From: the human T2T-CHM13v2.0 reference genome, Homo sapiens
DNA length: 64,000 nucleotides
Direction: 5' to 3' (one strand)
NCBI RefSeq assembly: GCF_009914755.1
Contig: NC_060925.1
How positions within the stretch are numbered: the first letter of the stretch is position 1; every line of letters starts with the position of its first letter. Below are positions 1 through 64,000 of the stretch, one piece after another. The position numbers and the translations under genes were made by a program. A model generated the notes under the pieces. The model was not told the origin of the DNA and did not search any database. It worked only from the letters and a program-made list of their open reading frames with translations.

Positions 1-307
1 AAGCCTCAAGCAACACACTTGAATAAAATACTTTTCTCAGCTCTTCTGTGGTATGCTATATCTTAGGGACTTTAAATGAGCTTGGAGGGAGGTTGTGATC
101 AAAAATCCTTGTAATATCTAAGAGCAGTTAACTTTGTCTCTCTAGTGAGAGGTGTCTCGTCACAATTGCATGCTTAGCAATTGTGCTTGGGACTCTTTAG
201 TGTTTTTGTTATCTTTCTGCCTATTTTCCTCTTTTAAAACTGTTGGAAGAAACTCCCAGTTGGAGAAAGTATTTACATGATGTTTCTTAGTTTTCCTTTC
301 TTCCCAG

Positions 308-310
308 AAG
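308..310 (+). other. Candidate 3-nt microexon (AAG) or recursive splice site
   Basis: ttttcctttcttcccag|AAG|gtaaga. Confidence 0.35.
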
Positions 311-2378
311 GTAAGAAACAATAGTCTTTTACTTTTATATTTATTATCTGTTGGAAAGAAAAGTTTGCCCTCTTTGTATCACTTTCCAGTTATTGTGAAA
401 CTTTATTATACTGTCTCTAAAGTACTCATATATGATCTAAAATGAAATAGTTTAAACACACTTAAAAATTATTTTTGAGCACAGATTTAAAGTGATTTCA
501 TCACCATATGGAAACTTGTGAAAGGGTATTTGGAAGTCCAAGTAGACGCATTGATTCATTTACCCCCCAACAAAGACCTCAATTATCCATATGCTCAATT
601 CACCAAATGCAAAACTTATTTTCCCTCTATTCCGTTCATGTTCTCTCTCCACAGTCAGCACCAAATTCCAGTTGGCTCCTCTGAAACATATGGTATGGGG
701 GTGGGTTGGGGTGTGGGATGAGGGTGGGGGTTATGGCAAGGATGGGGAGAATGAGCTTTTTAATGCTTTTGCATTCCAGTTATCTGAAGAGTTTCTGCTT
801 GGACACCTTTCAGCATAAAAAACTTCCTCTTAACATCTGTATCCAAAAAATAGAGAAAATATTCTAAAGTTGGAGAATGGGAGAAGCCCACTACAGAATA
901 TATATAGATGAAATAAAATGAAAGCTGAGTAATTTGAATGAGTCTTACTACTCTAGAATTTGATGAACAAATAAACTAAATATTTGCCTCATTTTTTCTT
1001 GATAAAAACAAGCACAGGCTAGATGAAAGAAAGCTAGTGTGGGGGGGAATTATGCACTACAATCAGTTGCTACTCATTGTTTTGACTTTATAAATCTTAT
1101 TTTCAAAGCAATATTGGTTTACTAGCAGAGTACAGCAGAAATCAATCATTTCTTGTCTAACTTCTTAATTTTAGTTTTATAAGTTTCTCTTTTATCAACC
1201 TTTTTATTGAACTATAACATACATATAGACAAGTGTACTGTAGCATACATATAGAAACATATAGAAACAGGTATCCATCAGAGAATTTTCACAAAGTGAA
1301 CATTGCCAAAAGTTCAGTCATGACTATTTCAGTCACAATCTTCCTCTCCTAAGGGTAACTCCTGTTCTGATTTCTAACACCATTACTATAGACTAAATGC
1401 ACGTAGACCCCCAAAAAACATTTGTGGAAGCAAATCCCCATTATGGTGATATTAGGAAGTAGGGCCTTTGGGAGTTTATTAGGTCTTAAGGGTGGGACCC
1501 TCATAAGTGGAATTCATGTCCTTATAGAAGAGACTCTAGAAAGCTGTCTTGTCTCTTCTGCCATGTGAGGGTACAGAGGGTAGGCAGCTGTCTATGAACC
1601 GGAAACTGGCCTTCACCAGACAATGAATCTAATGGCACCCGGATCTTGAACTTCCCAGCTTCTAGAACAAGCTTGTCCAACCCTTGGCCTGCAGTCCACA
1701 TGTGGTCCAGTATGGCTTTGAAACACACATTTGTAAACTTTCTTAAAGCATTATGACTTTTTTTTTGCAATTAAAAAAAAACTCATCAGCTATTGTTAGT
1801 TTTAGTGTATTTTATGTGTGGCCCAAGACAATTCTTCTTCCAATGTGGCCCAGGGAAGCCAAAAGATTGAACACCCCGGGATGGTTCCAACATGGCTTAA
1901 TAGGAACAGCTCCAGTCTACAGCTCCCAGGGTGAGCGATGCAGAAGATGGGTGATTTCTGCATTTCCAACTGAGCTTGGAAGAGAGTAGTGGTTCTCCCA
2001 GCACAGAGCTTGAGATCTGAGGACAGACAGACTGCTTCCTCAAGTGGGTCCCAGACCCCCGAGTAGCCTAACTGGGAGGTACCCCCCCGTAGGGGCAGAC
2101 TGACACCTCATACGGACGGGTACCCCTCTGAGATGAAACTTCTAGAGGAACGATCAGGCAGCAACATTTGCTGTTCACCAATATTCGCGGTTCTGCAGCC
2201 TCCGCTGCTGATACCCAGGCAAACAGGGTCTGGAGTGGACCTCCAGCAAACTCCAACAGACCTGGAGCTGAGGGTCCTGACTTTTAGAAGGAAAACTAAC
2301 AAACAGAAAGGACATCCATACCAAAACCCCATCTGTACATCACCATCATCAAAGACCAAAGGTAGATAAACCACAAAG

Positions 2379-3390
2379 ATGGGGAAAAAACAGAGCAGAA
2401 AAACTGAAAATTCTAAAAATCAGAGTGCCTCTCCTCCTCTAAAGGAACGCAGCTCCTCACCAGCAACAGAACAAAGCTGGACGGAGAATGACTTTGATGA
2501 GTTGAGAGAAGAAGACTACAGACAATCAAACTTTTCTGAGCTAAAGGAGGAAGCTTGAACCCAGCGCAAAGAAGTTAAAAACCTTTAAAAAAGATTAGAC
2601 GAATGGCTAACTAGAATAACCAACGCAGAGAAGTCCTTAAAGGACCTGATGGAGCTGAAAACCATGGCACGAGAACTACGTGACAAATGCATAAGCTTCA
2701 GTAGACGATTTGATCAACTGGAAGAAAGAGTATCAGTGATGGAAGATCAAATGAATGAAATGAAGCGAGAAGTTCAGAGAAAAAAGAATAAAAAGAAATG
2801 AGCAAAGCCTCCAAGAAATATGGGACTATGTGAAAAGACCAAAACTACGTCTGATTGGTGTACCTGAAAGTGACGGAGAGAATAGAACCAAGTTGGAAAA
2901 CACTCTGCAGGATATTATCCAGGAGAACTTCCCCAATCTAGCAAGGCAAGCCAACATTCAAATTCAGGAAATACCGAGAACACAACAAAGATACTCCTCG
3001 AGAAGAGCAACTCCAAGACACATAATTGTCAGATTCACCAAAGTTGAAATGAAGGAAAAAATGTTAAGGGCAGCCAGAGAGAAAGGTTGGGTTACCCACA
3101 AAGGGAAGCCCATCAGACTAACAGCTGATCTCTCGGCAGAAACTCTACAAGCCAGAAGAGAGTGGGGGCCAATATTCAACATTCTTAAAGAAAAGAATTT
3201 TCAACCCAAAATTTCATATCCAGCCAAACTAAGCTTCATAAGTGAAGGAGAAATAAAATACTTTACAGACAAGCAAATGCTGAGAGATTTTGTCACCACC
3301 AGGCCTGCCCTAAAAGAGCTCCTGAAGGAAGCACTAAACATGGAAAGGAACAACTGGTACCAGCCACTGCAAAAACATGCCAAATTGTAA
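2379..3390 (+). pseudogene. L1 ORF1p (RNA-binding chaperone), disrupted
   Basis: ATG at 2379 (MGKKQSRK). In-frame stops TGA 2556 and TAA 2586. The C-terminal 186 aa (2830-3390) match ORF1p RRM/CTD. Confidence 0.95.
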
Positions 3391-3453
3391 AGACCATCAA
3401 TGCTAGGAAGAAACTGTATCAACTAACAAGCAAAATAGCCAGCTAACATCATA

Positions 3454-7275
<3,822 letters not shown>

Positions 7276-9009
7276 ACAATGAGTACACTTGCACACAGGA
7301 AGGGGGACATCACACACCAGGGTCTGTTGTTGGGTGGGGGCAGGGGGGAGGGATAGCATTAGGAGATATACCTAATGTAAATGACGAGTTAATGGGTGCA
7401 GCACACCAACATGGCACATGTATACATATGTAACAAACCTGCACGTTGTGCACACGAACCCTAGAACTTAAAGTATAATAAAAAAAAAAAAAAAAAGAAG
7501 ATTGAACACCCCTGCTCTAGCACCATAAAAAATAAATTTCAGTTGCTTATAACTCACCTGGTTTATGGTAATCTGTTATAGCATCCCAAATGTACTAAGA
7601 CAACCAGATATTAATTTTGTCTATTTTAATATTTTATATAAATAAAGTGAAGTTGTACGAATTTTTTCTTTTGTTTCCTTGGCTTGAGATGATGTTTGTG
7701 ATATTTATCCATGTTGTTGCATACAGGAGATACTTTATTGTTATTGCTGTATGTAATGATAATGATGGTATATAATAATTGATTATATCATATTTATTTG
7801 TTTCCAAACCTTGGTTTTTACATTCTTATACATGTATTCTGGTGCATGTGTGAACACATTTTTGGATATATAGCTAGAAATTGAATTTTGTGTAATTAGA
7901 TATGTGTAACAGCCTTAGTAGATAAATCAGCTTTTGTACCTGGTTGTGCCAAATTACATCCTTACCATCAATAAAAGAAATCTTTAGTTTTTTCACATCT
8001 GAACATTTTAGTCCTTCTGGTAATTGTGTAGTGATATCTCATTCTGCCTTTAACTTGCATTTAAAACTTATTAACTGACAAAAATACTTATTGACCATTG
8101 GAATGTCTTCTTTTATGAAACATTTATTCATTTAAATTTTTAAAAAGTAGATTGTATATCTTTTTTCTGAGTTGTAGAAGTTCTTTATTCTAGATATAAT
8201 TCATTTGTTAATAATACATGTAGCAAATACTGTCTCCCACCTTTGGCTTCTCTTACCTCTCTTCTAATGGTATCATTTGGTAAGCAGATATATTTAATTT
8301 TAATGTAGTCCAAGATATAAATTGTTTTCTTCATGATTACTCCCCTTTGTGTCTAGTTTAAAAAATCTTTGCTAACCTGAAAGGCCATGAAGGTATTCTG
8401 CATGTTATATGCTGAAATCTTGAGCCCTCGTATCTTGTACATTAAGATGTATCAAGTCATCTACAGTTAATTTTGGAGGGTAAGGTGTGAGATAGGGGCC
8501 AAGACACACTTTTTTCACATGCATAACCAATTACATAAGCACCCTTTATTTAAATAAAGACTGTCATTTCCTCACTGCTCTGAAACTGCATCTTTGTCAT
8601 AAATAAAATTTTCATATATGTGTGATTGTTTTCTGGAATCTCTGTCTTATTTATTTATTTTATACCAGTTGTATCAAATATTACAGCTTTGTAATAAATA
8701 TAGTTGGATATCTAGTGGTGTTAGACTTCCAATTTTGTTTATTTTCTTCAAGATTTTCTTTGGTTATTTTTAGCTTATGTTTCTATATGAATTTTAGAAT
8801 TATATTGCCAATTTACATTAAAATTGACATTGGTATTAATTGAGATTGCATTCAATCTGTTAATAAATTGCTGAAGAATTGTTGTCTTTACAGTACTGAG
8901 ACTTCTGATGCATGGTCATAAAATATCCCTCCATTTACTTACATCTTGTTTACTCTCAGTAATGTTTTATAGTTTTAAGAGTAGATTTCTTATACAAAAT
9001 AATTAAGTT

Positions 9010-12000
9010 AACCCCCAAATCAATTAACCACTGTCAGACAGAAACCCATCACTTCTTCAAAAAAAAACTACAAACCTTGTCTCAGTAATATAGTATTTAT
9101 TACATCAAGCATGCAATAAAATTACTAGATCTATGAAGAAACAAGAAATTGTTCCCTTTAAGTACATAAAACAATTAGTAAATAGAAACAGTCTCAGAAA
9201 TGATGATATTAATAGACAAGGATTTTTATAACAGTTATTTAAAATATGTCCAAGGACGTTTAAATCCCTGAAAAAAAAAAGACAGGCAAATAATGAGGGA
9301 ACAAACAATAGATCTTAATAGAGAAAACAAAACACGAAAACCACAAATGTTAATTCCAGATCAAAAAAATTATGATATTTGGTATAAAATTATGCTGGAT
9401 AGACTTGACAACAGAACTGACACTGTAGAAGATGAGACCAGTGAACTTTAAGACAAGTAATACAAACAAACCAAATGAAACACAAAGAGAAAAAAGACTG
9501 AGAAGAAATTATATAGCACCTCAGTTATTTATGGGGAAATTTCAAGTGGTTTCGTACATATCTAGTTGGAGACACCAGAAGGAGAGGAGAGATTAGGGCA
9601 ACAAATATTGAAGTAAACATGTCTGAATGTTTTCCAAATTTTATGAGAACTTTAAGCCCCTAATCTAAGAATCAAAGTAAACCACAAACAGCAGAAATAC
9701 ATGGAAAACCACACCTAGGTATCATAATCGAATTACTAAAAACCAAAAGGAAAATATTAAAGGTATCCCCCAAAAGACAAAATAACAATAAAAAGAATGA
9801 CTGATAAATTCTTAAAGGAAACAATGAAGGCCAAAGGCAATGGAAAGATTTTTATATTCAGTGAAAGACTTTTATATCCAGTGAAAATACTCTTCAAAAA
9901 TGAAGAGGAAACAAAGATATATTCAAAGAAGTAAATGTTGAGAGAATTTGTGGTGGACAGGTGAAAACCATAATATACATTAACATAAGTTATTTAGGCA
10001 AAAGCAAATGATATTAAATGAAAACTCAAATCTATACACAAAATAAAGGTTCTTCAAATGGGAAACATGTATGTCTAAAATAACTTTATGTTCCTTATTT
10101 CTCAGTGTCTTTAAAAGATAAATGGATAATTAGAGAAAAATAATGATATATTTTGTATTTTAACATATATAAAAGTAAAATGAATGACAATTATACAAAG
10201 ATGAGAGAGGAACTAGATATATACTGTTATAGGTTCTTACATTATATGTGAAATGATAGAATATTAATTCAAAATAAACTGCTATTAAATAAAGGTACAT
10301 ATTGTAAATATTAGATCAAACTTTAAAAGATAAAAGAGGTACAAATAAAAAGCTAATATAAGATATAAAATGGTATACTAAAATGTGTTTAGTTAATGAA
10401 AAAGTCAAGAAAATATAGCAAAGGAACAAAGATAAGACAATTAAAAAACATATTAAAACTAGTAGACCTAAAATCAATAATATAAATAATTACATGAGAT
10501 ATAAATGGACTAAATACTTTGATAAAACAGCAGAGATTCTTAGACTGTATAAACAAGCAAGATCTGCCTATATGCTATTTATAAAAAATACACTTTAAAT
10601 AAAAAGACACATACACAGGTTAAAAGTGAAAGGAGTAAACAAGATATATCATAAAATTTTAATAATCAGGAGGCTGGAATGGCTATCTTAATATTAGATA
10701 AAGTCAATTTCAGGCAAAAAATTTATCCAAAAAAAGAGGAGAATTTCATAATGATAAAAAGGTCACTTCACTAAAAATATGTAATAAACCTAAGTGTATA
10801 TGCAACTAATTAAAGAGCTTCCAGATACATGCAGCAAAAATTGATGGACCCAAAGGGAGAAACAGACATATTCACAATTAGAGTTACTAAATTTAGCTCT
10901 ATTTTCCAGGTAACTAATAGATAAGACTACAAAATTCAGCAAGGGTATTGGCAACTTAAATGTTACTATCAACCACTTGATACTTATAGAATATGGAAAA
11001 CACATTTTTTTAAAGTGCCCAGGGAACATGAACCAAGGTTAGGCCATATCTTATATCAAATCTCAATTAATTGAAAATAATTGAAACCATAAACAGTCAT
11101 TTTCTGACAACATTAATATCAAATTACAAATCAATAACAATAAAATTGTCTGGAAAATGAAAAAATATTAAGGAAAACATTTTTACGTAACCCATGAGTT
11201 AAAGAAAAACAAATGTGGGAAATTAGAAAATACTTTGAAAAATAATTAAAATACAACATATCAAAATTTGTGTAATGCAACTGAAGCTGTGCTTAGAGAG
11301 ATATTCCTACAGCTTAAATACTTTTACAAGGAAAAGATAAAAGGTTTAAAATAAACAACCTAGCTTTCTGCTATAAGAAGCAAGAATTAAAAAAAGCAAA
11401 TTAAACTCATTGTGAATAAAAGGAAGGAAATAACGATGACAGAGGACACATAAAAAAGTCCATATATGATAGAGATAATGTAAAAAAAGAACCCTAGTTA
11501 TAATAGTGAATAAAATAGACAAAACTCTATTTAGATTGATCACAAAATTTTAAAAAGTATGCGGGAGAGAAGACACAAATTTCCAATATTAAAAAAGAAA
11601 GAGAAGGGCATGAGAAAGATAATAAATATTATGAACAATTTTATGCTAATACCATTGAAAATGTAAAGGAAATAAAAAAGTTCTTAAAAGACAAATGATG
11701 AAAACTAAAAAAGAAGATATAGAAAACTTGAATAGCTTCATAACTACTAAAATTGAATTCATAATTAAACACCTTCCCACACACATACACATAAAGGTTA
11801 ACTGATAAATTCTGTCAACATTTGTTTAAAAAATAACACCATCCTACCAATTATTTTCACAAAGTAGGAGAGAGGAAACATTTCCCAATTAATTCATTAT
11901 TAATTAAATTTTGTATTATCCTTTTCCCAGAACCAAACAGAAATATTAAAGACAAATAAGCTTCCTTAACATATACTAAAAACTTTTAAAGTATTAGAAA

Positions 12001-14030
12001 ATAATTCAGCAAAATGTAAAAAATATAACACATTATGATAAAGCAAGGCTTATTCAAGGAATTCAAAGTTGGTGTAAGATTTAATAAGTGTAATTCATGA
12101 TATTATCAGAATAAAGGAGGAAAAACTGTGTGCTCTTCCTAATTGATGTAGAGAAAGCATTTGATAGAATTCAACACCCAGACTTGTTACAGACAAAATC
12201 TCCCGGGGGTAGACAGGATCATGTTAATGATAGAAGATTGAGCCCTTTCCCCTCTAACACTGGGAAAAGGAAGAATGTCTGCTCTTTACTACTATTCAAC
12301 ATTATGCTAGAGGCCTTGGCAAGTGTATTAGCTGGGTGGAAAAAAAGCAAACAAAATGGAAAGAAGTGCAACTTTATAGATGAGATGATCATGTACCTAG
12401 AACATTCTGAAGAATGTATGAAAAGAGCTACTGGAGCTACTAAGTAAATTTAGCAACATCACAGAATATAAGTGCAATCTAAACTCAATTTTTTAAATCT
12501 ATACTATTAATACAAACTTGGAATATGTAATAAAAATGTCATTTATAATACATTAAAAGTCATAAAATATTTAAGATAAAGCTAACAAAATAAATGACAT
12601 ATTCATAAAAATATAGGGAGATGAGAGAAATTAAATAGGATGTATATTTATAAAGAATGTATGTTTACATATTGCAAGATTGAATATTGCTGAGATTTCT
12701 ATTCACCTGAAATTATCTGTAGATTCAGCCTGATTTCAATAAAAAATCTCAGCTGTTCCTTTTGTAGAAATATCCAAGTTAATCTCAAAATCTATATGGA
12801 ACACAAAGAACCTACACTAGCCAAAACAACCTATGAAACAAGAAAAAGCTGAAGAACCTGTACTATCTGTCTTTAAGTCTTTTTATAAAACCACAACAAT
12901 TATTAATGCACAGATAAACAAATAGGTCAGTGAAACAGAATGGTAAGTCGAGAGAGACCTACAATGATTTTGTCATAGGCACAAAGCAATTCAATGAGGA
13001 AAGGAAAGCCAATTCAACAAAAGGCACTGAAACAACTGGAAAGCCACATAGAAAGAAACAACTCCTATTTCATGCCACATATAAAATTAATTCAAGATAT
13101 ACCATAGCTCTAAAGATAAAAACTACAACTATAAAGCTTAGAAGAAAAGGAGAATATTTTCAAAGCCCTTGACAATACCTTCTTAGATTCATCTCAGAAA
13201 GCACTAACCATAAAAGAAACAAAATTCATAAAGTGGACCTTTTCAAAATTCACAACTTATGCTCATTGGAATTTATCATTAAGAAAATTTGTATCAGATC
13301 AAATATCAGGAAAAATGTTTTCAATACCTATATATTATAAAGGCCTTTTAAAAATAATAACAAAGACAAACAATCTCATTAAAATGCATAACAAATTTGA
13401 ACAGGCACTTCATAAAAGGAAATATAAAAATGGTCAGTTAATGTGTCAAAAGGGAGATGCAAATTCAAATCAAAACAGCACATTACTACAAACCTCTAGA
13501 ATGGCTAAAATGAAAAATATTTACAACACCAAGTTTTTATATAGTTAAATATACACCTACCTTATGACTCAGCAATTCCACTTCTGGGAATTTATCCAAA
13601 TGAAATGAAAGCACATGACTACAAAAAGTATTGTATGAGAATGCCATAGCAGCTTTACTCGTAATAGCAACTGAAAACAGCCCAAATGTCTATTGGTGAG
13701 AGAATGTAAAATAAGCAAATGGCGGTATGTTCATTCAATGGAATACTACCCAGCAATAAAAACAAAGAACTGGTACATACAACAAAATGGCTGAAACTCA
13801 AATTCATTATGCTGAAAGAAAGAAACCAGAAAGTACATACTGTATGATTCCATTTCTATAAAACTACAGAAAAGACAAAACTAATACACTGTGAAAGAAA
13901 TCAGAACGGCGGTTGTCTCTGGCAAGACAGAACTAACAGAGTGAAACGGGAGAGAAATTTCTAGGGTGATTTAAATATTTGACTTTCTTATAGAGGAGTG
14001 GGTTACATGAGTATGTGCGTTTACCAGTAG
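9010..14030 (+). mobile_element. Old, decayed long L1M (L1ME/L1MD-like) with ORF1, ORF2 and 3'UTR remnants
   Basis: A-rich strand with decayed ORF2 peptides (LIDVEKAFDRIQHP; LLFNIMLEALA) and L1M 3'UTR (actgtatgattccattt, caaaactaat). Confidence 0.8.
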
Positions 14031-14128
14031 TATATATATAAGTCCCTACTCTGTAATGCTCAAGAGATACAACCATTTCCCCATCAGAGACCTCTATAAA
14101 AAGGAAGAAAGCCTGAGACATTTTATAA

Positions 14129-14129
<1 letters not shown>

Positions 14130-14159
<30 letters not shown>

Positions 14160-14172
14160 GAGAGACACACAC
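14130..14172 (+). repeat. (CA)n microsatellite
   Basis: Direct reading. Confidence 0.95.
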
Positions 14173-14660
14173 GGGGGTGTATTCCTAATAAATTTGGTCC
14201 TTTTAGCATTACGAAATATACCACTTTATTTCTATTAATTCTTCTTACCCTACAAATCAACTGATCTGTTATTTCGATAATTTTACAGTCTTTAGTTTAC
14301 ACATTTCCTAGTGTTCACATATTTTTATTTTTCATCCTTTTACTTTGAGTTTTTCTGTATTTTCATTTTCTTAGTATGTCTTGTAAAGAACATATAGATT
14401 TTTAAAACTTCATAATATATTATGAATATCTTAATATATCATAACCATACTACATTAATATGGAATATTCAGTCTGTTTGCACTTGATGTAGTTATTGAT
14501 ATATTTGGGTTTCATCTGTTACCAAACAATTTGTTTTCTACAAGTCTTCTGTATTCTCCTCTCTCTCCTTATTTTCTTTTAGTTGAATAATTTTTATTTT
14601 CTTATGAAATTGTTAATAGAATTGAAGTAACCTGCTAACTTTCTAGAATCTTAACGTTAT

Positions 14661-14830
14661 GTTTGTTTGTTTGTTTGTTTTTAGAGATAAGTTCTTGCTC
14701 TGTTGCCCAGCCTAGAGTGCAGTAACACCATCAAAGTTCACTGCAGCCTCAAACTACTGGGCTCAAGTGATTCTCTCACCTCACCCTCAGTAGTAGCTGG
14801 GTCTCCGGACTCATGCCATCATACTCAGCT
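14661..14830 (-). mobile_element. Alu right-arm monomer (FRAM or AluJ half) with (GTTT)n tail
   Basis: cttgctctgttgcccagcctagagtgcagt...cactgcagcctc...gggctcaagtgat. Confidence 0.85.
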
Positions 14831-15404
14831 TAAAATATTAATATTTTGCCACATTTGCTTCAAATCTTTATTTTAAATTTTAAAAGTGTACATACAATGG
14901 AAGCCTCCTGTGTTAATTCTCAAGTATTTATTGCTATGACATAATTTATGTGAAAAGTAATATTAAGTGATTTGGGAGAGTTTCACTCTAACAAGGGAGA
15001 ATTATTTCAAACTTCACATATTTTCCAAGAGGGATAGTTGTGTCTTTTCTTCAGTGATAACGAGTGTGTATTTTATAAATAGCAGAATCTATTTCTTCCC
15101 AGTGAATGTGCTTCATTTAGACCACGTTTCCTACCAAAAGGAAGGCAGCAGAGAGTAGCTGTTCCACTAATTGACATAGAAGAACAGAACGTTACTATTG
15201 AGTGCTTTTTCTTCACTTCCTGCCTGCATCTTTTATTGAGTCTCACTGCTGTCCTTCAATTATTCCCAACTCTATATATTTTAAGAGATGCAACCATTTC
15301 TCTATAGAAGATAACTTTTTAAAAAGGAACAAGAGCTAAGGCACAAATGTCAAAAAATATGGTCCTCTTGTAAATGAATTTTCAACTTTCAAAGCCTCTT
15401 TACT

Positions 15405-15560
15405 TACATAATCTTATGGAATTCTCAGGACAATTCTGTGAGGTAGTCTGGGTGGTATTCTCCCCATTTTACAGAGTTCCACAGAAATTCTTGCTTTACA
15501 TCCATCGCAAGCCCACTAGATGAGGAAACAGGGACTGAAACAAAGTTCCATGAAACTCTT
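15405..15560 (-). mobile_element. MIR SINE fragment
   Basis: acaattctgtgaggtag...ccccattttacaga core. Confidence 0.6.
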
Positions 15561-17439
15561 TCCACAGACCAAATTTTCAGAAGTGGACTTTCATAAAGTC
15601 AACAAGGTGCATCTTCAATGCTTGTCATCCTAAGCTGAACTATAGATATATTCCAAGTCCAAACCCTAACATGTTTATTTCTAGAGCTCTCACATAGCTG
15701 TCACCTGCTCTTACACCTGCAGCACTTCCCTATGTTGGTCTTCTTTCTAGCACCAGCACCCCATACTATGTAATTTTTTTTAGTACTTGCCAGGGCTTAC
15801 CAGTCCTGCTTTCCATTCTCTTTGTTTTACTAAGTGACAGAAGACATCTTAGCATATTGGCAGTTATGGGTCCTTTTGTTACTACCTTGTACCCAGAATA
15901 CACATTGGCATTCTGAAGGCCATGGAGATAACATCTTAATTCAATTCAGTTACCATGATGGTGGATATTTCAGTATCCAAAGAACAGAAATGAAAACAAA
16001 CACAAATTCAATCCCATTTGGTGGCAGACCAATTAGAAAGAGTGGTTAAAGACATAAATTAACTTTACTCTTAGTGAACTTGGAGCTCCAAGGAAAAGGA
16101 AACCAAGCTTCTCCTTCTCCACATCCTTTATGCCTCCCTACACTTAGGCTATTTGAAAAGCTAAATATAACCTGAATGGACTCTGATAATGCTGACTTCT
16201 CATTTTCCTCAACTTCCTTGAACTCTCAAGAGAGAAAACTGATTGTCTACCTGGGAAAGACATCCCATCTTATTTTTTTTCCAGCCCTTAGATCTACAGG
16301 TGATAAAAGATCCCGAGTTATTCCCATAAAATACTGAGGCTTCTGTCCACTCTTAGTGTTTATATCCATGTGTCTCAGGAGGTTTAATTACTGATTGAAA
16401 AAAATATGCCCAAGAGGAAAAATGGTGTCAGTGATTCCTTGGTTAAGAGCAGAAAAACATTCTTAGCAACAACTAAAGGTAAACAAGAAGTAAAGAAACT
16501 AAGACTATGACCCTTTTCTAATGAATAAGCACTTTTTTTTTCTTTGAAAACTAGCTCTGAATCAGATATCCTTTGATGTTAAAAGGTCCGTTTCATACAA
16601 TGACAATAAACCAGAAGTGATCTGAAATTTCTTTTTTCAAAAATTTTCCTAGGTCTCAGCCTCAATCTTTGCCTTGTCCTTTGTCCCATTCTTTTTCCCT
16701 CTTTTTCCACTCTTCAGATTGTAAATTTTCTTTTGGTAGGCTGTTTTCTATCAGGTCAGATTTTGCTGAATGCCCAAGAGACTGATGTAATTCTGACTAG
16801 TGTTGATGGATTGAATAAAATCACTAATCATTGCTTGAAAGTTATTCCAGACAAAAGAGAAATGGAGTTGAGAAGAACGATGGGGCTTTTGAGGATAGGG
16901 TCATTTTCTGACTTTTGAACTTGGCAGATTTCAGACAAAAACAGCTGTATGTAAGAGATGGGTGATGATGGAATACATCAATTGCCATCATCAGGATTTA
17001 GATACACTTGAGAGTGGCTGGAAGTCCTGGCATGTAGAATTACCAGAGGAATCTTCTTTTAGGAAGAAAAGGTGAACACTAATTGCAATGGTACATGAAG
17101 GTCAGATCTCAGAGTAGTGCCAGAGACAGTAGTGTCCATTGCACCTTTCTGCCTACTATTTGTAACACAATCTTCTGACTCTTCAACCTGTCTTGAAACT
17201 ACCAGGTCAAGGTACTTGCCTCTTTACCTCCTTATCTCCTTAATGCCTTTCTGACTTACTGACTAAGGATCATATTTGGTGATGTCAAGTAATATTAACT
17301 ATGATTTTAAAATTGAGTTTTAAAATGAAGGACCCTCACCTTGTTATCAACCCACCCTAGACTAACAGTTTAAATACTGTTGGACTTGGATACTAATCCA
17401 AGTAGATTTTTAGGTGTCTTAAATCACACATAAAATATT

Positions 17440-18030
17440 TTTAGAAACTGACCAAATGCTAGCCCATTAAAGCAAGTCTCAATAATTTCTAAGAATGAGT
17501 ATCACATAGGTTTTATACTCTAACCACCACTCAAATAAGGCAAAAATCAATGACAATTAAAAAAACTTATAAATAACATGTAAGTTGGCAAAGATTTCAT
17601 GACAGATCCTAGACAATAAATAGAATTAAAGAGAAATAACAATAATTCATATGAAAATTTTTACATTACAGCTAAAGCAGTACTTAGAGGCAAATTAATA
17701 GCTTTAATTTTAGTGGTTATTTCAGAAAACTTAAAAAGACTGAAAAGTAATGTGCTAACATACAGCTTAAGAAATTAGGAAGAAATAACAGAATAAAACC
17801 AAAGATAGTAGAAGAGAAAAGGTAATAAAGAAGGTAAATCGATGGAATAGAAAATAAAGAAATTATAAATAAAGTAAATAAAACCAAAATTGATTCTTTA
17901 AAAAGATTAACAAAATACCAATGTCTAGTGAGATCGATCAAGAAAAATGAGAGCAAACACAAATAAACTATATTTAGATGAAAAATGATATGTTGCAGAT
18001 ACAGTAGAGATTACATGGATAATGAAAAGT
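17440..18030 (+). mobile_element. Old L1 ORF2 fragment
   Basis: gctaaagcagtacttagaggcaaattaatagc and aaaagattaacaaaat are homologous to L1 ORF2. Confidence 0.75.
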
Positions 18031-18211
18031 TAATTTGATCCTTTCAAGATTTGATTTTAAGATGTTTTAGAGAAGATCTAGAATGACCTTTGTTCAAAGA
18101 GTAATTTAGTCCCATTAAGGCATTGTTTCTGCAATCTCTACTGAATGCTTCCTCTTGGATTCTTGGTCCTGAACATGCACAGTTCATGAGTAAGCCAAAA
18201 ATTTGAGAAGA

Positions 18212-18336
18212 GTTTTTTTTGTTTTGTTTTGTTTTGAGATGTGGTCTCACTATGTTGCCCAGGCTGGACTTGAACTCCCGGCCTCCAAGGGATCCTCTTA
18301 TCTCAGCCTTTTAGTAGCTAGAATTACAGATGCAGA
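18212..18336 (-). mobile_element. FLAM (free left Alu monomer)
   Basis: ggtctcactatgttgcccaggctggacttgaactcc...gaattacagatgc, about 125 bp. Confidence 0.85.
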
Positions 18337-18829
18337 GAATTTACCCATCAGTATGGAGGCTCCCCTACTGTGGTACCATCATATTTTAGATTTCTCGTCC
18401 ATTCTCCATTGCCTTAGATCATTAAAACTGCATCCTTCTGTTGATTTTTATATTTTACGCAGAGTGTCATTGTTATTGGAAGGAAGGTTAGTCTGATACA
18501 AGTTACTTACAAGGTTAGTCTGATCAAGCTGTAATTGTTATTGGCAGAGAGGTTAGTCTGATATAATACTGCTACCATTACTTGAACCTGAAACTAGTTC
18601 TTATGCTTGACATACTTAGAAAATGGTATACTTCCAATGGATTTTAAATATGAATTTAAATAGGTTAAATAGCAATTTTATTGCATTGTATTTAATATTG
18701 GAGATACTTCATTCTTTCAAACTTACATGTCTCTATTGAAACCTAGCCATTGTCCTTCAAAACTCTTAATTTTCTACCTCTTATACAAAATACTCTCTGA
18801 TTTTTAAAAAGTAATTCACCAGTCACTGA

Positions 18830-19490
18830 TGAATGTTTTACACACATTATTTTGTTCAAGCCCAACAACAGCCTAAAAAGGAAGTAGTATCTCAACCCTC
18901 ATGTTGTAGCTGAAGGCAGCTTAGAGAGAAGAAATAATGTGGCCAGTATTACACAGCTTAGAAACTAAGAGATCTGGGATTTGAACCAAATATTCTGTGT
19001 ATACTCTTGGACATTATGCTACTGCCTCTTGGCATAATTCTCTAGCCAGAAGTAATTTCTCTTTTCTTTAAATTCCCTTAGCACATTAAATACTTTTGGC
19101 CATTAATCATACTCTGTTTCATTATTGAAGTATGTTTTCATTCCACTGCAGGCCATATCTTATTTATGACTTTCCAAGATAAATTGTAAAACAGACTTGG
19201 ATTCAAATCCCAATCTCACTTACTGGTTGACACTGTACAAAATCACATAATTTCTCTCTCTCTGTTTTAACTCGTAGAGTGAAAACTATAACATTACATA
19301 TAGGTATTGTGAAAATTAAGTAATGTACTCCTAGCAAGCATCACTAAGTGGCAGCTGGTATTGTTCAAGTTTCTTAGAGCCCTTAACTCATTGCTCAGTG
19401 CTTTCTCATGTAACATCTTATTAAATCACCACAACAACCATGAGGTCGTTAGTATCTCCATTTTCCAAGAAAGAAAACTGGTATTTTACA
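18830..19490. mobile_element. Cluster of MIR fragments (~18830-19030, ~19190-19360, ~19390-19490)
   Basis: MIR core motifs ctgggatttgaacc, ggattcaaatccc and ccattttccaagaaagaaaactg. Confidence 0.6.
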
Positions 19491-22420
19491 GGGACAGTAG
19501 ACTTTCAATAACTGTTTCTAACTGAATGACTCTTAGCATGGCCTTTAAATGCCTCTCCAGACGCACAGACTCTTTTACCTTCCCCGTTACATGGGGCCAA
19601 GGTGAAAGGTTGGGTATCAGCTCTCAAATCAATCTTTGAAAGTGAAAGCAGTTGACCCTTTGCCAGTATTCTCTGGTCTTACTGACTTCCCGCAGTGAAA
19701 CCTTTATTTTGAAACAGGACTCCAGAGTCACCACTGTCTAAAGGACAAAAATAATGTCATTAACTCTGTTTGTTTTGTTTGGGATAAAGTGACCTGAGCT
19801 CATAACAAATGTCCTCTTGTTAGCAAATGGAAATGCATAATTAAGACAGCTTTTCCACCACTTTTAATGAGCATCGAGCTTCCTCTCTACTTCTCTTTTG
19901 CTTTTTTTTAATGAGATACCAATTTCCTCCTGCTCAGCATTCACTGATACTTTAAGCAATAAAAGACAGCTTTAATTTTCATCTTAGTGTGAAGTTTTGG
20001 TATTAATTTATTCATCTGTGACCTGCACCACACTCTTCTCATGCTAAATGGCCTGTTAATCTTTAAAAATTAACAAAGTGTCTCAGACCAAAAAATGAAA
20101 GAGAGAGGAAAAAAGAAATGAAAGAGAAAAAGCTTAGGAAAAGAAAGAAGGCTTCTACTTAGGTTAATATGGAAACATTGATATTTCATCTTGCTGCCTA
20201 CAACTTCAGCATCCTCTGAAAACACAAGGCCACAATGAAAACTTTTTCCTGGGTTCCCACAACTCCTCTTCAATTAGAATCCAAGTGTAATGCAGCCTGT
20301 CCGGACTGAGATGTTGGTTAGGGTCTGGCTGATGTAAATGGAGACCCTGCTGTGAGGCCAGGAGCAGCAGGCAGCCCCTCGAAGTATAGGTGGTGAAGGG
20401 CAGAGAAAAGGGTTTTTTTAAAGACTGTAGAATCAGCTCAGCCCAGCTGCTGTCTGCCATCTGGAGAGAGGCAGCCTTGGCAGATTTGGGCAGAAAACTG
20501 CTTATTTATGAAAATATATACATATATTTAGAACTTCAATAGCTCTTTAAAGACTTTCAGAAGTCCTAGTGTTGAGTGTAAAGATAATTTAGATTAGCAC
20601 TCGGTAAAAATCTATACCTTGCTCTGTATATTTTGCTTCTCTTTATCCCATTCTTATAGTGGTAGTTGTAGATCATATGCCTTTATTAAGTTAGGTAAAC
20701 TGTTTCTGACCAAAGATGCACTAACTTCCACCTTAATCTGTCATGGCACTTTTCTTCGTTTCTCTTCTGCCTTGACAGGCTCTTTAATCATCATCATGAT
20801 TATACTTCACATTTTAAAAACATAGTTATTGGATGTAATTCATATACTATAAAATTTACTCATGCAAAGTATGCAATTCAATGGTTTTTAGGATATTCAG
20901 GGAGGTAAGCAAACTTCACCATAATCTAAGTTTGGAATATTTTCTTTACCCTAAAAAGAAACCCTGAGCCATTAGCAATCACCCTCTATTTCTCTCCTAT
21001 CCCCATTCCCAGCTGTAGGCAACTAGTAATCTTCTGTCTGTCTCTATGTATTTGCCCATTCTGGACATTTCATATAAATTGAATGATAGGATATATGGTA
21101 TTTTGTCTGTGGCTTCTTTCAATTGGCACAATGTTTTCAAGGTTTATCCATGTTGTAGCATGTATCAGTACTTCATTCCATTTTATGACTGAAAACTATT
21201 CCATTATATGGATATATCACATTTATTTATTATCCATTTGTCAGTTGATAGACATTTGTTTTTTTTCCCATTTTTTAACTATTATGAATAAAGCTGTTAA
21301 GAAAATTCAAGTTTTTGTGTGGAACATTCAATAGTAGAGCTGGGTTGTTTGGTAGCTCTATACTTAACATTTTAAACTTGAAAGAAGTACTTTTTCCACT
21401 TTACATTTTCACCATGAATGTAAGAAGGTTTCAATTTCCTCATATCTTGGCTGACACTTGTGATTACCTGTTTTGTGGTCATAGTTATCTTAGTGGGTGT
21501 GAGGTAGTATCTCATTGAGGCTTTGATTTGTCTTTCCCTAGTGGCTAATGATGTTGAGCATTTCTTAATATATTCATTGGTCATCTGTATATGTTCTTTG
21601 GATAGGTGCTTATAAAAATCAATTACCCATTTTTAATTGAGTTGTCTTGTTATTATTGAGTTGTGAGAACTCATTATGTTTTCTGTACATCAGTCTCTTA
21701 TCAGATATGCGAGTTGCAAATACTTTTTCCCATTTTGTCAATTGTCTTTCCACTTTTTTGATGGCATCATTTGCCGAACAAAAGTTTTCAATTTTGATGA
21801 AGTTCAATCTATCTATTTTTTATTTTGTTGCCTTTCTACAGCCTAATCCAGGGATATGCTTTCCTCTAAGGATTTTACAGTTTTAACTTTTAAATTTAGG
21901 TCTCTGACCCATTTTGAATTCATTTTTGTGTATATTGCTAGGAAGGTGTCTAGCTTCATTCTTTTGCATGTCGAAATCCAGTTGTCCCAGTGTTACTTGT
22001 TGAAAAGATTAGTCTTCTTCATTGGATTATCTTGGTGCTTTTGTTGAAAATCAATTGATTGTAAGTAGAAAGGTTTATTTCCAGGCTCTCAATTCTATTC
22101 CATTGACCTATATATCCATCCTTATGCCAGTAACACACAGTCCTAATTACTGAAACTGAGTAAAATTTTGAAATCAGAAAGTGTGAGTCCTTCAATTTTG
22201 CTATCCTTTTCTAGTTTTACTATTCTGGGATGTTTGAATTTCCATATGAATTTTAGGTTCTGCTTGCCATTTTTGCAGAAAAAAAGGAGTGGAGATTTTG
22301 ACAGAGATTACACTTAAGTCTGTAGATCAATTTAGGGAGTATTAACATTTTAATAATATTAGGTTTTCCTATCCATGAACATAGGATGTCTTTTAATTTA
22401 TTTAAATTTTTTAAAATGCT

Positions 22421-22805
<385 letters not shown>

Positions 22806-22849
22806 TTATTATTCTCAATATTGACTTCTACATGATTTTTATTTTAAAA

Positions 22850-24113
22850 AAACCTTTTATTTTAGATACAGGGCTACAAGTACAGGTTTGTTACACAACA
22901 ATATTGTCTGATGCTGAAGTTTTGGGTATATAGCCCATCACCCAGGTAGTGAACATAGTATCTAATAGGTAGTTTTTCATCCAAAACCCACCTCCCTCCC
23001 TCCTCTCTCTAGGAGTTGACAGTGTCTATTGTTCCCAAATTTATGTCCATATGTGTTCAATGTTTAGATCCCACTTATAAGTGAGAACATATGGTATTTG
23101 GTTTTCTCTTCTTGCATCAATTTGCTTAGGATTATGGCCTCCAACTGGATCCATGTTATTGCAAAGGTCGTGATTTCATTCCTTTTTATGGCTGCATAGT
23201 GTTTCATGGTATATATGTATCACATTTTTAAAATCCAATCTACCATTAATGGGCACCTGGGTTGATTCCATGCCTTTGCTATTATGAATAGCACAGTGAT
23301 GAACGTACAAGTGCATGTGTGTTTTTGGTAGAATGGTTTATTTTACTTTGGGTATATACCCAGTAATGAGATTGCTAGGTCAAATGGTAGCTCTGTTTCA
23401 TGTTCTTTGAGAAATCTCCAGACTGCTTTCTATAGTAGCCAGACTAATTTGCATTCCCACCAACAGTGTATAAACTTTCCTTCTTTTCCACAGCCTTGCT
23501 AGCATCTGTTCTTTGACTTTTTATGATAGCCATTCTGACTGGTATGAGATGGTATCTCATTATGGTTTTGACTTTTTTCATATGATTGTGCATATGAATA
23601 CTGAGCATTTTTTCATATGTTTGTTGGCTGCTTATATGTGTTCTTTTGAGAAGTGTCTGTTCATGTTTTTTGCCCATTTTTTAATGGGGTTGTTTTTTGC
23701 TTGTTGATTCATTTAGGTTCCCTATAGATACTTGATATTAGGCCCTTGTCAGATACACAGTTTGTGGTATCCTCTCCATTTTTTAGGTTGTCTGTTTACT
23801 ATGCTAATAGTTTCTTTTGCTGTGTAGAAGCTCTTTAGTTTAATTAGGTTCCTCTTGTGTATTTCTGTTTATACTGCAATTGCTTTTGGAGACTTAGCCA
23901 AAAATTCTTTGCCAAGGCCAATGTTGAGAAAAATATATCATAGGTTGTCTTCTAGAATTTTTATAGTTTGAGGTTTTAATTTAAATATTTAATCCATTTT
24001 GAGCTACTTTTTCTGTATGGTGAAAGGAAGAAGTCCAGCTTCAGTGTTCAGCTTATGATTAGCCAGTTATCCCAGCATCATTTATTAAATAGAATGTCCT
24101 TTCCCCATTTACT
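22850..24113 (-). mobile_element. 5'-truncated L1PA15/16-like element nested in L1MB
   Basis: 3'UTR gtgtctattgttccc...tttagatcccacttataagtgagaacat. ORF 23444-23677(-) resembles the ORF2 C-terminus. Confidence 0.85.
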
Positions 24114-24344
24114 CCTTTTACATTACTGTAAATAAAATTGTTTTCTTATTTTTATTTTTGGCTTGTTCATTGCTTATATATAGAAATACAATTGATTTTT
24201 GTAAAATGATCTAGTATTCTGCAGCCTTGCTGAACTTATTTCTTAGTTCTAAAAGTTTCTTTAGTGAAATCATAGGGTTTTCTATACAAGATCCTATCAT
24301 CTACAAATGGAGATAGTTTTACTTTCTCCTGTCTAATCTAGATT

Positions 24345-24467
24345 TCTCTTTTTCTTTTTTCTTTCTCCTTTCTTTCTTTCCTTTCTTTCTTTCTTTCCTT
24401 TCTCTCTCTTCCTTTCCTTTCCTTTCTTTTCCTTTCCTTTATTTGCCTTTCCTTTTTTCTTTCTCCT
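24345..24467 (+). repeat. (CTTT/CCTTT)n polypyrimidine simple repeat
   Basis: Direct reading. Confidence 0.9.
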
Positions 24468-25022
24468 AATTAGCCTAGCTGAACATCCAGTACTACAATA
24501 GCATTTGAATACTGAACAGATGCAATTAAATAGAGGTATTGAATAGAGCTAGTGAGAGCAGGCATCTTGTCTTTTTCTTGCTCTAGTTATGCATTTTTTA
24601 TGTAATACTCCTCATCATATTGAAGAAGTTCCCTTCTGTTCTTAGTTTGTTGAGCATTTTATAATAAAATGTGTTGAATTTTGTTAAATAAGTTTTCTGC
24701 ATCTGTTGAGTTGACCACGTGATTTTCATCCCTTCTTTCCATTAATATGGTGTATTGCATCAATTTATTTTTGTATGTTGACCATCCTTGCATTCCTAGA
24801 ATAAATCATTAGGAAATTTTCTTGTTTTAATGGATACTGGATTTGGTTTGCTAGTATTTTGTTACAGACATTTGAATTTATATTCATAAAGGATATTGGT
24901 CTAGAGTTTTATTTTCTTGTGATATCTTTGCCTGGTTTTAGTGTCAGGGTAATACTGGCTTCATAAAATGAGTTGATAAATGTTCTCTCTTTTTCTGTTT
25001 TGGGAGAGTTTGTGAATGATTG

Positions 25023-25381
25023 TGTCTTAGTCTGTTTTGTGTTGCTATAGCAGAATAGCACAGACTTTATAAAGAAAAGAAATTTATTTCTCACAGCTCT
25101 GGAACATGGGATGTCAAATATCTCAGTGCTAGCACCTGACAAAGGCCTTCTCACTGCATTACACCATGGCAGAAGGTGAGAGAAAGAGCAAGAGAAAAAT
25201 CAAGGAATCAAACTCACAGACTCAAGTCTTTTTATAACTGACACTAATCCATTTGTGAGGATAGAGCCTTCATGACACTCAACACCTCCCATTAGGCCAC
25301 ACCTCTCAACACTGTTACATTAGAGATTAAGTTTTTAACACTTTTTTTTTTTTTTTGGTGAGATACATTCAAACCATAGCA
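25023..25381 (-). mobile_element. MaLR solo LTR (MSTC/MSTD-like)
   Basis: Termini tgtcttagtc...acattcaaaccatagca; internal atttatttctcacag and ccattaggccacacctc. Confidence 0.85.
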
Positions 25382-25714
25382 GGGTACTAATTCTTCTTAA
25401 ATGTTTGGTTTTTATTCACTATTACAATGAATCTGGAACTAGGCTTTGCTTTGTCAAATGTTTTAAAATTATTAATGAGATCTCTTCATTTTCTGTTGGT
25501 CTATCCATATTTTCTATTTCTTCCTGAGTCAGTTTTAGTGATTTATGTTTCTCAGAATTCTCAATTTTCTCCAAGTTATGTTTTTTGTTGGCATATATTT
25601 GCTCATGATATTCTCTAATATGCCTTTTTATTTATTTAAGGCTGGTAGTCATGTCTTTTATTTCATTTCTGATTTTAGTAATTTGATTATTCTCTCTTTT
25701 CTTTTTCAGCTTAG

Positions 25715-26094
<380 letters not shown>

Positions 26095-26564
26095 AATTAC
26101 TTACTTTTAATATTAGTACTTTTTAGTTTAAAGCACACATTCACGTCTAGCCACTTCCAACTTCTCCCATGAGATCAAGAGATTGTCCTCATTTCATGTA
26201 TCTTCTTTAAACTGTCTCTTCATTGATATCCTGTACCCCAGTCACCCAGGCTGGTGTCACTTGAATAAATGTGGGTTATAGTGGCAACTATGTCCTATTA
26301 CTTGTCAGTCTCTCAAACCAACTACACAGCTTATCAGCACTGAATGAAAGAGAAAGAAGAACTAAGAAAGAAGTGGAAAAGACAGAATCTAAATCTTGAA
26401 AGGACTGTCAGGGCTATATATCTCCCGTTTTTCAATGAACTTTGCTTCCTGACTTTCAGAATTGCTTTCTCTATCTTGTTTCTTAACTTTGTACATGAAA
26501 TCATGTTTTTGATGAACTAATTATACTATTGTTCAATACTGAGGTTACCAAATACTTGGCATGC

Positions 26565-29500
26565 TAATATGGTTTGGCTCTCTTTCTTCACCCAAATGTC
26601 ATGTTGAATTATGGTCCCAGTGTTGGAGGTGAGGTCTGATGGGAGGTGATTGGAGCATGAAGGTGACTGGAGCATGAAAATGGTTTAGCACCACTGACCT
26701 AGTGCTATCTCATGATAGAGTTCTCACAAGACCTGGTTGTTTTAAAGTGTGCAGCACTTCCCACTTTGCTCTCTTTCTTTTGCCAGCCATGTGAAGATAG
26801 TCCTGCTTCCCCTTCACCTTCTGCCATGATTATAAGTTTTCTGAGGCCTCCTCACCCATGCCTCCTGTACAGCCTGTAGAACTGTGAGCTGATTAAACTA
26901 GTTTTTTATAAATTACCTAGTCTCAGGTAGTTTTTTATAGCAATGTAAGAATGGATTAATATGGAAAACTGGTACCAGAGAAATGGGGCATTGTTATAAA
27001 GATACCTGAAAATGTGGAAGCAGCTTTGGAACTGGGTAATGGGCAGAGATTGGAACAGTTTGGAGGGCTCAGAAGAAGACGGAAAGATGAGGGAGAGTTT
27101 GAAACTTCCTAGAGACTTGTTGAATGGTTGTGATCAAAATGTTATAGTGATATGGACAATGAAGTCTAGGCTGAGGAGGTCTCAAATAAAAATGAGAAAC
27201 TTATTGGTAACTGGAGCAAAGATCCCTCTTGCTATGCTTTAGCAAAGAGACTAGCAGCCCTGTGCTCTGCCGCTGAGATCTGTGGATTTTTGAACTTGAG
27301 AGTGATGATTTAATGTACCTGGTGGGAGAAATTTTAAAGCAGCAAAGCATTCAAGGTGTGGCCTGGCTGCTTCTAACAGTGTATGCTCATATGCTTGCAC
27401 AAAGAGATTTTCTGAAACTGGAACTTATATTTACAAAGAAAGCAGAGCATAAAAGTTTGGAAAATTTTGCAGCCTGACCATGTAATAGAAAATAAAAGCC
27501 TATTTTCTGAGAAGAAATTCAAGCCTGCTGCAGAAATTTGCATAAGTGAAAAGGAACCAAATATTAATAGCCAAGACAATGAAAAAAAAAGCTTCCAAGG
27601 CATTTCAGAGACCTTTGTGGCAGCTCCTCTCATCACAGGCCCGGAGACCTAGGAGAAAGAAAATGGTTTCATGGTCCAGAATTAGGGCCTCACTTCTCTA
27701 TACAGCCTTGGGACATGGCACCCTGTTTCCCAGCCACACCAGTTCCAGCTGTGCCTAAAAGGGACCAAGGTACAACTCAGACTGTTGCTTCAGAGGGTGC
27801 AAGCCCCAAGCCTTGGCACCTACCACATGGTATTAAGCCTGTGGGTGTGCAGAAGGCAAGAATTGAAGCTTGGGGGCTTCCACCTAAATTTCAAGAAATA
27901 TATGAAAATGCCTGATGTCCGAGCAGATGTTTGCTGCAGGGGCAGAGCCCTCATGGAGAATTTCTACAAGGGCATTGCAGAGGGAAAATGTAGGGTCAGA
28001 GCCCCACATACAGAGGGGCACTGTATTAGTCCATTTTCACACTGCTGATAAAGACATACCTGAGACTGGGCAATTTACAAAAGAAAGAGGTTTAATGGGC
28101 TTACAGTTCCACGTGGCTGGGGAAGCCTCACAATCATGGTGGAAGGCAAGGAGGAGCAACTCACATCTTATGTGGATGGCAGCAGGCAAAGAGAGAGAGC
28201 TTGTGCAGGAAAATTCCTATTTTTTAAACTATCAGATCTTGTGAGACTCATTCCCTATCACGAGAACAGCACAGGGAAGACCCACCCTCATAATTCAATC
28301 ACCTCCCACTGGGTTCCTCCCCTGACATGTGGGAAGTGTGGGAGTTACAATTCAAGGTAAGATTTGGGTGGAGACAGAGCCAAGCCATATCATTCTGCTC
28401 TTGGCCCCTCCCAAATCTCATGTCCTCACATTTCAAAACCAATCATCCCTTCCCAACAGTCTCCCAGAGTCTTAATTCATTTTAATATTAACCCAGAAGT
28501 CCACAGTCCAATGTCTCATGTGAGACAAAGCAAGTCCCTTCTGCCTTTGAGCCTGTAAAATCAAAAGCAAATTGGTTACTTCCTAGATACAATAGGGGTA
28601 TAGGCATTGGGAAAGTACTGTCATTCCAAAAGGGAGAAATTGGACAAAACAAAGGGGCTACAGGCCCCATGCAAGTCCAAAATCCAGCAGGGCAGTCAAA
28701 TCTTAAAGCTCCAAAATGATCTCCTTTGACTCCATGTCTCACATCCAGGTCATGCTGATGCAAGAGCTGGGTTCCTATGGTCTTTGGCAGCTCCACTTCT
28801 GTGGCATTGCAGGGCACAGCCTCCCTCCTGGCTTTCACAGGCTGGCGTTGAGTGTCTGTGGCATTCCCAGGCACACTGTGCAAGCTGTCAGTGGATCTAC
28901 CATTCTGGGGTCTGGAGGACAGTGGCCCTCTTCTCACAGTTCCACTAGGCAGTGCCACAGTAGGGACTCTGTGTAGGGGCTGGCTCCAGTCTCACATTTC
29001 CCTTCTGCACTGACCTAGCAGAGGTTCTCCATGAGAGCCCTGCTCCTGCAGCAAACTTCTTCCTGGACATCCAGACATTTCCATACATCTGAAATCTAGG
29101 CAGAGGTTCCCAAACCTCAATTTTTGATTTCTCTGTGCCTGCAGGCTCAACACCACGTGGAAGCTGCCAAGGTTTGGGGCTTGCATCCTTCGAAACCATG
29201 AGCCAAGCTGTACCTTGGCCCCTTTTAGCAATAACAGGAGTGGCTGCAATGCAGGGCACAAAGTCCCTAGGCTGCACACACCATGGACACCTGGGGCATG
29301 GCCCACAAAACAATTTTTTCCTACTAGGCTTCTGGGTCTGTGATGGGAAGTGTTGCCATGAAGACCTATGACATGCCCTGGACACATTTTCCCCATCGTC
29401 TTGGGGGTTAACATGTGGCTCCTGGTTATTTATGCAAATTTCTGCAGCCAGCTTGAATTTCTCCTCAGAAAATAAGTTTTTCTTTTTAACTACATCGTCA

Positions 29501-31338
29501 GGCTGCAAATTTCCTGAACTTTAACGCTCTGTTTTCCTTTTAAAATTGAATCTTTTTAACAGCACCCAAGTCAACTCTTGAATGCTTTGCTGCTTAGAAA
29601 TTTCTTCTGCCAGATATCCTACATAATCTCTCTCAAGTTAAAAGTTTCACAAATCTCTAGGGCAGGGACAAAATGCCACAAGTCTTTTTGCTAAAACACA
29701 GCATAGCTACCTTTGCTCCAGTTCCCAACAAGTTCCTCATCTCCATCTGAGACCACCTCAGCATAGACCTTATTGTTCATATCGCTATCAGCATTTTTGT
29801 CAAAGCCATTCAACAAATCTCTAGGAAGTCCCAAACTCCCACATTTTATTGTCTTCTTCTGAGCTCTCTGAACTGTTCCAACCTCTGCCTGTTACCCATT
29901 TCCAAAGTCGCTTACACATTTTTGGGTATCTTTCTAGTAGTGCCCCACTCCTGGTACCAGTTTACTGTATTAGTCCATTTTCATGCTGCTGATAAAGACA
30001 TACCTGAGACTGGGCAATTTACAAAACAAAGAGGTTTAATGGACTTAGAGTTCCACATGTCTGGGGAAGCCTCACAATCATGGGGGAAGGCAAAGAGGAG
30101 CAAGTCACATCTTACATGGATGGCAGCAGGCAAAGAGAGAGAGCTTGTGCAGGAAAATTCCCATTTTTAAAGCTATCTGATCTTGTAAGACTCAATCCCT
30201 CCAATCATAAAAACAGCTCAGGAAAGACCCACCCCCATAATTCAATCACCGCCCACTGGGTTCCTCCCACAACACATGGGAACTGTGAGGGTCACAATTC
30301 AAGATGAGATTTGGGTAGGGACACAGCCAAACCACATCAGGCACTGTGCAGTGGAGCTGTGAGAAAAGGACCACCATCTTCCAGACCCCAGAATGATAAT
30401 TCACTGGCAGCTTGCACTGTGCACCTGGATAAGCCAAAGGCACTCAACTCTAGCCTGTGAAAGCCCTGGGGGATGTACCCTGCAGAGCCACAGGGACAGA
30501 ACTGCCCAAGGCCTTGGGAGCCCACTCCTTGCATCAGCATGCCCTGGATGTAAGACATGCAGTCAAAGGATATTATTTTGGAGCTTTAAGGTTTAATGAC
30601 TGCCCTGCTGGGTTTAGGACTTGCATGAGGCATGTAGCACCTTTGTTTTGGCCAATTTCTCCCTTTTGGAATGGGAGTATTTACCCAATGCCTGTGCCCC
30701 TATTGTATCTTAGAAGCAACTAAGTTGTTTTTGATTTTAGAGGCTCAAAGGAAGAAGGGACTTGCCTTGTCTCAGATGAGACTTTGGACTTAGACTTTTG
30801 AGTTAATGCTGGAATGAGTTAAGACTTTGAGGGATTGTTGGGAAGGCATGATTGTGTTTTGAAATGTTAGAAGGACATGAGATTTGGGAGGGGCCGGGGG
30901 TAAAATGATCTAGTTTCTCTCTGTGTCCCCACCCAAATCTCATGCTGGATTGTGATCTCCATTGTTGGAGGTGGGGCCTGGTGGGAGGTGATTTCTAATG
31001 GTTTAGCACCATTCCCCTAGTGCTGTTTCATAATAGCATTCCCATGAGATCTGGTTGTTTAAAAGTGTGTAGTAGACCCCCTTTGCTTTCTCTCTGGTGC
31101 TGACCATATGAAGTGTGCCTGCTTACCTTTTGCCTTCAATGATTGTTAGTTTCCTGAGACCCCCTCAGAAGCCAGAAGCCTATAGACACCTGGCTATAAA
31201 ACCTCTATTCTTTATAAATTACAATTTATAATAATATCATATAGGCTCTATTCTTTATAAATTAAACCTCCCTTCTTTATAAATAAATTACCCAGTCTCA
31301 GGTATGTCTTCATAGCCATGTGAGAATGGACTAATACA
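26565..31338 (+). mobile_element. Complete MSTA-type MaLR provirus: 5'LTR 26565-26961, internal 26962-30905 (interrupted by THE1), 3'LTR 30906-31338
   Basis: Two homologous LTRs (aatggtttagcacc, ends ...ggactaataca). Internal region starts gaaaactggtacc. Purine-rich tract precedes the 3'LTR. TSD catgc / catac. Confidence 0.92.
28022..30339 (-). mobile_element. Complete THE1 (THE1A/B) provirus: LTRs 28022-28392 and 29966-30339, internal 28393-29965
   Basis: Both LTRs begin tgtattagtccattttca and end ccayatca. Perfect 5-bp TSD ggcac at 28017-28021 and 30340-30344. Confidence 0.96.
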
Positions 31339-31449
31339 CATACATACCATTGCCTCTCTGTCCCTTGCCCATGGCAGACATAACAAATTTATGCTAAGCT
31401 CTGATGTGGCTTTACTGTTCTTCTTAAAACAAGACTCCACATAAATACT

Positions 31450-32310
<861 letters not shown>

Positions 32311-32939
32311 AAGTTTGACTTACTTGCCCCTACAAGGAGACTCCTTCAGGGTCTGAACCATGTTTCAGTTTCATTGAAACTCCCCTGGATTTAGGGCAGT
32401 GACAGAAACATAACAGAAACATGCTTGCTATGCTTTTTATTCGTTTCCTACATTTCAATATTCCAGGACTGCTGAAATCCGACTTCTTTGAGCATTTAAT
32501 TCTGTAATTACTTTCTATCCACAGGGTCAATATTCCTAGCAAACTCCAACCTAGGCTTATTCCACAGTGTTCCTCACATTTTGGTTCCCAGTCCTGATAC
32601 CTTGACTTTTCCCTCTGCTGCCAGACCATGACAAACCATGGGATTAGGTCTATTCACTGAAAATCTGGGTTGGACTAACTAACTTAGAATTCATGAAAGA
32701 AAGAAATTTGTCGACATGGGAGCTTGTGGTATACCTAGAAATTATACCAGTCAAATGCTTTTCAGTCCTAAAACAGAAAACTCTTAAGAACTCTCAAATA
32801 CTACAGGTATTTCCATTTGCGTTAGAGGGAGGGCCACTCAGTATCTTTTGTATTGGGGCTTCAACATCTATGAGAGATATGGGTTATCTCTGAGGCTGAT
32901 ACAAGCATATTTAAGTTTAGACCAAGCTCTGGGAGGTCA

Positions 32940-33298
32940 GCTGGATCAGGGAATACAGACTGAATTATGTTGCAGTACAAGCAACTCTCAAATATCACTT
33001 ACTTAAAACAAGCATTTATTTCTTGTTTCTAGCTATATCCATTGCAGGTCAGCTATGGCTCTGCTCCACTTCATCTTCTTTCCAGGATTCAGACTAAAGA
33101 AAAAATACTTTTCAGGAAAAAGAGAACATTGTGTGATGGCTTTTAAACTTTATGTTCAGAAGTGGCACACGTCACTTCTGCTCATATGTAATTGGCTAAA
33201 GCAAGCAACATAGCGAACCCTAACACCAACAGTGCAAGAATATATCATCCTTTCACATGAAGAAACACTGAATATTTATAACAATAACAATCTACCAT
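32940..33298 (-). mobile_element. Old MLT1 (J/K/L-like) LTR
   Basis: agaagtggcacacgtcacttctgctcat, attggctaaagcaag, end aatctaccat. Confidence 0.65.
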
Positions 33299-34759
33299 GA
33301 TAGCAAGGGTGAAAGAAAGATGGGATGTGGTCTCTTTCCCCAGTAATTTATAAACAATTAGGGACAATAATTTATACTCCATATTCTTTTGCTCACAATG
33401 TAATCTCTGATATTTTTAGCCTGAACACTTAGGGCAGAGGAAAACACTAGATGTTAGTTCATATAAACCATCCTTGCTGCAACTTTTTCTTGACATTTTC
33501 AGAGTCTTCCCTCCCATACCCCCATAATGTAGACAGATGGAGGCAAGTGTCTTCCTCGAAGTGTCTGGTTGATGAGAATGGGGAGCAGAGCCTGGAATGT
33601 GTTCAAAGATGTACTTAGATTCATTTATGGAGCTATCTCATCAAGCTCTATAAAGGTATGATGTCTGAAGATTAAGAACAATAATAGAAGACAGACCCCT
33701 GCTAGGCTCATTCCATACTCCTCCCTGGGGTTAGTGAAAAATGAGACAATTACCACTTTCTGAAAAAGTATAAATGTTTCCTTTGGAAAAAGATACTGAA
33801 GCTCTTTCTTAATCCTTAAAAAGCCTGAATAAAAAGGCTACAAAATATTATCCTTGAAAAGCTTCAACAGAATGGCCACACATGCTCCCTAAGTCAGAGT
33901 CTCCTGGCCTGCCATAACAGAACAGTCCTGGAGTATCCTCCAGGGAGTGCCTGTGGAATGTGGATCACTGGGCAGTTAACACTGGGCAGTTTCAGCACAC
34001 AGGACTTGTGGTTGGTCCAAGTGGATGAACTGAGCTACTATTGTCCCAACTAAACACGTTAGGCTTTACCCAAAGCTGTAGAAACAGCCAGGTGTCTATT
34101 CTGAAGGGTGCTGAGTGAATCAGTTAGATATCATTTTCCCTTTAATTCCAACACAGGAAAGGTCTGTCACTCCCAGTCACTGTGGAAGGGAACTAGAGGG
34201 TGGGGCTTAAAAAGGAAAAAAGGATGCAACACAGTACAAAGCCCATCCTTAAATTCCTCTGAAAGGAGGGTGGCAAATGAGGAGATGAGGAGGAGTGGGG
34301 GAAATTGCAAAAACAAATATGTGCCCCAGATCCATCTGGAAGCCAGATACTCAGTGTGTGGGCATAAAACTGTCTTCTGTTCCAGGTGCTGTCTCTGGTG
34401 GCTTAGTCTACCCCTCCCTCTCACCAAACCACAGGGAAGTCCTACTCCTCTGCAACTTTCCCAAGACACATTGCTTAATGTCTGAAAATACAGTTTTGCT
34501 AAAACCAACTGATACAATTATTTTTCCCAACTATAGTTTTATTACCAAGATTATAAATCATATAATCATTAGTTGTTCAACTTGAATGGACTTTAGAGAG
34601 TAGCAATAATAGAAAGAGATAATGGACAGATGTAGATTTCAATTGTGACTCCCATTCATGAGCTAAGTAAATAAATTATTTAATTTCTCCAAAACTCCAT
34701 TTTTCTAATTTGTGAAGTGGTGATGAAAACAATATCACCCTTATCCTATAACCATTCTT

Positions 34760-35470
34760 TTTTCATACATCTATCCATTCATTTAAGAAATACATCATAT
34801 ATATGTTTACTGTGTAGAAGACACCTGATATGGTTATGGTTTGGCTGTGACCCCACCCAAATCTCATCTTGAATTGTAGTTCCCATAATCCCTGTGTGTC
34901 ATGGGAGGGACCCAGTGGGAGGTGATTGAATCATAGGGGCAGTTACCTCCATGCTGTTCTCATGCTAGTGAGTAGGTTCTCATGAGATCTGAGGGTCTTA
35001 CAAGGAGATTTTCCCCTTTTGCTTGGCACTTTTCATTCTTCTCTGTCCTGCCACCATGTGAAGAAGGATGTATTGCTTCCCCTTCCACCATGACTGTAAG
35101 TTTCTTGAGGCCTCCCCAGCCAGGCAGAATTGTGAGTCAAATAAAACTGTTTCCTTTATAAATTACCCTGTCTCAAGTATTTCTTCACAGCAGCATAAGA
35201 ACAAACTAATACAACACCATGCTAAGAGGTGGCTGTATGGTAGAGAAGCATTCTGACATGGTTATTTACTTGACAGAATTTATAGCCTCTCTGCTGGGAA
35301 GGTCAGACATCAATAATCACACAAATAAATATAATTGATTTTGTGATAGGATAAATGAAGTAAAAAGTATTTCTGAGGCAGTATCAGGCCGAGATGAAGG
35401 ATGAGTGGGAATTAGAGAAGTGAAGAAAAGGAGAGTGGCAATGGGGTAGGATCATGTATTGGGCAAAGGG
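34760..35470 (-). mobile_element. L2 fragment interrupted by THE1D LTR
   Basis: cattcatttaagaaata 3' end; aataatcacacaaataaat; gaaggatgagtgggaatt. Confidence 0.6.
34826..35213 (+). mobile_element. THE1D-like solo LTR
   Basis: tgatatgg...aactaataca, perfect TSD acacc (34821-34825 / 35214-35218). Confidence 0.93.
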
Positions 35471-36261
35471 AAGAATCCCTTTGGTGGTACTAAAGAATGA
35501 CTGAGTTTAGTTTGCTGCTCAGATATTTGGAGTTTGCTGCTAAGATATTTGGATTAAACAACTTTTGGTATGGGTCAAACTTAGAGTAATTGTATTGAAC
35601 ACGTGGATTTCCTCAAAGCAGACTGACAGGAAAAAGAAGTCAAGTGAACGAAAAGATTATTCTAAATCAATCAGAGAAAACAAAATGCATTAGTGGAAAA
35701 AAAAAGAACGACTAAGTTTCCAGAAACAAAAGATCAGTAAAAAAGACACGAACAAAATGAAAAATACCACCACTAGGTAAGACTGAACAAGCCTATCCAG
35801 ATCACACAGAGTGGTGTGGATCACTTCATGGATTTTACACTTTATCTTAAATTGAAATGGGATACCAAAAAAGGGCTATAAGAAGGGGAGCAACTATTAA
35901 ACAGGGGATGTGTATAAAATACCACTTTCTTAAAAGGTGTTTAATAAAGTTTGTGTGTGTATGATAAAACACACAAATACTCCAACCTGTTCATTTTTAA
36001 GATGAGAGATCATAAAACTTAGCATATGGTTTCAGAATGTCCAAAGAGATTAAGAACATAATACTGAGTCCTGAACAAAACTTTTCATTTTGTTGGACTG
36101 ATTTTAAATAAGGAATCTATTGGGATTTAAATAATTGATAGTGTTTAGGAAAAGATTATCTATTTGACTTTGCATCTAGATATATTTTATTTTGAATGGA
36201 CCAGGGGTCATGGCATTAGATAAATGAAGAAAATATAATCCTTGCACAAAGCATTGTTGTG

Positions 36262-36451
36262 TAGGCAGATTACCAGATAAAATACAGATGCCAAGTTAAA
36301 TTTGAATTTTAGACAAACATCAATCTTTTAGTATAAGTATGGCTCAAATATTTCATAGAACACACTTACACAAAAAATTGTTTGATATTCATCTAAAATC
36401 CAAATTTATCTGGGAATGCTTTATTTTAATTTGCTAAATCTGGTAAATCTA
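36262..36451. mobile_element. MER53 palindromic hAT MITE
   Basis: ccagataaaatacagatgccaagttaaatttgaatt...tttgctaaatctgg, with internal dyad tagtataagtatggctc / gaacacacttacac. Confidence 0.85.
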
Positions 36452-36490
36452 TTATTATAAGGAACAATAGTCACATACTCATAATAGTAT

Positions 36491-36775
36491 TTGTCTGTTT
36501 GTTTGTTTGAGACAGGGTCTTGCTCTGTCACCCAGGCTGGAGTGCAGTGGTGTGATCACGGCTCACTGTAGCCTCAACCTTCTGAGCTCAAAGGATCCTC
36601 CAGCCTCAGCCTTCTGAGTAGCTGGGACTACAGGCTTGTGCCATCACACCCAGCTAACTTTCTATTTTTTGTAGAGACAGGATCTCACTAAATTGCCCAA
36701 GCTAGTCTTGGACTCCAGGGCTCAAGCAATCCTGCCTCAGCCTCCCAAAGTGTTGGGATTACAGGCATGAGCCAC
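36491..36775 (-). mobile_element. AluJ
   Basis: gagacagggtct, gatcacggctcactgtagcctc, gggctcaagcaatcct are J diagnostics. Confidence 0.9.
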
Positions 36776-39053
36776 ATAATAACATTATTTGTTGGTTTAC
36801 AACTTTTAGAATTGCTTTATTGGTGAAACACCAAATACTTAATGTTATGGATCAGAATATAAATTTTAACAACTTTTCAATATAAAAGAAACGTCATAAA
36901 TGGCAAATGGGAAATAAAGAGGTATAAGGAAAGGTAGAGGAATGGATGTCCATCTTCAGTGGAAGTGAGTTGAGATATTGCTAAAAGTTGATGGATATTA
37001 TGTGATTCATCTACTCTAGTATTCTTTTTGCCAGAAAAGTTCTAAGAGATGGTATTATCATATCAAACTTAAGGCACAGGTGTCTTTTTGCTTCAGAGTG
37101 ACCTTTTGTTCCATTGCCTGATTTTTTTTCCAAAAACTTTCAAAGTCTAGTCTGTACTACCTTAGGAAATGAGGAGCACTTCCAACTTTATTAACTGTTA
37201 TATAAAGAAACTCATTAAAAGTCATCTTTATCCAATACAATTGGAAATATTATTCTGGTAATAAAAAAAAGCCAGTTTAAGTGGGAAATCATAAAAAATG
37301 ATACAGATGAACATTATATATTTTATTTTGATCTTCAAAATATGAAGGAGTATTTATATGCCAGTCTTTTGAAGTGGGCCAAGATGTTTTCATCAAATAT
37401 GGGTCCCTGAGTATGAGTTCTGTGTCACCATAAAGCAGCATCTCTCATTTCCATTCTTTCCACTTAGTTTCTATAAAATATAGTGAGAATTTGAGGATAC
37501 TTTAATCTGAGGGGAGAAGCCTTCTGTGTTTTTACAAAAGTTTCCGCCATCTTCCACAGTCTTGCCCTCAGCAATTTTTTGTGACTTACTTTTACTGATT
37601 ATTTTCTAAGCACTTAAAGTAATTTCTTGGTGTAAACAATAAAAATATATTTTTATATTTATATTCCATTGAGTTTAATTCTATTTCATCACATTATATA
37701 ATTATATAACCAGAAAGACTGGGAGAAGCTATTGCAGTAGCATAAAAATCTACTTCTTGATTTCTCAACTGAGGAAAAATTCACATTCTGCCTTATATGT
37801 TCACCCCAAAACTACAAAATAAGTTGTCAGGGAGTTTAGGCAATTAAGTCTTCTTACAGGCTATACTACTGGGAGGCAGGAAACTAGGTTAAACAATTCT
37901 GAAGGCTAATTTCACTCAAAATTTGTATCATAATATGTATATTGATATCATTCTTCATTTCCTTAAAATGTGAGATTTTTGATTCTCCTAAAATTGTGTT
38001 GTTTCCATGGAAGGGTTTTATGCACCTAATTATTTTTTCTTTACTTTTCCCTTGAGGATGGGCATGTGGGGGAAAAGGGATAATATATTTACTGAGCAGC
38101 CTAAGAAAGCTCCTTGGGAGATAAGTGGCAGGTTATATTGGGGCTAAGTCCTAAGATAATTTATTATATTCTCAAACCCTGAACAAAATCCATTTTAATG
38201 AATGTGTAATAGAATTTTCTAGGCTATATCCAGCCATAATGCTCCAATAGAGACATAATCACATTAAGGGAAATGTATTTCTATTTAGTTTTTCTTCACA
38301 GAATTACTGCAATCCAAGCTTCATCCTTCTTAATCAAGAAGGTCCACATCTTAAGGCATGAACCTTCTTATTGCATTTAGTATTAAATCTGGATTCATAT
38401 ACCAGGTTATAGTCCTAATTTTACTTATCCATAAACATCAAATTGTTAATTAATTCCCAGAACTGAAGGTTAAATTGAGCTGTTTTCCTTATGACTAATT
38501 TTCAGTAAAGCCAGAATTTTGAAAGTAACCCCTTTTTTTTTTCAAGTTTCTTATATGGGTTTTCTGTTCTTAAATGTTTCTTTATAACGAGAAAAGAGAT
38601 TCATTGTTGGAATGATGGATTTTGCTTTTTGTTAAAAAAGACAGAGTGCTCAGGGTGGGGTCTGGCCATTTCCTGCCCCAAAACACAACTGTAAAAGATC
38701 AGTCATGTTAAAGGCCTAAACAACCTGACAAGATCACTTTAACCGCAACAGCAAATAAAGGTGATTCCCAACAGGGGGTTTAGGGAAAGGTGGCTGGGTT
38801 TAATTCTCCCTTAATGAACAGGCGGTTTCTCCTACTGGTAACACTACCTCAACAGAGGAGCCCTCAGAGCAGCCCAGGACACTCTTCAGGAGAGTATGTT
38901 TCCTTGGCTAAAATAAATGAATCTTAGAACAGACTTAAAGGGCTCCAAGTCTGTTGAAATCTTACCCTTTCTTAAAAACCCAGATTAAAGACTACTTCCT
39001 TTCTCACTGAACACGTCTTAACTGACTTTCTTTTACTGAGATTCCATTGTATT

Positions 39054-39365
39054 TTTTGTTTATTTGTTTGTTTTTTTTTTGAGACGGAATTTCGCTCTTG
39101 TCACTCAGACTGGAGTGCCATGGCGCAATCTCGGCTCACTGCAACCTCCACCTCCCGGTTCAAGCGATTCTCCTGCCTCAGCCTCCCAAGTACCTGCGAT
39201 TACAGGCGCCTGCCACCATATCCAGCTAATCTTTTTGTATTTTTAGTAGAGATGGGTTTTCACCCATGTTGGCCAGACTGGTCTTGAACTCCTGACCTCA
39301 GGTGATCTACCCACCTCAGCCTCCAAAAGTGCTGGGATTACAGGCGTGAGCCACCGTGCCCGGCC
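39054..39365 (-). mobile_element. AluS (Sq/Sp-like)
   Basis: tttcgctcttgt, cctgacctcaggtgatc; TSD ccattgtatt at 39044-39053 and 39366-39375. Confidence 0.92.
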
Positions 39366-39773
39366 CCATTGTATTGTTTTGATATATTTAAATTTACTTA
39401 GATTACACTTTAAATTGTAATTTTTTGAACAATTGACCTCCTCACTGGAATATAAGCAGTTTGAGGAAAGGATTCTGTCTTATTTGTTATTGTACTTCCA
39501 AGGAACAGTGCTAAGGACGAGAGATATCAGGTAAGACAAAAATGAATTAGTTCATGATAGCACAGTCTAATGGAAGAGGCTAATCTGTAAATAAATACTT
39601 GCAATGCAATTTGCTAATAATTCCATTAAAAGTGGATACAGGGCAATATGGAGACAAAGGAGAGGGAAAAACTGATTCTGCCTGGAGATTTAGTAAAATA
39701 TTAAAAAATAACACACACACCCACACCCCTCAGCTAAGCAAACTGCATGAACTTCTAGTCCTAGAACCCACCA

Positions 39774-40181
39774 ATATATATATATACATATACTTATATA
39801 TACACGTATACATACATATACACGTATACATATATATACACATACATATATATGTATACATATATATACACATACATATATGTATACATATATATACACA
39901 TACATATATGTATACATATATATACACATACATATATGTATACATATATATGTATACATATATACACATACATATATGTATACATATATATGTATACATA
40001 TATACACATACATATATGTATACATATATACACATACATATATGTATACATATATATGTATACATATATACACATACATATATGTATACATATATATGTA
40101 TACATATATATACATATACATATATACACATACATATATACGTATACATATATACACATATGCATATATATGTATACATAC

Positions 40182-40224
<43 letters not shown>
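39774..40224 (+). repeat. Compound (TA)/(CA)/(TG) microsatellite-minisatellite, about 450 bp
   Basis: Recurrent unit tacatatatacacatacatatatgta, ending in (TG)n(TA)n. Confidence 0.97.
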
Positions 40225-42371
40225 AATAAAACTTAGAGTCTGTGGTTGACACATTTTTTAGTTGTCTTCAGAGCTGTTTGCTATTATTCTCCGAAAAGTA
40301 CTTCTGGCTCCCATTTCAGGCCATATTTACAACTCTCTGACCCTATCCCCTCAACATGGCACACTGGCCCTTGGGTAGAATGTGCCTCAAGCTGGGCCAA
40401 TCCAACCTTGAGTGGTGAATATTGTGGTGTATTGGATCCATTATACCTACCAGCAGTTCAAACCTTACATTACTCTGGGTATGTAGCCAGGGGGTATACC
40501 CTCTTCTTTGAGAGTTTTCATGTTGGAGATTAGCAAATAGTCTTTAAAGCTGTACTGAGCAAAAAAATCACATCTTGGTGATAACCTTTGTTACATAAAT
40601 CAGTGAACTCAATATAAAAATTTATAGGGCAAATCCTTACTGAATGCGTATTGTATGTTAATGACTGTTGAGCAATCAGTAAAGGATAAGCAAGGTATAT
40701 GGTAGTTCCTTTCATCAAGGACAGGCATATAGAAAAATAATTAGAATAAATGGATAGATGCTAAACCGAGGGAGTGAAGCAGGTGACATGAGCAGAGAGA
40801 AGGTCTAGCTCTGCCGAGATTGTGACCCTCTTCCTTTACGCTACTCTGAGAATCACAGGCCTCCTGGACAAAGTCTCAAACCACGAAACATTTTTAAATA
40901 AAGATGTTTCTGTTTTTCCATCTCATCAAAGTATGGTTAAAAAAAAATCTGCTTAATGAAAGTTCAGGTTAAATTCTGTGGTCAAATTTATCGAAATCTT
41001 TGTGGGATTTTTTTTTCCCTTTTTCATTATGGGTTGCTAAGCAGAAGCAGAATGACTCTGGCCTGGTTTTTCAGTCTGGAATTCATGTCTCTGTGGGCTT
41101 CCAGACCTCAGTGACTGATCTCCAACATGAAAACTCTTGAAGGGGGTGACATCACCCATTGAGAGTTCCCAAATTAGGAAACTCAGAGATTCCAGGGAGC
41201 TCTTTCTGGTCTCTGTCCCTCCATTTGCCCTATTTTACTGGAATATGAGCCTCACTGAGGCAGCTGGGGTATGTGTGTTAGCAGCTAACGGGGGCAAAAG
41301 CTGGCACTGAAAGAAACTACTTCCAGAGAGGAGATCCTGTTTCTACCATTACCACTTTCCTAGGACTTATTCAGCACCCTGGCTCCAAGAAGATTTATGG
41401 GCTGCTTAAAATATTCATGTTTGCTTACTGCTGAGCATTGGAAATTTAAGGGTGAGAACTGGATTGTTAGCAGTCAGGGAGCTCTCTGTTCCAGGCCCAT
41501 GGGCTCTGGACATCCCCTTAGATTTCGCTCTCCGTGCCTGCCCTCACAGCTTCCCCCAAGGCACACGCCACATATTTCCTCTTGGGCTTCACCTGAAGTT
41601 GCCAAAATTCAGTCAGAGTGCAATAGATTGAGAGAGTCAGAAAATAACCATATAACCTGTATAAGAACTCACATTTGTGAAGTTTATAGTTTACAAGGTA
41701 TTTTCACATACATTAGCACCTGGCTCATTTATTCATTCATCCAATCATGCATTCACGTACCATATGTGTGCTTAGGAACTGGGTCTTACAGTGGTATTTT
41801 ACAAATAAGGAATATTGCTTAATTTCTGTGGACTTATGTTTAATTCTATAAAATCCCTTTATTTAACATTTTTGAAACATTTAGGCTGTGAAAAGCCTTG
41901 TGAGTCATAGGTGTGGGAAATATAAAAATTAATTAGTTGAAATAAAGATAATAAAGAGATTATAATCTAGTGAGGGAAATAGATTTGCCAAACAATGCAA
42001 AGAAACAACATGGGGTGGGAAAAGGGAATAAAACTAAGTAATGAATTGCAGCATCTGGGGTTCCAACAGGAGCAAAGGCTGATGTTGAGGTATGGTGGGA
42101 TCTCCTTTTTGATTCTGATTAGGAAGCACAGTGACCATTAATCCTACCCAACTCTAGTGAGACGTGGGCTATACAAAAAAGCCTCTTTTAACATGAAAGC
42201 ATTGGAGTGGAATAGTGGTTTTACAAACTGGGCTCCATGGAATCTATAGGTATTTTGCTTTGCTGCTGCCACAAACTAGAGAGGCTTTGCTTTTTTTTTT
42301 TTATTTCTTGTTTCAAACTGATTTCCATCAGAAGCTTTAATTTGAATAAAAGTTTTTTATAAGGCTAACAA

Positions 42372-42452
42372 AATAAGGAAAGGAAAGGAAAGAAGAAAAG
42401 GAGGAAGGAAGGAAAGAGGGGAGGGAGAGAAAGAAAATAAAAAAGAACAAAA
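42372..42452 (+). repeat. GA-rich low-complexity tract
   Basis: ggaaaggaaaggaaagaagaaaaggaggaaggaagg. Confidence 0.8.
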
Positions 42453-42771
42453 ACCCTCTGGACTAGGTCTCTAATATCCTGTGACTCTGGTTTAAGTAGA
42501 ATTAGAGAAAAGTTATTATAACTGTGACTCCATCCATGGAATATCTGAATTCTAATAAGAAAAAAATTACTGGAGAAAAATTTATAATAGAATTTTAAAT
42601 ATCAAGATAGAGAAGATGGGGGGAAAACAGAAGTTGTCTATAGCTTCAAATCCCCTCATCAAAACATCCAGTCCTGTTGCCTATGTTTATTTAATCCTGG
42701 CACCAATTTTGTGTACTTAGGTTTTAATGTTATTAAGATCTATTGATATGATTAGCTCAGAATAGAACTTT

Positions 42772-43067
42772 TGTTTTTCTCTTTTCTTTAGAGTCTTGCT
42801 CTGTCGCCTGGGCTGGAGTGCAGTGATGTGATCTAGACTCACTGCAATCTCCACCTCCTGGGTTCAAGCAATTCTCCTGCCTCAGCCCCCTGAATAGCTA
42901 GGATTACAAGCGTGTGCCACCATGCCTGGCTAATTTTTGTATTTTTAGTACAGAGGGAGGGTTTGCCACGTTGGCTAGGCTGGTCTCAAACTCCTAGCCT
43001 CAAATGATCCACCTACCTTGGCCTCCCAAAGTGCTGGAATTACGGGTGTGAGCCACTGCATCCAGCC
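42772..43067 (-). mobile_element. AluS (Sx/Sz-like)
   Basis: Full dimer; TSD agaatagaacttt / agaatagagcttt. Confidence 0.9.
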
Positions 43068-44299
43068 AGAATAGAGCTTTGTCTGTTAAATTTTTTAAGT
43101 TTCTTAAGTTACCCACTCTGTTTAATGCTTTCAGAAGTTTTGGAAAACAAAAAACACAAATCACTGCCCATTATCACATAAGAACAACCCAGTTTCTGTA
43201 TCTGGGAATCCTTTAACCTAAGACTCATGGGAAGGAAGAGCGTTCCCAAGATGGCTGCCCATAGCCTTTGGCTTTTACTACTGTGGGCCCCAGTTGTGCT
43301 CTAAGCAAGGTGCCCTAGAGCATTCCTCCATCAGAAACTGTAACTGGGAAACTGTATATGTGTGCAGCTCCAGCTTTTTAAGGGCTATCAGGAGATGTGA
43401 ATGGGGAGCTTTCCCAGATATATACAGTGTATTAATAATTAATTAGTGGGGACAAGACCTCTTGGGGTTTATGAGTGTGAACCCTTACTCCCACAGTGCA
43501 AATAGCATTCCAAGTACAGCGACTGCAGGCTGGGTGCTGAATACCAGCTAGTAAGTTCAGGCCTGACCATTTTAGACTGTACCTAGGCTGGCCACCATGC
43601 TAAAAACAAACATAGACCAGGTACAGATGCAAGCACAGCCTTCCCGTTGCTCCAACAGGTATTCTAGGCCAAGGAAGGATTTGCCTCAGAGACATTTGTT
43701 CCCCTTATTCAAGGGAAACATTCACTCTCTGGCTCCAAGTTCCCTAGAGTCTGTTTAGCCCCATTTTCTTTTACTACATGCCTTTTCTGGGGGAGGATGT
43801 ATACTTTTTAGCATCGGCTACATTCTGAACCCAGGACAACCAATAGACATTTTCATTTGTATGCCCTACAAGTATGCAGATTCAAATAAATTTAGTATCT
43901 GCACCCTCTGCAACCCCAACTGCTTCTCACCCTCATTTAGGGACCAAACATTAGTCTTTAAAGGTAGAAACATCTTTTCCCCTTCCTCAGCCTGTCTATT
44001 TTGGCACTTAAGACCTGTGGAATCTACCTCAGAAATGTCTCTGAAATCTCCATCTTTTACTTTATTCATTAATTTGTATTGAGCACTAAAGGACTTGGAT
44101 GAGATCCAGCCCATTTTTATAATAATCAAGTGAGTACTGGAGTGTGAGACAAATAAATAACCATTAATCCAATGTGAGAGATGGTTTAATAGAGCTTTGC
44201 ACAGGGTGGCCTGGGAGTGGAAAGGAGGGGCCATCTGTTTGTTTTTCTGATAGCAATATTCAAAAAGTATTTGCTGTGGATGCTCAAAAAATATTTGTA

Positions 44300-45340
44300 G
44301 AAGCAAACTAAACTGAAGTGGTGATGCATATTCTCAGTTTTTGAGAATGAATTTGTAGGTGGACAACTGAAGGGGTGCCATGTAGGCAAAAGAAACTGTA
44401 TGTACAAACCATAAAGAAGCAGGAGAGACAGTGTGCAATTAGTGAAAGAGACCAAGATGACTGATGTAACTGGAGGGTAAGTAGTTGGAAATGAGACTGC
44501 AGATGTAGGCAGGGTCTTGTGTTTCTTGTTGACAGGCTTGGACTTTAAGGCAAGGGGATGCCATATAATAATTTTAAGTTTGGAACAGAACTGACCAAAT
44601 TAGTCTTGGTGGTGGGTAGGGGGTGGTGAAATAGTGTAGGATGTCAAATAGGCAGTGCATTTAGGGGAAATGTAGAAGGCAGACTCATGTAGATATTGGT
44701 AATAAATAAGAAGGAAGTGGTGATGATGGATGGCAAAGAAGGTGGGATGGAAGAGTTTGGAGGAGACTCGAGTTTCTGGCTTGGGCATATAATTAAGTGG
44801 GTCACTGCATTAGCACATGCCCTTCTCTCCCTGTTATTTTGGCAATAATCCTCTAGCTGGTTTCCTTGACTTTGGTTTCTCCATCCTTCTCACTGAAGAA
44901 GCGATTATCTTTCCTAAACCAAAATCTGATCATAGGACCCTTCTGTATAAAGCCCTGGATTGACGCTCATTATGTGCAGAACCAAAAAGTCCAGACTCTC
45001 TAGCTATTGTCTTTTAGCTACCACTTCAATCTTGCCTTTGCCACAACCTCTGAAATCCTCCTTCATAACTCCAGCCACACTAAGCTGTTCAATGTTTCCC
45101 AGGCATGATCTGCATTCACTTCTTCTGTGCCTGTATACATGATGTTTACTCTACTCAGGAAGCTCTTCTAGTTATTTTTTTCCTGGTAATAGCTAGTGGT
45201 GCTCAAAGACTCATTTTAAATGCCACCTAGTCTGTAAAGACCTTCCTGCCTTCCCCTGGCATAGCAGCTCACCCTCTGTCTTCACTCTTTATTCTCTTTT
45301 TTTTCTTTGCAATTCTTTTAAAGTAAACTTCATATAATAT
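44300..45340. mobile_element. L2 fragments in opposite orientations (~44300-44790 minus, ~44810-45340 plus)
   Basis: ttggactttaag...ttttaag; aaaatctgatcat, ccagccacac, aaatgccacct L2 motifs. Confidence 0.6.
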
Positions 45341-45347
45341 CACATTA

Positions 45348-45784
45348 CAGCTGATCCTTAAACAATACGAGTTTGAACTGCACAGGTCCACTTATATGCA
45401 GATTTTCTTTTGCCTCTGCCATCCCCGAGCCAGCAAGACCAAACCTTCCCCTTCTCCTCCTCCTCAGCTACACAATGTGAAAATGATAAGGATGAAGACC
45501 TTTATGATGATTCACATCCACTTAATGAATAACAAATACATTTTCTCTTTTTGTTATTTTTAATAACATTTTCTTTTCTCTAACTTACTTGATTGTAAGA
45601 ATACAGTATATAATACATATAACATACAAAATAGGTGTTAATCGACTGCTGTTATTTCTAAGGCTTCTGGTCAGCAGTAAGCTATCAGCAGTTAAATTTT
45701 TGGAGAGCCAAAAATTAAATGTGGATTTTCAACTGTGGGTGGAGGTCAGTGTCCCTAACCCCCATGTTGTTCAAGGGTCAACTG
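45348..45784 (+). mobile_element. Tigger2a (MER28-like) TcMar-Tigger non-autonomous element
   Basis: TIRs cagctgatccttaaacaa ... ttgttcaagggtcaactg; TA TSDs at 45346-47 and 45785-86; 437 bp. Confidence 0.9.
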
Positions 45785-47039
45785 TATTTTATTACTGTAT
45801 CTGGATAAGTTTCTCACACCATCTCCTGAAGTTTGAAACTATTATTCTCACCATGACTTAAAGAAGGTGCTTCATAAAGTGTTCCGTGGGTTTTTTTTTT
45901 TTTTGGTAAATTTCAGAGCTGTCCCCTTAAAATATTCTTTTCTGGAATTTCTCACTATCACCACTAAAAAGAGGGGAGGGAGGAGAAGGGGAAAAGCAGT
46001 AGCAGAGAAGAGAGAACAAAGCAAGATTTTCTCTTGGATAAACATCACATTGGATACAGGAAGCAAGTTTGAGAATTTAGAAAGAATTTTAAGGGTCTAG
46101 AGTGAACAGAGTTTCCTTATGAAAACACAAATGTTTCAAATGGAGATCCTGTAGCATGCCCAGAGTGATCAGAGAATTGACTTGTGAAGAGACTTATTCC
46201 TCAGGCCTATGAGAGGGTGGATTTTGAATCAAAAGAGTTTCTTCAGCTCAGTATTTCCATTTGAAGAAGTTGCTAGTTTAAAGGTTTCAATGTGTGTGTG
46301 CCCTTATGAGAGAGACAGAGATGGGGGGAAGTAAAGAAGAAAGGGGGGGGGGAGAGAGAGAAGTGTGAATGAGCATATGATTTTTCCATTTTTTACAGAT
46401 TTGCTTGTGAGCGCATTTGCAAATCTCTTTGCATGTGTTTGACTGCATATTGTTTCCATGTGTTCATGTGGGTGTGTTTGTTTATGAGGAGGTGAATTGT
46501 ATAAAAATGTGTTGTTTTCTTGTGCATAAGTAGTTCAACAGAGTAATGTTTATATGTGCATGTAGGTAGTGTACTAGTATACATAACGTATATATGATAG
46601 TGTATATATGGAATATTGTGAATTTTGAAAGCATTATTTATAAACATTTATGGGTTTCTATCATTACATTAAATTTCAATGCATAGTAATCTCTCAATAA
46701 GAATTTACAAATGAACAACTGTTTTTAAGTAATAGATATCAAACCCACACAATAATACCTCCATATATCTTGTTCTGAATTTAAAATTGTAAAATTTGCA
46801 GAAAAGTATCATACACAAAAGTTGTAGAAGCTGAAGAAGGTGAAACAGAAGATGGTTTTCAATTGCTTCTTGATTATTTTGGGAAAGTTCAAGCAGGGCT
46901 GCCTGGAGAAACCAATTACTATTTTCCTAGATCTGCATCAGCGATCCCAGCTCATCTCTTCGCTGACTTCTGTACTTTTCAAATTAAACAGTGACAGAGA
47001 AGGACAGGAGGCTTATGTGAATCTGTATCAATGCCTAAA

Positions 47040-47305
47040 AGAAAGAGGATGGTGGTGTGGGGCAGAAAGTGGACTTTGGAGTCATTTAGAACTGGGTCTG
47101 AAATACAGTTCTGTCACTTACCATCTATGCAGCTTTGAGCCTGTTACTTCACCTCGTCAAGGCTTAGGTCCCTCATCAATTCAATGAGGTTAATAATACC
47201 TACCTTCCCTTTAAGGGTGGTTGTGAGAATCAGGTAAACTAATGCAAGTAAAATGACTTTTATTGAGTCTGGTAAAGAGGTAGAAGCTCAGCAAATATTA
47301 ATGCC
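47040..47305 (+). mobile_element. MIR SINE
   Basis: ggactttggagtca...ctgggtctgaaatacagttctgtcactta...taatacctacc...gttgtgagaat. Confidence 0.8.
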
Positions 47306-48544
47306 TTTATCAGAAATAGTGATTAAAATGTAAAATAGTGGTGCTGAAAAGAGAAAAGCCTGCTTTTTGTATCTCTTATGTCTGCTATGTAAGAAGACAG
47401 GTGTGGTGATTCTGAACTAGACTGGCCGGGGGTAACTAAGAAATACATTAAGCCAGTTGGCTGAGAATAATACTTTCAAGGGACTATATCCTTGTGAGTG
47501 AGAAAGCATGGAGAGGTACTTTAGTCAGATGTGCTCATCTTGCCACAGTTTCCCAGCCTTCTGCCTCTGTCCCAACATCAGGAGTCAGAACAGCCTGTGC
47601 CCCCTGCCCCTTTCAGGGCCCAAGGAAAAGGGGTTTGAGCAGAAGCATTGCACTGTGAACAGGCTGGTAGTGATTCTTATGAGAAAATAGGTTTTATAAG
47701 TTGGGAGGAACAAAAGCAAACTGGCTTAAGACAAAAAGGGATGTGAGTGAGCTACTGAGTATGGGATTCAGCTGGTGTCTTGGTTCCTAAACCTGGGCTG
47801 TGCTCACCCCTAACAGTTACCTGTAAAACAGAGGCAGTGTGAGCTCCAAATAGTGATCAAGGCCAGTACCATATTTAATCAATTTTCTCATTAATTACGT
47901 GAGGAGAATAAAGACTTAATTTCTAATTCATGTGTAGTTTAGAAGGGGGAATGCAATCCATATGGTTCTTATTCAATTACATTTATATCATCAAAATAGA
48001 CTGTTTTTCTAAAGCTATATAATGGCCAAGAAATTCAATGAGCCTTTTAAACTAGCATTTTAAGCCTTATTTCTTAAAAACAGGAAGTCACATTTGACTT
48101 TGAGTAAGCCAGTTTCCTCTGGACAAATTTTAGAATTGGCTAAGTTTTGGACACCTGCAAATCCTAAATTGGTTTCAGTCAAATTTGGAGTTTGTTTCAA
48201 TCATGTGGAAACCAGTTCCCTGAACTTCTAAGCAAACTTTCTCAAACCAGGAAAGTGACTATATTGCTCAACAATTGTTCTCTTTACCCAATAGCCTCCT
48301 CTTTTATAGAGTGATGTGTCTGAAAACAGCTCTGATACTTTCTTGGTGCTGCCTACCTACGGTGTGGTCTTGGACAAATTCCTGACAGGCAGTTATTTTA
48401 AATTCACCAGTCACTTGAATTATGGGTGTCTCAGGTTTTCAGTGCTCTGTTCTGTAACATGTTTTTCAGTTTGAAAATACAATGGCCTTGTGATTCTATA
48501 ATCAGCACACAATTAAAAAATACTCCCTCTAGATGCTATTGTAA

Positions 48545-48680
48545 ATCTGAGTTAAAAATTCTGTACTAGAACTTACAAGCTACTTGACCTTGGGAAAATT
48601 ATTAAAACTCTGGGCCTCAATTTTATCATGTATAATAATGTGAGATAACATATATTATCACAGTATATGGTTCTAAGTAA
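48545..48680 (+). mobile_element. MIR fragment
   Basis: tgaccttgggaaaattattaaaactctgggcctcaatttt. Confidence 0.65.
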
Positions 48681-49557
48681 TCGCTTCATACGTGCATTTT
48701 TATTCTTTTGTTTTCTCTTCCCTCCTTCCTATTCCTCTTCACTTCCCTCCCTTTTTTATTCCTCTGATTCTTCTATTATATTTGTATCTTTTTCTAATAG
48801 TGGAAAGTTTTTATTGGCTTACATAATTACTTCTCAGGAGACTCACCTGTGTGATTTCATCTCCTCTTCTTAGTGAACTATTGGAGGAGTGAACAATTTC
48901 TTCTGTCTGATGCCCTCCAAGTTGCCTCATCAAGGATCCCCAAAATTGGGGTGGTTCCTGAGTCAATGCTGTGGCCATCCTGGCCTCAATGTTTTTGACA
49001 GCTATTTACGCTTACAGACAGCTAGATTCCATATAATGATGTGTACCTTTGTACTCCCTTGTGTTTTACCTTGTACGATTAAAGTGACCAAATTGTCTTA
49101 AATATAAAACATAGATTCATGGTGCTTATTTTTTCTTTGGCTGATTTTATATTCATTGGGGGAAAAGTCATACAAAAGCCCTTATATATTTCTAAATATA
49201 CACTTCTAATAAAATTTAAATATTAAGAAAATCAAGAAATTCACAGTCAGAAATGGGACTAGTGAAGCAAGATGTACTCCCCTTCCATGAATACACTATA
49301 AATCATTTTGAGACTTTCTCTAGGCTATAAAATTTAGAGCTGCTGATGCCCGAACCATTGAAAGACGTGTTGGCCCTTACATAATGTGAGTCAAGACATT
49401 GTTCAGGAGCTAAATTTGCTAAAAACGTGTTTGCCTTTTAGCAGTTCTTATACTTATAGACCATAAAAACAGATTTCCATGGCACTTTCCTAGGAAACTG
49501 GTAACTTGTCTAGTTCAGAACCGGCATTTTAGACTCTTCATGTAGGCCTGTCTCGTA

Positions 49558-49717
49558 GTGCAACGCTTCTCAAATTTCAGTTTACATATAAATATTACTG
49601 GATCTTGTTAAAATATAGATTGATTCAGTAGGTTTGAGGTGGAGCCTACGATTCTGGATTTCTAACAAGGTCCAAAGTAAGATTGCTGTTCCATAGAAGA
49701 CACTTTCAGTAACAAGT
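49558..49717. mobile_element. MER5 (hAT-Charlie) element
   Basis: cttctcaaattt...atcttgttaaaatatagattgattcagtagg...tttctaacaag...cactttcagtaac. Confidence 0.8.
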
Positions 49718-50184
49718 GTTTAGCACTTGGATCAACATAAATCTCAAACCACATACTCCACAAGTGTGACCTTGAGTTTCATGACACGATGGGCCTTAGT
49801 ACCTCTCTCCATAGGTTTGAGAGGTCATGGCCTCTAGAATTTGTTGAGACTCTGTAAGATCATTAGCTGCCAAGGAAGCCTTTTCTTTGAACTTAAGTAT
49901 ATTTCTCCCTGGCCTTTGTTCATGTAAGTTAAGAGAGAGAGCAGACAGAATGTACACATATACTTGGGACGTGGATAAAGGTCATGGCTGCCAAAGTGTT
50001 GCCACCTTTTCCTCCACATTTCTGTTGAGCCAGGATGGCACAGCTGAGGGCTCCTTGGCTTATTCAGGGGTGATGAGGTCAGAGTTTGTATGATATATGA
50101 GGTCACCATCTGCCCAGCAGTGCTTATACACATATCCTGTAAAGATTGTCTTTTTATTCAAGAAATGTTAGTCGGCCTGAAGAC

Positions 50185-50400
50185 AGTAATATAGAAGGAG
50201 ATATGGCTCCCCAGCATGCTAGTAATATAGAAGGAGATATGGCTCCCCACATACAAAGCTATGTGACTTTGGTCAAGGAACTTTACATCTCTCTGCTTCA
50301 GTATTCTTAGCTGTAAAATGGGTAATAGCAATTTTCAGGGTTGTTGTGAGAATTAGAGATACCTTTAAAGTGCCTGCCAGAATAAATGGTAGATACTACT
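50185..50400 (+). mobile_element. MIR fragment carrying a 29-bp duplication
   Basis: gctatgtgactttgg...ctctctgcttcagt...ctgtaaaatggg...gttgtgagaatta. Confidence 0.75.
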
Positions 50401-51032
50401 ATTGGTCTTGATTATTTTTATCATTAAGTGCACTTTACTATAATTGTTTAGGGCAACTGAAAACAATGGGTAAAGCTGATTTATTATTCAGAATAGTTCA
50501 CTGTGCAGATTTGGCCAGAGTGAAGGTAATTAGTGAATTCTGGTATTTGAGACTTAATTTATTGCATCAACACTCTCAGTACAATTGCATTTAGGCTTAT
50601 TCAGTATAATATATTAACCAGAGATTTTAGAAGGCATTTTAAAAATAGCTGATACAATCATGAGTTTTATAATTAGTGAATATGCATCTTACCCACTACA
50701 GCAAGGTAAGAGTTGTTAAAGGCTATTTAATGTGCACTTTACCCCCTTTCCAACACATGCCGAAAAATAGGGAATAAGCAAAACTCTGAAGCAGTCGACA
50801 TAATGTTTTCTAATAATGAAAAGAAGCATTGCATAGTCAGCTAAGTGTCTGCCCCATTAACTCAGTCTTACTTATTTTCTCCAAAAGTCCTCTGAGGCAA
50901 GAGGGACGTCCTAGTGCTTTCCTCAGCTCTTTTTACTAGGTCATATTACATAGACTTAACTTTGTCATCTATGTTACCTGCTTGCTTCACTTTCTTGCTT
51001 CCTCATAACTTTCTTCTCTTTCTTCAATGCAG

Positions 51033-51098
51033 GAGTACAGTGAATGCTCCCTCATTAATCCATGCCTGAGTGAAGGCCCCTGGGTTCACTTAAAGAGA
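51033..51098 (+). other. Candidate 66-nt exon
   Basis: About 50-nt polypyrimidine tract + tgcag|G acceptor; AGA|gtaaga donor; one open frame. Confidence 0.35.
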
Positions 51099-53775
51099 GT
51101 AAGAGGTAGTAAATAAACTAAGTGGAGTGGGCATTAAATCACTCGGTGCCTAGAAGCAGCAGATGCACTAGCAGACTGGACTGGGAAAGGGCCCGTATAC
51201 TTATATCCATGAAACAACTCAATCCTATGTACGCTGTGTGAATGACAATTGTAGTCAGGGAATGGCTTTCCTACTCCCAGCCTCCTCCTCTCTTCCTTCT
51301 GTATTTTAACGAGCACAGTGAAATTTCTGAGAAGTAAGCATGCTATTTCATGCCCTGCGCTTACTCAATGTTCTTTTGTAATCTTCTAAGTTTTTTCTCA
51401 TTTTTTTTCCCAAGCGTAATTTTATTTAGGGAGCCTTCTTTATTTATTCAGTTCAACAAAACAAAGAAGGAGAAGTGCTGTAAAAATGGCTTTTTGTGTT
51501 CTAGTTTTAGGAGTTATCCAATCACTTAAACTACAACATGAAGTTTTACAGACTCATTACTCATCCTCACTTGTCTGTGTATGCACCTTTGCACACAAAC
51601 AAGTCAATTTATGCAAAAGTGCAGAAATGCCTTCTGTGCTTTTTTTATATACTCTAATTGAGACACCAAGAGTGAGGATGCATGTGATACACCATTGTAA
51701 TAGAGGATTCTTAGAATTCTGAGACTATGCTATCTCCAAGTTGAGAGAGTTCTCAAAGACAATCTTTTCAAATGATTCATCTGATGCTTGACGTTTCTGT
51801 ACAATTTCCTTATCCTTATCAGCCAGAGTTTGATTCCCTCAATTTTCAGGAAACTTCTTACCTCCCTAAGCTGTCTGCTGCATCTTTGATTGCATTTCTT
51901 CACTTGAATTATGTATTGCACTTGCAGCTGTATGTCATAGCTGCCTGTACCTGCAGCAGGTGACCTATCTGTAATAGGCATAGTTGATAGCAGGTCAAGG
52001 TTCTACCTCTGAGAGTCTGGGCACCACGAGCAGATTGTACATTGGGTAATCAGCCATGCCTATGCAGGGAGCCTTTTTGGGATGTTTGTGCCCAGTGTGT
52101 GGAGTGGTGGCTCTGAAGACTGCCAAGGCCAGTGGGATTTCTCTCAGCTTCCTGGGAGACTCCTACCTGCACACTTCGAACGGTTCCCTGCTCACCTGCT
52201 GCACTCTGTCAACAAGCAAGGAAAATTTTAGGGCAGAAGCCCAGGATGCAACCAGGCTCTAGAAACCCTCTCACTGGGTCTTGGGGTGAACTCATGCTCA
52301 CAAATGGGCTGTCTGCCAAGCATTAACTAAAATACTCACACTTGTTTTTGACAACAGTCCTCAGGTTAAATTTCAGCAAGTGCTATTTTGGGTAAGACGC
52401 TATGGTAGAAATGTCTCCAGATTCCAAGTGGCTGTAATGCCTCTGCAAAGCCACCTTTCAGCATGTCCCATTTGCTGTGCTTTCAAGTACTCAGCTATGT
52501 TGGTGCCTTTACAAGATTCAGCCCCAAAGGTGAGTGGGGAAGCCTGGAAAGGGGCTTCTGAGTTAAAGCCTTTGGGACAGGCTACTCTAGGAATCTCCCT
52601 GCCTGAAAGCAACATCAAGGGGTGGCTTCCAAGTGCCTGTCTGTGATGATGGATGAGTTTGGCCCTGCAGCCTAGGGAACAGATAGGAGTCAGCAGAACA
52701 CAGATGTTGCAAGGCAGCCAAATTAATCTTTAATGGGAATGTACAAGTCGGGTTCTTATTAGAATATCTAATAGCCTAACCTCATTGCAAATCAAGAGCT
52801 AACCTTACAGAATAGATTTACAGAAAAATCTCCAGGTCTTGCTAAATATGGGACAACAACTGATTCATCTTGTGAGGCTTTCTTGAAAATCTTTCAACCG
52901 TTAAGGAAAGATATCACAGCCAAGAAGAGCATGGTCTAAAATGCACACTTTCTGCAGTACTTCGGGGGAGTTGAAGCTCAGGGTGGCAGACATCTGAGTG
53001 AATCAGACTGATCACTGATCAGACTGAATCAAGTACATGTATATGTAGTACAGGACAAAGCAAGAATCAAATTCTATGGCAGTCCTTGGGTAAGAAATAT
53101 CCTCTTCTGCAAAAATGTCTCCAGAGAAATATACATTTCATTGGTCAGGGAACTGAATCTATGATTTCTTTCCATTAAGAAAGGCTATATGTTAACTGAC
53201 CTATATTAGCTAGTTGGCTGTGTAAAAATATGTGGAAAGAGTTATCAGTATCAGAGACCAAATGCATCTTGGGTATCTCTTATCCTACCAAATTAGAAAG
53301 GTAGTGATATCTTGACCTTCTTTCTAGAATTTATTTCTGGAATTATGTTTCTTTCAGGGAATTCATTTTGCATTCCAAGGATACTATGGAGAAGTGGAGA
53401 TTCTGGTGAATCAAGCCCCTTTCTCAGTAGAATTTCTGAATAAAGAAGAAAAGAAAATTGAGGGAAGAAATCTTGACCATAAATGGGATCAGAAAAATGT
53501 CTATAAAATTTTATAACAATATATATATGATGACTACACTAGATACCTGGCAAGTCTAACAGAAATTAAGGTTGAACTTCTTCTGATCCAATAGTATGTA
53601 AGCTTATGAAAAGCACTGATCATGCATTAAATCAAGACCATCTAGTAGGTCTTCAGCAATCATTCATATGCAAGCCATTTAGAGACAAGAAGCAATGTGC
53701 ATAATACCAAATGCATAAGATTTGGAGAAAGACAGGCCTGGTTTGCAGCTTTTGACAGTTTTTTATGAAATAAGG

Positions 53776-54148
53776 TGATATGGTTGGGCTTTGTGTTCCC
53801 ACTCAAATCTCATCTTGAATTGTAGCCCCCATAATCCCCATGTGTCAAGGGAGAGACCAGGTGGAGGTAATTAAATCATGGGGGTTGTTTCCCCCATGCT
53901 GTTCTTGTGATAGTGAGTGAGTTCTCATGAGATCTGTTGGGTTTAAGGGGCTCTTCCTACTTCGCTCAGCATTTCTCCTTCCTGCCACCATGTGAAGAAG
54001 GTGCCTTGCTTCCTCTTTGCCTTCCGCCATGATTGTAAGTTCCTGAGGCCTCCCCAGCCATCTGAACTGTGAGTCAATTAAACCTCTTTCCTTATAAATT
54101 ACCCAGTTTGGGGCAATTCTTAAAACAGTGTAAAAATGGACTAATACA
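53776..54148 (+). mobile_element. THE1C/D-like solo LTR
   Basis: tgatatgg...ggactaataca; perfect TSD taagg (53771-53775 / 54149-54153). Confidence 0.93.
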
Positions 54149-54479
54149 TAAGGATAAAAATGCCTTTCTTGCAAGACCACTGGGAAAATTTTTGAAGTAA
54201 GCTTACTCTTCTCAAGTGTAATGATGGATAATTATACTAATGGTTGCCTCTCTAGCTCATTATGATGGGGAAAAGTTTAGAATGGAGGAAAATTCTGAGA
54301 AAGCATCAGGGCTTGTGTGGTAATCTAAACTTTCATTCCTCTCTTCTGAGAAAGAGGAGATAGAAGTGCCATCCACACTGGGAAATCTGATTGAGACTTT
54401 GATCCATCTCTTCTGGAGATGAGCTATCCCTGTCTGATGTAGCCATTTCTTGGACTCCAACAAATACAGTCAAAATGAA

Positions 54480-56130
54480 CACTATCTATAAGAAAAATAA
54501 AAAGAATAAAACAAATTGATATAATTAACATACAAATACTTTAAATATCTATTATAAATGGTCTCATGGCTTTAAAGGAAAACTTTGATCATAAATAGAA
54601 AACAAATAAGAATATCAGTAGGAAAATGGAGAGTTAAGAAAAGGAACAAAATGGAAATTTTAGAACTGGTAATCACAATATGAAAAACATGCTAAATGGG
54701 CTTACTATCAGATTAGATATTATAGAAGATTATGTTATTGAATTCAAAGTCACTACAATGGAAACTATGCAAACTGAAGCATATAGGAAAAAAATGGCTG
54801 ACAAAAAATGGACAATGAACAGAGCTTTAGTGACTTGTGGGCAAAATAAGACAGTTTAACATATCTGTAGAAAACCAGAACAAGATGAGAGAAATACTGA
54901 CACAGGAAAATATATTTTAAAAAGTAACAGTTGAATATTTTTCAGATTTGATGAAAATAACCCACAGATTCAAGAAGTTCAATGAATTCTAAGCAGTATA
55001 AACAGAGGCATAACGATAGAAGCAATAATATAATTGCTGAAAACTAATGATAAAGATAAAATCGTAAAAGTGGATAGAGAAAAAGATACATATAACAGAA
55101 CCACAAGATTTGCTAATAACTTCTCATCAGAAATGACAGAAGCCAGAAGATGATAGCATAAGATCTTTAAATTGCTAGAAAAAAGAGTCAACCCAGATTC
55201 TTTTCCAGTTGCAGTGAAAATATTCTCCAAAATGAAGGTGAAATGAAGACTTTTTGGTCAAACAGAGTGAAACAGAGTGAAAATATTCTCCAAAATGAAG
55301 GTGAAATTTTTTGGTCAAACAGAGTCAAACAGGGTGAAAAAAAGTCTTTTCCAGAAGACCTGCATTATTGGAATTACTAATGGAAGTTCCTCAGGGTGAA
55401 GAAAAATGATACCAAATGGAAATTCAGATCTAGAAAGTACTGAGAATAGCAAATATGTGGGAAAATATAAGAGACAGATTTTTCTTCATTTCCTAATTTC
55501 TCAAAACATTATTGTCTGGTTAAAACAAAAACAATAATAATGTACTACAACAGGAGTTAAAACATTTAAAAGTAAAATTTTTAATAAGAATAGCAAAGGG
55601 AATGGGAGAAGGGTAATTATGGAATACTCTTTTAGGGTTCTCACATTATATATGAGGTGATGTAATATTAATTGACAGACTGTGGTAGATTCAAAACCCA
55701 AGAGAAATCACTTAAGAAATAAAACAGAAAAGTATGCCAGGTATCCAGTACAAGAGATACTAAATACTGAAATACCCAATCTGTAGAAGGTTGAAAAGGA
55801 GAGAAAAGGAACAACAGCAGTAACAGCAAATAAATGCCATAAATAGAAAACAAAGGGCAAGATGACAGACTAAATTCACTGTATTGATAACTGTATTACA
55901 AAGTAAAATGAAATATATGCTATTTGTAAGCAACATACTTTCAGTATGACATAGTTTGAAATTAACACAATGGAAAAAGAGGTATCATGTAATCAATACA
56001 CATAAGAAAACTGGCTTGGCTATATCAATAACATGCAAAATAGACTTAACAATGAAAGGATCAATTCATCATGCAAAGTAGACTTAATAAAAAAAGGATC
56101 AATTCATCAGGAAAAAAATACAGTTCAACA
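54480..56130 (+). mobile_element. Old L1M ORF1/inter-ORF region
   Basis: cccacagattcaagaagttcaatgaa, cttctcatcagaaa, aatgaaggtgaaat ORF1-like remnants. Confidence 0.7.
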
Positions 56131-56399
56131 CAATTCACTGTAATTCCTGGTTGATTTTAGTCTATTATATTAATTTAATATAAAGACATATTAAGCCATA
56201 ATAAAAGAGTAACTATAAGATGCACAGAATAAGATACACAAGGAATGCTAAATCATACCCTGGGGCTAAGGGAGACTTCCTAAATAAGACAAACTTTGAA
56301 TGGGGGATAGCTCCCAAAGGCCAGCATTCAGATCTCATTGGAGAAGGTGGGATTGCAGATCACTGAGTGGCAGAGAAGCTTCCTGTGTTCCCAGGCCAT

Positions 56400-57990
56400 T
56401 GTTAGAACAATTGGATGTCCACACATAAAGCCATGAACCTAGACCCTTACCCTATACTCTCTATATATGTATGTGTGTATATATATATACTTATATATAT
56501 AATAATATATATTTATATATGTAATAATATATAATATATTTATATGTATTTGTATATGTAATAATATATAATATATTTATAATAAAATATGTAATAATAT
56601 ATAATATATTTATATATAAATATATTATAAATATATATTATTATATTTATAATATAATATATATATATTATATATTATAAATATATATATATAATATATA
56701 TTATAAATATATATATATAATATATATTATAAATATATATTATATAATATATATTATAAATATATATTATATTTATAATATATATTTTTGTATATTATAT
56801 ATTATATATTATAAATATTATTATATTTATAATATATTATATATTTTATATATAATATATGATATATATTATAAATATATCTTATAAATATATATATTTA
56901 TATGATATATATTATAAATATATAAATATAAATATATAATATAATATAATATAATAAATATAATATATAATATATATAATATATAATAAATATAATAAAT
57001 ATAAATATATCATATAAATATAAATATAAATATAAATATAAATATATCATATAAATATATATATTTATATGATATATTATAGTATATATAAATATATTTA
57101 TATATTATAAAATATTTATATAATATATAATTATAATATATTTATATATATAAATTAACTAATATATATAAACTAATATAATATATAATGTAATAATATA
57201 GTATTATATATTATAATATATTTATATATATAAATTAACTAAAAATGTATCACTGACCTAAATGTAATAACTAAAACCATAACACTTCTAGAAGAGAAAA
57301 TGATAAAATCTTTGTGACCTTGGGTTAAGATTTCTCACACTGTATACCAAAGCACTAGCCATAAAATAAAATAACGATGAATTGGGTTTTATCAAAATTC
57401 AAAACTTTTGTGCTCCAAAATATAATTATGAATAAAATGAAAAGGCTAGCCAAAGAGAGGGGGAAAATATTTACAAACATAATACTAAAAATCAGCTTGT
57501 ATCCAGAATATGTAAAGAATTCTTACAGCTCAATAGTAAAACAAACAACCCAGTTGAGATATGGGCAAGAGATTTAATGGTCACTTATAGCAGAAGATAG
57601 ATGAATGGCAAATAAGTATGTGTAAAGATGCTTATTATCATTAATCATTAGAGACATGCTACATGCTATACTATATTAAAGACATATGATACACTACATC
57701 TCCACTATAATGGCTAAAGCTAACAAGACAAGCAATACCAAATGTTGGTGAGGATATGGTGGAACAGCTTGAATGCTCATATATTTCTGGTGGGATTATA
57801 ATATGGTACAGTCACTTTGGAAAACAATTTTATAGTTTGTTATAGAATTAAACATTCACTTATCATATGAACCATCAGTCTCACTCTTAAGTATTTACCC
57901 CAGAGAAAATAAAAATATATGTTCATAGAAAACCTTGTAACACTCAAGATTTGTGCCTTTTTCTGCGTGAATGATACATTAAATTTTAAA
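56400..57990 (+). mobile_element. L1MB/MC-type ORF2 3' part, interrupted by AT expansion
   Basis: ctagacccttacc before and aaaattaactaaaaatgtatcactgacctaaatg after the AT tract; atcaaaattcaaaacttttgtgc. Confidence 0.8.
56461..57240. repeat. About 780-bp near-pure AT low-complexity tract
   Basis: Almost only A/T; (TA)n, (TATAA)n and (ATAAAT)n subunits. Confidence 0.97.
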
Positions 57991-58989
57991 AAATGAAAGT
58001 CAGAAAATGTATTTTTAAAACTATTACTATGACATCACAAATAATTGCCTGATAGTACAAAACAATTGTAGAAGAATGTATGTGATACATTTATATAATG
58101 TACAGTGTGGAGAACCAGTCTGACTCCTGAAGCAAAGGTTAATAAGGCAGTTGGGTTTGATTCTATTCTCAGGCTGACTGAAGAAGAAACAGGGTTCTTG
58201 GAGACATTAGTCTACCTTCTCACTTAAAGTGTTGGGCCTGTGACCCTGAATTCACAGTTTGGCCATGGTAGGTAGTAGAAGGAAGTCCACAAATACATGT
58301 CTTTAGTGAATGAAAGACACAGCCTAACAGATTCCGAGAACTGAGAAATTTTTTAGGTGAGAAGCAAGAATGACAGGGTCAATAGGCGTGTCAGAATAAA
58401 GAAAACTCTTTATAAAAAACAAAAATGCCCAGCCTTAATGTCTGAGTCACTGGAAATGCTAAATATTATACAGAATTCCCTTCACAATGCCAGTTTAATT
58501 GGGCCATAGTCAGACAGCCATAGATGTTTTAAAATATAAAACAAATTTCCTAGCAATCCATTTGCAGCACATTTTTGTTGCACATATTGTTGCTTGGCTT
58601 ACTACTTTATGTTTCAGTCAAATCTGGAAGATTGAATCTGTTATAGGCATTGGAACTTTCTTTTCCCTCAGAATCTCTGCTTTCTCTGACCAGGATTGGG
58701 GCTTCCAAATCTTCCCAGCAGCCACAAGAAGCCACTAAACACAGATCCTGATGGGAAAGGCTCTGAGGAATGTGGAACCTGGTATAGTGCTTAAGGATGA
58801 TATCTCCAGGAGTGTAGCAGAAACAATCAATAATAATACTGGAGCTTAGTCTCTTGGGGAATTTGCATTTGATTTAAAAACAGTCACTGTGTGAATATTC
58901 TGATTTTTCCAAGAAGAATGTGGGTGCAAGATAAAGTATAGAAGGAGATGGCATGACCTGAGTTTCCTATTTTTATGGCTTTTATGAAA

Positions 58990-59440
58990 TCAAGCCTGAA
59001 GCTGCACCAGGCAGGACAGCCAAAACTGGTAAGAAAACTGTAGCCTTATTGGTTTGAATAACCAGAGAAGAGAATTTGGAGCAACCACAGTTGCTGGAAA
59101 ATGAGGGGAGAAATTTTGGAAAGGAGCAATCCAAAGAGAGAGTATCCCTAATTCTCTGAATAACTTTTGGCCTAACTTCTGACTGACTCCTGAACTATGC
59201 ATTTGAGGGCAGATTCCAAGCAGCCCAGTAAATAACTGAACTAAAATTATTTAAGCCAGCACTCACCATAGGGATACAAAGTTTTCAGTATGGATTTACC
59301 CAAATTAAGTGCCTGTTAAAACAAATGCAGACACATGATTAGTACTCTTCAGAGGAATATAATAGAATCCAGAATGTCTACAACTTATTTTTCATAATAT
59401 CCATGATGTAATTCAAAATTGGCGGACATACAAAGTATAA

Positions 59441-59479
<39 letters not shown>

Positions 59480-60000
59480 AAAAGAAGTTACTGAAAAAAA
59501 ATAAGATAAAATAAAATAAAATACTCTAAAAAAAAAAAAAAAAAAGAAATAGGAAATCCTGACTAGTTCCTAAAGTGAAAGGCAGTTTGTAACCATTCCT
59601 GAGATGACCCAGATGTTGGAATTAGTAGACAATATTTTAAAGCAACTATCTTAAGCAATTATGCTTAAGAATGTAAATGAAAATGTTCTTACAATGAATT
59701 AATGACAAAAAGATCTTAGCAGAGAAGTAAAAGGAGCAAGTAGAACTGAACTGAATAATGGAATACTTGCATCATGAAAAATCTACTTGATGGTTTTAAC
59801 AATAGAAAAAAGATAATGGAAGAGTTAGTGAACTTGAAGATAAATTATTTAATCAACAGAACAGAGAGAAAAATTTGGGGCAGGGGAAATAATAGACCTA
59901 ATGAATAATGTCAATAAGTCTAGTATACATGTATTTGAGTCCGAGATGGATAGAAGAGAGGCAAGCAAGTAGAAAATATATTTGAAGAAATAGGGACATT
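58990..60000 (+). mobile_element. Old L1M (MC/MD-like) 5'UTR/ORF1 fragment
   Basis: cctgagatgacccagatgttggaattagtagacaa, agtgaacttgaagata motifs. Confidence 0.65.
59435..59545 (+). repeat. (TAAA)n / poly(A) compound tract
   Basis: Direct reading. Confidence 0.9.
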
Positions 60001-60001
60001 G

Positions 60002-60195
60002 GGCCAGGCACAGTGGTTCATGCCTGTAATCCCAGCATTTTGAGAGGCCGAGGTGGGTGGATCAACTGAAGCCAGGAGTTCGAAACCAGCCTGAACAACA
60101 TGGCGAAACCCCACCTCTACTAAAAATACAAAAATTAGTTGGGTGTGGTGGTGCTTGCCTGTAATCCCAACTACTTGGGAGACTGAGGCAGGAGA
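60002..60195 (+). mobile_element. AluS 5' portion (left arm plus start of right arm), 3'-truncated
   Basis: ggccaggcacagtgg...ctgaggcaggaga, then L1 sequence; no tail. Confidence 0.92.
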
Positions 60196-63100
60196 GGAAG
60201 CCCTATAAGCCAGAAGAGAGTGGGGGCCAATATTCGACATTCTTAAAGAAAAGAATTTTCAACCCAGAGTTTCATATCCAGCCAAACTAAGCTTCATAAG
60301 GGAAGGAGAAATAAAATCCTTTACAGAGAAGCAAATGCTGAGGGATTTTGTCACCACCAGGCCTGCCTTACAAGAGCTCCTATAGGAAGAACTAAATGTG
60401 GAAAGGAAAAACCAGTACCAGCCACTGCAAAAACATACCAAAATATAAAGACCATTGACGGTATGAAGAAACTGCATCAACTAATATGCAAAATAACCAG
60501 CTAGCATCATGATGACAGGATCAAATTCACACATAACAATATTAACCTTAAATGTAAATGGGCTAAATGCCCCAATTAAAAGACACAGACCGGCAAATTG
60601 GATAAAGAGTCAAGACCTATTGCTGTGCTATATTCAGGAGACCCATCTCAGGTGCAAAGACACATATAGGCTCAAAACAAAGGGATGGAGAAATACTTAC
60701 CAAACAAATGGAAAGCAAAAAGAAGCAGGGTTGCAATCCTAGTCTCCAATAAAACATACTTTAAACCACCAAAGATCAAAAAAGACAAAGAAGGGTATTA
60801 CATAATCATAAAAGGGTCAATGCAACAAGAAGACCTAACTATTTTAAATATATATGCACCCAATACAGAAGCATCCAGATTCATAAAGCAAGTTCTTAGA
60901 GATCTACAAAAAGACTTAGACTCCCAATAATAATAATGGGAGACTTTAACACCCCACTGTCAATACTAGACAGATCAACAAGACAGAAAATTAACAAGGA
61001 TATTCATGACTTGAACTCAGCTCTGGAAGAAGTGGACCTAATAGACATCTACAGAACTCTCCACCCCAAATCAACAGAATATACATTCTTCTCAGCACCA
61101 CATCGCACTTATTCTAAAATTCACCACACAATTGGAAGTAAAACACTCTTCAGCAAATGCTAAAGAATGGAAATCATAACAAACAGTCTGTCAGACCATA
61201 GTGCAATCAAATTAGAACTCAGGATTAAGAAACGCACTCAAAACCGCCCAACTACATGGAAACTGAACAACCTGTTGCTGAATGACTGCTGAGTGAATAA
61301 CCAAATTAAGGCAGAAATAAATAAGTTCTTCAAAACCAATGAGAACAAAGACACAACCTACCAGAATCTCTAGGACACAGCTAAAGCAGTGTTTAGAGGG
61401 AAACTGAATGCCCACATCAGAAAGCAGGAAAGATCTAAAATCAACACCTTAACATCACAATTAAAAGAACTAGAGAAGCAAGAGCAAACAAATTCAAAAG
61501 CTAGCAGAAGGCAAGAAATAACTAAGATCAGAGCAGAACTGAAAGAGATAGACACAAAAAACCGTTCAAAAAATCAGTGAATCCAGCAGCTGGTTTTTTG
61601 AAAAGATTAACAAAATAGATAGTCGGCTAGCCAGACTAATAAAGAAGAAAAGAGAGAAGAATCAAATAAATACAATAAAAAATGATAAAGGGGATATCAC
61701 TGCTGATCCCACAGAAATACAAACTACCATCAGAGAATACTATAAATACCTCTATGCAAATAAACTAGAAAATCTAGAAGAAATGCATAAATTCCTGGAC
61801 GCAAACACCCTCCCAAGACTAAACCAGGAAGAAATCGAATCCCTCAATAAAGCAATAACAACTTCTGAAATTGAGGCGGTAATTAATGGCCTACCAACCA
61901 ATAAAAGCCCAGGACCAGATGGATTCACAGTCGAATTCTACCACAGGTAAAAAGAGGAGCTGGTAGCATTCCTTCTGAAACTATTCCAAACAATAGAAGA
62001 AAAGGGACTTCTCCCTAACTCATTTTATGAGGCCAGCATCATCTTGATATCAAAACCTGGCAGAGACACAAGAAAAAAAGAAAATTTCAGGCCAATACCC
62101 AGGATGAACATTCATGCAAAAATCCTCAATAAAATACTGGCAAACCGAGTCCAGGAACACATCAAAAAGCTTATCCACCACAATCAAGCTGGCTTCATCT
62201 CTGGGATGCAAGGCTGGTTCAACATATGCAAATCAATAAAGGTAATCCCTCCCATGAACATAACCAATGACAAAAACCACATGATTGTCTTAATAGATGC
62301 AGAAAAGACCTTTGATAAAATTCAACACCGCTTCATGCCAAAAACTCTCAATAAACTAGGTTTTGATGGAACATATCTCAAAATAATAAGAGCTGTTTAT
62401 AACAAACCCACAGCCAATACCATACTGAATGGGCAAAAGCTGGAAGTATTCCTTTTGAAAACTGGCACAAGACAAGGATGTCCTCTCTCACCACTCCTAT
62501 TCAACGTAGTGTTGGAAGTTCTGGCCAGGGCAATCAGGCAAGAGAAAGAAATAAAGGGTATTCAAATAGAAAGAGAGGAAGTCAAATTGTCTCTGTTTTC
62601 AGATGACATGATTGTATATTTTGAAAACTCCATCATCTCAGCCCAAAATCTCCTTAAACTGATAAGCAACTTCAGCAAAGTCTCAGGGTACAAAATCAAT
62701 GTGCAAAACTCACAAGCATTCCTATACACCAATAACAGACAAACAGAGAGCCAAATCATGAGTGAACTCCCATTCACAATTGCTACAAAAAGAATAAAAT
62801 ACCTAGCAATAAAACTTACAAGGGATGTGAAGGACTTCTTCAAGAAGAACTACAAACCACTGCTCAAGGAAACAAGAGAGGACACAAACAAATGAAAAAC
62901 ATTCCATGCTCGTGGATAGGAAGAATCAATATTGTGAAAATGGGCATACTATCCAAAGTAATGTATAGATACAATGCTATCCCCATCAAGCCGTTGTTGA
63001 TTTTCTTCACAGAATTAGAAAAAACTACTTTAAATTTCATATGGAAACAAAAAAAGAGCCCATATAGTCAAGACAATCCTAAGCAAAAAGAACAAAGCTG

Positions 63101-64000
63101 GAGGCATCATGCTACCTGACTTCAAACTATACTACAAGGCTACAGTAACCAAAACATCATGGTACTGATGCCAAAACAGATATGCAGACCAATGGAACAT
63201 AACAGAGGCCTCAGAAATAACACTACACATCTACAACCATCTGATCTTTGACAACCCTGACAAAAACAGCAATGGGGAAAGGATTCCCTATTTAATAAAT
63301 GGTGTTGGGAAAACTGGCTAGCCATATGTAGAAAACTGAAACTGGACCCCTTCCTTAAACCTTACACAAAAATTAACTCAAGATGGATTCAAGACTTAAA
63401 TGTAAGACCGAAAATCATAAAAACCCTAGAAGAAAACCTAGGCAGTACCATTCAGGACATAGGCATGGGCAAAGACTTCATGACTAAAACACCAAAAGCA
63501 ATGGCAACACAAGCCAAAATTGACAAATGGGATCTAATTAAACTAAAGAGCTTCTGCACAGCAAAAAAAAAAAAAAAAAAAAAAACAAAAAAAAACTATT
63601 GTCAGAGTGAATAGGCAACCTATAGAATGGGAGAAAATTTTTTCAATCTATCCATCTGACAAAGGTCTAATATCCAGAATCTACAAGGAACTTAGACAAA
63701 TTTACAAGAAAAAAACAAACAGCCCCATCAAAAAGTGGGCTAAGGGTATGAACAGACACTTCTCAAAAGAAGACATTTATGCAGCCAACAAACATATGTA
63801 AAAAAGCTCTTTATCACTGGTCATTATAGAAATGCAAATCAAAACCAGAATGAGATACCATCTCATGCCAGTTAGAGTGGCAATCATTCAAGTCAGGAAA
63901 CAACAGATCCTGGAGAGGATGTGGAGAAATAGGAATGCTTTTACACTGTTGGTGGGAGTATAAATTAGTTCAACCATTTTGGAAGATAGTATGGTGATTC
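60196..64000 (+). mobile_element. 5'-truncated L1PA (about L1PA7-8): ORF1 3' end plus disrupted ORF2, runs off window
   Basis: ORF2 fragments 60509-60742 (EN), 62044-62895 (RT, QGCPLSP, FSDD) and 63607-63801, with many stops. Confidence 0.95.

What the first reader, a model, noticed from the sequence alone, without database searches (positions are those of the whole stretch)
1878..2100. L1 retrotransposed from a spliced RNA (SpIRE97/622-type junction at 1974/1975)
Seen: the L1 starts at 1878 and reads ...catttccaactgag|cttggaagagagtagtgg..., with the join exactly after element nt 97. The 5'UTR (1878-2378) is only about 500 bp. Known: in the L1PA consensus, CTGAG is followed by a GT donor at +98, and CTTTGAAGAGAG follows the ...CTGACAG acceptor near +622. 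Precise GT-AG excision of about 524 nt defines Spliced Integrated Retrotransposed Elements. Inference: this copy lost most of its CpG island, the antisense promoter and ORF0 at birth, so it was probably a transcriptional dead end even though both ORF regions, the poly(A) and a 15-bp TSD are present. The class is already described; this copy may or may not be catalogued.
Basis: partly seen in the sequence, partly recalled or inferred. Interest (0 to 1): 0.8.

Follow-up and report, generated by a model that had tools for sequence, protein, structure and literature searches.

The report
Spliced L1PA5 copy (SpIRE97/622), uncatalogued
This is an old, dead LINE-1 copy that was copied into the genome from an RNA whose 5' leader had been spliced; that kind of element was described in 2018, so it is an ordinary new example rather than a discovery.

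Summary
Window 1878-7497 (+) is a near full-length LINE-1 with an 18-A tail, flanked by a perfect 15-bp target-site duplication (1863-1877 and 7499-7513). Its 5'UTR is 501 nt.

I aligned it to 24 unspliced relatives from the same genome. One block of about 525 nt is missing. The block starts at GT in 22 of 24 relatives and ends at AG in 23 of 24. The join at 1974/1975 matches the published SpIRE97/622 junction (Larson et al. 2018, PMC5860796).

On a tree with 20 published SpIREs, this copy sits on the L1PA5 side of a fully supported split. Both reading frames are now broken; the ORF1 frame has 10 stops.

The copy is not in Larson's list of 116, either by coordinate or by flank text. The T2T genome holds 183 places with this junction motif.

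Spliced and unspliced copies interleave on a tree, and this copy has no 5' transduction. That favours splicing of a full-length parent RNA over descent from an older spliced element.

Primate orthologues could not be checked.

Verdict: real, correctly interpreted, and a new member of a known kind. Interest is low.

In passing, I found a second recurrent junction (97/~315) at 21 places. It is not among Larson's four classes.

The parts
1863..1877 (+). 5' target-site duplication AAGATTGAACACCCC
   Evidence: Identical 15-mer at 7499-7513. It extends to 17 nt with one mismatch.
1878..1974 (+). L1 5'UTR nt 1-97 (the piece upstream of the G98U99 donor). It starts at the canonical L1 5' end, with no untemplated or transduced bases.
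   Evidence: Aligns from base 1 to relatives L014, L018 and L019. The 5' ends of other L1PA copies read GGGGTGGTTCCAAGATGG.
1960..1992 (+). Splice junction region; the join lies between 1974 and 1975 (CTGAG|CTTGGAAGAGAG).
   Evidence: Same junction as the SpIRE97/622 sequences in Larson S1 Data.
1975..2378 (+). Rest of the 5'UTR (from element nt ~622 to the ORF1 start). It includes, at about 2123-2250, the ~129-bp segment that young L1PA1/2 copies lack.
   Evidence: Query bases 96-523 align about 525 nt further downstream in unspliced relatives. The limits of the 129-bp segment were placed by eye against L1Hs/L1PA2 SpIRE sequences in Larson S1 Data. The length class of 5.6 kb versus 5.5 kb comes from the S1 Table.
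2379..3395 (+). ORF1 remnant, broken
   Evidence: Translation shows 10 in-frame stops, the first at codon 60. The end coordinate is approximate.
3454..7285 (+). ORF2 remnant, broken into pieces
   Evidence: ORF pieces of 238, 95, 183 and 424 aa. The limits are approximate.
7286..7497 (+). 3'UTR and poly(A) tail (18 A at 7480-7497)
7499..7513 (+). 3' target-site duplication

Best explanation
About 20 million years ago a full-length L1PA5 source element was transcribed from its own promoter, starting at L1 nt +1. In a minority of its transcripts the spliceosome removed about 525 nt of the 5'UTR, from the G98U99 donor to the A620G621 acceptor. Both coding regions stayed intact. One such spliced mRNA was reverse-transcribed into this site by target-primed reverse transcription. 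The bottom-strand nick read TCTT/T (or TTTT/G if the TSD is read as 17 nt), and the insertion left a poly(A) tail and a 15-bp TSD. The new copy was born without most of its internal promoter, so it very probably never served as a source. It has since decayed.

Shown here: the anatomy, the exact GT...AG boundaries, the recurrence of the junction, the L1PA5 placement, and the absence of this copy from the published list. Inferred: that the block was missing at birth, the promoter weakness of this particular copy, and the date.
For: 1. One gap with GT/AG boundaries against 24 unspliced relatives.

2. The junction matches the published SpIRE97/622 definition and sequences.

3. TPRT hallmarks are present: a perfect 15-bp TSD, an 18-A tail, and an L1 start directly next to the TSD.

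4. The same junction occurs at 183 genomic places against 0 for the control pattern. The boundaries are therefore set by the element's own sequence, not by a local accident.

5. A full-length ML tree with 20 Larson-labelled SpIREs puts this copy on the L1PA5 side of a split with 100% support. It sits in a polytomy with PA5-96 and PA5-109. Its end branch is 0.044 against a median of 0.031.

6. On a tree of nt 1-97 plus 930 nt after the acceptor, 27 spliced and 22 unspliced copies interleave. The tree needs 13 changes of state against a shuffled mean of 17.2. No sampled copy shares more than 3 of this copy's rare variants.

7. This copy's CTTGG variant just after the acceptor is as rare in unspliced copies (35 against 1427 exact matches) as in spliced ones (1 of 33 exact).

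8. Larson's experiments show that intra-5'UTR spliced L1 RNAs can retrotranspose once, and that the resulting 5'UTR is a weak promoter.
Against: No orthologous primate locus or empty allele could be examined, so absence of the block at birth is inferred, not shown.

The 2-nt AG microhomology at the join would also suit a microhomology-mediated deletion.

The tree has weak internal support: 3 of 48 inner branches are starred. It samples 27 of at least 183 junction places. Its unspliced rows were picked for likeness to this copy's first 97 nt. A close spliced parent among the unsampled copies is therefore not excluded.

Larson did not detect the 97/622 splice by RT-PCR in HeLa cells, so that splice itself is inferred from genomic copies.
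Confidence: 0.92

Rival explanations
1. Second-generation copy. The splice happened in an earlier round, and this element was copied from the RNA of an already integrated SpIRE97/622.
For: A 2025 preprint (10.1101/2025.02.02.635956, passages seen) reports that the L1PA2 SpIRE in RAP1GDS1 produced offspring by using the gene's promoter. Larson allows for this in the Discussion. The SpIRE97/622 5'UTR keeps about 7-fold residual promoter activity.
Against: This copy starts at the canonical L1 5' end directly next to its TSD, with no 5'-transduced host sequence. A parent driven by an upstream host promoter would be expected to leave such sequence. It has no close spliced kin among the 27 sampled: at most 3 shared rare variants, and unspliced copies score the same. 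Spliced and unspliced copies interleave on the tree.
Confidence: 0.05
2. Post-insertion genomic deletion. A full-length L1PA5 inserted here and later lost about 525 nt through a break repaired on the AG microhomology.
For: There are 2 nt of microhomology at the join. No orthologue was checked.
Against: Both endpoints would have to fall, within the 2-nt ambiguity, on the same donor and acceptor that are used at 183 other places. For random endpoints within a 5'UTR of about 1 kb this is roughly a 1-in-100,000 coincidence (my estimate).
Confidence: 0.02
3. Reverse-transcriptase template jump. During integration the enzyme skipped from nt 622 to nt 97 on an unspliced RNA.
For: The microhomology at the join.
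Against: A jump would not favour GT...AG boundaries or recur at one pair of sites. A second recurrent junction uses the same donor and another AG preceded by a pyrimidine-rich stretch, which points to the spliceosome.
Confidence: 0.01

Closest known systems
SpIRE97/622 (Larson et al. 2018, PLoS Biol, PMC5860796)
   Same: Same donor (G98U99), same acceptor (A620G621) and same junction text. The deletion is about 524 nt. The length class is 5.6 kb, as for their L1PA4/5 entries. TSD and poly(A) are present.
   Different: This copy is not among their 116 entries. It carries a T-to-G variant three bases after the acceptor.
SpIRE97/853 (same paper)
   Same: Same donor and the same era (L1PA4-6).
   Different: That class uses an acceptor inside the 129-bp segment. 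This copy keeps that segment whole (about 2123-2250).
SpIRE in RAP1GDS1 that acted as a source (preprint 10.1101/2025.02.02.635956)
   Same: Same 5'UTR deletion.
   Different: That element is L1PA2 and is driven by a host gene promoter. This copy lies in a gene-free stretch (hub annotation) and shows no sign of offspring or of a host-promoter origin.
Processed pseudogenes
   Same: An intron is removed before reverse transcription by the L1 machinery. TSD and poly(A) are present.
   Different: Here the processed RNA is the L1's own mRNA, presumably mobilised in cis.

Membership tests
SpIRE97/622 | L1PA1-6 element reaching the canonical L1 5' end | tested here: met
   Starts GGGATGGTTCC... directly next to the TSD. 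Aligns from base 1 to full-length relatives. L1PA5 placement.
SpIRE97/622 | Retained 5' piece ends at nt 97, directly before the GT donor | tested here: met
   22 of 24 unspliced relatives read GT right after CTGAG.
SpIRE97/622 | Sequence resumes directly after the AG acceptor at about nt 620-621 | tested here: met
   23 of 24 unspliced relatives read ...CTGACAG before CTTTGAAGAGAG. The gap is 522-527 nt in 13 of 24.
SpIRE97/622 | Junction text as in the published copies | tested here: met
   Compared by eye with Larson S1 Data. The pattern search lists this place among the exact matches.
SpIRE97/622 | Hallmarks of target-primed reverse transcription (TSD, poly(A), T-rich nick site) | tested here: met
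   15-bp TSD, 18-A tail, nick site TCTT/T or TTTT/G.
SpIRE97/622 | Block absent from the moment of insertion | not testable with these tools
   No primate genomes or human population data are on hand.
SpIRE97/622 | Weak sense promoter | not testable with these tools
   Known for the class from an L1.3-based construct. This copy was not assayed.

The most novel reading that the evidence does not exclude
The published SpIRE catalogue may be clearly incomplete for the 18-27-million-year-old L1PA4-6 layer. This copy and several of its best matches are missing from the list. The old-type junction occurs at 68 places with up to 1 mismatch, against 42 listed L1PA4-6 entries. A fifth junction class may also exist: the same donor joined to an AG about 217 nt downstream (97/~315), found at 21 places. 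If both hold, splicing of ancestral L1 RNA was more frequent and used a different set of acceptors than reported.
Probability: 0.45. Interest if true: 0.3.

Novelty: new member of a known kind. Interest (0 to 1): 0.15.

Why it matters
For this locus, very little. It is a fixed, decayed repeat in a stretch with no annotated gene. Each such copy is a fossil of a germline L1 splicing event, so a complete count helps measure how often splicing disabled new L1 copies in ape ancestors. This copy shows that the 2018 list is not exhaustive.

Tried and rejected
1. A first tree of whole 5' regions split all unspliced copies from all spliced ones with 100% support. This was an alignment artefact: 3188 columns, with intron columns involved. 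It vanished once the intron was cut out before aligning.

2. I tested whether this copy was missed by Larson because its junction window is too diverged. This was not supported. Mean identity of the 100-nt junction window to listed copies is 87.9-93.2% for the 7 copies not in the list (this one 90.7%). It is 87.5-94.5% for the 22 listed copies. Their Methods state an L1.3-based probe and >95% identity. The reason for the miss stays open.

3. I looked for a private spliced lineage marked by the CTTGG variant. The variant is equally rare in unspliced copies, so I rejected the idea.

No L1PA6 or short-5'UTR L1PA3 copy is on the tree, so L1PA6 is excluded only indirectly.

5. Belancio 2006 and 2008 are not held.

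7. No tandem repeat was found at 59-64 kb.

Full report
**What is there**

Window 1878-7497 on the + strand is a LINE-1 of about 5.6 kb. It begins GGGATGGTTCC..., directly after the 15-mer AAGATTGAACACCCC at 1863-1877. It ends in 18 A (7480-7497), one G, and the same 15-mer at 7499-7513. Read on the bottom strand, the nick site is TCTT/T, or TTTT/G if the duplication is taken as 17 nt with one mismatch. Both forms occur in the site column of Larson's S1 Table.

The ORF1 ATG is at 2379, so the 5'UTR is 501 nt. Both reading frames are decayed. The ORF1 frame has 10 stops, the first at codon 60. ORF2 survives as pieces of at most 424 aa.

**The junction**

A search of the window's own genome with bases 1878-1974 returned 40 scored matches out of 1278 candidates. 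Thirty of them were kept as loci. One of the 30 is this place itself. Of the other 29:
- 2 are spliced like this copy;
- 1 gave no second alignment block;
- 26 aligned in two blocks.

Two of those 26 carry a different junction (described below), which leaves 24 unspliced copies. In these, CTGAG is followed by GT in 22 of 24 (the others read GC and TT). CTTTGAAGAGAG is preceded by ...CTGACAG in 23 of 24 (the other reads TG). The block between the two sites is 522-527 nt in 13 of 24, with a range of 375-543.

This copy therefore lacks exactly one block, bounded by GT and AG. AG ends both the retained 5' piece and the missing block, so the boundary can be drawn in three equivalent ways. That is normal for a splice junction, but it would also allow a microhomology-mediated deletion.

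**Comparison with what is known**

Larson et al. 2018 (PMC5860796) define SpIRE97/622 as L1 copies that lack 524 nt between donor G98U99 and acceptor A620G621. I read sections 6-9, 16, 17 and 21, the S1 Table in full, and part 1 of 13 of the S1 Data. They report 116 such copies in GRCh38, from L1PA1 to L1PA6. Their printed filled-site sequences show ...CATTTCCATCTGAG|CTTTGAAGAGAGCAGTGG.... This copy reads the same apart from three substitutions in that stretch, two of which are shared by all of the older copies I examined.

The class lacks five known transcription-factor sites. In reporter assays its 5'UTR gave about 7-fold over the empty vector, against about 267-fold for the intact 5'UTR. 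The authors regard such copies as evolutionary dead ends.

**Recurrence**

The pattern GCATTTCCAWCTGAGCTTKGAAGAGAG, with up to 2 mismatches, matches 183 places in the genome (98 forward and 85 reverse). The reversed control pattern matches none. These are places, not independent insertions, and some are segmental duplicates.

**Subfamily and age**

I aligned this copy with 20 full-length SpIREs whose T2T positions correspond to Larson entries labelled PA5 (10), PA4 (9) and PA3 (1). The maximum-likelihood tree is a ladder. This copy sits on the PA5 side of a split with 100% support and forms a polytomy with PA5-96 and PA5-109. Its end branch is 0.044 substitutions per site, against a median of 0.031.

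It also keeps the roughly 129-bp segment that L1PA1/2 lack, at about 2123-2250. I placed those limits by eye against the S1 Data.

I call it L1PA5. Larson dates L1PA6 to about 27 million years ago. A date near 20 million years for this copy is my inference from its position on the ladder and its branch length. No L1PA6 reference copy could be fetched.

**Is it catalogued?**

The S1 Table lists 11 SpIRE97/622 entries on chromosome 1. The closest, at GRCh38 114,182,452, corresponds to T2T C1:114,199,778. The two assemblies therefore differ by only about 17 kb in this region, and this copy at T2T 118,359,878 has no entry. Four flank and 5'-end strings from this copy are absent from the S1 Data file, which prints the 5' flank and start of every filled site.

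Six of this copy's best spliced matches (L002, L004, L005, L008, L009, L010) also have no entry, judged by coordinate comparison only.

The old-type junction (CCAAC...AGTAG) occurs at 33 places exactly and at 35 more with one mismatch. Larson lists 42 entries labelled PA4, PA5, PA6 or PA4-6 (my tally). The comparison is rough, because at least one entry labelled PA3 also has the old-type junction.

Divergence of the junction window does not explain the omissions. A search for papers holding both 'SpIREs' and 'LINE-1' found 21, of which 18 were listed. By title and abstract none is a newer catalogue; I read passages of two of them.

**Was the parent a full-length element or an older spliced one?**

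I cut each copy to nt 1-97 plus 930 nt after the acceptor and built a tree of 27 spliced, 22 unspliced and 2 other-junction copies.

Rows dropped before the tree:
- L006, L007 and L029, which duplicate L055, L049 and L047;
- L003, L008, L020 and L024, which are truncated or gave very long branches;
- L031, in which the acceptor motif was not found.

Spliced and unspliced rows interleave. The tree needs 13 changes of state; the shuffled mean is 17.2, and 13 of 500 shuffles are as low. The remaining clustering comes from a PA4 clade in which I had sampled only spliced copies.

No copy shares more than 3 of this copy's rare variants, and unspliced copies score as high as spliced ones. Its CTTGG variant occurs at 35 against 1427 unspliced acceptor contexts, and in 1 of 33 exact spliced junctions.

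The element also starts at the L1's own first bases, with no transduced host sequence. A SpIRE known to have had offspring used a host gene promoter, which would be expected to leave such sequence.

Together these results favour splicing of a transcript from a full-length parent. Internal support on the tree is weak, and only 27 of at least 183 places were sampled.

**What could not be done**

No primate genomes are on hand, so the key test against a post-insertion deletion remains open.

**Seen in passing**

Two of the 26 relatives join the same donor to CAAACGGCACAC. In unspliced copies that sequence lies 217 nt downstream of the donor (15 of 23 rows; 191-216 in the rest) and is preceded by ...GCTTTTCCAATGGTCTTAG. 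The junction pattern matches 21 places, and the control matches none.

Seven loci that I examined have different 5' flanks, full L1 5' ends and 307-308 nt up to the 622 acceptor. The two on the tree are not sisters.

This looks like a further spliced class, 97/~315. It is not among the four classes in Larson 2018. I could not read Belancio 2006 or 2008, so I cannot say that it is undescribed.

**Verdict**

This is an L1PA5-age SpIRE97/622: a new member of a known kind, of low interest in itself.

Noticed in passing
L028 (G000:C15:97146161-97146187), L030/L045 (C10:45033052-45033078), L041-L044, L046; 21 places genome-wide: A second recurrent L1 5'UTR junction. The same donor after nt 97 is joined to CAAACGGCACAC, about 217 nt downstream. 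In unspliced copies that sequence follows ...TCTTAG. The seven loci examined have distinct flanks and full 5' ends. This is a candidate spliced class 97/~315. It is not among Larson's four classes; the older Belancio papers could not be read.
   Followed up: partly
Genome-wide; e.g. L002 C23:94790104, L004 C11:12431844, L005 C18:54778007, L008 C2:145210089, L009 C2:8991699, L010 C2:176205812: The 97/622 junction pattern matches 183 places in T2T-CHM13, against 116 catalogued copies in GRCh38. Several old-type copies have no entry in Larson's table, judged by coordinate comparison. Junction divergence does not explain which ones were missed.
   Followed up: partly
G000:C1:121324187, C1:144089976, C1:205597413 and C4:101635478: Larson's printed empty sites for the SRGAP2B copy (clone 6) and the RAP1GDS1 copy (clone 35) share the same 3' flank. 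This fits the 2025 preprint's report that the RAP1GDS1 SpIRE was a source element. The extra chromosome 1 places may be copies carried along by the SRGAP2 segmental duplications; that link is recalled, not tested.
   Followed up: no
window 1878-2086 and 7287-7497: Both ends of this L1 are left unmasked in NCBI's repeat masking (hub note), although they are plainly L1 sequence.
   Followed up: no
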